Source: Acidobacteriota bacterium (lineage in GTDB: Bacteria; Acidobacteriota; UBA6911; RPQK01; JAJDTT01). From it: a stretch of DNA of 64,000 nt. The stretch covers positions 4,640,001 to 4,704,000 of the forward strand of contig OZ242374.1 in the NCBI GenBank assembly GCA_965209055.1, given 5' to 3'. The notes below the pieces were generated by a model, which was not told where the DNA came from, searched no databases, and saw nothing but the letters and a program-made list of their open reading frames with translations. Below, in pieces: positions 1 to 64,000 of the stretch. How positions within the stretch are numbered: position 1 is the first letter of the stretch; each line of letters starts with the position of its first letter. The translations under genes were made by a program, and so were the position numbers.

Positions 1-1
1 G

Positions 2-712
2 GTCGTCGACAATCCGACTGCAGGGACGTTTGGGGAGATTCCTCTTCTGGGCGGATATCAGGTCGATGAGGAAGGGGTGAGATCGCGGGAAACGACCGTT
101 ATTCAGCGGGGAATCCTCAAGACGCTCCTGACGACCCGAAACCCCGTCAGAGGAATCCCCAAAAGCACGGGTCACCGGAGAAATATGGGACCGTCCCCGT
201 CGAATCTGTTCGTACAGGCCCGGAATGCCATGAGTGGTGACGAGATCAAGCAAGAACTTCTGAGTCTCGTGCAGGAACGGGGACTCGATTACGGGATCAT
301 CGTGCGCAGGATGGGAAACCCGAACCTGAAACTGTCCAGGAACCGGCGCGCTCCACTGATGATGCGGGGAGCCATGAGGGAACCACAAGTCGAACCGGCC
401 ATTTTGGCGTACAAGTTGCTGCCGGACGGACGGGAAGAGCTGATTCAGAAGGTGGTCCTTTCGGGGTTCAGCGAGTCCAGCTTCAGAGACATCGTTGCGG
501 CGTCGGACGTGCCCATGAAATACGACACTGAATATCAACGTCGTGCAGGTGGATTCAGCATGCTTTTCGACTTCAGCGCCGGAGGCTCCTTTGGAACGCC
601 TCTGGTGTCTCTGGTGACACCGTCTCTACTGTTCGAAGATCTGACCTTGAAGAGACCCACGGAGGCCGTCCCCCGTCCGCCCGTGACTCCACCACCTGCT
701 CGCGGCCAGTAA
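2..712 (+). CDS. TldD/PmbA-family metallopeptidase-like protein, C-terminal part (5' truncated by window edge)
   Basis: Frame is open from position 2: VVDNPT...GGYQVDEEGV...VIQRGILKTLLTTRNP...STGH...PSNLFV...PSLLFEDL, typical of the TldD/PmbA C-terminal region. Confidence 0.7.
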   Translation, partial: VVDNPTAGTFGEIPLLGGYQVDEEGVRSRETTVIQRGILKTLLTTRNPVRGIPKSTGHRRNMGPSPSNLFVQARNAMSGDEIKQELLSLVQERGLDYGIIVRRMGNPNLKLSRNRRAPLMMRGAMREPQVEPAILAYKLLPDGREELIQKVVLSGFSESSFRDIVAASDVPMKYDTEYQRRAGGFSMLFDFSAGGSFGTPLVSLVTPSLLFEDLTLKRPTEAVPRPPVTPPPARGQ

Positions 713-787
713 CACCTGCGTCCCAATCTCCGCTTCCGCGACGCAGGAAGGCCCCTACCCGCCGCCACTGCCAAGCCCACCCGGCCC

Positions 788-3391
788 ATGTACAATGGGG
801 CCCGGTTCGCCATGACCTGCAAGTTCCGATTTCTCATCATTTTCGGACTGCTCGGTTCCGGCTTCGGGAGGGCCTCCCCTTCAGCGGCGGTCCTGGACGA
901 GTTGGCCCAGGAAGTCCGGACCCTGCTCGAGAACCATTGCGTTCAATGCCACGGTCCCTCGCAGCAGTTGAACGGCCTCCGCCTGGACAGCCGGGAGGGT
1001 GCGTTGGAGGGGGGCTATTCGGGGACCGCCCTGGTTTTGGGTGACGCCGGCGCCAGCACCCTGATTCAGCGGCTGACCAGCGACGACCCCACTGCTCGCA
1101 TGCCCCTGGCGGCGCCTCCCCTCCATCCGGATCAGATCGAGGTCTTGACCCGCTGGATCGACCAGGGCGCCCCCTGGCCCAGGGACGCAACGGTCCGGGC
1201 AGGCTTGGACTCGGTTTCCTCAAAGACGGACCAACACTGGTCGTTCCGGCCCATTGTCCGGACAGCGCCTCGGACGGAGAAGGCCGGATCCTGGGACCGT
1301 TCGCCCGTCGACTCGTTCATCCGTAACCGTCTGGAGCAGGAAGGGTTGGCCCCCTCCGCGATGGCATCCAAGGAGACCCTCATCCGAAGGGTCAGCGTGG
1401 ATCTGACTGGCCTCCTGCCCAGCGTGGAGGAGGTGGAAGTCTTCTTGCGGGACGATCGACCCGACGCCTATGAGCGCTTGGTGGACCGGCTCCTGGCGTC
1501 GCCCCGTTACGGCGAGAAATGGGCCCGTCACTGGCTGGACCTGGCCCGCTACGCCGACAGCGACGGCTACGAGAAGGACCTCCTCCGTCCCCACGCCTGG
1601 CGCTGGCGGCAGTGGGTGATCCAGGCCCTGAACCGGGACCTTTCCTTCGACGAGTTCACCATCGAGCAGTTGGCCGGCGACCTGCTGCCGGAGGCATCCG
1701 TGGAACAACGGGTCGCCACCGGATTCCTGCGCAGCGGCCTCAAGAACCGGGAAGCGGGCGTGCCTCGAGGCCAGGTCCGGTTCGAGGAGACGGTGGACCA
1801 GACCAACACCATGGGCACGGTCTGGCTGGGCCTGACCCTGGGTTGCGCCCAGTGTCACGACCACAAGTACGATCCCTTGAGCCAGAAGGAGTACTACCAG
1901 TTCCTGGCCTTCTTCAATCAGACCCAGGCCCGGGAGATGGACGCACCGCTCCCCGGAGAAATGGAGCCCTACCTGGAAGAGTTCCCCCGCTACCGCCAGC
2001 AGAGAAAAGAGCTTCTGGACAACGGCGAGATCTCGATTCCCCGGCTGCAGGCGCGATGGGAGACCATGCTCCTGGAGGCGGCGGAGCACCCGGGAAAACA
2101 CTTGGACTGGGACGACATTCTGCGGGGCGCCATTCTCAACGAGTTGGACCGGGCCGTCGAGTTGTTTCGTTCGGGTCCCGCGGGCCGCACCTGGCGGGAA
2201 AACGACCGCGTGACCCACTATTTCTTCAAATACACCGGTCCGGAAATCGCCAGGGACGAGGCCCTGAGCGAGAAGCTGAAGGACCTGAAGGGGAAGCTGG
2301 CCGAGCTGGAAACCTCCTTCCCCGACGTGACACGGGCCTATGTGATCCAGGGCATGCGGGCCGCCACCCATATCGCCCTGCGCGGGGACTACCGGGCTCC
2401 CGGTGTCCAGGTCCAACCCGGTACGCCCGCGTGGTTGCCCTCCTTCCACAACGGTAAGGAGCCACCCCGTCTGCGGTTGGCCCGGTGGCTCGTGGATGAG
2501 GACAATCCCCTGACCGCCCGGGTCGCCGCCAATCGATTCTGGCAGGAACTGTTCGGCAGCGGCCTGGTGAGGACCCCGGAGGATTACGGGATCCAGGGAT
2601 CCAAGCCCTCCCATCCGGCTCTTCTGGACTGGCTGGGTTCCGAATTCATGCGCCAGGAGTGGAGCCGGAAGCAAATGCTGCGCCGGTTGGTGACCTCGGC
2701 CACCTACCGTCAGGCCTCCCGGGTCGAAAGGAATTCAGAGGAGATGGATCCGGAGAACGTCCTGCTGGCCCGTCAGAGCCGGCTGCGCCTCTCCGCCGAG
2801 TTGATCCGCGACGCCGCATTGTCGGCAGCCGGCGTGCTGGATTCGCGAGTCGGCGGCAAGAGCGTTCGTCCCCCTCAGCCCGACTGGGTCTCCGAGATCA
2901 CCTACGGCAAGTCCGACTGGGAGTCCAGTTCCGGTGCGGACCGCTTCCGGCGCGGGCTCTATGTGCTGTTCAAGAGAAGCGCCCCGTATCCCCAGATGGT
3001 GAATTTCGATGCTCCCGACGCCAGCGCCACCGTCTGCCGCCGGGACCGCTCCAACACGGCGCTCCAGGCCCTGAACCTGCTCAACGATCCCGTCTTCCTG
3101 GAAGCCGCCCGGTTCCTGGCGGTGCGCACGCTCCGGGAGGCGCCGCCCCGCTGGGAAGACCGCCTCCATCACATCTACCATCTCTGCTTGAGCCGGGACC
3201 CCGGTCCCGCGGAACTCGGCCGTTTCCGCCGGTTCTTTGAGCGCCAGAGGGCGATTTTCCAGGAGGAACCGGAGTCGGTGAAAGACCTTGCGTCCGGGTC
3301 CGGCTCCGATCTGGATGCTCTGCAGGTGGCGTTGTGGACCACCGCAGCCAGGGCCGTGTTGAACCTGGACGAGTTCATCACCCGGGAATGA
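788..3391 (+). CDS. Planctomycete cytochrome c / DUF1549 (PSCyt2) / DUF1553 (PSD1) protein
   Basis: CVQCHG and CAQCHDHKYDP heme motifs; YGEKWARHWLDLARYADS, NPLTARVAANRFWQ and QALNLLND signatures. Confidence 0.9.
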   Translation: MYNGARFAMTCKFRFLIIFGLLGSGFGRASPSAAVLDELAQEVRTLLENHCVQCHGPSQQLNGLRLDSREGALEGGYSGTALVLGDAGASTLIQRLTSDDPTARMPLAAPPLHPDQIEVLTRWIDQGAPWPRDATVRAGLDSVSSKTDQHWSFRPIVRTAPRTEKAGSWDRSPVDSFIRNRLEQEGLAPSAMASKETLIRRVSVDLTGLLPSVEEVEVFLRDDRPDAYERLVDRLLASPRYGEKWARHWLDLARYADSDGYEKDLLRPHAWRWRQWVIQALNRDLSFDEFTIEQLAGDLLPEASVEQRVATGFLRSGLKNREAGVPRGQVRFEETVDQTNTMGTVWLGLTLGCAQCHDHKYDPLSQKEYYQFLAFFNQTQAREMDAPLPGEMEPYLEEFPRYRQQRKELLDNGEISIPRLQARWETMLLEAAEHPGKHLDWDDILRGAILNELDRAVELFRSGPAGRTWRENDRVTHYFFKYTGPEIARDEALSEKLKDLKGKLAELETSFPDVTRAYVIQGMRAATHIALRGDYRAPGVQVQPGTPAWLPSFHNGKEPPRLRLARWLVDEDNPLTARVAANRFWQELFGSGLVRTPEDYGIQGSKPSHPALLDWLGSEFMRQEWSRKQMLRRLVTSATYRQASRVERNSEEMDPENVLLARQSRLRLSAELIRDAALSAAGVLDSRVGGKSVRPPQPDWVSEITYGKSDWESSSGADRFRRGLYVLFKRSAPYPQMVNFDAPDASATVCRRDRSNTALQALNLLNDPVFLEAARFLAVRTLREAPPRWEDRLHHIYHLCLSRDPGPAELGRFRRFFERQRAIFQEEPESVKDLASGSGSDLDALQVALWTTAARAVLNLDEFITRE

Positions 3392-3394
3392 AAG

Positions 3395-4840
3395 ATGACT
3401 CCCCTTCAACTTCGTGAACTTCAAGGCCGGCGGGACTTCCTGCAGAACTGCGCCTCCGGAATCGGCGTCATGGCCCTGGCCGACCTTCTCACCCTGGACG
3501 GACTGACCGCCGCTCCCACTCCAGGCGGCCCGCTTCAACCGGCGGCGCCCCACTTCGCGCCCAAGGCCAAGAACTTCATCTTCATGTTCATGGAGGGTGG
3601 CCCCAGCCAGTACGAGCTCTTCGATCACAAACCGGCCCTGGACCAATACCACGGCAGCCCGCTTCCCAAGTCCCAGACCGAAGGACTGGAATTCGCCTTC
3701 ATCCAGCCTTCGGCGTCGATCCTGGCCAGCTCCGTCCCCTTCCGGCGCTACGGCCAATGCGGCATGGAGCTCTCGGAGCTGATTCCCCACATCGGCTCCT
3801 GCGCCGACGACATCTGCCTGGTCCGCTCCATGCACACCGACTCCTTCAACCATCACCCGGGACAACTGCTGCTCTTCACCGGAACCATTCAGATGGGCCG
3901 TCCCAGCCTCGGCGCCTGGATCTCCTACGGCCTGGGGAGCGAGTCCCGCAACCTCCCCGGATTCGTGGTCCTGACTTCCGGCCCGGGAGGCACCAGCGGC
4001 GGGTCCACCAATTTCGCCAGCGGATTTCTTCCCTCCCACTACCAGGGAACGGTCTTTCGCCAGTCGGGCGATCCGATTCTCTACCTGGGCAACCCGCCCG
4101 GCGTCAGCCGCTCGACCCAGAGGGCGTCGCTGGACCTGATCCGGGATCTGAACCGGCAACATGGGGAGTCCACCGGAGACGCCGAGATCGCCTCCCGCAT
4201 CTCCAACTACGAGCTGGCGTTCCGCATGCAGACGGCGGCTCCGGAGCTGACCGATCTCTCCACCGAACCGGCCGGGATCCGGGAACTCTATGGCCTCGAC
4301 CGCACGGACAAGGCCGAGCGCCAGTTTGCGGCCAACTGCGTGCTGGCCCGGCGCATGGTGGAGCGGGGCGTCCGTTTCGTCCTGATGATGGACCACGGCT
4401 GGGACGACCACACCGAGATCAACAAGAAGATCCCCAAACGCACCCGCAAGATCGACCGGCCTACGGCGGCTCTGCTCAAGGACCTGAAGCAGCGGGGCCT
4501 GCTGGAGGAGACCCTGGTGGTCTGGGGCGGCGAGTTCGGGCGGACACCCATGGTGGAATTGAGGCGGCCAGAGGACGCCAGCTACGCGGGCCGAGATCAC
4601 CAACCTTCCGCCTACAGCCTCTGGATGGCCGGCGGGGGAATCCAGGGGGGCCAGGTGGTGGGGCGAACCGACGACTTCGGGATCCGGATCGAGGAAGACC
4701 CGATCCACGTCCACGACCTGCAGGCCACCCTGCTGCACTGCCTCGGCCTGGACCACACCCGGCTCACCTACCGCTACATGGGCCGAGAGTTCCGCCTCAC
4801 CGACGTGGCCGGCCGGGTGATGGAGAAACTGTTGGCGTAG
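3395..4840 (+). CDS. DUF1501 domain protein (sulfatase-like fold)
   Basis: RRDFL Tat-like N-terminus, FMEGGPSQ, WDDH, GEFGRTP, GRDH, HVHDLQAT; 3 nt downstream of the DUF1553 gene, the usual pairing. Confidence 0.9.
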   Translation: MTPLQLRELQGRRDFLQNCASGIGVMALADLLTLDGLTAAPTPGGPLQPAAPHFAPKAKNFIFMFMEGGPSQYELFDHKPALDQYHGSPLPKSQTEGLEFAFIQPSASILASSVPFRRYGQCGMELSELIPHIGSCADDICLVRSMHTDSFNHHPGQLLLFTGTIQMGRPSLGAWISYGLGSESRNLPGFVVLTSGPGGTSGGSTNFASGFLPSHYQGTVFRQSGDPILYLGNPPGVSRSTQRASLDLIRDLNRQHGESTGDAEIASRISNYELAFRMQTAAPELTDLSTEPAGIRELYGLDRTDKAERQFAANCVLARRMVERGVRFVLMMDHGWDDHTEINKKIPKRTRKIDRPTAALLKDLKQRGLLEETLVVWGGEFGRTPMVELRRPEDASYAGRDHQPSAYSLWMAGGGIQGGQVVGRTDDFGIRIEEDPIHVHDLQATLLHCLGLDHTRLTYRYMGREFRLTDVAGRVMEKLLA

Positions 4841-4855
4841 ACGTTCTGAGATTCG

Positions 4856-4880
4856 GGAGGGGACCTTCCTGTCCCTCCGA
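4856..4880 (+). repeat. GGAG-footed REP-like palindrome
   Basis: GGAG-GGGAC-CTTCCT-GTCCC-TCCGA; partner of the REP interrupted by element E1. Confidence 0.7.
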
Positions 4881-4891
4881 GGCAGTGGGGG

Positions 4892-4930
4892 TAGGAAATC
4901 CGTTGCTCTGTCCAACTGAGCTACGGGATT
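4892..4930 (-). other. tRNA 5'-half-like sequence forming the left att arm of E1
   Basis: Minus strand reads AATCCCG TA GCTC AGTTGGACA GAGC A ACGGA TTTCCTA (acceptor strand, D-arm, anticodon 5' strand, 7-nt loop); no T-arm follows. Confidence 0.75.
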
Positions 4931-4972
4931 GATCCTTTCTTTTCAACCCTTTATCCCAGTTTTTCCCTCGAA

Positions 4973-6058
4973 TCATTTCCCCTTGCTCCCGACCCGTTGC
5001 CTGTTTGTTGCCTGTTGCGTTTGTGAGTCTTCGTTAGCCTGTGCCTCTCGAATGCTCTGGAGCGCATGCGAACTGACGTACCCCGCGTAGCGCATCGTCG
5101 TGCTGATCGCAGAGTGTCCCATCAGCTTCTGCACCGTCCTCACGTCCACGCCCCGCATCAGCCAATGGCTGCAACGGAATCGCCTCAGGTCGTGAAACCC
5201 AACCTTCAATCCCACCCGCTCGGCAGCACGACGTAGAGACTTGTCGGGATTCACCCATCTTGTCCCGGTCCGGCTGTTGACGAAGACGTATGGGATGTTC
5301 AGGTAGCGAACCAGCCCGGCCAGATATCCGGCGGCGTACTTCGAGAGCGGAATCTCTCTCGGTTCGTCGTCCTTGGTGAACTCCACCCACAACATCCGCC
5401 GACTCAGGTCCACCCGGCTCCAGGTGAGCGACAACGCTTCTCCCTTTCGAATCCCCGTCTCGCCGATCACTGCGATCATGGCTTGCATGTAAGGGTTGTC
5501 TATCGCCTCGACCAGGTCGCGGAACTGTTGAACCGCCAAAGGCCGGAAGACCTTCTTCGGCTCCTTTAGTTTGGGGAACCGAACCAGCGGATGTGTGTCC
5601 ACTTCCCCACACTCCAGTGCGTAGGAAAACAGCTTGCTGATGGCCGCAATGTCGCGGTTCACTGTGGCTGGCTGGACCTGTCCCTTCCGTTTCGCGACGT
5701 AGCGGTGGAGGTCCTTGCGCTGGAATTCCTTCAGGGGAATGTTTCCCAGCATGGCGTTGAGGCTCTTGAACGAGAGCGCATAGCGGCGCAAGCAGCGCAG
5801 ACGAGGTTTGCAATACTCCTCGAAAAAACGCTCGTAGAAACTCTGGACCGTCCAGATGGTGCGTTTCCCACCGGCGAGCTCGCGCTTGAGCTGCTTCCAG
5901 GTGCCGTCCAGGATGCTCGACTCGATTCGTGTTTGAAGTGCCTGTGCGCTCCGGTAATTGGGGGCGTACATTCGGAGCCGACCGGATCCGTTCGGCCAGT
6001 ACTTGCTGACGACATACCGCTGTCTCCCCCGGCGGTCCTTCACCTTGTAGATGCCCAT
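4973..6058 (-). CDS. Tyrosine recombinase / phage-type integrase of E1
   Basis: GIRKGE (R), TKDD (K), HDLRR (HxxR), LMGH, TTMRY catalytic set; AAGGAGG RBS. Confidence 0.95.
   Translation of the reverse strand: MGIYKVKDRRGRQRYVVSKYWPNGSGRLRMYAPNYRSAQALQTRIESSILDGTWKQLKRELAGGKRTIWTVQSFYERFFEEYCKPRLRCLRRYALSFKSLNAMLGNIPLKEFQRKDLHRYVAKRKGQVQPATVNRDIAAISKLFSYALECGEVDTHPLVRFPKLKEPKKVFRPLAVQQFRDLVEAIDNPYMQAMIAVIGETGIRKGEALSLTWSRVDLSRRMLWVEFTKDDEPREIPLSKYAAGYLAGLVRYLNIPYVFVNSRTGTRWVNPDKSLRRAAERVGLKVGFHDLRRFRCSHWLMRGVDVRTVQKLMGHSAISTTMRYAGYVSSHALQSIREAQANEDSQTQQATNRQRVGSKGK
4998..5016 (+). repeat. Putative integrase arm-type site (TGCCTGTTTGTTGCCTGTT), left end of E1, inside the int 3' end
   Basis: Identical at 12759-12777 and 24762-24780, near-identical at 21847-21864; each lies 99-109 bp from a 7-bp core. 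Confidence 0.75.
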
Positions 6059-6123
6059 GCATCTCCTCCTTTCTGGATCCGGGTTCTTCGCCGTGGGGCG
6101 AATCGTACCACGGCTCCAGAGAA
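6059..6123 (-). promoter_or_regulatory. Integrase promoter/leader (extended -10 TGgTACGAT, RBS AAGGAGG, 15-bp motif CGGCGAAGAACCCGG)
   Basis: Same sequence as 22908-22972 in E2; the motif recurs at both right ends. Confidence 0.6.
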
Positions 6124-6642
6124 TCGGCGTAGGCGTTCAGGTCTTCCAAGGCGAAGCCGCGGTAGCGACTACTACCTCCAGTTTAGGGTGAATCCCTCTA
6201 AGGCGGGTGACAAAACTGTCGTCAAAGTCATTCGTAAAAAATCGCTACGCGAGTTGAAGAAGATCGACGAGGCGCGGCCGGGACTCAAATGCGGCCTGGC
6301 GCGGGGTGCCCTCATTGTCGAGCCATCCGTGCCATCGGTTCCCTTCCTCACCCAGTAATCGGCGCGGTCCTTTCCACAGCGCCCAGGGACTTTTCCACGG
6401 AAAAACGGGCGTAGTTCTCTTCTCTTCAAGTCGGTAAGAGCAAGTAGCTAGTTGCAAATAACCGAACCGGGCGGGATGTGGAAACCATCGGAAAGGGAAT
6501 CCGGACCCGGCAGGGTAATGACGGCTTCGTCACAGGCGCAGCCGGCACAGGATCAGAGCAAAGGAGGAAGAGGCTTTTAAGGGGAGGACAAACAGAGACG
6601 AGGAAGGGGTGCGGAGGCACCCGCTCGACTGAGGGAGGCATT

Positions 6643-7590
6643 CTATCCGTGTGAAGGCACCGGCAAGAGAGTTAGGTAGTCGTGTCCACGTCCAGCGACT
6701 ACGTGGTATTTCCACTCCACCTCTGTTTTCTCTATCTTCACTCTGACGCGAGCACCGAATGGATCACGTCCGGCTATCTCTTCCACTTTACTCATATCGT
6801 CAAATGTGGCCGTCGCCACCGCGCTCTCGCCAAATCTAGATATACCGAAGTAGTGTCCGTCACGCAGTTGGAATTGCTTGTCGCCCATCAATTGGACAGA
6901 GTCCGCATAGATCGCACCGTCGTCGGCTTTGGGAAGAATGATGCCCCATTTGTCGAATTTCACCATCCAAAATTGAGGCTGCTTGGTGTGGATAAAAATC
7001 CAGTCCCTTTTAGGTCCGTCCGTGACCTCACTCATGAACCGCTCGATAAGCCGTTGTTCCGGGTGCATGATCTGCTCGCGCACAAGAGATACAGCCGTGC
7101 CCGCCGCGTAATCGTAACCTCGCCTTCCCAGCAAAGTGAACACCGAGAGGTAGGCAGCCTTCAGCCAACTGATGGTAGCGAAGCGTGGATCTGGCATTTT
7201 GAGTCGTACCTGGAACTCATCAGGCTTGAGAGTGTGCAGCACATGGGGTGAAACTCGGAGACCCGCCGTCCGTATGTCTATTATGTCATCTTCACCCACA
7301 TCAAGCTCAGCCCTGTGCGGGACACCTTTAATCTCCACAGTCGCCGTGGGCGCATGCATCAAAATTGATGCAGCCTGCTCCATTCCCCTTCCCGCCCGTT
7401 CATTACAGGTCCCGCAGGTAAGACAGATGTATCTGCTGGCAGAACTCAGCGCTTTGGGAGGAACATGCTCCAACGTGACGTCAACGCCACGCTTGACGCG
7501 CCCTTTCGTAAAAGGTGTTAGGCAGATCGGACACGCGTCGTTGCCCCGCCCGAACAGACTCATGCGCCGTTCGCTACCGGACCTACGCAT
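6643..7590 (-). CDS. HNH endonuclease domain protein
   Basis: CPIC...TLEHVPPKAL...CLTCGTCNERAG zinc-HNH motif; ATG at 7590 is 2 nt after the upstream stop (ORF track extends it to 7698). Confidence 0.75.
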   Translation of the reverse strand: MRRSGSERRMSLFGRGNDACPICLTPFTKGRVKRGVDVTLEHVPPKALSSASRYICLTCGTCNERAGRGMEQAASILMHAPTATVEIKGVPHRAELDVGEDDIIDIRTAGLRVSPHVLHTLKPDEFQVRLKMPDPRFATISWLKAAYLSVFTLLGRRGYDYAAGTAVSLVREQIMHPEQRLIERFMSEVTDGPKRDWIFIHTKQPQFWMVKFDKWGIILPKADDGAIYADSVQLMGDKQFQLRDGHYFGISRFGESAVATATFDDMSKVEEIAGRDPFGARVRVKIEKTEVEWKYHVVAGRGHDYLTLLPVPSHG

Positions 7591-7592
7591 TC

Positions 7593-7997
7593 TCAATTCC
7601 TTTTCATGTTCTGGACATGGAGATAACTTCCGAGCGCATGGTAGTGTTTTTTCAAGGCCGCCGTATTGAATACTGGCTCCGAGCCTAGCCGCTTCCACTC
7701 CCGTGGTGGACTACCTTCCGTCTCTTCACGGCTATAGGAGAGTGATCTAGACCTATCCGCCATGGGATCCATTTCTAGAAGTCCCGCCATCACCTTCTGT
7801 GGTTGCCATGTCTCGTATTCATCCGGCGGAAACTCTTTCTTGTACGCAATGGCACGGTCGTAGGTAAGCGCCTCAATTGCCATACGCAGTTCCAGCATGG
7901 CGTATTTCAGACGCTCGTTATCGCCAGAGACAAAATCTTCTTGGAAACGCTTCAGATGTCTTCGGGCATCAGTACGAAACCTAGTCCGGGCAAGCAT
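7593..7997 (-). CDS. Hypothetical protein, HEPN-like helical domain, possibly C-terminally truncated
   Basis: YAMLELRMAIEAL helix and HYHALGSYLH motif resemble HEPN-fold proteins; lies between the R-M and HNH genes. Confidence 0.5.
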   Translation of the reverse strand: MLARTRFRTDARRHLKRFQEDFVSGDNERLKYAMLELRMAIEALTYDRAIAYKKEFPPDEYETWQPQKVMAGLLEMDPMADRSRSLSYSREETEGSPPREWKRLGSEPVFNTAALKKHYHALGSYLHVQNMKRN

Positions 7998-8024
7998 GAC
8001 GTTGCGCCGATGGTGGATAGCACA

Positions 8025-10820
8025 TTAGCTCTTCGGCCTTGTCGCCTTGCCGCCATGTACGGATGGCTCCGCGCACCATTGCCGACGCAGCAAGTCCAGC
8101 AAATCCTCTAGGTCCGCATCGAGTTTCAGGACGCTGAGCTTGCCGAACAGCAGTTCACGGTCCAGTTCCTGGCGTGTGTCATCCCGGTAGGCCTCGTTCG
8201 CGGGCAGAAACTTTCTACCCTTGAAGCGGGCGAAAATGTCTCGACAGTGATCCATCTGCGCTTCCGCTAGGGCGCGAGGGTCAAGCACCGGAAGGTCCGG
8301 AATAGCACTGATCTTGATGATTGACCTCCCCGCCTGCTGGCGAGTTCCTTTCCACCAGTGCATTAGCAGCCCAAGTGTCGAGTTGCCCCACAGCAGTAGC
8401 GGAATCTCATGTCGCTCGTTGCAGGGAATTACGTTAGGCCAAGCTCGACCGCCGAGACACTTTTCCGGCGTGAGACACATAACGAAACTCTGGGAATTCA
8501 GCCGGAAATCAATGTTGAAATGCAATCGGGATACCGTGCGGTTCCAGGTGCTGACGGCTTTCTCATCATATCCTGTCCGCACATCCCCGCAAGTGTCCGG
8601 ATGGACGATCAGTCGACGCTCCCTGTTTGCATCGTGGTTCCATAACGCGGGGTAGGTCGGAATCTCATCGTCGCGGATGGCGCGGATGTCGAAAGGTCCC
8701 TCTACAGGTGGCTTGTAGCCATTGATTAGGAGGCTATGAAGACCACGATCCGCGACAGTTCCTAGCTTGATGATAGGAATGTTGATCGCATGGCCCCCTC
8801 GTGGCAGTTGTAGCTGGCCTCTCTGCAATGCCTGTGCAGCACGGACTACACTATCCGATCGTGCACCTGCCGCTCCTGAATCGAAGATCGTACCTTGAAT
8901 TGACGGTTCGGTTCTGGCTGTGACCAGAGCTTCCAAGGTAGATGTAGGACGCGCGTCTAGGTTGATGAACGATACGAGCGGATTCCGTGGAGGCATTTTT
9001 CGTGCGACAACAAGACATTCGGCTATTCCGGTATCCGCCGAGAACGCCGTTTCCGTCGCGCCGGTTGTTGCGATCGCCGCGATGTGAATGTCGTCGTAAT
9101 GTTGATGCAACTTCGTCCGTGCCTTCTCCCATGACTTCCCACTATTAAAGGTAAACGGCAGCACAAGAGCTAAAACTCCACCGTCTTTCAGCTTGCGATG
9201 GGCCAGATCCATGAAGTTCGAGGCGAGACCGGCGTGGCCATGTCCAAATTCAGAACGAGTTTTCTTGAGTTGTTTTGCCATTGCACGCTGTTCGTCTTTG
9301 GAGGTGCCGAAACCTGCGAATGATGGGATCGGGATGCCCGCCCTCTTCGCCGCGTGGTTTGTGGACCGCGTGAACGGCGGGTTCATGATAATCAAATCGC
9401 AGGAACGATTCTTGACTGCGACCGAGTACTTGTGGCTGGTGTCCGCTTCCTTTCCCCCTATCGACTCCGCTCCCGTGGCGAACAGGGAATAAACTTGGTC
9501 GGCATCAAGCAGGTCCAGTGAACCGATATGCGTCTTGCCGCCATCAATGCCATAGGGCATCGTGTAGATGTTCGTCCTGCCGAACTTCTCTCCCGGATGA
9601 ACACTGGACAGCATCGAGCAAGTCAGGTGCGTGGCGGCGGGCATGATGTCCATGCCGATCATCGTGCGTTCCACCAAGCCGGCATGGAGATTCAGGTCGT
9701 TACCTCCCATCCTGCGATACCGGCGGCAGATGGCGCGCTGCACAGCGGAGAGCAGGGCTCCAGTGCCACAAGCAAAATCGGCGATCCGCAAGTTCTCGAT
9801 GGCCCCCTTGTTCGACCAGTCTACTGGCAGACGTTCCACCGCAAGTTCCGCGAGGAGCGTTGCTGACGCAGGCAGCGTGTAGAAAGTGGCCAGGAACTTA
9901 CGGTCGGCAATAAGAGCCTGAAACATTCGCCCCGTGAGTTCGTGGTAGGTGGTCGCGCCCAGGGAGGCCAGCGAAGAGGACGTCTCCAGAAGCCGGTCCA
10001 TCAAGCGCGGCACTAGGGGTGTTTGGATCTCCTCAAGTAACGACGTGGCGATGGAGAAGATCGGCCAGTAGTTGATGGCCAGAATTGCATCCCATGTGTC
10101 CAACAATCTCTCCTTGTTCCTTCCAACTCCGCGCAGGGTGGAGAGACTCGGAATCCCCTCCTGACCCTCGATGGAGGCGTGGAACACAAACGCGGAAGTG
10201 AGGATCGCGGCGACCATCCGGAGGGTCTGGTCGCCTTGGCTTTGCTTGAGCTTTTCGGCAAGACGATGCCGCACGTGTGCTGTGGATTGCTGCGACAGTA
10301 GACCAGCACATGCTTTGACTGTCGTCTCAAGCATCCGCACCCCTTGGTCAAGCTTTCGTTGCGACAGGGACAAAGCCTCGATGGCATCCGCCAACTCATC
10401 CACCGTCCCTTCGAGATAGTCTGACAACGGCCAACGGGAATGGTGACCATCCTTGTTCAGGTGGTGCGTGGCGTAGCGCAGCTTGGAGTTCTCTATGGCA
10501 GCCAGCGAACCGGTCTTCAGTTCGACCGGAAACACGACGGAGAGCGCGCTTTCGATGGTATCCCCGGTGGAATCCAGCTTCCGCCCGAGACGGCCAATGG
10601 CTTCGTTCTCGACCGTCCGGGCGGGATCGAACTCAGTCTCGACAGCGACTGGCTGGCGGGATGGTGTATGGATCAAGATATCGATCTGGCCGGAGCCTCC
10701 CTGCAACACGCCAGTCCGTTCCGCATGGACAGACGTGTCATCCCAGAGCGGGTGGCGTTTCATCAGGGCGCGGGCCAGGGCGCCGTTCGCCTGGGGCTCA
10801 GTATTTCGGGGCAGGCTCAT
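8025..10820 (-). CDS. Fused restriction endonuclease / N6-adenine DNA methyltransferase (type IIG-like)
   Basis: N-terminal IDILI...VAVETEF nuclease-like motif; FYT, DFACGTGALL (motif I), IIMNPPF (motif IV); long C-terminal TRD-like region. Confidence 0.85.
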   Translation of the reverse strand: MSLPRNTEPQANGALARALMKRHPLWDDTSVHAERTGVLQGGSGQIDILIHTPSRQPVAVETEFDPARTVENEAIGRLGRKLDSTGDTIESALSVVFPVELKTGSLAAIENSKLRYATHHLNKDGHHSRWPLSDYLEGTVDELADAIEALSLSQRKLDQGVRMLETTVKACAGLLSQQSTAHVRHRLAEKLKQSQGDQTLRMVAAILTSAFVFHASIEGQEGIPSLSTLRGVGRNKERLLDTWDAILAINYWPIFSIATSLLEEIQTPLVPRLMDRLLETSSSLASLGATTYHELTGRMFQALIADRKFLATFYTLPASATLLAELAVERLPVDWSNKGAIENLRIADFACGTGALLSAVQRAICRRYRRMGGNDLNLHAGLVERTMIGMDIMPAATHLTCSMLSSVHPGEKFGRTNIYTMPYGIDGGKTHIGSLDLLDADQVYSLFATGAESIGGKEADTSHKYSVAVKNRSCDLIIMNPPFTRSTNHAAKRAGIPIPSFAGFGTSKDEQRAMAKQLKKTRSEFGHGHAGLASNFMDLAHRKLKDGGVLALVLPFTFNSGKSWEKARTKLHQHYDDIHIAAIATTGATETAFSADTGIAECLVVARKMPPRNPLVSFINLDARPTSTLEALVTARTEPSIQGTIFDSGAAGARSDSVVRAAQALQRGQLQLPRGGHAINIPIIKLGTVADRGLHSLLINGYKPPVEGPFDIRAIRDDEIPTYPALWNHDANRERRLIVHPDTCGDVRTGYDEKAVSTWNRTVSRLHFNIDFRLNSQSFVMCLTPEKCLGGRAWPNVIPCNERHEIPLLLWGNSTLGLLMHWWKGTRQQAGRSIIKISAIPDLPVLDPRALAEAQMDHCRDIFARFKGRKFLPANEAYRDDTRQELDRELLFGKLSVLKLDADLEDLLDLLRRQWCAEPSVHGGKATRPKS

Positions 10821-10990
10821 GAGCGTCTCCGCGCCATGGACTCACACGCTTCGCCGCAACGGGGACAGTCCATGCGGTTTCCTTGGTAGCCACAGTCCGG
10901 GCAGTGATAAGAGTTCCGGTTCTGGAGCCGATCCAGAGCCAGCTTCCTGATGGTCTCCATTCTCTCCATGTGGATGTCCCAACTGCTCAT
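10817..10990 (-). CDS. Small zinc-ribbon protein (about 57 aa)
   Basis: CPDC...CPRC; its stop overlaps the R-M start codon (ATGA coupling); start codon uncertain (10990 or 10999). Confidence 0.55.
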   Translation of the reverse strand: MSSWDIHMERMETIRKLALDRLQNRNSYHCPDCGYQGNRMDCPRCGEACESMARRRS

Positions 10991-11066
10991 ACAGTTCATT
11001 CTGCCAGAACGGTCTGCCGCGTCCGGAATCATTTCTCGGAGCGGAGCGTCTCTTCTGTGGTTTCTC

Positions 11067-11380
11067 TCCGGGCCTTCCCGCAGGGAGGATTGAGACGGGA
11101 GCGACCCCCCCAGGGGGTGTTGCGCAAATGTGAATTGCGCAACACCCCCGCGCCCGCACCGGGCAGCAAAAAGGGGGGGTCGCTCCCGTCCACCTCCATT
11201 TTCCCCGTGCGGCCACCCGGTGGCCGGAAATGGGGCCGTAACTGACTGAAAGGAAACAGGATCGGGGAACGCGCATTTGTGAATGACCGGGACCGCTTTT
11301 TGTGAATCCACCCCCTTTGTCCCATTCACATCCCGGATCGGGCGCGAGACCCTCTTGACGCACTGCCGAAACGAGCCTCC
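11067..11380. other. Conserved structured non-coding block of E1 (candidate oriT / single-strand origin / ncRNA)
   Basis: Colinear with 24061-24374; perfect 18-bp outer stem (11094-11111/11173-11190) enclosing a perfect 15-bp hairpin (11113-11149) and a 5-bp hairpin; repeated TGTGAAT. Confidence 0.7.
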
Positions 11381-11604
11381 ATTGGCCCTTGCGACTGCCG
11401 AATGCGTTCACCGTCAATCACGACTTGGAAGGAGCGAACTTCCGCCGCTGGTTGCCTCTCGACCGCCCGCTTCAGTGTGGCCGTCACCCCTCCGTAGGAG
11501 TTGAGCAGGGCCGTATCCCCCGTTGGAACGGCGCGTTTGAATCGGACGGCGACAATCGTGTAGCTTGATGAGCCGATTGAGATATCTAGCATTGGGACGC
11601 AGAA

Positions 11605-12660
11605 ATGACTGAGGAACTGTGTATCTGGGCGGTCGACGGGTCGGGGACGGTGGAGCCCCTGTCTCCGCTCAAGCAGATGCCTACAGAGTTGCGATTTGAG
11701 GAGCTGATCGTTCGCAATCCGGAAATGCTAGAACCCGGCCTCCGTTTGGTGGGACGACAGACTCCTACTCAAACCGGTTGGCTGGACCTGCTTGCTATCG
11801 ACACGGACGGTCGTCTGGTCGTCTGCGAGTTGAAACGCGGAATGCTTGCCCGGGAGGCCGTGACCCAAGTCTTGGACTACGCTTCGGACTTGGATGCCAT
11901 GAGTACCGGGGACCTCGCGGAGCACATTTCCGATCGCTCCGGGAATCACGGTATCGAACGGATCGATGACTTCGAGCAATGGTACGCCGACAACTTCGGC
12001 GGGGACGACCTGTCTCGCCTCCTGCCGCCCCGCATGGTGCTGGTCGGATTGGGCGTGGACACCGTAGCCGAACGAATGGCGAGATTCATTTCTGCTGGGC
12101 CGGTCGATATTTCCGTGGTTACATTCCACGGGTTTCGACGTGAAGGGGAGCAACTCCTGGCTCGACAATTGGAGGTCGAGTCAGGACGAACAGAAGTCAT
12201 CCGAAGGCGTCGTTCCGCAACCACGGCCGAAAAGCGTCGCCTTTTGGGGAAATACCTGGTTGACAATGGATACAAGGACCTCTTTGACCGAGTAAATGCC
12301 GATCTTCGCCGACATCTGCCAGAGCAGGGCGTTTGGGAGCAGCCAGGTAGCACGGGGGTCGGATTTTTGCTCAGCGAGCCAGAGGACTCCAAGGTCTGGA
12401 AAACCTACTTCGGCGTGCAAGCTGGATATCTGGGAACGGAAGTGTACAGCGTCAGCGTTTTGCCGCAGGCGATTACATGGGGCGGAGACGGTGCATTTGA
12501 GAGACTCCGTGGTTCCGTCGATCTCGAAGAATGGACACACGGTGGCTATGCCCTCTCCTTCAAGACTCCGGAAGAGTGGGACGAGATTCGACCACAAGTG
12601 CTTGAGTTCGTTCACACCGTCTTGGCGAATCGAACGAACGTGGAAGGGCCAAAAAACTGA
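11605..12660 (+). CDS. NucS/EndoMS-like PD-(D/E)XK endonuclease domain protein
   Basis: EELIVRNPEML...LVGRQ...LDLLAIDTDGRLVVCELKRG...AVTQVLDYA. Confidence 0.8.
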   Translation: MTEELCIWAVDGSGTVEPLSPLKQMPTELRFEELIVRNPEMLEPGLRLVGRQTPTQTGWLDLLAIDTDGRLVVCELKRGMLAREAVTQVLDYASDLDAMSTGDLAEHISDRSGNHGIERIDDFEQWYADNFGGDDLSRLLPPRMVLVGLGVDTVAERMARFISAGPVDISVVTFHGFRREGEQLLARQLEVESGRTEVIRRRRSATTAEKRRLLGKYLVDNGYKDLFDRVNADLRRHLPEQGVWEQPGSTGVGFLLSEPEDSKVWKTYFGVQAGYLGTEVYSVSVLPQAITWGGDGAFERLRGSVDLEEWTHGGYALSFKTPEEWDEIRPQVLEFVHTVLANRTNVEGPKN

Positions 12661-12758
12661 GTTCGACTGCCCGACCTTCGTCACACCGGATCTGGTGACG
12701 GCGGGCCTATATCGCAGAGGAAATAGTTCCGGACCGGCATCGCAGGCTTGAATACTGC

Positions 12759-12892
12759 TGCCTGTTTGTTGCCTGTTCAGCACGTCAAACATAGGGAGTC
12801 AACCACGCTACCGATTCGGCGAAGAACCCGGTAAGCCATTGAAAAAGTTAATGTTTGGTAGTTGTTGACTGTGGGGCTATCGGGATAGGAAA
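12759..12892 (+). other. Right att arm of E1 (arm repeat, 15-bp motif, IHF-like site, core)
   Basis: Ungapped alignment with 24762-24895; TAAGCCATTGAAA resembles the IHF consensus. Confidence 0.8.
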
Positions 12893-12918
12893 ACCCCCAC
12901 TCCCAGCGCCCTCTTTCC

Positions 12919-13746
<828 letters not shown>

Positions 13747-16342
13747 TCGTCAGGTGGAAGCGGAGGCGAACCGGCTGGCCTCGCAAGGAAGCCAGATCCG
13801 CTTTTTCTCTCCACGCCACTTCCTGCCGGGTGCTGTCGAAGGCCGTGAGCAGGCAATCGTCCCGGACATAGCCGGCCACCGGCCGCCCTCCTTCGTCCAG
13901 GACCTCTACGCTCACTCGGCCCTCGGCAGCCGCCGCATTGACCGTCAAACGGCTCCCCTGGAAAATCAGCGGGTGGGTCGTCAGGACGCCTTCCCGGTCT
14001 CCGGCCCGACGCGACGCGAACCCGTTGGTGCGGTACTCCACCCGGGCCGGCGCGATCTGGAACACCCGGCTCTTTTCGATATGGTCCTCCCGGGTCTGAC
14101 CCGTGTTGGCCTCGAGCTCCGCCCAGAACGCCTCCCGGACTTCCTCCACCGTGCGGCTGCAGCGGGGCCGCCGCCAGCTCCAGATGCATTCGTAAAGCGC
14201 CCACGCGGGCTCCACCGGCGCCGGCGGGGAGAGATAGGGCCGACCATTGTATTGCTCGTCGTCGAAAATCCCGGAGGCGGGGATCGGGATATCACCCGGT
14301 CCGCCGCCCACCAGCTTGTCCCGGATCCAGGCGTTGACGTGCAGGGTGTTGGTGCCGTGGTAGAACCCGACCGACCGGTCTCCGTCCGCCGGGCCCTCCG
14401 AGAAACTGTAGACGATCCCGTAATCGAAGCTGCCGTCGGGTCCGCTGGGAATCCAGGCCCGATCTCCTCCCAGATCCTCCCAATGGATGCCGTTGCGGCT
14501 CACCCAGAGATGGATCGACATCCGTTGAGTCCCGCAGTCGTAGAGCGGAAAGAAGGCGACGTAGAGGTCCCCGATCCGCTTCACCCGCTGCATCCCGTAG
14601 CTCTGGTGTTTCGGGTGTTCCCGCGGCGGCGCCCAGATATAGCTCCGGTGCCAGTTCACGCCGTCGCGCGTGGTCATCCGCCCCAGGTTCCGCGAGACGG
14701 CCCACTTGTTGTCGTAGCGCACCAACGCCCGCCCCATGGCCGGAGGATGGGCGGCGAAATAGAGCACCAGCTCACCGGTGCGCTCGTCGTAGAACATGGG
14801 CCCCAGGTTGTCGGTGGGGCTGTCCAGCGTCTCCACCTGAAGGTGATTCCGCATGAAGGGACGTTCCGTGGTGAGATAGGCCACTCCCTCGGAATCCCGG
14901 ACCATCAGGTAGATCCCCCGCTGAAACTCCATGTCAGGAAACTTGGGAGTACTGACCCGGGTGGCGGTCCGCAGATCAGGGATGCCGCGGGTTCGGTAGT
15001 CCCACAGCCCGCCGAACTTCTCTCCTTCGCCCACGTGGCCCCGGGACGCCATCTTCTCCAGGATGTTGTTGGCCCGGGAACCTTGGAACTCCACCAGACC
15101 GAGTTCCGGCTTGGTCCAACGGTTCCCGTCACTGGATACGGCCAGCATCCGGTACCGGGTCGGGCTGATGTACTCCAACTCGTACCGTTGCTTCTCCCGG
15201 TTGAAGGACAGGCCGGCGCCCTCGCGCAGTATTGTGTAATGGCCCTCCCAAGGCCGGTCGGGCCGGAACAGGGCCTGAGCGTCCAGCTTGCGGGCTGGAT
15301 GGAAGACCTTCCGGAGATGCCGCTGGTCCTGGATCAGGTAGTCGTCCACGAACAGTTGGGGAGCCACCGGAATCTCCAGGGGAGGCTCCGGTTTCGGTGG
15401 CGGCCCGTTCCGGTGCAGGTACAATGCCCGGCGGGGCCCGTCATCCCAGAGCCGTCCGTCCACCCGGGGCCGCACCCGCACGTGATACGTGGCCGCCTTC
15501 AGGCCGGTGAGATCGAAGGCGACATGAGCCTTGTCCGGTGTGAGCCGGACCGCCGTGGCGGGTGATCGCACGGTTCCGGTGCCGGCTTCCACAAGATCGA
15601 CTTCCACGGCCAGCTCCCGGACCGGAGCGCCTTTCCTGAGCCAGAGCTCCACCTCGGCGGCGTTGTCGTCGATATAGGCCAGACGGTCCAGGTCCGCGCC
15701 CACCCAGGTTTGGACCGGAAGGCGGAAGTCGTTGGAGAACAGGACCCGGCCGTCCCCGACTCGCCGTCCCTTCACGGTCAGGCGGTAGTTCCCCGAATCG
15801 TGAGTGTCGACCCACCAGCCGGTCCGCAAGTATCCCCGGACCCTCTCCTGGGGCCCCTTGTGGCTGGAGGCAGGGAGGGGCCGGTAGGGTCCATGGCCCA
15901 AGAGAGGCCCCAGATCAAAGCCGGCCGCAGCGTCTTCCGCTCCCGCCTCCAGAAGCCGTCTTTCGGTTCGAGCCCCTCCCGCAGGAAACCCCACCGACAC
16001 CTCCATCTCCACGGGCTCTGCCGGAACATAGTTGAATTGGAGCCGATGTCCCGCTTCCCCCACAAAATTCAGCTGGTATCCAGCGGGTTCCGCTCCCTGA
16101 TCACCCTTTTGGACTCGATAGGGAGCCAGATCAATGGGCGTGAGGGCACTCTGGGACACCGCCGTCTGGAAGAGAAAAAGCAGAACCAGGACTGGGACCA
16201 CTATCCGTCGCGCACTTGATGTCAACACGGGGCCTCCACCGAAATTGCCGTCCGTTCCAAATCGATTGCCGACTCATTCTAGCCCGAATTCCAAAGCGCG
16301 TCCCGGTGGCAGCCGTTCGGCTGAAATTGTTATCGTGTCCGT

Positions 16343-17299
16343 ATGGTGACCGCTCCCGCGCTTCGTCTTCGTGGCATCCGGAAGAACTACGGCAAGAAGA
16401 CGGCCCTTGAGGGCGTGGACCTGGAAACGCCGTCCGACACCATTTGCGGGTTGATCGGTCCCAACGGCGCGGGCAAGACCACCCTGCTGCGCATCGTTCT
16501 CGACATCATCGGCCCCGACGACGGAACCGTGGAGGTGTTGGGCACTACCGACCTCCAGTCGACCCGGCGGCGCATCGGGTATCTTCCGGAAGAGCGCGGG
16601 CTGTATCCCAAGATGCGGGTCGTCGACCACCTGGTATTTCTGGGTGTGCTCAAGGGACTGGGCAGAATGGATGCCATGGAACGGGCTCTCGGCGGACTCG
16701 AGGAGGTCGGCCTCGGCGAACGCGCCCGGGACAAGGTGGAAACCCTCTCCAAGGGAATGCAACAGAAGGTCCAGCTTCTGGGGACGATCCTCCACGAGCC
16801 GGAGCTGCTGGTTCTGGACGAGCCGTTCAGCGGACTGGACCCGCTCAACGTGGAGCTTTTCAAACGGTTGGTCCTGGAGCGCCGCCGCGCGGGAGCGACC
16901 GTTCTCCTTTCGACCCACCTGATCGAAGACGCCGAACGCCTTTGCGACCGGGTCTGCATGATCGCCGGCGCCAACAAGGTCCTGGACGGAAAGGTGAGCG
17001 ACTTGAAGGCGGCCTCCGGGCGGCGTGATCTGGCCATCGCCTTCGAGGGGAGCAGCGAGTTCCTGGCGGCGCCCGGCTTGGTGGAGCGCGCCGCCGACCA
17101 GGGCGGTTACGTTGAAGTTCGGCTCAAGGAAGACGCCGATCCTCAAGTCCTGCTCCACCGGGCCGTGGAGTCGGGAGCGAGGATTTCACGTTTCGAACTC
17201 ACGGAACCCTCACTGCGCGAGATCTTCATGGAGAAGGCCGAGGCGGCCGGCCTGTCGACGAGCGACGCCCCGCCGGCTGAAGAGGCGGGTGCGGTATGA
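16343..17299 (+). CDS. ABC-2 exporter ATP-binding protein (NatA/YhaQ-like)
   Basis: GPNGAGKTT, GYLPEERGLY, LSKGMQQK, LDEPFSGLDP, EPSLREIF. Confidence 0.9.
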   Translation: MVTAPALRLRGIRKNYGKKTALEGVDLETPSDTICGLIGPNGAGKTTLLRIVLDIIGPDDGTVEVLGTTDLQSTRRRIGYLPEERGLYPKMRVVDHLVFLGVLKGLGRMDAMERALGGLEEVGLGERARDKVETLSKGMQQKVQLLGTILHEPELLVLDEPFSGLDPLNVELFKRLVLERRRAGATVLLSTHLIEDAERLCDRVCMIAGANKVLDGKVSDLKAASGRRDLAIAFEGSSEFLAAPGLVERAADQGGYVEVRLKEDADPQVLLHRAVESGARISRFELTEPSLREIFMEKAEAAGLSTSDAPPAEEAGAV

Positions 17300-18681
17300 A
17301 CCCATTTACGCCCAGCGTTATGGCAGTTGCGTACCGCGAGTTCATGCAACGCGTCAAGACCAAGTGGTTCATCCTGGGCACCATCGGAATGCCGGTGATC
17401 ATGGTCGGCGTGGCCTTCCTCATCGTTTTCGCGATGCGGGACGTGGAGGACTCCGAGAAAGGGAAGACCATTGGAGTCGTGGACTCCGGCGGAGCCGTAG
17501 CGAACCTGCTGGTGGAGGAATTGAATGACGGTTTCGTCACGGCGTCGCGGGCGCGCGACCTGGAAGAATTGCCCGCTGACGCGATCCGGGAGCGTTTCCT
17601 TTCGACGGCGTACGACTACCTGCTGATTTTGCCGGACGGAGCCGCCACCTCGGCCCCTGGTGCTCCTGTCGCGGGCAGGGAGGAAACGGATGACACCGGG
17701 GACCGGGTGACCGCCACCTTGCTGGCCAGAGACAAGGTTCCGTCGGGAACTCTGAGATCGGCCCGCAATGCGCTCCAACGGGCTCTTTTGCAAACTCGAC
17801 TCCAAGCGGCGGGAGTCGAAGCAGTGGACGCACGAGAGTTGTTGCGCAGACCTCGATTGAACGCCGTCAACGTCACCGACACGGGCGAGACCCGCTCCCA
17901 GACCATTCAGTCCATCGCCAGCATGGGCGTCGTCTACTTCTATTTCATGCTCCTGGTGGCTTACGGGCAGATGGTCCTGATGTCGACCATCGAGGACAAG
18001 CAATCGAACATCGTCGAAATCCTGGCATCGTCGTTACGCCCCTGGGAATTGATGTTGGGGAAGATACTGGGCTGCGGCGCCATGGCCCTGGCTCAGATCG
18101 GGATTTGGGCCCTGATGGCGGCCACAGCGGTTGGTTTTTTCCTCACCCGCGGAGGATTGGCGAGCGTGCCGTCTCCAGGTCCTGGTCTCGGTGGCGGCCG
18201 CGACCCGATCACCGGTGAAGCCGCCGATCTTTCGGGTATCGACCTGATTTCGGATTCCATCTCGTGGGAAAGCGTCATCCTGGCGCTGCTCTTCTTTATC
18301 CTGGGCTATCTCCTCTACACCTCGGTTTTTGCCGCCGCCGGGGCCACGGTCAGCGATCTTCAGGACGCCCAACAGGCGATGACGCCCATCGTCCTGGTGA
18401 GCATGATCTCCCTCATTGCCGGCCCCTTGCTGATGGAGAGTCCCAACAACCGATGGGCCGTGATCCTGTCGATGGTCCCACCCTTCAACGCTGTGGTGAT
18501 GCCCTCCCGGGTCTTCTCCACCGAAGTTCCGCTCTGGCAGTGGGGGCTCTCCCTGCTCCTCCTGGCCGCGGCTGTGGCGGCCGTCGTCTGGTTGGCCGGA
18601 CGGATCTACCGGGTGGGAATCCTGATGAGGGGACAACGGGCCAGCCTGCCGGAGATCGTTCGCTGGGTCCGTCACGGCTAG
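17296..18681 (+). CDS. ABC-2 exporter permease (NatB/YhaP-like)
   Basis: EDKQSNIVEILASS, LMLGKILG, multiple TM helices, RIYRVGILMRG; overlaps the ATPase stop. Confidence 0.9.
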   Translation: MNPFTPSVMAVAYREFMQRVKTKWFILGTIGMPVIMVGVAFLIVFAMRDVEDSEKGKTIGVVDSGGAVANLLVEELNDGFVTASRARDLEELPADAIRERFLSTAYDYLLILPDGAATSAPGAPVAGREETDDTGDRVTATLLARDKVPSGTLRSARNALQRALLQTRLQAAGVEAVDARELLRRPRLNAVNVTDTGETRSQTIQSIASMGVVYFYFMLLVAYGQMVLMSTIEDKQSNIVEILASSLRPWELMLGKILGCGAMALAQIGIWALMAATAVGFFLTRGGLASVPSPGPGLGGGRDPITGEAADLSGIDLISDSISWESVILALLFFILGYLLYTSVFAAAGATVSDLQDAQQAMTPIVLVSMISLIAGPLLMESPNNRWAVILSMVPPFNAVVMPSRVFSTEVPLWQWGLSLLLLAAAVAAVVWLAGRIYRVGILMRGQRASLPEIVRWVRHG

Positions 18682-18782
18682 GAGTCTGCGTTTCTCGCCA
18701 GGCAGCGTGACGATCGCGCAGGATTATCGCCTTCCCCCTCTTCCTCGTTGCGTCCGGGTTCGGTTCGGCGTACGCTGAATCC

Positions 18783-19181
18783 GTGAAGACGGTGGCCGGT
18801 TCCATTCTCTTGTTCGTCCTGGCCACCAGCCCCATGGTCTGGTTGGTTCGAGAAGCGGGGAGTGAGCCGGCGGCTTCGGCCTGTCCGACTCACGGGAGCG
18901 TCTGCTGCTGTCCGGACGCGTGCCTGAAGCAGTTGAAAACCCCGGACGACGGCCTTCTCGCCTGCGCCCGGCCGGCGCGAATACCGGGCCGGCTCCGGTT
19001 CGTCTCCGACTGCGGAGCCGAGCCCGACGGCATCGGATTCATGAATCTGAAGGCCGTCTTCCTCCCTCCGGTCCGGACCGGTTGCGATGACCTTGACTCC
19101 GGCCTCGCCCCGGAGGCTCCCTTGCGAACCCCCCTGATCCCGCCAGTCCCCGACGACCCTCCTCCACGCTCGTTCTCCTGA
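18783..19181 (+). CDS. Cys-rich exported small protein with a Pro-rich C-terminus (DUF2946/CruR-like upstream ORF)
   Basis: Signal-like N-terminus, CPTHGSVCCCPDAC, ends DDPPPRSFS; directly upstream of a TonB receptor. Confidence 0.55.
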   Translation: MKTVAGSILLFVLATSPMVWLVREAGSEPAASACPTHGSVCCCPDACLKQLKTPDDGLLACARPARIPGRLRFVSDCGAEPDGIGFMNLKAVFLPPVRTGCDDLDSGLAPEAPLRTPLIPPVPDDPPPRSFS

Positions 19182-19293
19182 CTCGAGGACAGTTAAACGA
19201 CGATTCGGGATCCCCCGCCGCCGGGAATATTTCCGTGCGCCCGCCGGGGGTTCCCTGTTTGCTCTGAGCGTGCGACACCAAAAGGAGGTTCGT

Positions 19294-21609
19294 ATGCGCC
19301 AACTGATTGGAACCGCGGCCTGCCTCCATCTCGCCTGCATGGCGCCGGCGGGAGGGAAGCTGCTGGCCGCGGAAACCGAGCCCGTTGTGTTCCAAGGCCG
19401 GGTCGTGGACCCTCACGGCTATCCCATTCCGGGCGCCGAAGTGAAGGCCCTCCGATCCGGCAAACCGTTAGACGCCCGCTTCACCGATGATCGGGGCGAA
19501 TTTCGCGTCCGCCTGAAGCCCGGACGCTACTCGTTCAGGGTCCGGGTGCCTGGCTTTCAAACCTATGAACAAGCGTGGCTCCTGGGAGATCAGCCTCAGG
19601 AATTGCTCTTGCGGTTGGAGGTGGACACGACCGTCCAGCATCTGGAAGTGCGGGCGAGCGCGCCCCGGATGCAGCATGAACTGGCCATGGGAAGCGGCCG
19701 GATCGACCGGCAGGAGAGCCAGGACCTGGCCGAACTTCTCCGGGGCGAGGCGGGAACCGCCGCGGTCCGGCGAGGACCCATCAACCTGGAACCGAACATT
19801 CGGGGCCTGCAGGAAAACCAGATCGGCACCTTCGTGGACCGGACCCGAACCTTTGCCGCCGGTCCCGCGCGGATGGACTCGGACATGAGTCACGTGAGCC
19901 CCCACGCGGTCCGGTCCATTCGCGTGGTCAAGGGCCCCTACGCCCTGGGATGGGGCGCCGGAGTGCTGAGCGGAATCCAGGTGCAGACCTTTCGGCCCCC
20001 CTTCCACAGCGGCGGCGGCCGCTTTCATGGACGGTTCGGATACCGCTACGGACAGAATGCCGTCAACCAGGACGGGCACGGCCTGTTCTGGGGCGGGAAC
20101 GAATGGTTTCGGCTCCACCTGCTCTACAACCGGCGGCAGGGCAACGACTACCGGGCGGGCGACGGAAGCCGGGTCCCTGGCGACTACAGTTCGGACGACG
20201 TGCATTGGAGCCTGGGATTCAAGCTGTTGCCGGAGCTGGTGCTGGACTACGCGGGCGGCTATCAGGAACAGAATGACATCGACTATCCCGGACGAATCCT
20301 GGACGCCAGCTATTTCTACACCCGTTCCAACGCCGTGGGGTTGACCTGGAATCCGGCCGCGGGAGCCCTCTCCGAGATCCGCGGCCAGGTCTACCTGAAC
20401 TTGAAAGACCACCTGATGAACAACGAGGAGAAGCCGACGGCACGGCCCATGGCCGGACGGAAGCCTCCGTTCGGCCTGCTGGTGGACCTGCCCACGGAGT
20501 CGAACACCATCGGCGGGGACTTCTCGGCCCTGATTGAGAAGGGTCTCTGGGATTGGAGGTTCGGCCTGGACTTCTACAATTCGAATCAGACGGCCACGCG
20601 GTCCATATTCCGGCGCGCTCCCATGGTCCTCCTGTTCCGGGATGTGGTCTGGCCCGATGCCGAACTCAGCGACCAGGGATTCTACGTGCAGATGGTCCGG
20701 GAAGGGGAGCGCACCGAACTGGCGGGGACAGTCCGGATCGACCGGGTCCAGGCCGTGGCCGGCGCCGTTTCCGACTTCTTCGCCGCCAACACGCAAGGCG
20801 GACTCGACCAGGGAGAGACGCACGTCAGTGCCGCGCTGAACGGAAGATGGTCCATGGGCCGGGGCGTGTCCCTGACCGCCGGTCTGGGACGCGCGGTGCG
20901 AACCGCCACGGTTTTGGAACGCTATTCCGACCGATTCCCGGCCACCAAGTTCCAGATCGCCGCCGAGTTCATGGGCGATCCGGCCCTGAACCCGGAAGAA
21001 AGCCTGGAATTCAATCTGGGCAGCAGCCTGGTTCGGGAGACGACCCGCCTCGACCTGGACCTCTTTCACCGCGTGATCGACAACTACATCACCGTGCAGG
21101 CGGATCCCTCCCTGCAAAAACGGCTGCCTTTGAGTCCGCCGGTCGTGTTTCGCTACATCAACGGTTCACAAGCCCGCTTCCACGGAGCCGAATTGACGCT
21201 GGAACAAGAGCTGCCCCCCGTTTTCCGGCTCCGGGGATTTCTCTCCTATGTCTGGGGAATGGACGAGCTGTTCGGCGAACCGATCCTGGGACTGCCCCCG
21301 TTGCAGGGACAGGCGGCTCTGGAGCTGAGCTCGCCCGACCGTCGTTACTGGGTGGATCTGTCAGTGACGCTCGTGGCCAGTCAAAACCGGGTGGCCTCCC
21401 GGAGGTTCGAGCAGGCGACCGGCGGTTACTCCGTCGCCGATCTGAGAGGACGGGCGGCTCTCACCTCCGGATGGACGTTGAAGGCCGGGGTCGAAAACCT
21501 GGGTGATCGGCTCTACAGCAATCACCTGAACTCTCCCAATCCCTTCACCCGCCTCCGCATCCCCGAGATGGGCCGGAATTTCTACCTGGGACTGGAATAC
21601 GAGTTCTGA
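19294..21609 (+). CDS. TonB-dependent receptor, OprC/NosA-like, with N-terminal carboxypeptidase-regulatory-like domain
   Basis: AAGGAGG RBS before ATG 19294; plug motif IRVVKGPYAL, PARMD and HLMNN motifs, C-terminal GRNFYLGLEYEF. Confidence 0.85.
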   Translation: MRQLIGTAACLHLACMAPAGGKLLAAETEPVVFQGRVVDPHGYPIPGAEVKALRSGKPLDARFTDDRGEFRVRLKPGRYSFRVRVPGFQTYEQAWLLGDQPQELLLRLEVDTTVQHLEVRASAPRMQHELAMGSGRIDRQESQDLAELLRGEAGTAAVRRGPINLEPNIRGLQENQIGTFVDRTRTFAAGPARMDSDMSHVSPHAVRSIRVVKGPYALGWGAGVLSGIQVQTFRPPFHSGGGRFHGRFGYRYGQNAVNQDGHGLFWGGNEWFRLHLLYNRRQGNDYRAGDGSRVPGDYSSDDVHWSLGFKLLPELVLDYAGGYQEQNDIDYPGRILDASYFYTRSNAVGLTWNPAAGALSEIRGQVYLNLKDHLMNNEEKPTARPMAGRKPPFGLLVDLPTESNTIGGDFSALIEKGLWDWRFGLDFYNSNQTATRSIFRRAPMVLLFRDVVWPDAELSDQGFYVQMVREGERTELAGTVRIDRVQAVAGAVSDFFAANTQGGLDQGETHVSAALNGRWSMGRGVSLTAGLGRAVRTATVLERYSDRFPATKFQIAAEFMGDPALNPEESLEFNLGSSLVRETTRLDLDLFHRVIDNYITVQADPSLQKRLPLSPPVVFRYINGSQARFHGAELTLEQELPPVFRLRGFLSYVWGMDELFGEPILGLPPLQGQAALELSSPDRRYWVDLSVTLVASQNRVASRRFEQATGGYSVADLRGRAALTSGWTLKAGVENLGDRLYSNHLNSPNPFTRLRIPEMGRNFYLGLEYEF

Positions 21610-21704
21610 GGAGCGGCGACTGGAGCGGCAACTTTCCTGTCGCCGGGAGCGGCGGTTTTCTTACCGCCGATTGGGGGGATACGGAGGGACGGCAGTCCCC
21701 CCTA
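21610..21704 (+). repeat. Cluster of GGAG-footed REP-like palindromes
   Basis: GGAGCGGCAAC-TTTCCT-GTCGCCG, GGAGCGGCGGT-TTTCTT-ACCGCCG, GGAGGGAC-GGCA-GTCCC; between convergent genes. Confidence 0.75.
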
Positions 21705-21741
21705 TACGTTTTTGTTCTACGCTCTTATTCGGGTCGGGGGA

Positions 21742-21780
21742 CTAACAGTCCCGTGCTCTGTCCTGCTGAGCTTGGGGCGA
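21742..21780 (-). other. tRNA 5'-half-like sequence forming the left att arm of E2
   Basis: Minus strand reads TCGCCCC AA GCTC AGCAGGACA GAGC A CGGGA CTGTTAG; no T-arm follows. Confidence 0.7.
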
Positions 21781-21818
21781 GTGCTTTTATTGTCAAGGGT
21801 TTACGCCACTGCTCTTCT

Positions 21819-22907
21819 CTAATCATTCCCCCTATTTCCTGCCTGTTGCCTGTTTGTTGCCGGTCGCATTTGTGAGTCTTCGGTAGCCTGTGCCTTCCGA
21901 ATGCTGGCGAGTGCATGAGAACTGACGTAACCCGCGTAGCGCATGGTCGTGCTGATCGACGAGTGCCCCATCAGCTTCTGCACCGTCCTCACGTCCACCC
22001 CCTGCATCAGCCAATGGCTGCAGCGGAATCGTCTCAGGTCGTGAAATCCGACCTTCAACCCCACCCGCTCGGCGGCCCGGCGCAACGGCTTGTCCGGATT
22101 CACCCATCTCGTGCCGGTCCGGATGTTGACGAAGACGTATGGCGTGTTCAGGTAACGAACCAGCCCGACCAGGTATCCGGTGGCGTACTTCGAGAGCGGA
22201 ATCTCCCTCGGCTCGTCGTCCTTGGTGAACTCCACCCATAGCAGCCTCCGGACCAGGTCCACCCGTTTCCAGGTGAGCGACAACGCTTCGCCTTTCCGTA
22301 TCCCCGTCTCGCCGATCACCGCAACCATGGCTTGCAGGTAAGGGTTGTCCATCGCCTCGACCAGGTCGCGGAACTGTTGAACCGTCAAAGGCCGGAAGAC
22401 CTTCTTGGGTTCTTTGAGTTTGGGGAACCGAACCAGCGGGTGCGTGTCCACTTCCCCGCACTCCAGCGCGTAGGAAAACAGCTTGCTGATGGCGGCAATG
22501 TCGCGGTTCACCGTGGCCGGCTGCACTTGCTTCTTCCTCCGGGCGACGTAGCGGTACAGGTCCTTGCGTTGGAACTCCTTCAGGGGAATGTTCCCCAGCA
22601 CGGCGTTGAGGCTCTTGAACGAGAGCGCGTAGCGACGGCGGGAGCGCATGCGAGGTTTGCAATACTCCTCGAAGAAACGCTCGTAGAAGCTCCGTACCGT
22701 CCAGACGGTGCGATTCCCGCCGGCGAGCTCCTCCTTGAGCTGCTTCCAGGTGCCGTCCAGGATGCTGGACTCGATTCGTGTTTGAAGCGCCTGCGCGCTC
22801 CGGTAGTTGGGGGCGTACATTCGGAGCCGACCGGATCCGTTCGGCCAGTACTTGCTGACGACGTACCGTCGTCTCCCCCGGCGATCCTTCACCTTGTAGA
22901 TGCCCAT
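21819..22907 (-). CDS. Tyrosine recombinase / phage-type integrase of E2
   Basis: Starts MGIYKVKDRR at 22907 after AAGGAGG; full R-K-H-R-H-Y set; about 37 substitutions versus the E1 integrase by hand count. Confidence 0.95.
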   Translation of the reverse strand: MGIYKVKDRRGRRRYVVSKYWPNGSGRLRMYAPNYRSAQALQTRIESSILDGTWKQLKEELAGGNRTVWTVRSFYERFFEEYCKPRMRSRRRYALSFKSLNAVLGNIPLKEFQRKDLYRYVARRKKQVQPATVNRDIAAISKLFSYALECGEVDTHPLVRFPKLKEPKKVFRPLTVQQFRDLVEAMDNPYLQAMVAVIGETGIRKGEALSLTWKRVDLVRRLLWVEFTKDDEPREIPLSKYATGYLVGLVRYLNTPYVFVNIRTGTRWVNPDKPLRRAAERVGLKVGFHDLRRFRCSHWLMQGVDVRTVQKLMGHSSISTTMRYAGYVSSHALASIRKAQATEDSQMRPATNRQQAGNRGND

Positions 22908-22973
22908 GCATCTCCTCCTTTCTGGATCCGGGTTCTTCGCCGTGGGGCGAATCGTACCACGGCTCCAGAGAAC

Positions 22974-24050
22974 GGACCGGTGGGACCTGTCCCCCCAGAC
23001 CCCCCAGTGGCGCCAGAACCCGCGCCGGATCACCATTCCGGCGCTGAACCGGGCGCTTTTATTTGTCGCGTCCCATAAGAATGGGTCCCTCGCGCAGGAT
23101 TCCCGCCGCGTCTCTCGCAGGCTTCCCGGTCGGAGCAAATCTGTCCCCGGCCGAGGTGTCGCTTGAAACCCCCTCAGGCGGGAATTCTCGTGAGATCGTG
23201 AAAAAACAAGCCCGCCATCGGGCCTGTGTTGGCCCGCCGCAGCCGGACGAAGGGTTAGGTATAGGCCCCGGAGCGTCGTCCAGAAGCCTCCGGCGCGGCG
23301 CGGGGAAACAGGCAATTCTCAGCACGGGCGCAGCCCGTTAGGTAGTCCGTGAGATCCGGAGCTCGGGCGATCGGCAAGACGCGATCCTGCTTCCGGAACT
23401 CAGCCTGATGGTGAAGACGGCTGACGTCATCCGATCTTCGTGAGTAGAATCTGATGGAAGTGGGTCAATCGAAAGCAGGCCAAGGAGGCAAAGCAGATGC
23501 GCTCAGACCACACCCCCCCCACCATGCTCAGGATGGTCGTTGCCGTCGTCATCGGACTGATTGTGTTCGAGGTGGTGGCGGCGCTGTATCAGGTCGTCGC
23601 CGGGTTCTTTCTGGCGGCTTTCTGACGTCTTGCCGGGTTTTCGGCCCCAAGAGCAATCCAAAATCACGGCGATGGTAGCCGGTCGGGCCAAGGGTTCCAC
23701 CTCGATGGCCAGGCCGACATGGAAAGCGTCCTCGGTTCTGGCGATCCAGGGGAGAAAGTAAATTGCACCGGTGGGGCTGGGGGCTTGAGAGATCGGTGGC
23801 AACACTGAACTGGAGGCAAAACGACGCACCCTGTGGGAAATCTCTGATTTTCCACAGGGTGGGGAGGTTCGTTGAGACGAAGCTCGATCCCTCTTTGGAG
23901 AGTTCTTTGGTGGGTATGTGTCTCTTCGCATCCGGGGGGTTCGGGGGGGCTGGCCCCACCGCTACGAGCGTCAGGTTCACGGTCGGCTTGGTGTGCCGAA
24001 CGGGGTTCAGGCGCACCAGGGGGGTCTGGGGGGACAGGTCCACCCGGTCC
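22974..24050. repeat. About 48-bp imperfect inverted repeats (22974-23021 and 24002-24050) bracketing the E2 cargo slot
   Basis: GGACCGG..GGACCTGTCCCCCCAGACCCCCC...GCGCC.GAACCC present on opposite strands. Confidence 0.8.
23497..23625 (+). CDS. 42-aa hydrophobic membrane peptide (not in the ORF track)
   Basis: MRSDHTPPTMLRMVVAVVIGLIVFEVVAALYQVVAGFFLAAF; AAGGAGG RBS 8 nt upstream; CTGACG-N18-TAGAAT promoter-like sequence at 23421-23450. Confidence 0.6.
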   Translation: MRSDHTPPTMLRMVVAVVIGLIVFEVVAALYQVVAGFFLAAF

Positions 24051-24060
24051 TCGGTCTTCT

Positions 24061-24374
24061 TCCGGGCCTTCCCGCAGGGAGAATTGAGACGGGAGCGACC
24101 CCCCCAGGGGGTGTTGCGCAAATGTGAATTGCGCAACGCCCCCGCGCCCGCACCGGGCAGCAAAAAGGGGGGGTCGCTCCCGTCCACCTCCGATTTCCCC
24201 GTGCAGGCGCCGGCGTTCGGGGGTAGGGGACCGTAACTGACTGAAAGGAAAACAGATCGGGGAAAGCAGAGGTGTGAATCACCGGGACCGCCTTTTGTGA
24301 ATCCACCCCCCATGTCCCATTCACATCCCGGATCAGGCGCGAGACCCCTTGACGCACACCCGAACCGAGTCTCC
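24061..24374. other. Conserved structured non-coding block of E2
   Basis: Homologous to 11067-11380; same nested hairpins. Confidence 0.7.
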
Positions 24375-24409
24375 AAAAACCATTGCGGCACCGAGAGTGG
24401 TCATCTCGA

Positions 24410-24607
24410 TCACAACTGAGACGGAGCGATCCTCCACCCGCGGTGCGCTGCCATCCAGGAGCGCAGACCCTTGGCGGCCACATGCTCCGGATCGACACCG
24501 ACGAGGACGACCCTGTCGTCCTCGTCGGCAATCGGCAGTTTGAACGCCAAGGAGCGCCGAGTCTTCCCCACCGTGCCGTAGTACACTTGCCGGGGATGCC
24601 GATTCAT
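24410..24607 (-). CDS. Small hypothetical protein (65 aa)
   Basis: MNRHPRQVYYGTVGK...; occupies the slot held by the NucS-like gene in E1; no clear RBS. Confidence 0.35.
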   Translation of the reverse strand: MNRHPRQVYYGTVGKTRRSLAFKLPIADEDDRVVLVGVDPEHVAAKGLRSWMAAHRGWRIAPSQL

Positions 24608-24888
24608 GGGAACGTCGCGCCGTTGGAAGCCGGACACCTTCGGCCTCAGGCTGAGTCCTGCGGTGGAGCCAAACGGTCGGCAAAGCCTATCGGATAAGGT
24701 CTCTGAGCCAGGCAACGGAAGGGGGAAAACGGGCGCGGCGGCGTTCAGGAACCGATTCGGCTGCCTGTTTGTTGCCTGTTCAGTATGTCAAACATGGGGA
24801 GTCAACCACCTTACCGGTCCGGCGAAGAACCCGGTAACATATTGAAAACGTTAACGTTCGGTAGTCTTTGACTGTGAGACAGTTGGGA

Positions 24889-26244
<1,356 letters not shown>

Positions 26245-26356
26245 TCAGGGACTTGACCAGATCGGTGCGCATACCGGCCGCAAGCCGAACTGCAGTCAAC
26301 CTTGATTGGAAAGTTCCTCAACCGGGTCGGTCATCCATCTCCGGACGCGGTGACGG

Positions 26357-26683
26357 CTAGAGCTGGTTCTCGATCAGACGGGCGATGTTCTCTCGGGACG
26401 TGGCGCCAACGACCTGGTCCCTGAGTTCCCCATTCTTGAAGAGCAGCAGCGTCGGAATGCCCCGGATCCCATATTTGGCCGAAGTCTCACGATTGTCGTC
26501 GACGTTGAGCTTGACCACCTTGGCGCGACCGGCAAAGTCCTGGGCAATCTGATCGATGGTGGGGGAGAGCATCCGGCAGGGCGCGCACCAAGCCGCCCAA
26601 AAATCCACCAGCACCGGATCGCTCGCCTGTAAAACGTCCGTCTCGAAACTCTGATCTGTAACGTCCTGAACCTTGTCGCTCAT
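26357..26683 (-). CDS. trxA: Thioredoxin
   Basis: VLVDFWAAWCAPC, GIPTLLLFKNG. Confidence 0.95.
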   Translation of the reverse strand: MSDKVQDVTDQSFETDVLQASDPVLVDFWAAWCAPCRMLSPTIDQIAQDFAGRAKVVKLNVDDNRETSAKYGIRGIPTLLLFKNGELRDQVVGATSRENIARLIENQL

Positions 26684-26866
26684 CCTGTCCTCCTGAAATC
26701 TCCATCGAGCGGGCGCCCAACGCCGCCGCCGGCCCCGCTTGACCTTCAGAAACCCTTATTGACTGCCTCTGATTGCGGTGGCGCAGAACCCGGAGCGCCC
26801 ACCGCGGCACATGTTAACATAGGAGCCTGCGTTGAAAGTCGCCGCGGACTGCCCGCGGTCCCACGT

Positions 26867-27667
26867 ATGACTCCGAAATTCCCCCGGGCCAAACGTTCCC
26901 TGGGGCAACACTTCCTCCACGACGCCGGCTACTGCCGCCGGATAGTCCGGCTGGCGGCGCCGACCGGCCGGGAGACCGTCATCGAAATCGGTCCGGGCAC
27001 CGGCCAGCTCACTCGGCTCATCCTGGAACGGGCCCGCAATGTAGTCGCCATCGAGTTCGACCGGGATCTGGCGGACTATCTGAAACGCAGTCTCAGGCCC
27101 GAGTCCCTGTCGCGGCTGACCCTGATCCAATCGGACGTCCTGGATCTCGATTGGGCCGCCACCTTTCCCGAAGCTCCCGTCAAGCTGGTGGCCAACCTTC
27201 CCTATAATATCGCCACCGCCGTACTCACAAAGATGATTCCTTTCGGCCATCGGTTTCACAGCTTCACTTTCATGGTCCAGAAGGAGGTCGCCGAGCGCAT
27301 TCTGGCCCGGCCCGGTTCCAAGAGCTACGGCTATCTCACGCTGGTGCTCCAACACCGCTTTTCCCGGATTCGCGGCTTCGACGTGCCGGCCGGCGCTTTT
27401 GCCCCTCCACCCGAGGTCCGCTCCCACGCCATGCAGTTGTTCCCCCGCCCACGGCCGGCCCACCTCCCGTGCCACGACCGGTTCCTGCGGCTGATCCGGA
27501 CCGGATTCCGCCAGCGCAGGAAGACACTCAGAAACAATCTCCGGAGCGTGTTCGGACCCTGGAAGGGGCGCCTGGAACCGGCTTTCGAAGACGCCGGAAT
27601 CGAACCCCGTCAGAGGGCGGAGGAGGTGTCTTTGGAACAGTTTGTGTGTCTGGCACGCATGCTATAG
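26867..27667 (+). CDS. rsmA: 16S rRNA m6,2A dimethyltransferase
   Basis: KRSLGQHFL, IEIGPGTG, ANLPYNI, MVQKEVAER. Confidence 0.95.
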   Translation: MTPKFPRAKRSLGQHFLHDAGYCRRIVRLAAPTGRETVIEIGPGTGQLTRLILERARNVVAIEFDRDLADYLKRSLRPESLSRLTLIQSDVLDLDWAATFPEAPVKLVANLPYNIATAVLTKMIPFGHRFHSFTFMVQKEVAERILARPGSKSYGYLTLVLQHRFSRIRGFDVPAGAFAPPPEVRSHAMQLFPRPRPAHLPCHDRFLRLIRTGFRQRRKTLRNNLRSVFGPWKGRLEPAFEDAGIEPRQRAEEVSLEQFVCLARML

Positions 27668-27677
27668 TTGGCCGCCA

Positions 27678-29345
27678 ATGAGCGATCGTTTGGAAGTCAT
27701 CCCCCTGGGAGGGCTGGGCGAATTCGGGATGAACTGTGCCGCCCTCCGGGCCGGAGACGACCTGATACTGGTCGATGCCGGAATGATGATTCCAGGCCGT
27801 CGCCCGGTGACCAGCCTGGGCGTGGATCTGATGGTCCCCGACATCAGCTTCCTCCTGGAAAACCGGAGCCAGTTGCGGGGCATCGTGTTGACCCACGGCC
27901 ACGAGGACCACGCCGGGGGAGTCTCCTACATCATCGATCAGCTTCAGGTCCCGGTCTACGCCAACCGGCTGACCTTGGGCATGGTTTCGTCCCGGCTAAG
28001 GGAGCGAGGACTGGACAAAGAGGCGGACCTTCGATCGCTGGAAGCCGATCGTCCCGTGGACCTGGGGGTCTTCCGGGTGGAACCCCTCCGGGTCACCCAT
28101 TCCTTTCCCGAAAGCTTTTGTTTTGCGATTCGGACTCCCGCGGGCCGGATTGTCTGGACCGGAGACTTCAAGTTCGACCAGACCCCCATCGACGGCCACA
28201 GGAGCAACTTGGCGCGACTCGCCGAATTGGGGCAAGAGGGTGTTCTGGCGCTCTTTTCGGACAGCACCAACGCGGACGTCCCGGGTCTTTCTCCTTCCGA
28301 GTCTTCCGTTTACGAGCCCCTGGAAAACCTGTTTCGCCAGGCCGACGGCAAGATCATCCTGGCCACCTTCGCCAGCAGCATGCACCGGATCCAAATCGTC
28401 CTGGACCTGGCCCGCGAGGTGGGGCGCAAGGTGGTTCCCTTGGGGAGGAGCATGGTCTCCAACATCCGCCTGGCGTCCCGGCTGGGATATCTGAGGACCG
28501 ATTCCGAAGTCTTGGGGTCGCGGGACGATCTGGCGCGGATTCCGTCGGAACGCCTCGTCGTCCTGGCCAGCGGCACCCAGGGAGAGCCCATGTCGGCCAT
28601 GAGCCGGTTGGCCGTGGACCAGGTTTCCCAGGTTCGAATCGAGCCCGGCGATCTCGTCCTCCTTTCGTCCCGCATCATCCCCGGAAACGAGAAGGCCATC
28701 GGCCGGATGATCAGCAACTTCTACCGCAGAGGAGCCCGCGTGCTGGACTCCCGCCATGAGCCGATCCACGCTTCCGGACACGGTTACCGGGAAGACCTCA
28801 AGCTCATGATCGACCTGACGCGGCCCCGGTTCTTCATTCCCATCCATGGCGAATTCCGCCAGTTGGCGGCCCACGCCAGCCTGGCCCGGCGCCAGGGGAT
28901 CCCCCCGGACCGGGTCCATCTCCTGGAATCCGGAGAGGTCCTGGGCCTGGGTCCCGACAAGGCCGAGATCCTGGGCCGGGTGAGGGCAGGACGCCGCTTT
29001 ATCGATGAGGGCATCCGGCGGCAGGTGGATCGGGACCTCCTCAGAGACCGTCGTTTTCTGGCCACCGACGGGGTACTTGTGGTGGGACTTCGGCTGGACC
29101 GGGTGAGCTGGGAACTCATCGGGGAGCCGGAGTTGATATCCCGTGGATTCGTTCAACCGGAGGATTCCGAGGACCTGATGCGGGAAACCCGGGCCCGGAT
29201 CCGCCGTCTCGTGTCCGAAACCGGCGCCAACGGGAAACGGGACGAAGGCCTGCTGGAAGAGATGCTGCAGACCGGGTTGAAGCGTTTCCTGCGCAAACGC
29301 ACGAGGAAGAGGCCCTTGATCGTCCCGATGATGCTGGCCCTGTAG
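27678..29345 (+). CDS. rnj: Ribonuclease J
   Basis: PLGGLGEFGMN, THGHEDH, TGDFKFD, GTQGEP, HASGH, PIHGE. Confidence 0.95.
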   Translation: MSDRLEVIPLGGLGEFGMNCAALRAGDDLILVDAGMMIPGRRPVTSLGVDLMVPDISFLLENRSQLRGIVLTHGHEDHAGGVSYIIDQLQVPVYANRLTLGMVSSRLRERGLDKEADLRSLEADRPVDLGVFRVEPLRVTHSFPESFCFAIRTPAGRIVWTGDFKFDQTPIDGHRSNLARLAELGQEGVLALFSDSTNADVPGLSPSESSVYEPLENLFRQADGKIILATFASSMHRIQIVLDLAREVGRKVVPLGRSMVSNIRLASRLGYLRTDSEVLGSRDDLARIPSERLVVLASGTQGEPMSAMSRLAVDQVSQVRIEPGDLVLLSSRIIPGNEKAIGRMISNFYRRGARVLDSRHEPIHASGHGYREDLKLMIDLTRPRFFIPIHGEFRQLAAHASLARRQGIPPDRVHLLESGEVLGLGPDKAEILGRVRAGRRFIDEGIRRQVDRDLLRDRRFLATDGVLVVGLRLDRVSWELIGEPELISRGFVQPEDSEDLMRETRARIRRLVSETGANGKRDEGLLEEMLQTGLKRFLRKRTRKRPLIVPMMLAL

Positions 29346-29377
29346 CCAGGACGCATCGATCGTCGGAAGGAGTCGAC

Positions 29378-31714
29378 ATGAGCATCCAGGCCTACCAGCG
29401 CATTTCGGAATTGTTGGGACTCTCCCTCCTGTTCGGCTCCGCCCTGCTGACCCTGTCCCTCGTGAGCTACGATCCCACCGACGCCTCATACAGCGTCGCC
29501 TCGTCCAGCCGGATCTACTCCAATCTGGCGGGCAAGATCGGCGCCTTGAGCTCGGACGTTCTGTACCAACTGCTCGGTTGGTCGGCCCTTTGCGTGCCCA
29601 TTCCATTTTTGCTCCTGGGATACCGGTGGCTTCGGAGACGGCGTCTGGAAGACCCCTTCCTGAAGCTGTTTTGCGCCGTATCCGGCCTGATCGCCTTGAG
29701 CGCGGCCTTCTCCATCGTTCCCCTGCCCATCCGTCCGGATGTGAATTTTGCCCCCGGCGGGATCCTGGGAGTGATGCTGGCGCATTACCTCACCTCCGTG
29801 CTGAACGCTCCCGGAGCCCTGCTCGTCCTGGCCACAGCCCTGATTCTAACTCTGGTTGCCGGCACCACTTTTTCCGTGAACCGGTTCCTGGGCTGGATCG
29901 GCAACCGCAACTGGAACCTTTTGCGGAACGCCTGGGCGCACTATTCCGATTGGACTCATAGCCGGCGCCAAAAAAAGGAAGCGGCGACCTGGAGCGAAAA
30001 GACGGAATCTCAAGTGGCGCAACCGATGCCGCGGAGGATGACCTGGGACGGGGTCAAGCCCGAAGATGCGCCTCCTCCCGAGAACATTCCGGAAACTATT
30101 GCGCGATCCGTTTCACAGACCGTCCCAACGACCATCCCGCAGGCCATTCCGGCCGCTTTGCCCGAGGTCGAACCGGCGTCCGGACCGGAGGCCGAAGCCT
30201 TCGCGGTGCCGGTGGCGGCGGCTCCGGCGGAATCGACTCCGGTCGACCGGCCCAAGCAGGACGCGGCTTCCACCTACACGCTCCCTCCTCTGGATTACCT
30301 GGAGGAGAACCTGATCAGGCCGGAGATCGACGAGGCCGACCTCATACAAAGAGCCCATATCCTGGCGACCAAGTGCGCCGAGTTCGGGGTCTTGGGCCAA
30401 GTGTTGCAAATTCATCCCGGGCCGGTGGTCACGACCTTCGAATTCAAGCCGGATCCGGGCATCAAGTACAGCCGCGTCACCAATCTTTCGGACGATCTCT
30501 GTCTGGCTCTGAAGGCCGAGTCGGTCCGCATCGAACGGATCTCCGGCAAGAACACCGTCGGCATCGAAGTCCCGAACTCGGATCGCCAGATCATCCATTT
30601 GAGAGAGATCCTCTCGTCCGGCAGCTTCCACCAGATGCAATCCCCTCTGGCTCTGGGACTCGGGAAAACCATCCATGGCGCCAACTACGTGGCGGACCTT
30701 TCGCGAATGCCGCATCTTCTCATTGCCGGGGCCACCGGATCGGGGAAGAGCGTGGCCCTGAACTGCATCGTCTGCTCCATCCTCTACAAGGCCGGCCCGG
30801 ACGAAGTCCGATTCATCATGATCGATCCGAAACGGCTCGAGCTGGGCCTGTACGCCGACATTCCACACTTGATGGCGCCGATCGTCACGGACCCGAAGCA
30901 GGCGGCCAACGCCTTGAACTGGGCCGTGGGAGAGATGGAGAAACGGTACCGGACGCTGGCGCACGCCGGGGTTCGCGACATTGGGGAATACAACAAGTTG
31001 GTGACCGAAGATCCGGGCCAGTCGAAAGAGGGTCCCCTTCCCTACGTCGTCGTCATCGTCGACGAGTTGGCCGACCTCATGCTCACCACGGGCAAAGAGG
31101 TGGAAACCGCCGTCACTCGACTCGCCCAAATGGCCAGGGCCATCGGGATCCACTTGATTCTCGCCACGCAGCGCCCGTCGGTGGACGTCATCACCGGCCT
31201 GATCAAAGCCAATTTCCCCAGCCGGATCTCCTTCCGGGTCTCCTCCAAGATCGACTCCCGGACCATACTGGACGGCAACGGCGCGGAGCAGTTGCTGGGC
31301 ATGGGAGACATGCTGGTGCTGTCTCCCGGAACCTCACGGTTGGTTCGCTCCCACGGGGCCTGGGTGAGCGTGAAGGAAATCAATCGCCTGACCTCCTACA
31401 TCAAGGACCAGGGCAATCCCGAATACCGCGAGGAAATCCTCGCCGGCGACGAGGATGAGAACGAACCCGGAGCGGTCGGCGGCGTCTCGCCCGCGGAAGA
31501 CAGCCTGTTCGATGAGGCCGCCCGGTTGGTGGTGGCGACCGGCAAGGCATCCACTTCCCTCCTGCAGCGGAGGCTCAGAATCGGATACGGACGCGCCGCC
31601 AGGCTCTTGGACATCATGGAGCACGAGGGCATCATCAGTCCCCCCGACGGAAGCAAGGCCCGCGACATTCTGGTGGCGCCCGACTACTTCGAAGAAGTGG
31701 ACAGCCGGGATTGA
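29378..31714 (+). CDS. ftsK: DNA translocase FtsK
   Basis: 4TM N-terminus, MPHLLIAGATGSGKS, DELADLM, ATQRPS, gamma domain LQRRLRIGYGRAARL. Confidence 0.97.
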   Translation: MSIQAYQRISELLGLSLLFGSALLTLSLVSYDPTDASYSVASSSRIYSNLAGKIGALSSDVLYQLLGWSALCVPIPFLLLGYRWLRRRRLEDPFLKLFCAVSGLIALSAAFSIVPLPIRPDVNFAPGGILGVMLAHYLTSVLNAPGALLVLATALILTLVAGTTFSVNRFLGWIGNRNWNLLRNAWAHYSDWTHSRRQKKEAATWSEKTESQVAQPMPRRMTWDGVKPEDAPPPENIPETIARSVSQTVPTTIPQAIPAALPEVEPASGPEAEAFAVPVAAAPAESTPVDRPKQDAASTYTLPPLDYLEENLIRPEIDEADLIQRAHILATKCAEFGVLGQVLQIHPGPVVTTFEFKPDPGIKYSRVTNLSDDLCLALKAESVRIERISGKNTVGIEVPNSDRQIIHLREILSSGSFHQMQSPLALGLGKTIHGANYVADLSRMPHLLIAGATGSGKSVALNCIVCSILYKAGPDEVRFIMIDPKRLELGLYADIPHLMAPIVTDPKQAANALNWAVGEMEKRYRTLAHAGVRDIGEYNKLVTEDPGQSKEGPLPYVVVIVDELADLMLTTGKEVETAVTRLAQMARAIGIHLILATQRPSVDVITGLIKANFPSRISFRVSSKIDSRTILDGNGAEQLLGMGDMLVLSPGTSRLVRSHGAWVSVKEINRLTSYIKDQGNPEYREEILAGDEDENEPGAVGGVSPAEDSLFDEAARLVVATGKASTSLLQRRLRIGYGRAARLLDIMEHEGIISPPDGSKARDILVAPDYFEEVDSRD

Positions 31715-31772
31715 CAGTCCGTGGTCAACAGCCCGGCTTTTGGCCCGGCACCCTCCCTTTAAAGAAATAGGA

Positions 31773-31795
31773 GGAAGGGCGATTTCCAATCGCCC
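31773..31795 (+). repeat. REP-like palindrome
   Basis: GGAA-GGGCGAT-TTCCA-ATCGCCC, near-identical to 49778-49800. Confidence 0.7.
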
Positions 31796-31912
31796 ATTCT
31801 TCGTTACCGGTCACTCTGGAGTTCGGCGGGCAGGATACCGCCGTTCCTCTCCCCCTCCCTCTCCGGGGTCACTTTTACTTTTTAAACGTATGCCATAGAA
31901 TGGTTTCAGTAC

Positions 31913-32806
31913 ATGGGTAGATTTCTCCCAGCCGCACTCATACTGTTGCTGGGGAGTCCCTGGGCAAACGCCAACGAGCGGGACCTGCCTCCCCGGTTCC
32001 GGGTGGATGTCGACATGGTGGCCCTTCGGGTCACCGTGACCGATCCCCTGAACCGTTATGTGATCGGCCTCGAACCCGAGCACTTCCGAGTCTTCGAACG
32101 CAAGGTCGAGCAGTCCATCATCCACTTCTCCGTCGACAAGGCGCCCATCAGCGTCGGCATCATCCTGGACCGAAGCGGGTCCATGGGCGACAACATGATG
32201 AGTGCGCGCAACTCCGTCGTCCGCTTCCTGAAGCAGGGCAACCGCCAGGACGAGTATTTCCTGATCACCTTCAACGACCGGACCTCGGTGGTCCAGGACT
32301 TCACCGCGCAGAGCGAGAATGTCCAGAATCAGGTCACCATCTCGAACCCCAAAGGCCGGACCGCTCTCTACGACGCCATCTATCTGGGCTTGGAAAAGAT
32401 TCGCGCGGCGCGCCACGACAAGAAAGCTCTGATCGTGATCACGGACGGGGAAGACAACAGCAGCAGATACACCTTCAGCGAGTTGAAACAATACGTCAAG
32501 GAATCGGATGTCCAACTCTACGTGATCGGGGAACGGGGCCGGCTGCCCTATGGCCGGGACATCATCGCCGAGATCATCAGCCTGACCGGCGGCCGGGCTT
32601 TCTTTCCCAACAACTTCAAGCAGTTGGACTACTTCGTGGATCTGATCCACACCGAGCTTCGTAATCAGTACCTGTTGGGCTACGTCCCCACGGACCGAAC
32701 CTTCAACGGTAAATGGCGGAAGATCAAGGTCAAGCTGGATCCCCCCGAAGGACTGCCCAGGCTGATCGTCCGCGCCAAGAAGGGTTATTTCGCTCCCAAC
32801 AAGTAA
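31913..32806 (+). CDS. VWA domain protein (Acidobacterial VWFA-related)
   Basis: DRSGSM MIDAS, TALYDAI, ITDGEDN, QYLLGY...WRKIKV...KGYFAP. Confidence 0.9.
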   Translation: MGRFLPAALILLLGSPWANANERDLPPRFRVDVDMVALRVTVTDPLNRYVIGLEPEHFRVFERKVEQSIIHFSVDKAPISVGIILDRSGSMGDNMMSARNSVVRFLKQGNRQDEYFLITFNDRTSVVQDFTAQSENVQNQVTISNPKGRTALYDAIYLGLEKIRAARHDKKALIVITDGEDNSSRYTFSELKQYVKESDVQLYVIGERGRLPYGRDIIAEIISLTGGRAFFPNNFKQLDYFVDLIHTELRNQYLLGYVPTDRTFNGKWRKIKVKLDPPEGLPRLIVRAKKGYFAPNK

Positions 32807-32832
32807 CCGTTTGCGGGGTCCGGGTCACCGCC

Positions 32833-33810
32833 ATGTTCCTTTCCACTTCGATCAGGGCCGCTCTGGCCGGCCTTCTCTTTCTGAACCCGGCTCTGGCGGC
32901 ACAATCATCGGGCGGCACGGACGCCGGACGGGACCGCCCCTTCTTCCGCACCGAAGTCGACCAGGTCGTCCTTTACGCCGCCGTTTATGACGAAGACGGC
33001 GAACTGGTTTCGGGACTGACCGCGGAGGACTTCGTCGTTTTGGAAGATGGAGCCGAAGTGGAGATCACCTACTTCGGTCAGGACGACGTTCCCTCCACCA
33101 GTGGAATCGTCATGGACAAGAGCGGCAGCATGAGGCCCAAGCAGGATCTGGCCCACCGGGCGACGAAGCTGTTTCTTGCCCTGAGCCATCCGGACAATGA
33201 ACATTTCCTGATCATGTTCGACGACGACGTGAATCTGGAAGAGGACTTCACCCGGGACCCGGAGGATATCCGGGACATGCTGGACAACACTGTCGTCGGC
33301 GGGGGAACCGCCCTCTACGACGCCATTTATCTCGGTCTCGACAAGGCGCAGAACGGGTCCGAAGCCAAGAAGGTGGTCACCGTGTTCACCGACGGCGAGG
33401 ACAAGGACAGCTACTACCGGCATGAAGAGCTTTTGGAGAAGATCGCCCGGTCCAACGAAGTCCAGCTCTACGTGGTGGCCCTGCTGGACCAGTCGTTGAG
33501 CCGGGACCGGGGCTTCTTCGGCGTGTTCAAATCCCAGTACGACAAGCTGAGGGCTACGGTCGATGCGATTTCGGGACAGAGCGGAGCCAAGGTCTACTTT
33601 CCCGAGGAGCTTTACGAGCTCAATGACGTCTTTCGACGAATCGCCAGCGAGCTCAGGAACCAATACCGGATCGCTTACATCACCCCCAATTCGTTGACCA
33701 ACGGCGGTTGGCGGACCATTGAGGTCCAACTCCGAAACCCCGGAGAAAAAAAGTTGACGATTCAGGCCAAGAAGGGTTACTACGGCGGCCCGGAGAAGGC
33801 CGGGGAATGA
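32833..33810 (+). CDS. VWA domain protein (Acidobacterial VWFA-related)
   Basis: DKSGSM, GTALYDAI, FTDGEDK, QYRIAY. Confidence 0.9.
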   Translation: MFLSTSIRAALAGLLFLNPALAAQSSGGTDAGRDRPFFRTEVDQVVLYAAVYDEDGELVSGLTAEDFVVLEDGAEVEITYFGQDDVPSTSGIVMDKSGSMRPKQDLAHRATKLFLALSHPDNEHFLIMFDDDVNLEEDFTRDPEDIRDMLDNTVVGGGTALYDAIYLGLDKAQNGSEAKKVVTVFTDGEDKDSYYRHEELLEKIARSNEVQLYVVALLDQSLSRDRGFFGVFKSQYDKLRATVDAISGQSGAKVYFPEELYELNDVFRRIASELRNQYRIAYITPNSLTNGGWRTIEVQLRNPGEKKLTIQAKKGYYGGPEKAGE

Positions 33811-33927
33811 CCAACGGGGGGTGGGCATCAGATCGGATGTCACCTGTGGTTCGCTATTATTGGAGCATGCTCAAACACCGGCTCCGGAGTTTGACTTGAA
33901 CCGGACCGGCACCTATTCTGAATCGTT

Positions 33928-34872
33928 ATGACCGAGCCCAAGAGCAGTTTCGTCTGGTACAACGGAAAGCTGGTTCCGTGGGAAAAGGCGACTGTTCACG
34001 TCATGTCCCACGCCCTTCACTACGGCACCTCGTGGTTCGAGGGGATCCGCTGCTACGAGACTCGCCGCGGTCCCGAGATCTTCCATTTCGGGGAGCACGT
34101 TCGGCGCCTCTTCAACTCCTGCAAGATCTACCGGACCGATATTCCCTTTTCTCCGGCCGAAATCGAGGAAGCGATCCTGGAGACGATCCGGGCAAACTCC
34201 CTGCGGGCGTGCTACATCCGGCCGCTGATCTTCCGTGGCTACGGAGAATTGGGCGTCAACCCCCTCAAGAATCCTATCGACGTGGTCATCCTGGTCTGGG
34301 AATGGGGACGTTATCTGGGAGAGGAAGGCCTGGAACAGGGGGTCGACGTCTGTGTCTCCAGTTGGGCCAGGGCCGCTCCCAACACCTTTCCGACCCTGGC
34401 CAAGGTGGGCGGCAATTACATCAACAGCACCCTGATCAACATGGAGGCCACCCTGAAGGGGTACACCGAGGGCATCGCGCTGGACACGAACGGCCTGGTG
34501 AGCGAGGGCGCGGGAGAGAACATATTCGTGATTCAGGACGGGACGATATCGACGCCTCCCATGGCCAGCGCCATCCTTCCGGGAATCACCCGGGGCGCGG
34601 TGATCACGTTGGCCCGGGAACGAGGTTACCCCGTCATTGAAGAGCCGATATCGCGCGAGCGCCTCTATATCGCCGACGAGGTCTTCCTGACCGGCACGGC
34701 AGCCGAGGTCACCCCCGTCCGTTCCGTGGACGGCATCGCCGTGGGCCCGGGGAGACGGGGGCCCGTCACCAGCCGGATTCAGGAAGACTTCTTCGACTAC
34801 GTCGGGGGTGAGGTGGAGGATCGGCACGGCTGGATGACCAGCGTGTATCGGGAGGCTCACGTCGGAGCATAG
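33928..34872 (+). CDS. ilvE: Branched-chain amino acid aminotransferase
   Basis: ALHYGTSWFEGIR, AKVGGNY, EGAGENIF, ILPGITR, TGTAAEVTP. Confidence 0.96.
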   Translation: MTEPKSSFVWYNGKLVPWEKATVHVMSHALHYGTSWFEGIRCYETRRGPEIFHFGEHVRRLFNSCKIYRTDIPFSPAEIEEAILETIRANSLRACYIRPLIFRGYGELGVNPLKNPIDVVILVWEWGRYLGEEGLEQGVDVCVSSWARAAPNTFPTLAKVGGNYINSTLINMEATLKGYTEGIALDTNGLVSEGAGENIFVIQDGTISTPPMASAILPGITRGAVITLARERGYPVIEEPISRERLYIADEVFLTGTAAEVTPVRSVDGIAVGPGRRGPVTSRIQEDFFDYVGGEVEDRHGWMTSVYREAHVGA

Positions 34873-35000
34873 TCCGCATTTCTCACCAGGGGCGTGACGA
34901 TCGCGCAGGACTCCCGCCCCGGACCCGGCGGGGGCCGGATGATTTCCGAAACGCCTACCCCGTCCCTCCGAACCGCCGCCCTCAACCTGGGAACGCAACC

Positions 35001-37643
35001 ATGAAGACATCCGCGGAAATCCGCACCACCTTTCTGGATTTCTTCCGGGAACAGGGCCATCGCGTCGTCAAGAGCAGTTCCCTGATTCCAGGAGACGACC
35101 CGACGCTGCTCTTCACCAACGCCGGGATGAATCAGTTCAAGGAGGTCTTTCTGGGCCTGGAACAGAGGGAATACAACCGTGCCGTCACCTGCCAGAAATG
35201 CATGCGGGTGAGCGGCAAGCACAACGATCTGGACACCGTGGGCCGAACGCCCCTCCACCACACCTTCTTCGAGATGCTGGGAAACTTCTCGTTCGGAGAC
35301 TACTTCAAGCGAGAGGCCGTCCGGTTCGCCTGGGACCTGTGCACCGAGGTGTACGGCCTCGAGGCCCGCCGGCTCCACGCCACGGTCTACAAGGACGACG
35401 ACGAAGCCTACGAACTCTGGCGCAAAGACATCGGCGTTCCCCGGGAGCGGGTCTACCGCCTGGGAGAGGAGGACAACTTCTGGGCCATGGGAGACACCGG
35501 CCCCTGCGGCCCCTGTGCCGAGCTGCACTTCGACCTGGGCGTCAGTCCGCTGTGTCCACGGGACTGCAAGCTGGGATGCGAATGCGGCCGTTACGTGGAG
35601 ATCTGGAACCTTGTCTTCATGCAGCTCAACCGGGATTCCCAGGGACGAACCTCTTCCCTGCCCTCGCCTTCCATCGATACGGGCATGGGCCTGGAACGCA
35701 TCACGGCGATTCTTCAGGGCGTGACCAGCAACTACGACACCGATCTGTTCCAACCTCTCATCCAGGAGGCTGCGCGCCTCACCGCCAGCACCTACGGAAA
35801 CGACGACCGGACGGACGTGAGTCTGCGCATCCTGGCCGACCACAGCCGCGCTTGCGCTTTCCTCATCGGGGACGGGGTCATACCGGACAACGAAGGCCGC
35901 GGCTACGTGCTCAGAAAAATCCTGCGGCGCGCCACTCGCCACGGTCAGTTGCTGGGTCGGGAAGAGCCATTCCTGTTCACTCTGGCCACCCTGGCAGCCG
36001 ATCTGATGAGCGAGCCCTATCCCGATCTGGAGCCCCAACGGGAGTACCTGGCGCGGGTGGTGCGCTACGAGGAGGAGAAGTTCCGGGCCACGCTCGACCA
36101 CGGAATGGGCCTGTTCGAAGAGATCGTGGACCGGGTTCGGGGATCGGATGGCGGAACCCTTCCGGGCAAGGATCTGTTCCGGCTCTACGACACCTTTGGG
36201 TTTCCCCTGGACCTGGCGCGGGACCTGGCCCAGGAGCGCTCCCTGGAAATCGACGAGCCCGGTTTCTTCGCCGAGATGGAGAAGCAGCGGCAGCGGGCCC
36301 GCGCCAGTTGGAAAGGGGCGGGCAAGACTCTGCAGCCGGTGCACCAGGAGTTGGCCGGGAAGGGGTACGAAACGGAGTTTACGGGTTACGAGCAACTGGA
36401 AGCCGTCCCGGGCTCGGTCCTGGCGCTGGTGGAGAACCAGAAACTGGTTCCGCGGCTGGGACCTGGAGAAGAGGGCGAAGTGGTGCTGGACCGCAGTCCT
36501 TTCTATGCCGAGGCGGGAGGCCAGGTCGGAGATCGGGGGACTCTGGAGACCGACTCCGCCCGGTTCCGGATCCTCGACACCTACACTCCCGCCCAGGGAC
36601 TGCGCCTCTCCCGCGTCCGTGTCCAGCAGGGCGAGCTCAAGCCGGGAGACGCCGTTCGGTCCAGCGTGGATCTTCCCCGGCGGCGGGCCACCGCCCGAAA
36701 CCACACTTCGACACACCTCATGCACGCCGCCTTGCGCCGGATCCTGGGAGTCCACGTCAAGCAGGCCGGATCTCTCGTCGCCCCCGATCGTCTCCGGTTC
36801 GACTTCACCCATTTTCGGTCGGTGACGCCTGAGGAGCTTTCCCAGGTAGAGGATCTGGTCAACCGGGAAATCCGCCGCGACAGCGGTGTCGACACCCGTG
36901 TCCGGAGCCTGGATCAAGCTCTGGAGGAGGGCGCCACCGCACTTTTCGGAGAAAAGTACGATTCGCAGGTGCGGGTGGTCTCCATTCCCGATTTCAGCTT
37001 GGAGCTCTGCGGCGGCACCCACGTGGGAAGGACCGGAGAGATCGGCCTCTTCAAGATCACCGGCGAAGGAAGCGTCTCCGCCGGCGTGCGGAGAATCGAA
37101 GCTCTGACGGGAGAGGCGGCCATGTCCCGTTACTCCCGGATGGACGCCGTCGTATCCAGCCTCTCCCGGCGATTGAAGACTCCCATGACGGCCCTGGAAG
37201 AGGAGATCCGAAAGTCCCTGGAGGACCTCAAGCAGGTCCGGAAGCAGGTGGACGCCCTGCAGTTGAAGTTGGCCGGGCAGAAGAGCCTGGACACCCTGGA
37301 CCGGTCGCGCCGGGTCCGGGGAATTCGCGTCGTGGCCGAAGAGGTGGCGGATCTGGACCGGAGCTCATTGCGCCAATTGGCCGATCAACTCAAGAACCGG
37401 CTCCAGTCCGGGGTCGTGGTCCTGGGAACGCCCATTGATGGGAAGGTCAGCCTGATCGCCATGGTCAGCGACGATCTGACCGATCGGATCCAGGCCCACG
37501 TTCTGATTCGCAAGCTGGCCCGGCTGGTGGGGGGAGGCGGAGGCGGACGGCCCGACATGGCCGAAGCCGGAGGCAGGGACGTTTCCCGGCTGGGAGAAGC
37601 CCTGAAGCAGACCTACCGGCTGGTGGAAGAGTCGCTGAACTGA
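35001..37643 (+). CDS. alaS: Alanine--tRNA ligase
   Basis: LLFTNAGMNQFK, HHTFFEMLGNFSFGDYFK, ELCGGTH, GGGGGRPDMAEAGG. Confidence 0.98.
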   Translation: MKTSAEIRTTFLDFFREQGHRVVKSSSLIPGDDPTLLFTNAGMNQFKEVFLGLEQREYNRAVTCQKCMRVSGKHNDLDTVGRTPLHHTFFEMLGNFSFGDYFKREAVRFAWDLCTEVYGLEARRLHATVYKDDDEAYELWRKDIGVPRERVYRLGEEDNFWAMGDTGPCGPCAELHFDLGVSPLCPRDCKLGCECGRYVEIWNLVFMQLNRDSQGRTSSLPSPSIDTGMGLERITAILQGVTSNYDTDLFQPLIQEAARLTASTYGNDDRTDVSLRILADHSRACAFLIGDGVIPDNEGRGYVLRKILRRATRHGQLLGREEPFLFTLATLAADLMSEPYPDLEPQREYLARVVRYEEEKFRATLDHGMGLFEEIVDRVRGSDGGTLPGKDLFRLYDTFGFPLDLARDLAQERSLEIDEPGFFAEMEKQRQRARASWKGAGKTLQPVHQELAGKGYETEFTGYEQLEAVPGSVLALVENQKLVPRLGPGEEGEVVLDRSPFYAEAGGQVGDRGTLETDSARFRILDTYTPAQGLRLSRVRVQQGELKPGDAVRSSVDLPRRRATARNHTSTHLMHAALRRILGVHVKQAGSLVAPDRLRFDFTHFRSVTPEELSQVEDLVNREIRRDSGVDTRVRSLDQALEEGATALFGEKYDSQVRVVSIPDFSLELCGGTHVGRTGEIGLFKITGEGSVSAGVRRIEALTGEAAMSRYSRMDAVVSSLSRRLKTPMTALEEEIRKSLEDLKQVRKQVDALQLKLAGQKSLDTLDRSRRVRGIRVVAEEVADLDRSSLRQLADQLKNRLQSGVVVLGTPIDGKVSLIAMVSDDLTDRIQAHVLIRKLARLVGGGGGGRPDMAEAGGRDVSRLGEALKQTYRLVEESLN

Positions 37644-37746
37644 GATTCGGGTTATACTGGCTCGAATGGCGGCGACCAGCGCAACGCATCGAATCATCCC
37701 GATTTCGACTCGGCCATCCCGGCGGCCTGTGCATCCTATCCGGCAA

Positions 37747-38373
37747 ATGATGGTTTTGTTGCTGGTGCTGCTGACGGCGTCGCCTTCCCTGCTGGCGAAC
37801 CGGATCCACAGCTATTGGAGAGAAGACGGCGTGCGCGTGCTCACCAACCTGGCCCCGGCCCGGCCGGAACGGCACGGCCTGCGGTCTCAACCCGGCCACG
37901 GACCCGGCCTCTATCAATCCACGGTACAGGAGATCTCTCTGCGCTACGGCGTGGACATGGAATTGGTGAACGCCGTCATCCGCGTCGAAAGCAACTTCCG
38001 CCCGGAAGCCGTCTCTCCCAAGGGATGCCTGGGACTGATGCAACTGCACCCCGATACGGCTCGCCGGTTCGGCGTCCGCGACGTGTTCGATCCGGTCCAG
38101 AACATCGAAGGAGGAGTCCGATACCTGGAATTCCTCCTCGACTATTTCCAAGGCGACCTGGAACTGGCTCTCGCCGGATACAACGCGGGAGAGAACGCGG
38201 TGATCCGATACGGGGGCGTCCCTCCGTACCCGGAAACCATCGACTACGTGAAAAAGGTCCGGCGGCTCTACGGATTTGCCTCCGCCCGCGTCCCCGGCGA
38301 CCGGATCCTTCGGGTGGTCCAACCGGGTGGACGGGTTCTGCTGACCAACCTCCCCCAATCGAATCCCTTTTAG
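37747..38373 (+). CDS. Lytic transglycosylase (SLT domain)
   Basis: AVIRVESNF...AVSPKG.LGLMQL, ALAGYNAGE, PPYPETIDYV; start uncertain (37666-37747). Confidence 0.9.
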   Translation: MMVLLLVLLTASPSLLANRIHSYWREDGVRVLTNLAPARPERHGLRSQPGHGPGLYQSTVQEISLRYGVDMELVNAVIRVESNFRPEAVSPKGCLGLMQLHPDTARRFGVRDVFDPVQNIEGGVRYLEFLLDYFQGDLELALAGYNAGENAVIRYGGVPPYPETIDYVKKVRRLYGFASARVPGDRILRVVQPGGRVLLTNLPQSNPF

Positions 38374-38404
38374 GGCCGGGAGCCCCACACTCGCCTTTTC
38401 GAAG

Positions 38405-40123
38405 TTGACAGTCGCAGTGTGTACAATTGCGGTTGGTATCAGTCCACCCCGGGGCCAAAGGAGTGTGACTGTGCTGATCCGATTTCGTCTGCTTCCGGCG
38501 CTGTTCCTGGTGGTGGTTGGCGGGTCCCCGATCCTGAGTCAGGACCGCACGGCCGCTGAATCGGCCTACGCCGAGGCCTTCCGGTTCGGACTCGAGCTGC
38601 TGGCCAAGCCGGAATCCAAGCGGACGATTCCCGACTACCGGAAGGCCGTCTCACTCTACCGCCGCGTCGTCGACCTGGATCCGGATCCGGAAATCGCCGC
38701 CGATTCCCTCTTCGCCGTCGCAACCCTGTACGACCGCATGGCCGATCGTGCACCGCAGGGCGAATTCCGCCGGGAAGCCGTTCGCGCCTATCGCCGCCTG
38801 GCCCGGGAATACCCGCGGTCGCGCCATCGCGGCCCCGCCCTCGACCGTGCCGAACAGTTGGAAACGCCGGTCCTCCGAAAGGCCCCGGTTTCCGGAAAGA
38901 CGCCTCTGGCCGTGGTCTCCGAGATTCGCTACCGCGCCAGCGAGAACTACACCCGCGTCGTCATCCAACTGGACCGGGAGGTGCAGTTCGAGAAACAGGT
39001 CCTCCAGTCACCCGACAGGATCTATTTCGACCTTGCGGGAACCCGCCCGGGGCCCGATCTGAATGGACGAACCATCAGCGTGGACGGCGTCTTCATCAAA
39101 CGGATCCGTGTCGCCCGAAACCGCCCGGAGGTGGTCCGCGTGGTTCTGGACTACAACAAGATCCGCAAACAAACCGTGTTCGCCCTGTTCGAACCGTTTC
39201 GCATCGTCATCGATACCCATGGCCACGGCTCCAGTCGGAAGGCCAAAACGACCCGGGAGTTCAGCACCGCCCGACCGGCTCGTCCGGCCCCTTCGGCCGT
39301 TGCGACTCGCAGAAAACCTCCGGAAACGGGGCGGGCCGCCAAACGCGGACCGCAGGAAGACCTCACCCTCACCCGGGTGTTGGGATTGAAGGTGGGACGT
39401 GTCGTCGTGGACCCCGGCCATGGCGGTCACGACCCGGGAGCCATCGGTCCCGGAGGCCTACGGGAGAAGGACCTGGTCCTGAGCATCGCCAAACGCCTGA
39501 AGCCGTTGTTGGAACAGCGCCTCGGCACCCAGGTGATCATGACCCGGGACGACGACCGTTTCATCCCCCTGGAAGAGCGTACCGCCATCGCCAACCAGCA
39601 CCAGGCCGATCTCTTCATCTCCATTCACGGAAACTCCAGCCACGGGAGACGGGCCACCGGGGCGGAAACCTTCTACCTGAACTTTGCCCGCTCCGCTTCG
39701 GCGCAGGAAGTGGCCACGCGGGAGAACGCCGCATCCCAACGCACGGTCGGAGAGCTCGAAGACCTGGTGCGCCAGATCACCAAGGGAACCCACAACGCCG
39801 AGTCGCGTAAATTGGCCGGTGTGGTGCAGGCCAACCTGTTCTCGGGAATCAAGAAGCACCGCCGGCCATTCCTGAACCGCGGTGTCAAGACGGCTCCCTT
39901 CATCGTGCTCATGGGAGCCAGCATGCCCAGCATCCTCACCGAGGTCGGATTCATCAGCAATCCGGACGAAGAGAGGTTCCTGACCACTGCCGAGAACCAT
40001 CAAAGGGTCGCCGAAGCCCTGTTCGAGGGTGTAAAACAGTACCTCCAAGACTTGGTTAACGCCGGCTCCAAGGGAGACTTGGCCGGAATTCAGGTGCGGG
40101 ACCGAAAGGGGAAAAAGAAGTGA
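38405..40123 (+). CDS. N-acetylmuramoyl-L-alanine amidase with TPR-like and AMIN domains
   Basis: VVVDPGHGGHDPGA, EKDLVL, FISIHGN, ILTEVGFISN; true start probably near 38471. Confidence 0.92.
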   Translation: MTVAVCTIAVGISPPRGQRSVTVLIRFRLLPALFLVVVGGSPILSQDRTAAESAYAEAFRFGLELLAKPESKRTIPDYRKAVSLYRRVVDLDPDPEIAADSLFAVATLYDRMADRAPQGEFRREAVRAYRRLAREYPRSRHRGPALDRAEQLETPVLRKAPVSGKTPLAVVSEIRYRASENYTRVVIQLDREVQFEKQVLQSPDRIYFDLAGTRPGPDLNGRTISVDGVFIKRIRVARNRPEVVRVVLDYNKIRKQTVFALFEPFRIVIDTHGHGSSRKAKTTREFSTARPARPAPSAVATRRKPPETGRAAKRGPQEDLTLTRVLGLKVGRVVVDPGHGGHDPGAIGPGGLREKDLVLSIAKRLKPLLEQRLGTQVIMTRDDDRFIPLEERTAIANQHQADLFISIHGNSSHGRRATGAETFYLNFARSASAQEVATRENAASQRTVGELEDLVRQITKGTHNAESRKLAGVVQANLFSGIKKHRRPFLNRGVKTAPFIVLMGASMPSILTEVGFISNPDEERFLTTAENHQRVAEALFEGVKQYLQDLVNAGSKGDLAGIQVRDRKGKKK

Positions 40124-40142
40124 AAGAAGAGGCGTTTGAACC

Positions 40143-41279
40143 GTGAGAGTGCCTTTGCTCTACGGGTTTGTTTTCTCCGCATTCCTGGCGCCACTCCATT
40201 CCCAGGATTCGCCCGCGGGAGTTCAGCAGTATTTGGAACGGTTGTCCGGGTACCGATTCCACCTGCTTGAGAAGTCAGCCGGCTCGGAACGGGCGGCCGG
40301 GGATTTTTCGCGGCCCGTGCTGGAAGAATACGCCGTTCAGTCCTATTCCCGGTGGCGCCTCCAGGGACCTGGCGACTCCCCCCTGGCAATGGAGGTCCAC
40401 GAGACGCTGCATCAGCAGGGCGCATTCGGCTTGTACCGGCTCGATTCGCTGCTGCGGCCCGGCGCCCGGGACCGGCTCGAGCTGCCGGTGGAGAACCGCT
40501 ACAGAGAAGGGAGTTGTATCTTCTGGCGGGGCCCCTTTCTGTTTCGACTCACCGCCGGACCGGGACCCCGGGCGCGGGATCAGCTCAAAGGCGCCGTGGC
40601 GGCTCTCGTGGAAGCGATCCCCATCGTCAATCTCCATCCCGTGACGGTGTTGCACCTGCCGCGTCAGGACCTGGTCACGGAATCGGTCGGCATCTATCTG
40701 GGGCCGGCGGCCCTGGCCAACAACGATCGCTTCCCCGACCCGCTCATGGACAAGATCGGTTTCCAGGACCGGGTCGAAGTCGCCTTCGCGGACTATGGCC
40801 CGGAGGTCGGTTCCCTGTTTCTGCTGGCCTACCCGACCCCGTCACTGGCGGCCGACTACTTCCTCGAGCTGCAGAACTCATTGCATTCGTTCTTTTCTCC
40901 CGACGGCATCTACATCAAGCGGAGCGGCTTGCTGCTGGCTGTCTTTCTGGGAACCGAATCCCGGGCACAGGCCGTATTGGGAGAGGTTCAATGGGCGCCG
41001 GCGGTGAAATGGGTCCATGACCGGACCGTTCAGGTGGAGCCAAAGGGCGAGGCCCGGAGTTTTCTGGACATGCTGTTGCGAACGGCATTGGCCACAGTCT
41101 GCTTCATCGTGGGCAGCTTGGGTTTCGGCTGTTTCCTCGGCTACATCTGGCACCGGATTGACGAACGCTTCCCGGCGTGGTCGTCCAGGAATGACGCCAT
41201 ACACCTGAATCTGTCGGGCTCCGCTCCCACGGCGGACCGCGTCGAGAGGCCATCCTGGCCGGGATTCCGAAAATCATGA
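40143..41279 (+). CDS. Hypothetical exported protein with C-terminal membrane anchor
   Basis: Signal peptide, C-terminal TM helix, operonic position. Confidence 0.7.
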   Translation: MRVPLLYGFVFSAFLAPLHSQDSPAGVQQYLERLSGYRFHLLEKSAGSERAAGDFSRPVLEEYAVQSYSRWRLQGPGDSPLAMEVHETLHQQGAFGLYRLDSLLRPGARDRLELPVENRYREGSCIFWRGPFLFRLTAGPGPRARDQLKGAVAALVEAIPIVNLHPVTVLHLPRQDLVTESVGIYLGPAALANNDRFPDPLMDKIGFQDRVEVAFADYGPEVGSLFLLAYPTPSLAADYFLELQNSLHSFFSPDGIYIKRSGLLLAVFLGTESRAQAVLGEVQWAPAVKWVHDRTVQVEPKGEARSFLDMLLRTALATVCFIVGSLGFGCFLGYIWHRIDERFPAWSSRNDAIHLNLSGSAPTADRVERPSWPGFRKS

Positions 41280-42634
41280 CCGGCGGGAAGTCAATCCGGT
41301 TGGAAAGGGTCCTCGAGCTTGTCTACCGTGCGGCTCTGGCGGCGGTGGATCCGGGCCGGACGGTTCGAGACTCCTTGTTTCTGGACGATGAAGTGCTTCG
41401 CGTGGGAGACCGGAACTATCCGCTGAGCGGGTTCCGCAGGGTCTTCCTGGCCGGCGCCGGGAAGGCCGCCGTTCCCATGGCCCGCGCCGTCGAGCAGATC
41501 CTGGGAGATCGTCTGAGCGGTGGTCTGGTGGTCGTCAAGTACGGGCACGGCGGAGAACTGGACAGAACCCGGGTGATGGAGGCCGGGCATCCCGAACCGG
41601 ATGAGAACGGCGTCGCCGCCGCGTCCGGGATCCTGGAATTCCTGGACCGGAACCTGACGTCCCGGGACCTTCTCCTGGTGCTCATCTCAGGGGGCGGCTC
41701 GGCCCTGACTCCCTGTCCCGTCCCGGGAATCACGCTCTCCGACAAGCAGGCGGCCACCTCCGTCCTCTTGAACTCGGGCGCCACCATCCACGAGATCAAC
41801 GCCATTCGGAAGCACCTGAGCCGATTCAAGGGAGGCCGCCTGTTGCGGCACACCCACGGCGCCCAGGTGGTTTCCCTGCTCCTCTCCGACGTGGTCGGGG
41901 ACGACTTGAGCAGCATCGCCTCGGGACCCACCGTTCCCGATCCCACCCGCTTCGAAGACTGTCTGGGAATCCTGAGACAGTACGGGATCCGGACCGCCGT
42001 GCCCAATCCCGTGCTGCGGTACCTGCAGGAGGGCGCCGCCGGTGGAGTGAACGCTCCGCGGGAGACCCCCAAAGAGAACGACCCGGCCTTCGTGAAGGTC
42101 CAGAACAGGGTGGTGGGAAGCAACATCCTGGCTCTGAAGGCGGCGGCAGCCGAATCCCGCCGCCTGGGCTTCGCACCCCTGATCCTCTCTTCCTCCATCT
42201 ACGGCAACACGGAGGACGTGGCCAAGGTCCACGTGGGCATCGCCCGGGAAGTGCTCCAGAGCAGCCTTCCGGTCGCCCCACCCTGTTGCATCATCTCCGG
42301 AGGGGAGACCACGGTCAGAGTCACCGGATCGGGAAAGGGCGGCAGGAACCAGGAGTTCGCCCTCTGGTGCGCCCGCGAAATGGAAAGTTGGGGAGGCGAG
42401 CCGGTTCTCATCGCCTCCATCGGTTCGGACGGCAACGACGGTCCCACCGACGCCGCCGGGGCCTGGGCCAGACCGGAAACCACACGAAGGTCCCGCTCGC
42501 TGGGACTCGATCCTGAGTCCTACCTGGGCGACAACGACTCCTACCACTTTTTCGAGAAGCTGGGCGACCTCATCATCACCGGCCCCACCCGGACCAACGT
42601 GATGGACCTCCGGTTCATCCTGGTGGGAAGCTGA
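41276..42634 (+). CDS. Glycerate 2-kinase (type II, MOFRL family)
   Basis: GAGKAA, LISGGGSAL, SDVVGD, SGGETTV, GGRNQE, TGPTRTNVMD. Confidence 0.93.
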   Translation: MTGGKSIRLERVLELVYRAALAAVDPGRTVRDSLFLDDEVLRVGDRNYPLSGFRRVFLAGAGKAAVPMARAVEQILGDRLSGGLVVVKYGHGGELDRTRVMEAGHPEPDENGVAAASGILEFLDRNLTSRDLLLVLISGGGSALTPCPVPGITLSDKQAATSVLLNSGATIHEINAIRKHLSRFKGGRLLRHTHGAQVVSLLLSDVVGDDLSSIASGPTVPDPTRFEDCLGILRQYGIRTAVPNPVLRYLQEGAAGGVNAPRETPKENDPAFVKVQNRVVGSNILALKAAAAESRRLGFAPLILSSSIYGNTEDVAKVHVGIAREVLQSSLPVAPPCCIISGGETTVRVTGSGKGGRNQEFALWCAREMESWGGEPVLIASIGSDGNDGPTDAAGAWARPETTRRSRSLGLDPESYLGDNDSYHFFEKLGDLIITGPTRTNVMDLRFILVGS

Positions 42635-42642
42635 CCCGCGGT

Positions 42643-44394
42643 TCAGAAACCGCGGGCCTCGCCCCAGAGGCGAGGGTCGGCCACACCTTCCCGCAGGCCG
42701 CTGACAGGGTCCACGCGGATGCAGTGGGCATCGCCGATCCGGCCGCGATAGACCACCTCGTGTCCCAATGACTCCAACTCGGCTTCGACCTCTCGGGACA
42801 AGGCGCCGGTTTCGGCCACGATCCGGTCGGGCATCCACTGGTGGTGGATCCGGGGTTCATCGACGGCCGCGTACAGATCCATCTCCTGGTCCAACACGTT
42901 GAGAATGATCTGCAGAACCGTGTTGATGATGGTGGGTCCGCCGGGACTCCCCAGAACCAGCAAGACCTTGCCGTCCTGCTTGACGAGGGTGGGCGTCATG
43001 GCGCTCAGCGGCCGCTTTCGGGGAGCGATGGCGTTGGCCTCGCCCTGGAGCAGCCCGAACATGTTGGGGACTCCCGGGCGGGAGGTGAAGTCGTCCATTT
43101 CGTTGTTCAGCAGGAATCCGGCTCCCTTGACGGTGGCGCCGGAACCGAAATTACCGTTGATGGTGGTGGTGATGGCCACCGCGCTCCCCGCGGGGTCCAC
43201 CACCGAGAGATGCGTGGTCTGCGGCGACTCCTCGGCAAACGGACCCGCGGCAACCTGGCTGCTCTCGGTAGCGGCCGTCTCGTCCAGATCCCCCAACCGT
43301 TCCCGGGCATGTTCCCGGGACAGGAGACGATCGACGGGCACCTCGGCGAAATCCGCGTCCCCCATGGTCGCGGCGCGGTCGGCGAAGGCACGGCGCATGA
43401 TTTCCGCCAGCAGATGGAGCCGCCCAGTGGTCTCCTGCCGGCGACCCGCCAACTCCAGCATGTTGAGCATCTCGATGAGGATCACGCCCCCGGAGCTGGG
43501 AGGACCCATGGACACGACTTCATAACCCCGGTAACGCCCCCGGACCGGAGGCCGGATCCGGGCCACGTAGTTGGCCAGGTCTTCCCGCGTCATGATCCCG
43601 CCGTGAGCCTCCATGTCCCGCTGGATCAGCTCGGCGATCTCGCCTCGGTAGAAGGCCTCGGCGCCGTTGCAGGCAACGGCCTCCAGCGTGCCCGCCAAGT
43701 CGGGCTGGGTGAAGGTCCGGCCGGGTGCGGGGGGACTTCCGCCAGGCAGAAAGATGCGCCGGGTCTCGTCGAACCGCTCCAGGAGGGGAGCGGCCGACTC
43801 CAGCGATCGGGCGAAGTGTTCTTCCACTACGAAGCCGTTCCGGGCCAGTTCGATGGCCGGCTCCAGCAACCGGCTCCAGGGAAGCGTCCCGAAACGGCTC
43901 CAGGCCAAGTGGAGCCCGGCCACGGAACCGGGAACCCCCGAGGCCAGGTAACCGACGGTGGACAACTCCGGAACCACCTCCCCCGCGGCGTCCAGGTACA
44001 TGTCGCGGCCGGCGCCGCCGGGGGCCATCTCGCGATAGTCCACGCTGATCTCCCGGCCGGTCTCGGCATCGTGGTAGAGCAGGAACCCCCCGCCTCCCAC
44101 ATTGCCGGCGATGGGGTGCACGACGGCGAGCGCGAAGCTCACGGCGACGGCGGCGTCGATGGCGTTCCCACCTTCGCGCATGACATCGACACCCGCCTGG
44201 CTGGCCAACGGACTGGAGCTGACCACCATCCCCCGGGAAGCGACGGTGGGGCCCGGAGCCGTCACCTCGGGACGGCAGGAGAGGAGACCCGTGGTGACGA
44301 ACAGGATCAGGACCCAGCCCGGCAGCCGGGGTGCAGATGCCGCACGGTGGAACGAAATCATGGCGTGATTCCGGCTATTCGAGGTGACGTCCAA
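42643..44394 (-). CDS. ggt: Gamma-glutamyltranspeptidase
   Basis: GGNAIDAAVA, DYREMAP, TTHLSVVD nucleophile, NNEMDDF, PLSAMTP, GSPGG; start uncertain. Confidence 0.95.
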   Translation of the reverse strand: MDVTSNSRNHAMISFHRAASAPRLPGWVLILFVTTGLLSCRPEVTAPGPTVASRGMVVSSSPLASQAGVDVMREGGNAIDAAVAVSFALAVVHPIAGNVGGGGFLLYHDAETGREISVDYREMAPGGAGRDMYLDAAGEVVPELSTVGYLASGVPGSVAGLHLAWSRFGTLPWSRLLEPAIELARNGFVVEEHFARSLESAAPLLERFDETRRIFLPGGSPPAPGRTFTQPDLAGTLEAVACNGAEAFYRGEIAELIQRDMEAHGGIMTREDLANYVARIRPPVRGRYRGYEVVSMGPPSSGGVILIEMLNMLELAGRRQETTGRLHLLAEIMRRAFADRAATMGDADFAEVPVDRLLSREHARERLGDLDETAATESSQVAAGPFAEESPQTTHLSVVDPAGSAVAITTTINGNFGSGATVKGAGFLLNNEMDDFTSRPGVPNMFGLLQGEANAIAPRKRPLSAMTPTLVKQDGKVLLVLGSPGGPTIINTVLQIILNVLDQEMDLYAAVDEPRIHHQWMPDRIVAETGALSREVEAELESLGHEVVYRGRIGDAHCIRVDPVSGLREGVADPRLWGEARGF

Positions 44395-44423
44395 GAGTCA
44401 GCAGGCAGTAAGGGTTTCAGGCG

Positions 44424-45293
44424 TCAGGTGTTCCTGGACTGTGCGGAAGAAAGTTCCAGACGCACCACCTGATTCAGGGAGCCGGACCGAAAGCTCTGCA
44501 AATCCAGAGTGACGTACTGGTACCCCAGGGAGCGGAGCTTGCGGTTGATGTCGTCGAAAAGACCCGGATCCATCAGCTTGTGGCGTTCCGTCCGGTCGAC
44601 CTCGATCCGGGCCAGTTCCTCATGGTGACGCACGCGGAAGCTGACCACCCCCAGGCTCCGGATGTAGGCCTCGGCCGCATCGACCTGTTGCAGCTTCTCC
44701 TCGGTGATGGCGACGCCGTAGGGAAAGCGGGAGGAGAGGCACGGCATGGCCGGCAGGTCCCAGGTGGGGAGACCCCACTTGAGAGACCGGGACCGGATCT
44801 CATCCTTGCTCAGTCTCACGTCGATGAACGGACTCAGGACGCCCTGCTCCCGGGAGGCGCGCCGGCCGGGCCGATAGTCGCCGATGTCGTCCATGTTGGA
44901 GCCGTCCAGAATCGCTTCCGCATTCCATTCCTGCAGCAGTCTCTTCAGATGGACGTAGAGTTCGTCCTTGCAGAAGTAGCAGCGATTCGTGGGATTCCGG
45001 GCGTAGTCGGGATTGTCCATCTCCCGGGTCTCGATCAGCGTGTGATTCAACCGGTAGCGCCGGGCGAAGTCCAGGGCCAGCCTTCGCTGGTATCCGGAAA
45101 CCGAGGGCGACAGGGCCGTGACGGCCCGCGACTCGTTGCCCAATATCCGATGGGCGCAAAAGGCCAGGTAACTGCTGTCGACGCCGCCGCTGAACGCCAC
45201 GACGACTCGGCGATACCGTTCCAGGTACTGAAAGAGATTCTTTTCTTTCTTTTCGGGATCCACTGCCGCGATTCTACCACCCGGAGCAGGCAT
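44424..45293 (-). CDS. larE: ATP-dependent sacrificial sulfur transferase LarE family
   Basis: AFSGGVDS PP-loop, RCYFCK, DYRPG, PCLSSRFPYG, FRSGSLN; start uncertain. Confidence 0.9.
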   Translation of the reverse strand: MPAPGGRIAAVDPEKKEKNLFQYLERYRRVVVAFSGGVDSSYLAFCAHRILGNESRAVTALSPSVSGYQRRLALDFARRYRLNHTLIETREMDNPDYARNPTNRCYFCKDELYVHLKRLLQEWNAEAILDGSNMDDIGDYRPGRRASREQGVLSPFIDVRLSKDEIRSRSLKWGLPTWDLPAMPCLSSRFPYGVAITEEKLQQVDAAEAYIRSLGVVSFRVRHHEELARIEVDRTERHKLMDPGLFDDINRKLRSLGYQYVTLDLQSFRSGSLNQVVRLELSSAQSRNT

Positions 45294-45417
45294 GAGGAAT
45301 GAGGAGCCGATCCGGTCGGACTTGCGAACTCGTTAACGGCGCCGATTCCGGTCGGGAGGTTCCCCATATGTTAATATGAAGGCAATCCAACCGGCGTCCT
45401 CAAGCCTGGGAGAAACC

Positions 45418-46449
45418 ATGAAACTAACGCCAAGACTTCTGTTGCTGGCTGCTCTCCTCGTCATCGTTGGAACGGCGCCAACGGCGGCCCTGGCCGCGAG
45501 CCAGGGATCCGACCGCGAGTCCCGCCGGATCGAGGAGGAGCGGGACCGGCCCCAGGGCCGGGCCGCCCTGACGGTGGAGGTCGATCAGGTGCGGTTGGAC
45601 GTCACGGTCCGTGACCGCAAGGGAAACCTGATCCAGGGCCTTCAGCAGGAACACTTCGACGTCTATGAAAACAAGGTGAAGCAGAAGCTCACCCACTTCA
45701 GTCCCATCGAAGCTCCCATCACGGCCGTCCTCGTGACCGAATACAGTGCCGTCCTGCCCTGGGAGATGCTCTACGAAGCTTGGCTCGGGTCCCGGATCTT
45801 CGCGGAGAATATGCGAAAGGATGACTGGGTCGCAGTGGTCGCCTACGACCTGAAGCCCGAAATCCTGGTGGACTTCACCCAGGACAAATTCGAGGTCTAT
45901 CGGGCCCTGCAGCGCCTGAACTATCCCGGCTTCCGGGAGAGCAACCTCTACGACACCATCTTCGACGTCCTGGATCGAATCGAAGAGGCGGAAGGCAAGA
46001 CTGCCGTCGTGCTCCTCTCGACCGGGCTCGACACCTTCAGCCGAAAGAACATGGGAGAGGCCCTGGACAAGGTCAAGAGAACCAACGCGGTGATCTATCC
46101 CATCAGCATCGGCCAGAACCTGAGGCTCCGGTACGAAGACCGTTTTTCCACCACGACGAGGATGGACTTCTACCAGGCCGACGTGGTCTTGAAGGAGATG
46201 GCCAAGTACACCGGAGGAGAGGCGTTCTTTCCCCGCTTCGTGACCCAGTTCCCCAACATCTTCATGACCATCGCGAATCTGCTGCGGAACCAGTACTCCC
46301 TGGGCTATATCTCGACCAACACCAAGAAGGACGGGAAGCTGCGCCGGATCAAGGTGGAAGTGAAGGTGGACGTCAACGGGGACGGCAAGATCGACAAGCT
46401 CAAGGTCGCCCACCGGAGAGGCTACCTGGCTGAAAAAAGAGACAAGTAG
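45418..46449 (+). CDS. VWA domain protein (Acidobacterial VWFA-related)
   Basis: LDVTVRDRKG, NLYDTI, STGLDTFS, QYSLGY; canonical DxSxS is absent. Confidence 0.85.
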   Translation: MKLTPRLLLLAALLVIVGTAPTAALAASQGSDRESRRIEEERDRPQGRAALTVEVDQVRLDVTVRDRKGNLIQGLQQEHFDVYENKVKQKLTHFSPIEAPITAVLVTEYSAVLPWEMLYEAWLGSRIFAENMRKDDWVAVVAYDLKPEILVDFTQDKFEVYRALQRLNYPGFRESNLYDTIFDVLDRIEEAEGKTAVVLLSTGLDTFSRKNMGEALDKVKRTNAVIYPISIGQNLRLRYEDRFSTTTRMDFYQADVVLKEMAKYTGGEAFFPRFVTQFPNIFMTIANLLRNQYSLGYISTNTKKDGKLRRIKVEVKVDVNGDGKIDKLKVAHRRGYLAEKRDK

Positions 46450-46498
46450 ACGACGGAGCGGCCCCATCGTGCTGCTCCGGCGTACCTTCTCCCCCTCC

Positions 46499-47635
46499 TT
46501 ACTTCCCGCTCGCCACTCCCCGCCGTTCCTTTTGCCCGTCTCCGGCACGGCGTACGGGAATGCTCAACTGCTCCACCACATTCAGGTTGAAGCCCTCCAG
46601 GCCGACGATTTTCTTGGGGTGGTTGGTGAGCACCCGGATGTTGCGTAGACCAAGATCGGCCAGAATCTGGGCTCCGACGCCATAGTCCCGGAAATTGGCG
46701 GGATATTGGATCTCTCCGGTGATCTCCCGCAGCAGCCGGTCCTCCTTGTCGGTGTACCTCAGATAGACCAGGACTCCCCGGCCCTCGGCCTGGATCAACT
46801 CCAGGGCCTTCCGCAGTTCGCGTCCCGAGTCATGCTTCAATCCGGAAAAGACGTCTCCCAACAACAAAGCGGAGTGGACTCGAACCAGGACCGGTTCATC
46901 GGTGTTCACCCTGCCCTTGGTCAGGACCACGTGACGGTTCCCGTCCAGCTCATTTTCATACAGGACCAGTTGGAACCGGCCCTGCTCGCACTCGAAAGGA
47001 ATCTCCTGGATTCGTTTGACGAACCGTTCGGTCCGGAGCCTGAACTTCATCAGGTCGACGACCGATACGATCTTGATGCCGTGCCGCGCGGCGAAACGCT
47101 GGAGGTCGGGCAACCGCGCCATGGTGCCGTCCTCGTTCATGATCTCGCAGATGACGCCGGCCGGGTCGAGGCCGGCGATCCGGGCCAGATCCACGGCCGC
47201 TTCGGTCTGGCCAGCCCGTTCCAGGACGCCTCCGGGCCGGGCCCGGAGCGGGAAGACGTGCCCCGGCCGGATCAAGTCTTCCGGACGTGTTCTGGGGTCG
47301 ATGGCGGTCAGAATGGTGGTGGCCCGGTCCGCGGCCGAGATTCCCGTGGAGACGTTCCGGCGGCCCTCGATGCTGACGCAGAAGGCGGTCTCGTACATCG
47401 ACTCGTTCCTGGAGACCATGAGAGGGATCTCCAGCCGATCCAGCCGTTCTGGAGTCATGGGCATGCAGATCAGGCCGCGGCCGTGAGTGGCCATGAAGTT
47501 GATGCTCTCCGGCGTCACCCTTTCGGCCGCCATGGTCAAGTCACCTTCGTTCTCGCGGTCCTCCTCGTCCACCACGATGATCATCTTGCCGTCGTGGATG
47601 TCCTCGATGGCGTTCTCGATGGAATCCAGGCTCAT
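46499..47635 (-). CDS. ribB: 3,4-dihydroxy-2-butanone-4-phosphate synthase with a degenerate GTP cyclohydrolase II domain (RibBX-like)
   Basis: [27 protein letters not shown]; C-terminal domain lacks the Zn-binding Cys residues. Confidence 0.9.
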
Positions 47636-47663
47636 GTCTGAAGACTGCTCCTAAAATTCTTCC

Positions 47664-48293
47664 TTACTTCACCGGCGGGAGCCGGCGAAGCCAACGCAGC
47701 GAAACCTGAGACCGGGTCTGAAAACTGACCAGGGCGAGACGATACTTGCGTTCCGTGTATTCCAGAAGGACGGGATTGTCCGGGTCCTTCAACAACACCC
47801 ATTCGGCGCCCCGATCATCCTCCGCCCGTATGACGGCGACCTCGTGCGGGCGCCGATTCACACTGAGCCGGAAACGATCGTCCTCCAGCAATTCGAGCTT
47901 GCGGGGAAAGCGGTTCACCTTGATTCGCGTCCTGCCCTTGGACACGAGCTCTCCATAGGTCTTCCGCGAAAACCAGATCGTCATGACCTTCTTGGACTCC
48001 TTTTCCACACCCGGTTCGAAGAGTCCGAAGAGGCTGAAACTGGTCCCGTTGAGCACGGAGTTGCGAAAGAGATGGAGGGTCCCCTGATTGGCGAAGGACT
48101 CCCACTCCAGGACCACGTCGGGACCGAAACGCGCCAACCGCAGGATCCACTCCCGTTCCACGGGGCCCGAATAGCTCTTGTAGATGAGAACCGAGTTGGG
48201 CCCCACCTCCAAGGATCCGGCGCCGGCCCCCGTCGAGCTAGCCGGAATAATCAGCAGGCTGCCCAGTATGGTGACGAACGTGTGTTTCCACAT
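47664..48293 (-). CDS. Hypothetical exported protein
   Basis: Signal-peptide-like N-terminus; lies within the rib operon. Confidence 0.6.
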   Translation of the reverse strand: MWKHTFVTILGSLLIIPASSTGAGAGSLEVGPNSVLIYKSYSGPVEREWILRLARFGPDVVLEWESFANQGTLHLFRNSVLNGTSFSLFGLFEPGVEKESKKVMTIWFSRKTYGELVSKGRTRIKVNRFPRKLELLEDDRFRLSVNRRPHEVAVIRAEDDRGAEWVLLKDPDNPVLLEYTERKYRLALVSFQTRSQVSLRWLRRLPPVK

Positions 48294-48858
48294 ACTTGCT
48301 GATCAGATCCGCTTCCAGGTTCACTCGATCCCCGACCGCCATCGTCCCGAAGTTGGTGACCGCCATGGTGTGGGGAATGATTGTGGCCTCAAAGCCCTTG
48401 GAATTCAACGCCGACAGCGTCAGGCTCACGCCGTTGACGGCAATGCTTCCCTTGAAAGTACAGTAGCGCAACACTTCCGGCGGCGCTTCGATCCGGAAGA
48501 TCCACGAGTTCCCTTCGGGCAGCTTGGAGACCAGGCGTCCGGGCGCGTCCACATGTCCCTGCACCAGATGGCCCCCCAGGAAATCGGAAAGCTTCGCCGC
48601 CGGCTCCAGGTTCAGTGGATCTCCGGTTCGCTTGTCCGAAAGATTGGTCCGGAGCAGGGTTTCGGGTGTCGCCTCCACCTGGAAGGCCTGCCCGTTCATG
48701 CGAAATACGGTGAGGCACACGCCGTCCACGCTGATGCTGTGACCGATCTCCAGCTCCCCGAGGAGCCCGGGGCTGCATTGCAGGGTCAGCCTCGCCCCCC
48801 AAGGCCCCATCTCCTGCTCCCTGATCAGGGCCGTCTCCCGCACGATTCCGGTGAACAT
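48238..48858 (-). CDS. ribE: Riboflavin synthase
   Basis: MFTGIV, GVCLTV, GGHLVQGHVD, KGSIAVNGVSLT. Confidence 0.95.
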   Translation of the reverse strand: MFTGIVRETALIREQEMGPWGARLTLQCSPGLLGELEIGHSISVDGVCLTVFRMNGQAFQVEATPETLLRTNLSDKRTGDPLNLEPAAKLSDFLGGHLVQGHVDAPGRLVSKLPEGNSWIFRIEAPPEVLRYCTFKGSIAVNGVSLTLSALNSKGFEATIIPHTMAVTNFGTMAVGDRVNLEADLISKYVETHVRHHTGQPADYSG

Positions 48859-48865
48859 GCGATTT

Positions 48866-49639
48866 CTAACCTCGCTTCACGGCCTGCCGCCTGGCCAGTT
48901 TACTACGACGGGGGCTGACACCCTTCCGGCGCGCCGCTCGATTCCCCCGCTTGAGCCGGCGGACCTCCCAATCCGCAAGTTCCCGGTATTGCCCCGGCGC
49001 CAGTCGTCCCAGCCTCAACGGGCCGATGGCGACCCGTCTCAGCTTCATGACCAGGTGGCCGACGACCCCGAACATGATCCGCAGCTGCCGGTTCCTGCCC
49101 TGCACCAGAACCACTTCGTACCAGGGGTTGTTCCCCGGCTCCAGCAATCGGATGCGGTGGACCGCCATCCGTTTACCCTTGGCGCGAATCCCGCGCTGGA
49201 GGCGCCGGAGCGCGGCCGGCGACGGGGACCGCGCCACCTTGACGTGGTAGACCTTCTCCAGTCCACCGGCACGGGTGACGTTTCGGACCAGGTCCCCGTC
49301 ATTGGTGAGCAGCATCAGGCCCTCGCTTTGAAAGTCCAACCGGCCCGCGGGAACCAACCGGACCCGGGAGGGGACCAACCTGGTGACGACGGGCCGGCCA
49401 CGGGGATCGGAGACGGCGCTCAGGACGCCGCGCGGCTTGTTCACGATGTAGTATTCGGTCTTCTCCGGACGCAGCAGGACACCGTCGATCCGCACCTCGT
49501 CCCGGGCCGGATCCGCCCGCGTTCCCAGCCGGTTGACCACTCTTCCGTTGACCGTGACTCGGCCCTGGAGGATGAGCTCCTCCGACTTCCGCCGGGAAGC
49601 CAGGCCGGCGTGGGCCATGATCTTCTGCAGACGCCACAT
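48866..49639 (-). CDS. rluB: rRNA pseudouridine synthase (RsuA/RluB family)
   Basis: S4 domain RLQKIMAHAG.ASRR, GRLDFQSEGL, GRNRQLR; downstream of scpAB. Confidence 0.88.
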   Translation of the reverse strand: MWRLQKIMAHAGLASRRKSEELILQGRVTVNGRVVNRLGTRADPARDEVRIDGVLLRPEKTEYYIVNKPRGVLSAVSDPRGRPVVTRLVPSRVRLVPAGRLDFQSEGLMLLTNDGDLVRNVTRAGGLEKVYHVKVARSPSPAALRRLQRGIRAKGKRMAVHRIRLLEPGNNPWYEVVLVQGRNRQLRIMFGVVGHLVMKLRRVAIGPLRLGRLAPGQYRELADWEVRRLKRGNRAARRKGVSPRRSKLARRQAVKRG

Positions 49640-49664
49640 CGTTCCGGGTAAATCTTACGCGCCA

Positions 49665-49926
49665 GGAGGGGGAATTTCCCTGTCCCCCCGTCTTTCTGCT
49701 CCCCTTTCCTTCGACAGTTCCTCGCCCGGCCCGCTGTCGCATTGGAGTTCGGCGGTAGGAAAACCGCCGCTCCTGCCGGAGGGGCGATTTCCAATCGCCC
49801 GGTTTCCCTCGCTCGCGGTCGTCCAAAGAATCGGCGGTTAGGAAACCGCCGCTCCGGCCGGAAGGGCGATTTCCTAATCACCTGGTCCGGCAACTCAAGA
49901 ATCGGCGGCTGGGAAACCGCCGCTCC
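49665..49926. repeat. Array of six REP-like palindromes in alternating orientation (BIME/REPIN-like)
   Basis: Units at 49665, 49750, 49778, 49832, 49860 and 49903, e.g. CGGCGGT-AGGAAA-ACCGCCG-CTCC. Confidence 0.85.
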
Positions 49927-49935
49927 GGGAATCTT

Positions 49936-50469
49936 CTAACTGGAAAGAATCTCCTCTAACTCGGCGAGAGTCGGAAGCTCGCTCAGGTCGTTGAGGCCGA
50001 AGTGGACCAGGAATTGCCGTCCGATGCCGTACAGGATCGGGCGTCCCACCGTCTTCTTGCGGCCCTGAGCCTCGATGAGCTTCTTCTCCAGCAGGGTCCG
50101 AATCGTCGAGGTTCCCTTCACCCCCCGGATCTCGGCGATCTCGGGCATGGTCACCGGCTGCTTGTAGGCAATGACCGCCAGCGTCTCCAGTGCGGCCAGC
50201 GAGAGCCGCGCCGAAGGCCGGCTCTTCAGATACCGGCGGATGGTCTCGTGGTGCCGGGCATGACTGTTCATCCGGTAGCCTCCGGCGACCTGCCGGATCT
50301 CCACCGAGTCCTGAACCGTGTTGAACTCTTTCGCCACCTCCCTCACGAGCCTGGAAAGGTCCTGGGAGGAAGTCTCCGGAAAGACCTGGTGGAGTTGAGG
50401 GATGGATACGGGTTCCTTGGCGACGAAGAGAACCGCCAGGATCTGTGAAGCGAGCGGATTCTTCAACAT
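49936..50469 (-). CDS. scpB: SMC-Scp complex subunit ScpB
   Basis: VAGGY, LSLAALETLAVIAYKQPVT..EI..IRGV, GRPILYG. Confidence 0.95.
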   Translation of the reverse strand: MLKNPLASQILAVLFVAKEPVSIPQLHQVFPETSSQDLSRLVREVAKEFNTVQDSVEIRQVAGGYRMNSHARHHETIRRYLKSRPSARLSLAALETLAVIAYKQPVTMPEIAEIRGVKGTSTIRTLLEKKLIEAQGRKKTVGRPILYGIGRQFLVHFGLNDLSELPTLAELEEILSS

Positions 50470-51176
50470 GCCACGATTCGAATGTCCTGAAAGGCGCCCT
50501 TCTGGAAGAGCCGAATCTCACCCAGCCGGACCAGTTCCAGGAGCGCCATGAGGGCAACCACCAGGTGGCGCCGGGAAATGCCCCGCTTGAAGAAGAGTGA
50601 GAAGAAGAACTCGCCCTCCAACTGGAGGAGCCGGCGAATCTCGTCGATCTTGCCGTCCAGCGTCACGTCGTCCCGATCGATCTCCACCAGGATCCGGTCC
50701 TTGTACCGGTTCACGATCCGGTGAAACGCCCGGACCACGTCGAAGAGATCGACCACGACCATCTCCTTTTCTTCCTCCGCGAACTCGTTCGTTCCCCGGG
50801 TCCAGGAGGACTGCTCCAGGATCTCCTTTTCGTGGAGCAGGTGGGCCGCCTTCTTGAACTGTTCGTATTGGAGCAGATCCCGGACCAGTTCCTCCCTGGG
50901 ATCTTCCTCCGGTTCCGGCTCGGACAAGTCGTCTTCGGGTAGGAGCATTCTGGACTTGATGTGGATCAGCGTGGCCGCCATGACCAGGTATTCACCGGCC
51001 ACGGTCATGTTCAGATCCCGCATCAACTGCAGGTAGTCCAGGTATTGCCGGGTCACCCGGGCGATGGGAATGTCCCGGATGTCCAGTTCCTGGGTCCGGA
51101 TCAGGTGGAGCAGCAGATCCAGCGGGCCCTCGAAAACATCGAGCTGAACCTGGCAAGTCTCCGTCTCGGTCACCAT
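50463..51176 (-). CDS. scpA: Segregation and condensation protein A
   Basis: FEGPLDLLLHLI, YLVMAATLIHIKSRMLLP, ALLEL. Confidence 0.95.
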   Translation of the reverse strand: MVTETETCQVQLDVFEGPLDLLLHLIRTQELDIRDIPIARVTRQYLDYLQLMRDLNMTVAGEYLVMAATLIHIKSRMLLPEDDLSEPEPEEDPREELVRDLLQYEQFKKAAHLLHEKEILEQSSWTRGTNEFAEEEKEMVVVDLFDVVRAFHRIVNRYKDRILVEIDRDDVTLDGKIDEIRRLLQLEGEFFFSLFFKRGISRRHLVVALMALLELVRLGEIRLFQKGAFQDIRIVAC

Positions 51177-52177
51177 TGCGAACGCCGGTCGTAATTTATA
51201 TTCATGGCCTGACGCACCTCCCCCAAGGTCTCCCGGGCGCGGCCCCGAACTCGCCGGCTGCCCTCCACCAGGATCTCCTTCACCTTCTCCCGGTCTTTCT
51301 CCAATTCGACGCGCTTCTGGTGCAAGGGCTCCACGACCGGGATCATTCCCTGAAGCAGCCGGCGCTTGCAGTCGATGCAGCCGATCTTCGCCGTCCGGCA
51401 CCCCTGCGCCGCCCACTCCTGTCCCTCGGGCGGCGTGAAGACCTTGTGGTGGTCGAAGACCGGACACACCTCAGGGTCGCCCGGGTCGGTCCGGCGCACC
51501 CGCGCCGGGTCGGTGACCATGGTCATGACCTTGCGGCGAATCTTGCCCGGGTCCTCCGACAACTGGATCACGTTGCCGTAGCTCTTGCTCATCTTCCGGC
51601 CATCGGTGCCCGGCAGCCGCGGCGTGGTGGTGAGTTTGGCCTGGGGTTCGGGAAAGACGCGGCCGAAGAAGTGGTTGAAGCGCCGGGCGATCTCCCGCAC
51701 CAGCTCCAGGTGGGAAACCTGATCCTCGCCCACGGGCACGACTTCTCCCTTGTAGATCATGATGTCGGCCGCCTGCAGAACCGGATATCCCAGGAAGCCG
51801 TAGTTGGAGAGGTCCTTCTCCCGCAACTGCATGACCTGCTCCTTGTAGGTGGGAACCCGCTCCAGCCAGGGCACGGGAACCACCATGGACAAGAGCAGAT
51901 GGAGCTCGGCATGCTCCGGCACCAGGGACTGGATCATCAGGACCGATTTTTCAGGATCGAGCCCGGCCGCGATCCAGTCGATGGCGATTTCGATCACGTT
52001 GTCCTGGACCGCGCGGGTGTCCTGGTACTCGGAGGTCAACGCGTGCCAATCCACGATCCCGTAGATGCAGTCGTACTCCTCCTGCATGCCGACCCAGTTG
52101 TCCAGGGCGCCGATGAGGTGTCCCAGGTGCAACCGTCCCGTCGGCCTCATGCCGCTGAAAACCCGTTTCTTGGTCAC
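51170..52177 (-). CDS. trpS: Tryptophan--tRNA ligase
   Basis: SGMRPTGRLHLGH, YPVLQAADI, VPVGEDQ, KMSKS; GTG start at 52177. Confidence 0.97.
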   Translation of the reverse strand: MTKKRVFSGMRPTGRLHLGHLIGALDNWVGMQEEYDCIYGIVDWHALTSEYQDTRAVQDNVIEIAIDWIAAGLDPEKSVLMIQSLVPEHAELHLLLSMVVPVPWLERVPTYKEQVMQLREKDLSNYGFLGYPVLQAADIMIYKGEVVPVGEDQVSHLELVREIARRFNHFFGRVFPEPQAKLTTTPRLPGTDGRKMSKSYGNVIQLSEDPGKIRRKVMTMVTDPARVRRTDPGDPEVCPVFDHHKVFTPPEGQEWAAQGCRTAKIGCIDCKRRLLQGMIPVVEPLHQKRVELEKDREKVKEILVEGSRRVRGRARETLGEVRQAMNINYDRRSQW

Positions 52178-52278
52178 GTTTTCGGCCTCCCTATCGCCGC
52201 GGCCGCCGTCCGTCTTCGAAAGCGACGCCCATGATTTACCAGATACCCCCGTCTCGCAACCGGGGGAAAGGCGACTCC

Positions 52279-52359
52279 GGAGCGGCGACATTCTTGTCGC
52301 CGGCTGGGCCAGGCGACGTTCCGGTCGCCTCTCGTCGGCGACAGGAACGTCGCGGCTCC
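52279..52359. repeat. REP-like palindrome cluster (inverted pair plus central unit)
   Basis: GGAGCGGCGAC-ATTCTT-GTCGCCG ... CGGCGAC-AGGAAC-GTCGCGG-CTCC. Confidence 0.75.
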
Positions 52360-52375
52360 ACTATAATGGCCCCCC

Positions 52376-53179
52376 GTGAGCGGCCTCCTTTTCAACACTG
52401 CCTTTGCATTTTATGTGGCCGGACTCGCATTCAGCACTCTCGTCTTCTTCGCCAACAAGGCAGCCCTCTTTCGAATTGCGGTCGTCACGGTGGGGATCGG
52501 CTTCGGATTGCACTCCGGATTCCTCATCGCTTCCGCGGTGGAGACGGCACACTTTCCGCTCACCGGTCTTCGCGATTCCCTGGGGTTTTTTGCCTGGACC
52601 GTCTCCCTGTGCTTTTTCGTTTCCTACGTCCGGTACCGGATCCGGGCCCTGAGCACCTTTCTGCTGCCGGCGGTGGCGGCACTGATGCTGGGAACGGTCT
52701 TTCTGAAGGCCTCGCCCATAAAACCAATGCTTAGCAGCGCTTGGCTCTACGTGCATACGCCGCTCATGTTCCTGGCCTACGGCATGTTTCTGGTCACTTT
52801 CGTGGCGGGCGTCCTCTACGTGTTCGAGGAACGCGAGCTCAAGAACAAGAAACCCAAGACCTTCTACTATCAGCTCCCTTCCCTGACCACACTGGACGAT
52901 CTGTTCCTGAAGTTCCTGGTGGCCGGTTTTTCCTTCATGACCGCCGGGCTCCTGACGGGGATCGTCTGGGCCGAGCAGGACTGGGTCAACGGATGGCACA
53001 AGGATCCCAAGGTCGTATCGGCCATGGTCACCTGGTGCATCTATCTGGCTCTGATCTATCTGCGGCTGACGGCAGGCTGGCGGGGAAAGAGAGCCGCGGT
53101 GGTGAGCATGGCCGGATTCCTGTGGGTGCTGTTCACCTATCTGGGCGCCAGCTACTTTGGAGGCCTTCACCAGTTCTAG
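52376..53179 (+). CDS. Cytochrome c assembly protein CcsA/HemX-like
   Basis: Multiple TM helices, WLYVH, LLTGIVWA...W..DPK; upstream of hemA. Confidence 0.85.
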   Translation: MSGLLFNTAFAFYVAGLAFSTLVFFANKAALFRIAVVTVGIGFGLHSGFLIASAVETAHFPLTGLRDSLGFFAWTVSLCFFVSYVRYRIRALSTFLLPAVAALMLGTVFLKASPIKPMLSSAWLYVHTPLMFLAYGMFLVTFVAGVLYVFEERELKNKKPKTFYYQLPSLTTLDDLFLKFLVAGFSFMTAGLLTGIVWAEQDWVNGWHKDPKVVSAMVTWCIYLALIYLRLTAGWRGKRAAVVSMAGFLWVLFTYLGASYFGGLHQF

Positions 53180-53222
53180 CCCCATCGTTCCCCTCCACAA
53201 GCGGAGCGGAGAGACCTCGAAC

Positions 53223-54488
53223 ATGCATCCTGTCCTGGTCGGATTGAGCCACAAGACGGCTCCCATCGAAATTCGGGAACGGGTCGCCTTCCGCGAGGAA
53301 GCGGTCGCGTCGGCCCTGGCGGCGTTGCGCCGCGACTACCAGTTGCGGGAGAGCATGATCCTGTCGACCTGCAACCGGGTCGAAGTTCTGGCCCAGGGTG
53401 GAGACGACGCAGAGACCATCGACGGCATCAAGGACTTTCTTTACCGTTACCACTCGCTGGAGCCCGATTCGCTCGAGCAATATCTGTACGCCCTCCGGGA
53501 ACAGGATGCCGTCGTACACGTTTTCCGGGTGGCCAGCAGCCTCGACTCCATGGTTCCCGGAGAAGCCCAGATCCTGGGACAGTTGAAACAGGCGTATGCC
53601 GTTTCGGGGCAGGCGGGAGCTGCGGGAACGGCGCTGAAGGCACTCCTTCCGTCGGCGTTTCGGGTCGCCAAACGGGTCCGGACCGATACCGGCATCTCCC
53701 AATCCGCGGTTTCGGTCAGCTCGGTGGCGGTGGAGCTGGCCCGCAAGATTTTCGGGAGTCTCAAGGACAAGTCGGTTCTGCTGCTGGGCGCGGGGAAGAT
53801 GGCCGAACTGGCCACCCGCAGCCTGGTCCGCTCCGGGATCTCCCGGGTCTTCGTCGCCAGCCGGACCGAGGCGCGCTCCCGGCAACTGGCTTCGCTGTTC
53901 GGCGCCACGTCGATTCCCCTGACCGACCTGGAAGAGCGCCTGCCCGAGTCGGACATCCTGCTGGTCTCCACCAGTTCCGACTCCTACATCCTGGGTCCCG
54001 AGACCGTCAATGACGCGGTCCACCGGCGCAAATACGCGCCCCTGTTCATCATCGACATTGCGGTCCCCAGGAACGTGGACCCCCGGGTGAACCAGATCGA
54101 AAACGTCTTCCTTTACGACATCGACGACTTGCAGACGGTGATCGGGGCCAATTTGCGGGAACGCCGGCGCGAAGCCGAGCTGGCCGAGGAGATCGTCCGG
54201 CAGGAATCCGAGCGCCACATGCAGCGCATCGCTTCCATGAGCCTCGGCCCGCTCATCGCCGACCTGAGAGGCCGCCTCGAAGAGATCTGCATGGCTCAAC
54301 TGGAACAGAGCCGCCAGGGGATGACCGACGCCGACTCCAACCGGATGGAACAGATTCTCCGCAAGACGGCCCGCCGCATCGCGCACCCCATCATCATGGA
54401 GATCAAGTCGCCGGCGCAGGACCCGCAGCGGCGTCTGCACAACATCCAGATGATCAAGCAGGCATTCGGTCTGGACAAAGGGGAATGA
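53223..54488 (+). CDS. hemA: Glutamyl-tRNA reductase
   Basis: GLSHKTAP, LSTCNRVE, SLDSMVPGEAQILGQ, GAGKMA, DIAVPRNV. Confidence 0.97.
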   Translation: MHPVLVGLSHKTAPIEIRERVAFREEAVASALAALRRDYQLRESMILSTCNRVEVLAQGGDDAETIDGIKDFLYRYHSLEPDSLEQYLYALREQDAVVHVFRVASSLDSMVPGEAQILGQLKQAYAVSGQAGAAGTALKALLPSAFRVAKRVRTDTGISQSAVSVSSVAVELARKIFGSLKDKSVLLLGAGKMAELATRSLVRSGISRVFVASRTEARSRQLASLFGATSIPLTDLEERLPESDILLVSTSSDSYILGPETVNDAVHRRKYAPLFIIDIAVPRNVDPRVNQIENVFLYDIDDLQTVIGANLRERRREAELAEEIVRQESERHMQRIASMSLGPLIADLRGRLEEICMAQLEQSRQGMTDADSNRMEQILRKTARRIAHPIIMEIKSPAQDPQRRLHNIQMIKQAFGLDKGE

Positions 54489-55423
54489 CGCGAATCCGCG
54501 TGGGGTCGCGGGGCAGCCCCCTGGCGTTGCGGCAGGCCGAGATCGTCTGCCGCGAACTGGAGCGGCGCCACCCCGGCGTCACGACCGGGATCCGGGTGAT
54601 CCGTACCAGCGGTGACCAACCTCGGCCCGAACCGCAGTTCGCAGGACTCTCGGTGAAGCGGATGTTCGTCAAGGAGATCGAGGATGCCCTCCTCCGGGAG
54701 GAGATCGACCTGGCGGTCCACAGCCTCAAGGACCTTCCCTCCGAGCTGCCTCCGGGACTCTGCCTGGCCGCGATCCCCGAACGTGAGGACCCAAGGGACG
54801 CGCTGGTTTCCTCGCTCGCCGTTCGAAGTCCAAGGGAGATCCGCCGAAACGGGCGAATCGGCACGAGTTCCCTGAGACGCACCGTCCAATTGCGGCTTCT
54901 TCGTCCCGACCTGGAGATCCTCCCACTGCGGGGGAACGTGGGCACGCGAATCCGAAAGATGGAAGAGCAACGCCTGGACGGGATCGTATTGGCGGCCGCC
55001 GGTCTCAAGAGGCTCGGCCTGGAAGACCGGATCGCATTCACCTTTTCCCAGGACCAGATGCTGTCCGCCATCGGACAGGGCGCCCTTGCCGTGGAATGCC
55101 GGTGCGGCGACCGGCAGACCCGGGAGCTGCTGGCTGCCCTCGACCATTCTCCGACCCGCGTCTGCACCGACGCCGAACGGCGGTTCCTGGAGCGAATGGG
55201 CGGAGGCTGCCAGGTTCCCATGGGGGCGCATGCCTCCCTCACGTCCCACGGCAGCGAGTTTCAAGCCGTCCTGGCCAGCCCTTACCGGCCGATCAGTCTC
55301 CGCCACCGCGTCCACGGACCCGAAGAGGAGCTTCCGCAGATGGCCCTCGACGCCGCCGAGTCGATCCTCTCCCGGGGAGGCGGCGAAATCCTTCGCGAAT
55401 TGGAGGAAAGGGGGCCGGCATGA
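54485..55423 (+). CDS. hemC: Porphobilinogen deaminase
   Basis: GSRGSPLALRQ, DLAVHSLKD, GTSSLRR, LRGNV, GGCQVP. Confidence 0.97.
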   Translation: MTRIRVGSRGSPLALRQAEIVCRELERRHPGVTTGIRVIRTSGDQPRPEPQFAGLSVKRMFVKEIEDALLREEIDLAVHSLKDLPSELPPGLCLAAIPEREDPRDALVSSLAVRSPREIRRNGRIGTSSLRRTVQLRLLRPDLEILPLRGNVGTRIRKMEEQRLDGIVLAAAGLKRLGLEDRIAFTFSQDQMLSAIGQGALAVECRCGDRQTRELLAALDHSPTRVCTDAERRFLERMGGGCQVPMGAHASLTSHGSEFQAVLASPYRPISLRHRVHGPEEELPQMALDAAESILSRGGGEILRELEERGPA

Positions 55424-56223
55424 GCCGTCCGTTGGAAGGACGAAAGATTCTGGTGACCCGGAGCCGCACGCAAGCGAGCGAGTTCTCCCGGTTCCTGCGC
55501 CAGGCCGGCGCCGACGTCGTGGAGATCCCGTCCATCGAGATCGTGCCCCGGCCCAACCGGGAGCTGGATCCATGCATCGCCAGGGCCCACCGGTTCGACT
55601 GGCTCTTCTTCACCAGCGTCAACGGCGCCGGGATCTTCCTCTCACGGGCACGGGAGTCGGACTCGCCCTTGTCCGGGAAGGACGAACCGCCCCCCCGGAT
55701 CTGCGCCATCGGACCGGCCACGGCCCGGCGAGTGGAACGGTTCGGCCGGGAGGTTCACCTGGTGCCGGCGCGCTACCAGGCGGAGGGGGTCCTGGAGGCG
55801 TTTCTGGAACTGCACTCGAACCGCATCGAGGGCTTGAACATACTGATTCCAAGAGCCAGCCAGGCCCGTTCTCTGTTGCCCCGGGAACTGACCCGCCACG
55901 GTGCTCAGGTGGAAGTGGTTCCCGTCTACGACACAGTGGTCCCGGAGGAGAGTCGATCGGTGCTCAAGCAGGCCCTCGCCGCGGGCGCGCCCCATCTCAT
56001 CACCTTCACCAGTTCGTCCACCGTTCACCATCTGATGAATCTGGCGACCGATCCGGACGGTGTTCGGTCCGTTCCCTGCGCCGCCATCGGACCCATTACC
56101 GCGGCAACGGCCCGCGAGCATGGATTCCAAGTAGCGGTCGAATCCCGGGAATCCACCATCCCGGGCCTCTTCGCGGCCATCTGCAACTATTGCGACCGGA
56201 AGGGTGTTCGGAGCCGATTGTGA
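55420..56223 (+). CDS. hemD: Uroporphyrinogen-III synthase
   Basis: ILVTR, FTSVNG, AIGPAT, FTSSSTV, AIGPITA. Confidence 0.93.
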   Translation: MSRPLEGRKILVTRSRTQASEFSRFLRQAGADVVEIPSIEIVPRPNRELDPCIARAHRFDWLFFTSVNGAGIFLSRARESDSPLSGKDEPPPRICAIGPATARRVERFGREVHLVPARYQAEGVLEAFLELHSNRIEGLNILIPRASQARSLLPRELTRHGAQVEVVPVYDTVVPEESRSVLKQALAAGAPHLITFTSSSTVHHLMNLATDPDGVRSVPCAAIGPITAATAREHGFQVAVESRESTIPGLFAAICNYCDRKGVRSRL

Positions 56224-56414
56224 AGGAACGGTATCTCGAACACCGCGGCCGCGGCGAGCAGTGACCATTCTTCCCCGCCCGGTTTCCGCAGATTTCCATC
56301 CCCGGTCTCGCGCTCTCACAGGACTGCCGTCAGGTACTGCTGGCGGGCCAGGCAAGGTGGGTCCTGGCCTGCTCAAGATCGAACGTCTCCGGGTCCCAGT
56401 GACCGTACCATTCC

Positions 56415-57053
56415 TTGAGCTCGGCGGCGGATGCCAGATCGCTTCGGCATGCCGGTTGCGTGTTCTCATGGCTACTGCGCACCTCAACATTCCAACGAGG
56501 TCTTGTGGAAATCGCGAATCAGCAGTTGAAGATGGAATGGGCTTACGACAGCGCGTTCCGCTTTTTTCCGGTCCAAACGGACGACCTCTGCGGTTATCGG
56601 CTACATGACGCCGACGCTGCGACCAACAAGATTCTGGCCCTGGCGGGACGCAGTGAGATTCGCGACTTTGTGGATGTGTTGCACCTGCACGAAACGTACC
56701 TTTCGCTTGGCGCTCTGGTATGGGCGGCCAGCGGCAAAGACCCTGGCTTCACGCCGGAGTTCCTGCTGGACCAAATGGGACGGCACGTCGCCTACCGGCA
56801 AGCGGATCTCGATCGCCTCAGTTTGAGGAAACCGCTTGATCTCAGGAGACTGAAGCTGCGCTGGATTGCGGCAGCGGATTCGGCGGCAACAACCGTGAGC
56901 AGGCTCCCTCCTGAAGAGGTGGGCTGCCTCTATCTCGGACCGGATCTAAGGCCTCGGACCCCGGATCCGGCTTCACCCGATTTTCCCCGGCTGACACGCC
57001 ACTTCGGGCGCGTTCGAGGGGCCTGGCCGACGCTTTCGCCGTACCTGGGGTGA
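56415..57053 (+). pseudogene. 5'-truncated AbiEii-like nucleotidyltransferase
   Basis: EWAYDSAFRFFP...TNKILALAGRSEIRDFVD; no N-terminal GG...DxD motif in frame and no good start codon or RBS. Confidence 0.6.
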
Positions 57054-57074
57054 CGGCTTCCTTCGCGGGTAAGA

Positions 57075-57101
57075 GGGCACCCACACAAGGGGTGCCCCGA
57101 C
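57075..57101 (-). repeat. GTAG-type REP-like palindrome (degenerate)
   Basis: Minus strand GTCGGGGCACCCCTTGTGTGGGTGCCC; related copy at 60120-60145. Confidence 0.5.
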
Positions 57102-57144
57102 ATACGGACAGCATCGGCCGTACCGGCTGGAACAGCCGCCGTCA

Positions 57145-57990
57145 CTACCTCCGGAACCGCACGTTCAGCGTCAGCTCGCTCGTGACGATCTCTCCCTTGG
57201 AGATCGCCGGCAGGAAGCGCCAGGAGTTGCGGATCGTGTCGAGGGCCATCTGGTCCAGCGTCTCGTCGACGCCCTCCACCACTTCAAGGTCGTAGACGCC
57301 TCCCCAGGGACTGATCATGACGCTGACGACCACCACCACCGGATCCTCCAGGTGGGCGGCGGCGCTCGGGAGTTTCGGTTCGGAGCCCTCCGCGAGAACG
57401 GTGGGAATGACCTCCGAGTCGGGAAAGTACCCTCGGAGCCGGGCGTCGATGTCCGAGGCCTTGTGGAGAATTCCATATCCCCGGGTGAAACCGATGTCCC
57501 GCACCATGGCGGCCGAATTGGCCGCCTTCAGATCCAACTCGGTCACCATGGAGGCCAACTGGTCGAATTGTTCCCCGGTCAAGGGTTCCAGTTCCAGAAT
57601 GCGTCCTCCCACCTTGAGGTAGCACCTGTCCGGCGGCGTCGCGAAATGATACCGCCCCGCAATGTTGTATCCCAGGAAGGAGTGGGGCTTGATCAGGCCG
57701 CTCACTTGGTAGACGTCCCTCGGGCTGGGCGGATCCTCCCGGACGATCAGGTGTCCCTGGCCGGTTCGGCCCTCCGCGTCCACCAGCACCAACTCGTAAG
57801 CGCGCACGGCTTCGAAGCTGTCCCCCAGGTTGATGAAATTCAGGATCGCCATCGCGGGGTCCAGCAATTCCACCGTCACGACACGTTGATCGGACAGATA
57901 GAGAAAATACCGGGATCCCTCTGCAGCCACGGAACCTGCTGAGAGGGCCCAGACCAGCAGTCCCAGAAACATTCCCGGCTTCTTCCACAT
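57145..57990 (-). CDS. Exported protein with C-terminal TonB-like domain
   Basis: Signal peptide; V.ISPWGGV.D.EVVEG...LDQMAL..IR.WRFLPA..KG TonB_C pattern; start uncertain. Confidence 0.7.
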   Translation of the reverse strand: MWKKPGMFLGLLVWALSAGSVAAEGSRYFLYLSDQRVVTVELLDPAMAILNFINLGDSFEAVRAYELVLVDAEGRTGQGHLIVREDPPSPRDVYQVSGLIKPHSFLGYNIAGRYHFATPPDRCYLKVGGRILELEPLTGEQFDQLASMVTELDLKAANSAAMVRDIGFTRGYGILHKASDIDARLRGYFPDSEVIPTVLAEGSEPKLPSAAAHLEDPVVVVVSVMISPWGGVYDLEVVEGVDETLDQMALDTIRNSWRFLPAISKGEIVTSELTLNVRFRR

Positions 57991-58099
57991 ATGCCAGCAC
58001 TCCATGATCCGGAATTCTAACCGGTCACCAATTCTCGCTGCCGCTGAACCCAATACGCGGCCCCCTCGTCTAGATAGATGAAATCAGGAAGACGAAAGG

Positions 58100-59992
58100 T
58101 TGAAACGAATCTCAGGCGCTTCAATTCCACTCCTTATCGTCGCCCTGTTCCTGACCCCCGCCTCCCGGGCATCCGAATCCACCGGGGAGCAACTGCTTTC
58201 GGTGGCGGCGGGTGGAACGCTTCAGGTCCACAACGATTTCGGGCGAACGTTCATCCGGGGTTGGGACGGCGACCGGGTCAAGCTCCGGTTTCGGAAGCTG
58301 GCTTCCGATCCGAATCGTCTGGACAAGATCGCCCTCGAGACCCGGGAAGGCCCCAAGCAGACTCAGATCTCGGTTCGATTCGACGATCACGTGTCCGAAT
58401 CCGCCTACCTGGAGATTCATGCTCCACGCTCGCTCGGCATCCTGGTGTGGGGAACCCATAGTGCCATCGAACTCCACGGGTTGGAAGGTCCGGTGCAGGC
58501 CTGGACTCTCTCCGGACTGTTGACCTCGGAGGACGTGACCTCTTCCGTATCTCTTCGCACCCAGAGCGGCGACATCCTCTTTCGGACTGGAACCCAACCC
58601 CGCGGCGATATCCGTCTGGAGTCTTTCGGGGGCAAAATCACCTGCCAACTGAGTCCGGATTTGGACCTCCGTGGATGGATCCGAGCGGGCGGCACCCTCT
58701 CCTGGAACGGGGAACTTGAATTGCAGAACGGGTCCCTGCAGAGGAACCTCGGGGTCGGGGGGCCTCTGCTCTACGCCAGCAGCCTCAGTGGCAACGTGCT
58801 CTGCAAGATCTTCCGGCCCGACGGCTTTCGAAAACCGCCGAAGAAAGTCGACCAAGTGCCGGTAAAACCGTTGCTTCCCCCGGCTGGAGTCCAAGGCATT
58901 TCCCATGTGCCGGAGGAGAATCGGGAACGAGACGTTCCGCGGCCGGTTGCGGAGAATCCTCACCCCGACGAACCGGACGAGCCTGCGGAACCCGGCGATC
59001 CGGTGCGCACTCAAGTAAAGGCTCCGGGTCCCGGATACTCTCTCAAGGTCCTGGTGAACTGGGTCTACCTGAACGTCTCGGTTCGGGACCCGCGCAACAA
59101 CCGGAGCGTCTCAAACCTGACGCGGGACGACTTCCTGGTCTACGAAGACGACGTGCTCCAGACCGTCGAGAAGTTCGAACCCACCGAGGCGCCCTTCCGG
59201 GTGCTCCTGCTGTTGGACGTGAGCGGAAGCACGCGGCCCCACCTGGACATGCTCCAGCGGGCTTCGGCCGACTTCTCCCGTGAAATCAGGAACAACGACC
59301 AGATCGCGATCGCCACCTTCAATTCCCGCAGTTGGCTGATCCTTCCCTTCACCAGCGATCGCGAGAAGGTGCGCACCGCTATTGACGGGATCTACTCCGG
59401 CGGCGGGACGGCGCTCTACGACGCCCTCATGGACTCTTTGACCGAGTACTCGGACGGAAGCCACGCGCGCCAAGCCATCGTGGTCTTTACGGACGGCATC
59501 GACAACCAGCTCACCGGAAACCACACCGAGGGTTCCAGCACCACTTTCGGACAACTGTTCGGAGAGATCCGGGAGTCGGATTCCTTGATCTATCCCATCT
59601 TCCTGGATCACCGGAACAACGTCGGGCCGAGGCCGCGCGGGATGTTGGGAGGCCTTCTTCAGAAGATTCCACAGCGCAGGCGTCCGACCATCTCCATCAA
59701 GCAAGAGGACCGGAACGTCTACCTCCAGGCGCGCCGGCAACTTGCCAGCATCGCCGACCAGACGGGCGCCCGGTTTTACTCGCCGCGGCGGATCCAGGAG
59801 ATGGAGACGATCTTCTCGGAGATCGCGGACGATCTCCGGGTTCGCTATCTGCTGGCCTACAACGTTCCCCAGCCACAGCGGAACCGGTCGTGGCGCTCCA
59901 TCCGGGTCGAGATCCGGGATCGTCCGGACCTGGTGACGCGCACGCGGCAGGGATACTACTCCAGTTCGGATTCGGACAGACCTCGGCGGTGA
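58100..59992 (+). CDS. VWA domain protein with N-terminal DUF4097/adhesin-like beta-repeat region and Pro-rich linker
   Basis: T.SG repeats; DVSGST, GTALYDAL, FTDGID, RYLLAY, TRQGYY. Confidence 0.8.
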   Translation: MKRISGASIPLLIVALFLTPASRASESTGEQLLSVAAGGTLQVHNDFGRTFIRGWDGDRVKLRFRKLASDPNRLDKIALETREGPKQTQISVRFDDHVSESAYLEIHAPRSLGILVWGTHSAIELHGLEGPVQAWTLSGLLTSEDVTSSVSLRTQSGDILFRTGTQPRGDIRLESFGGKITCQLSPDLDLRGWIRAGGTLSWNGELELQNGSLQRNLGVGGPLLYASSLSGNVLCKIFRPDGFRKPPKKVDQVPVKPLLPPAGVQGISHVPEENRERDVPRPVAENPHPDEPDEPAEPGDPVRTQVKAPGPGYSLKVLVNWVYLNVSVRDPRNNRSVSNLTRDDFLVYEDDVLQTVEKFEPTEAPFRVLLLLDVSGSTRPHLDMLQRASADFSREIRNNDQIAIATFNSRSWLILPFTSDREKVRTAIDGIYSGGGTALYDALMDSLTEYSDGSHARQAIVVFTDGIDNQLTGNHTEGSSTTFGQLFGEIRESDSLIYPIFLDHRNNVGPRPRGMLGGLLQKIPQRRRPTISIKQEDRNVYLQARRQLASIADQTGARFYSPRRIQEMETIFSEIADDLRVRYLLAYNVPQPQRNRSWRSIRVEIRDRPDLVTRTRQGYYSSSDSDRPRR

Positions 59993-60233
59993 CGATTCCG
60001 CATCGTTCCGCTACGCAGCCGCCATTTCGCCCATTCTTCGCGTGATTGCGGCCTCCGGTTCTTTCGTACAGGCGATCTCCAATTGGATTCCGGGGGAACC
60101 CGGTCGTTTAAACGAAACACGGCACCCTCAAGGGGTGCCGCTGCGAATTGCGGGTTGGACGCGCCGGGATGGGTGGGTGAGGGATTTGGCACGATCGTGG
60201 TGGAATCGTCACCGGATCAATCGCCAAAAGACA

Positions 60234-60287
60234 GGAACGGAGGCTTTCCAGCCTCCGATTCGGGGGGACAGGAGAGTCCCCCCCTCC
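60234..60287. repeat. Inverted pair of REP-like palindromes
   Basis: GGAA-CGGAGGC-TTTCCA-GCCTCCG-ATT-CGGGGGGAC-AGGAGA-GTCCCCCC-CTCC. Confidence 0.8.
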
Positions 60288-60302
60288 AACGGCGCGACGG
60301 GA

Positions 60303-61220
60303 TTAGGCGGCCGGGACCGTGAGGTAGCCGGCGACCTGATTCCGAACGATACGGGTGATGACCACTTCGTAGGGCTTGTCGACCCCGTCCACGAAGAAAT
60401 AGACCGGTTCGTTGGCGTACTGGCGCTTCTTTTCGATCCGCTTGCGGCCCACGTAGATGTCCAGATCGAACCGTTGCTTCTTGGCGTTGGCGTCCCGCAG
60501 ATTCAGATGAACGTCGAGGACCTTGATGAATCCTCCCTTTTCCTGCAGCTCGAATTCGATCTTTTCCCGCTCCAGAGACCGGGAGAGCTCAGCCAGGCGG
60601 TCGCTGGTGGAGTCCAGATCGCGGTCCAGCCGGTCGAGTCTCCGCTTTGAATTGGCCAAGCCGGCCCGGTTGACGCCGGCGATCTCCGTCAGATTGGTCA
60701 GACCGGCCGAGACCTGGTCCACCTGCTTGCGAACGCCCTTGTTCGCTTCCCGGAGCCCCTCGGTTTCACCTTGGAGCTTCGTGACGTCCTCCCGGTCCGC
60801 CTTGTTCGTCGCCAACGAACTCAGACCCTGAGTCTGCTGTTCCTGCTCCGACTTCAGGCCCTGGAACAGATCCCGATACTGGCTCAGCTCCTTGTCCTGA
60901 GATTGGATGCGGTTCCCGCGCCGGGTCGCCCCTTCCTCCAGCGTCCTGATCTTTTCGCCGGAACTCTCCAGGATTCGCTTCATCTGATCCAACCGCGACT
61001 CGCTGTCCGTCAGGTCCTGGTTGAGACGTTGGATCTCCTGGTGCGTGTCCCAGAAGAGGTATCCCCCCAGACCCAGGCCAATGCCGACCATCGTCCAGAT
61101 CACCGCTCCGACGAGGCGAGCTGCCCGGGGTGGGGCCGGAACCGGCTCCCGGTCAGGGTCTCCGCCCACCGCCGCCAGCAACGGATCCGCAAACTGTTTC
61201 TTGTCATCCGATCTATCCAT
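60303..61220 (-). CDS. Membrane-anchored coiled-coil hypothetical protein
   Basis: Single TM helix, long heptad region, small C-terminal beta domain. Confidence 0.7.
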   Translation of the reverse strand: MDRSDDKKQFADPLLAAVGGDPDREPVPAPPRAARLVGAVIWTMVGIGLGLGGYLFWDTHQEIQRLNQDLTDSESRLDQMKRILESSGEKIRTLEEGATRRGNRIQSQDKELSQYRDLFQGLKSEQEQQTQGLSSLATNKADREDVTKLQGETEGLREANKGVRKQVDQVSAGLTNLTEIAGVNRAGLANSKRRLDRLDRDLDSTSDRLAELSRSLEREKIEFELQEKGGFIKVLDVHLNLRDANAKKQRFDLDIYVGRKRIEKKRQYANEPVYFFVDGVDKPYEVVITRIVRNQVAGYLTVPAA

Positions 61221-61418
61221 TTCGATCCTCCCTGCGAACTGTTTCAGACCTCGCCAGATCAACCTCGATCTGCCTGTTTGGATAGACGATGGAGAGTTCC
61301 GGAAGGTTCAGACGCGGCGACGGCGCCGTGTTCGCCGGGTTTTTGCGCGCCCACGAGAAGCCGTCGGGGCCGGATGGCGCGTCGACTCGCATGCCGGAAT
61401 GACACCGACTTGTATAGA

Positions 61419-61846
61419 ATGAAGAGCCTGATGTCGCGTGCCGCGGGAGTGATGATTCTCATGGGATTGGCCCTGCCCGCCTTCATCTTCTACAGCATCT
61501 TTTTCTCCGGACCGTCCACTCCCGGATTGGCCGAGGCGGTGGAGATCACCGAGCAGTTCAACCACCTGGCCGGTGGGGATTTCCGGGTCCTCAGCGTCCA
61601 TGAGGCCGGTCCCACCGTCCGAGCCAGGATCGTCCTGGAGCCGCCTGCCACCGATGACGGCGACATGCACCTGAGGGGCTTGAATGCCCAGTACGACTTC
61701 CAGTCGGTATTGGGGCGGGACCAGGATCTGGGGGTCGTGGTGGGTGAAACCGACGACGCCGGAGCTTTCAGGTCCCTGGGCGTGATCTTCTTTTCCGCGG
61801 CGACGCAGCAGTCCCACTTTCGCCGTGTCTCCGCCGGGTCCTCCGA

Positions 61847-61850
<4 letters not shown>
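61419..61850 (+). CDS. Hypothetical membrane-anchored protein
   Basis: N-terminal TM helix; stop overlaps the gcvT start (ATGA). Confidence 0.6.
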
Positions 61851-62929
<1,079 letters not shown>

Positions 62930-63029
62930 TCGGTGTTGAATCATCGAGCCCGGTTGGGTAAATAGTGGACGCCCCCCAACGGGGCGGGTGCCCGGCGGTT
63001 CGGGCCCCCAAAACCGGAAGGAAGAGAAT

Positions 63030-63425
63030 ATGACGATCCCGGAAGGGCTTCGATACACCAGGGAACATGAATGGATCCGTGTCCTTGAGGAGGGCCGGGG
63101 CCGCGTGGGGATCACGCATCACGCCCAGGATGAACTCGGCGACGTGGTTTTCGTCGAACTCCCCCGGACGGGCGACGAATTGAGCGGTGACGACGTCTTC
63201 GGCACCGTGGAATCGGTGAAGGCCGTCTCCGACCTCTACAGCCCGGTTTCGGGGAAAGTCACCGAGGTCAATGAATCCCTGGAAGATCAACCGGAGCTGG
63301 TCAACGACGACCCCTACGGCGAGGGCTGGATGATCCAGGTGGAACTGGGCGACCCCGCCGAGTTGGACGGGCTCATGTCCGCCCAGGAGTACGCCGTGTA
63401 CCTGGCCGAGGAATCCGGCCACTGA
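63030..63425 (+). CDS. gcvH: Glycine cleavage system H protein
   Basis: HEW, LGDVVFVELP, VESVKAVSDLYSPVSG lipoyl motif. Confidence 0.97.
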   Translation: MTIPEGLRYTREHEWIRVLEEGRGRVGITHHAQDELGDVVFVELPRTGDELSGDDVFGTVESVKAVSDLYSPVSGKVTEVNESLEDQPELVNDDPYGEGWMIQVELGDPAELDGLMSAQEYAVYLAEESGH

Positions 63426-63437
63426 TCCGCTTGACCC

Positions 63438-64000
63438 ATGCGCTACATTTCCCTGACCCCGCAAGAAAGGCAACACATGCTCCAGGCCATCGGCGTGGAG
63501 AAGACGGAGGACCTGTTCGAGTCCATCCCGGTGGGAGTCCGCCTGGGCCGGCCGCTGGATCTTCCGGAGCCGCTCTCCGAATCGTCGCTTCTGGCCGACT
63601 TCAAGTCCATGGCCCGCAGGAACGCCTGCGCCGAGGATTTCGGCTACTTTCTGGGCGCCGGCGCGTACCACCACTTCATTCCCTCCGTCATCGACACCCT
63701 GGTTTCGCGCTCCGAATACTTCACCGCCTATACGCCCTACCAGCCGGAAGTCAGTCAGGGAACTCTCCAGGCCATCTTCGAATACCAGACCCTCATCGCT
63801 CAGCTCACCGGGATGGAAGTGGCCAACGCCAGCCTCTACGACGGGGCCAGCGCCTTGGCCGAAGCGGTCATGATGGCCTCCCGGGTGACCCGCCGGACAC
63901 GAATCCTGGTTCCGGAGGCGCTCCATCCGAACTACCGGAAGGTTCTCGGCACCTATACGGGGAACCACCTTTCCGTAACCACCGTCCCCGCCAATTCCGC
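63438..64000 (+). CDS. gcvPA: Glycine dehydrogenase subunit 1 (3' truncated by window edge)
   Basis: MRYISLT...ML..IGV, FLGAGAYHH, TAYTPYQPEVSQGTLQAIFEYQ, NASLYDG. Confidence 0.95.
   Translation, partial: MRYISLTPQERQHMLQAIGVEKTEDLFESIPVGVRLGRPLDLPEPLSESSLLADFKSMARRNACAEDFGYFLGAGAYHHFIPSVIDTLVSRSEYFTAYTPYQPEVSQGTLQAIFEYQTLIAQLTGMEVANASLYDGASALAEAVMMASRVTRRTRILVPEALHPNYRKVLGTYTGNHLSVTTVPANS

Follow-up and report, generated by a model that had tools for sequence, protein, structure and literature searches.

Just downstream of each of two integrase genes in a window of 64,000 nucleotides from an Acidobacteriota genome (the window being the whole stretch of DNA that was analysed) lies a short sequence that reads like the 5' half of a tRNA, at places where no tRNA gene is found. 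The locus raises the question of what such a fragment is doing in an element that inserts elsewhere: whether it is a working molecule, a chance resemblance, or the trace of an earlier target. A first-pass annotation of this DNA had proposed that an ancestral integrase recombined in the anticodon loop of tRNA genes and supplied their 5' half, before shifting to REP hairpins.

Two elements with a tRNA-like arm at the crossover core

The reverse complement of 4892-4930 (element 1) reads AATCCCG TA GCTC AGTTGGACA GAGC A ACGGA TTTCCTA, and that of 21742-21780 (element 2) reads TCGCCCC AA GCTC AGCAGGACA GAGC A CGGGA CTGTTAG. Both stretches have the 7+2+4+9+4+1+5+7 spacing of tRNA positions 1-38, on the minus strand, with a tyrosine integrase gene on the same strand about 75 nt upstream of each. 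The two elements have common left ends plus a conserved right end of ~134 nt. At the junctions of element 1 the sole common sequence is TAGGAAA, found at 4892-4898 and 12886-12892, and the junctions of element 2 share a 15-nt repeat with CTAACAG inside, at 21742-21748 and 24889-24895. Being present at both junctions, the 7 nt that occupy the 'anticodon-loop' position (TTTCCTA in element 1 and CTGTTAG in element 2, read on the minus strand at either end) are the crossover core.

In element 1 the half-tRNA itself, comprising acceptor strand, D-arm and 5' anticodon-stem strand (positions 1-31), occupies 4899-4930 on the minus strand. It is bordered at 4931-4972 (minus strand) by a spacer that is conserved in all copies, belongs to the integrase-proximal attP arm and carries a GATAA..TTGAAAAGAAA motif. 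The 361-aa integrase (4973-6058, minus strand) matches Pfam PF00589 (E 2.8e-25; 89.5 bits against a cutoff of 27.1), which identifies it as a tyrosine recombinase, and by our own reading of the translation HDLRR, GHS and RYAGY probably hold the catalytic residues. The repeat TGCCTGTTTGTTGCCTGTT lies in the 3' end of int at 4998-5016 and recurs as a direct repeat at 12759-12777, within the integrase-distal attP arm (12752-12885); it is nearly invariant among 25 copies. Element 2 has its half-tRNA at 21749-21780 and an integrase gene at 21819-22907, both on the minus strand, the integrase being 90% identical to that of element 1. Its integrase-distal attP arm (24755-24888) contains the same family of repeat at 24762-24780. 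These arm-type repeats are putative binding sites for the integrase.

The element 1 cargo (6172-12660) appears to carry defence-type genes. Its 8025-10820 segment encodes a 931-aa methyltransferase-like protein (Pfam Eco57I; PADLOC MTase_II, E 4.5e-14), and 11605-12660 encodes a 351-aa NucS-like protein of the PADLOC candidate defence family PDC-S11 (E 2.1e-33). The non-integrase part of element 2 held no convincing ORF with a family match; it contains an 84-nt inverted repeat (22974-23057 and 23967-24050, 77% complementary, arms 909 nt apart). Searches with the small backbone ORFs of the elements gave nothing informative in PHROGs and nothing in Pfam.

Both elements belong to a family that is abundant in the window genome, a metagenome assembly of one 6.08-Mb contig with 7.4% estimated contamination; the genomes compared here are metagenome assemblies throughout. 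It contains 26 full-length integrase copies of 89-100% identity and 30 copies of the conserved right end. The tRNA-like arm is present in all 25 copies with a readable downstream flank, the 26th copy being cut by the contig end, so the spacing of tRNA positions 1-38 noted in the first-pass annotation is a feature of the family. Pairing each integrase gene with the nearest conserved right end gave element sizes of 2.6-25 kb, and in every one of the 25 elements the two junctions carry the same 7-nt core, which places the core at the anticodon-loop position throughout, again as first described. The attP reads GGA, core, TCC in 25 of 25, so that an inverted repeat corresponding to the anticodon stem encloses the 7-bp overlap. 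The cores fall into class A (TTTCCTA, 4 copies), class B (CTGTTAG, 8 copies and a truncated one), class C (CTAACAG, 7 copies) and class D (TTTCCAA or TTTCTAA, 6 copies). Recent movement is indicated by two pairs of copies: c5 and c6, which occupy different sites, show 100% identity across 2794 bp, and c2 and c4 do so across 10.5 kb but for a single insertion.

Other remains of the family were noted in the same contig. Its end falls inside copy c12 (6076041-6077182), the integrase of which is identical to that of c11. Right ends at 416713, 474732, 484456 and 4708525 have no full-length integrase partner and may be decayed or rearranged elements, and several integrase fragments with internal stops are also present.

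Joining the outer flanks of the elements produced GC-rich palindromes whose loop holds the core; the repeat AGGAGGGGGGACTGTTAGTCCCCCCGTCTTC is used by class B and, in the opposite orientation, by class C. Empty sites of both window elements were found in two genomes of the same genus (G402 and G089), where the flanks are contiguous, the hairpin is intact and a single copy of the core is present in its loop. These empty sites are intergenic hairpins, not tRNA genes. ARAGORN called no tRNA in the window, in any of 25 reconstructed attP sites or in any of 25 reconstructed attB sites, and none of the 25 copies with a readable downstream flank abuts a tRNA. The sequence past the core is host hairpin DNA and no complete cloverleaf of a functional tRNA gene is formed, in agreement with the earlier observations that no tRNA gene is targeted and that neither host flank nor attP provides a T-arm or 3' acceptor strand. 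Intact targets in the window genome comprise 79 GGCGATTTCCAATCGCC, 8 GGGGACTGTTAGTCCCC and 1-2 class A sites. The GGA/TCC stems of the other classes are absent from the class A target, so the recognition rule is not uniform.

Several REP-like hairpin families, such as GGCGGTTAGGAAACCGCC and GGGGGGACTGCCGTCCCC, form dense arrays in the host flanks (21591-21735, with many further intergenic places), and each of nine genomes of the genus contains dozens of matches to the flank of element 2 alone. Several ARAGORN calls in the window genome, among them Gly at 3279847 and Ser at 3354464 and 4203100, were rejected as tRNAs since they are REP arrays, as were two 'tRNAs' that appeared in the reconstructed attB flanks of c7 and c21 at a lowered threshold (ps90). 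ARAGORN also calls six tRNA-Leu(TAA) genes in this genome, three of which (477237, 1991443 and 2524782) have upstream and downstream flanks in common, so that the whole tRNA-Leu gene is part of another repeated element; these repeated loci have no integrase of the window family within 4 kb.

Homology to tRNA-Arg and a tRNA-targeting sister element

The tRNA-Arg(TCT) gene of the window genome begins GCGCCCG TA GCTC AGCTGGACA GAGC A ACGGA CTTCTAA. Over its first 32 nt, the 25 arms match at 22-28 positions (mean 25), with 28/32 for element 1 and a value within that range for element 2. As a control, 5000 random 200-nt windows of the genome gave a mean best match of 15.6/32, and 0.4% of them reached 20. 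Out of 68 ARAGORN tRNA calls, the best match was a tRNA-Arg for every one of the 25 arms. The ancestral letters that have been kept vary by copy: c10 and c11 retain GCGCCC, and c1 retains the D-arm and ACGGA.

Covariance models and tRNA finders, named in the first-pass annotation as a check on its proposal, gave a divided answer. When 4892-4930 (minus strand) was cut at the core, the Rfam tRNA model RF00005 matched model positions 1-37 with 15.5 bits (E 0.47 against all families), below the gathering score. The element 2 arm cut in the same way gave no match, uncut 400-nt regions gave none for either element at E<=10, and ARAGORN was negative as described above. Covariance-model support is therefore weak, and the case for a tRNA half rests on homology.

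The weak Rfam score for element 1 and the absence of a match for element 2 would also fit a coincidental or convergent likeness, in which an integrase-binding inverted repeat happens to resemble a D-arm; GCTC..GAGC is, after all, a short inverted repeat. This reading is strongly disfavoured and we find it scarcely credible, because the similarity takes in the acceptor strand, the D-loop and the anticodon stem, and because all 25 arms resemble tRNA-Arg specifically. Metatranscriptome contigs that align to 4895-4927 at 90% identity or more run on into a T-arm and are real tRNA-Arg sequences of other organisms. Moreover, a sister element has a real tRNA-Arg in register with the arm, as set out below. 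Another contig from an RNA library (X17; 4899-5216, ~91% alike) bridges the int, arm and hairpin flank of a related element, which cannot show transcription.

The sister element is found in a genome of the same genus (G201, locus L042). Here an integrase 86% identical to that of the window elements is followed, at the same distance and in the same orientation, by an intact tRNA-Arg(TCT) where element 1 has its half-tRNA. The far end of this element lies ~47 kb away and begins with a right end that matches the one of element 1 at 84% identity across 123 nt; beyond it come tRNA positions 1-42 for a second time and then unrelated flank. The tRNA-Arg(TCT) locus of the window genome is unoccupied, and it aligns with both junctions: from its upstream flank to position 42 with the far junction, and from position -6 to 2.5 kb downstream with the integrase-proximal junction. 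The alignment of the empty site thus shows that the G201 element inserted in the tRNA gene and supplies its 5' half, the host 5' half having been displaced. G201 is in this sense a case of reversed, 5'-half-supplying geometry; the window elements have the element-borne half only, with no host tRNA. The duplication in G201 is 48 nt, from tRNA position -6 to 42, within which the exact crossover point can be placed provisionally from the hairpin-targeting relatives, where the duplication has shrunk to the 7 loop positions.

A conserved sequence of the distal arm, CCGGGTTCTTCGCCGG, was considered as a T-arm relic and rejected, since its loop does not have the T-loop letters and since the tRNA-targeting sister, which receives its T-arm from the host, has this sequence too.

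Homologous integrases beside intact tRNAs in the same geometry, which the first-pass annotation had suggested looking for, are thus found in G201 and, with an intact tRNA-Arg in register, at two further loci (L061 and L062). In one genome (G191), the displaced tRNA halves of its two elements are not where simple insertion predicts, which we tentatively attribute to rearrangement.

At L099 (G191:C1:5129500-5135500; 1640-3952) and L062 (619-2562), a tRNA-Arg lies between two related integrase genes. One integrase gene is convergent with the tRNA and faces its 3' end, and its ~50%-identical partner stands upstream in the same orientation as the tRNA; a TTGAAAA motif is present on both sides of the tRNA in mirror image. 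Both tRNA halves at these loci may be supplied by elements, and a tRNA held between two integrases could be a route to the reversed geometry. At L064 (G231:C4:82241-86173), the integrase is 52% identical, and downstream of it lies a tRNA-Arg(TCT) 3' half in reverse complement, spanning the anticodon stem to the acceptor end, with no 5' half adjoining. This may be a mirror-image tRNA-half relic or the remnant of a tandem array.

Sampling 401 genomes of the phylum yielded 40 with an integrase relative at E<=1e-25. A tRNA lies within ~160 nt downstream of int at 20 of the 29 new loci examined. It is co-oriented with int in seven cases (Arg-TCT twice, Arg-TCG, Thr-CGT, Arg-CCG, Ser-CGA and SeC) and convergent in 13, with the 3' end next to int as in the usual geometry; the convergent set includes an Arg-TCT next to an integrase of 49% identity. 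The more distant relatives (30-54% identity) are mostly convergent with a tRNA 3' end. In a maximum-likelihood tree of 55 integrases, from which four partial sequences of <300 aa were dropped, the 36 hairpin-targeting integrases fall without exception into a single clade (ultrafast bootstrap 100, SH-aLRT 95). This clade is sister to the G201 element (100/97; L060 in the tree), and the two together are sister to the co-oriented tRNA-Arg elements L061 and L062 (100/100). The hairpin clade is nested within a clade of reversed tRNA-Arg elements, which supports a move of the lineage from tRNA-Arg genes, used in the reversed geometry, to hairpins. Most of the next groups out show the usual geometry; the deeper joins there are weak (51/26 and 89/82) and involve long branches. 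An earlier step from usual to reversed geometry is plausible, though less secure. The tree does not separate class B from class C; either the core flipped more than once or int and att recombined.

Taken together, the two stretches are very probably decaying 5' halves of tRNA-Arg(UCU) (positions 1-31 plus the anticodon-loop position) within the attP of small integrative elements, whose ancestor targeted tRNA-Arg and which now target REP-like hairpins. The ancestor proposed in the first-pass annotation thereby gains support from the G201 element, the empty sites and the tree. Excision, a circular form and binding by the integrase are what the sequences would predict for such elements.

It could instead be supposed that tRNA-Arg is still the target of the elements and that a tRNA-specific integrase entered the hairpins as secondary sites. 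The core of copy c14, TTTCTAA, is indeed one letter from the tRNA-Arg(UCU) loop CTTCTAA, and tRNA-targeting phages are known to use secondary sites (PMC10865867). However, none of the 26 copies in the window genome is at a tRNA and its tRNA-Arg(TCT) site is empty, whereas all 25 pairs of junctions have the same core, which fits the hairpin loop and not the tRNA-Arg loop. The core classes are, in addition, tied to REP families, and the same holds in five other genomes. We therefore regard secondary-site insertion as very improbable.

Conservation of the half-tRNA

The arm is conserved unevenly. Mean pairwise identity among the 25 copies of the window genome is 0.59 for the acceptor strand and 0.63 for the 10 nt of spacer immediately upstream of the arm; it is 0.78-0.84 for the D stem and loop, 0.775 for the 5' anticodon-stem strand and 0.83 for third codon positions of int. 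The contrast drawn in the first-pass annotation between a conserved D-arm and a diverged acceptor strand is thus borne out. Better conservation of the D-arm than of its neighbours is not predicted by pure decay, and the GGA adjacent to the core is found unchanged in all of 38 arms, which come from six genomes.

These differences, and the fact that 85.9% of D-stem cells are paired, could mean that the half-tRNA is kept as a working molecule, either a tRNA-half-like RNA with a promoter supplied by the ancestor or a folded single-strand DNA for recombination. An element of the ancestral type must, by inference, drive tRNA transcription from element DNA. Against this, the percentage paired was reached by 33 of 500 shuffles, and covariation in the D-stem was not above controls: its score was reached by 80 of 500 shuffles, and the three pairs changed on both sides were equalled or exceeded in 234 of 500. 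As to D-stem pairing across family members, on which the first-pass annotation had made its view depend in part, pair 10:25 fails to form in 11 of the 32 distinct arms. Positions 8 and 21, which are conserved in tRNA, are changed in whole classes. The conservation of the arm is of sequence, not of pairing.

A promoter was also sought. Scanning 4800-5100 for sigma-70 promoters and terminators returned nothing, with an E. coli-type consensus that says little for Acidobacteriota. The GATAA/GTAA..TTGAAAAGAAA motif upstream of the arm also flanks the tRNA 3' end in relatives of the usual geometry, and it is found on both sides of the tRNA-Arg that lies between two integrases. Its presence beside tRNA 3' ends indicates that it is an attP feature and not a tRNA promoter.

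Retention of the half-tRNA as a working molecule is on these grounds improbable. Of the alternative raised in the first-pass annotation, that the half-tRNA is a functional RNA or DNA structure, the RNA part finds no support, the D stem showing no covariation, and a functional RNA from the arm is unlikely; a DNA-level role of the D-arm in attP is possible. Our reading is that the arm is a relic, the core-proximal part of which has been retained as attP DNA.

Relation to known systems and proposed mechanism

Zhao and Williams (2002, J Bacteriol 184:859) reportedly described integrative elements whose recombination involves the 5' part of the tRNA gene, in a 'reversed target orientation'. The sister elements at L042/G201, L061 and L062 resemble these in having int upstream of and co-oriented with the tRNA, and the window arms are homologous to the element-borne half of the G201 element. 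The window elements differ in that they rebuild no tRNA, insert in intergenic REP-like hairpins, are present in 26 copies per genome and carry a half that is decaying. Williams, also in 2002, reportedly classified the tyrosine integrases of phages and islands that use the anticodon loop; the half of the tRNA that these bring along is usually the 3' one. With these the window elements share PF00589, an overlap of 7 nt enclosed by a short inverted repeat, and an attP that has arm-type repeats on either side; in contrast, they carry the opposite half of the gene, have no tRNA target, and show attB/attP identity that can be down to as few as 7 nt. PMC6563490 gives recombination in the 3'-distal part of tRNA genes as typical and reversed use of the 5' part as known but rare. 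For the actinobacteriophages with tRNA-dependent lysogeny (PMC10865867), the target is still a host tRNA gene, one that is destroyed on integration and complemented by a complete phage tRNA, whereas the target of the window elements is not a tRNA and the element carries a non-functional half only.

Single-strand recombination of the integron type is a further comparison, and here the hairpin targets of the window family fit ordinary double-strand core sites too. Multi-copy insertion into repeated extragenic palindromes is known from REP-targeting insertion sequences and REP/RAYT systems, which use DDE, DEDD or HUH enzymes; the window family differs in using a lambda-type tyrosine integrase with attP arms. 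Thus tRNA integrases, reversed geometry and REP-targeting insertion sequences are each already known. A full-text literature search, with most subscription journals outside its scope, returned no report of a tyrosine-integrase island family at REPs, and within the same scope no account of a tRNA-derived integrase lineage that moved to REP hairpins and multiplied there with a decaying tRNA half.

The family would accordingly capture a change of target class by a tRNA-specific integrase, with intermediates in sister genomes. The series would run from the usual 3'-half geometry through the rare 5'-half geometry at tRNA-Arg to hairpins that mimic an anticodon arm, the hairpin step being followed by expansion to 26 copies per genome with variable cargo that includes defence-type genes. 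Such a history would explain tRNA fragments in attP sites that have no tRNA target, which matters for island-finding software based on tRNA fragments. From the short cores, which are specific to each class, the crossover can moreover be mapped to the anticodon-loop position with no experiment, and these cores suggest that overlap identity and a GC palindrome are enough for targeting, a point of relevance to integrase engineering.

Mechanistically, the integrase would bind the short inverted repeat around the core, GGA-N7-TCC in attP and the hairpin stems in attB, with attB read as a double-stranded palindrome. Strand exchange would then take place within the 7-bp overlap, as it formerly did in the anticodon stem-loop. 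With overlap identity setting the target, a change of core would redirect the element to another REP family or flip its orientation. The tRNA half would no longer yield a tRNA; its D-arm and GGA would most likely serve as core-proximal attP DNA, for integrase contact or spacing, and the acceptor strand would drift freely. More tentatively, a tRNA integrase may have turned into a multi-copy transposon-like element with an evolvable 7-nt 'address', with the D-arm a required integrase contact and not a fossil. As REP hairpins resemble the anticodon stem-loop, changes of one letter at a time would lead from the tRNA-Arg loop to the cores observed, at least 10 in number and including CTAACAG, the reverse complement of CTGTTAG; such changes would open new REP families to the element or reverse its orientation. 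If the 'address' reading is true, the choice of target would be largely programmable through the overlap sequence.

The observed cores surround the tRNA-Arg loop sequence CTTCTAA at short distances. TTTCTAA differs from it by one change; TTTCCAA, TTTCTAG, CTTCCAG and CTTTTAG by two; and TTTCCTA, CTGTTAG and CTTTCAG by three. This cloud of cores suggests that retargeting proceeded stepwise.
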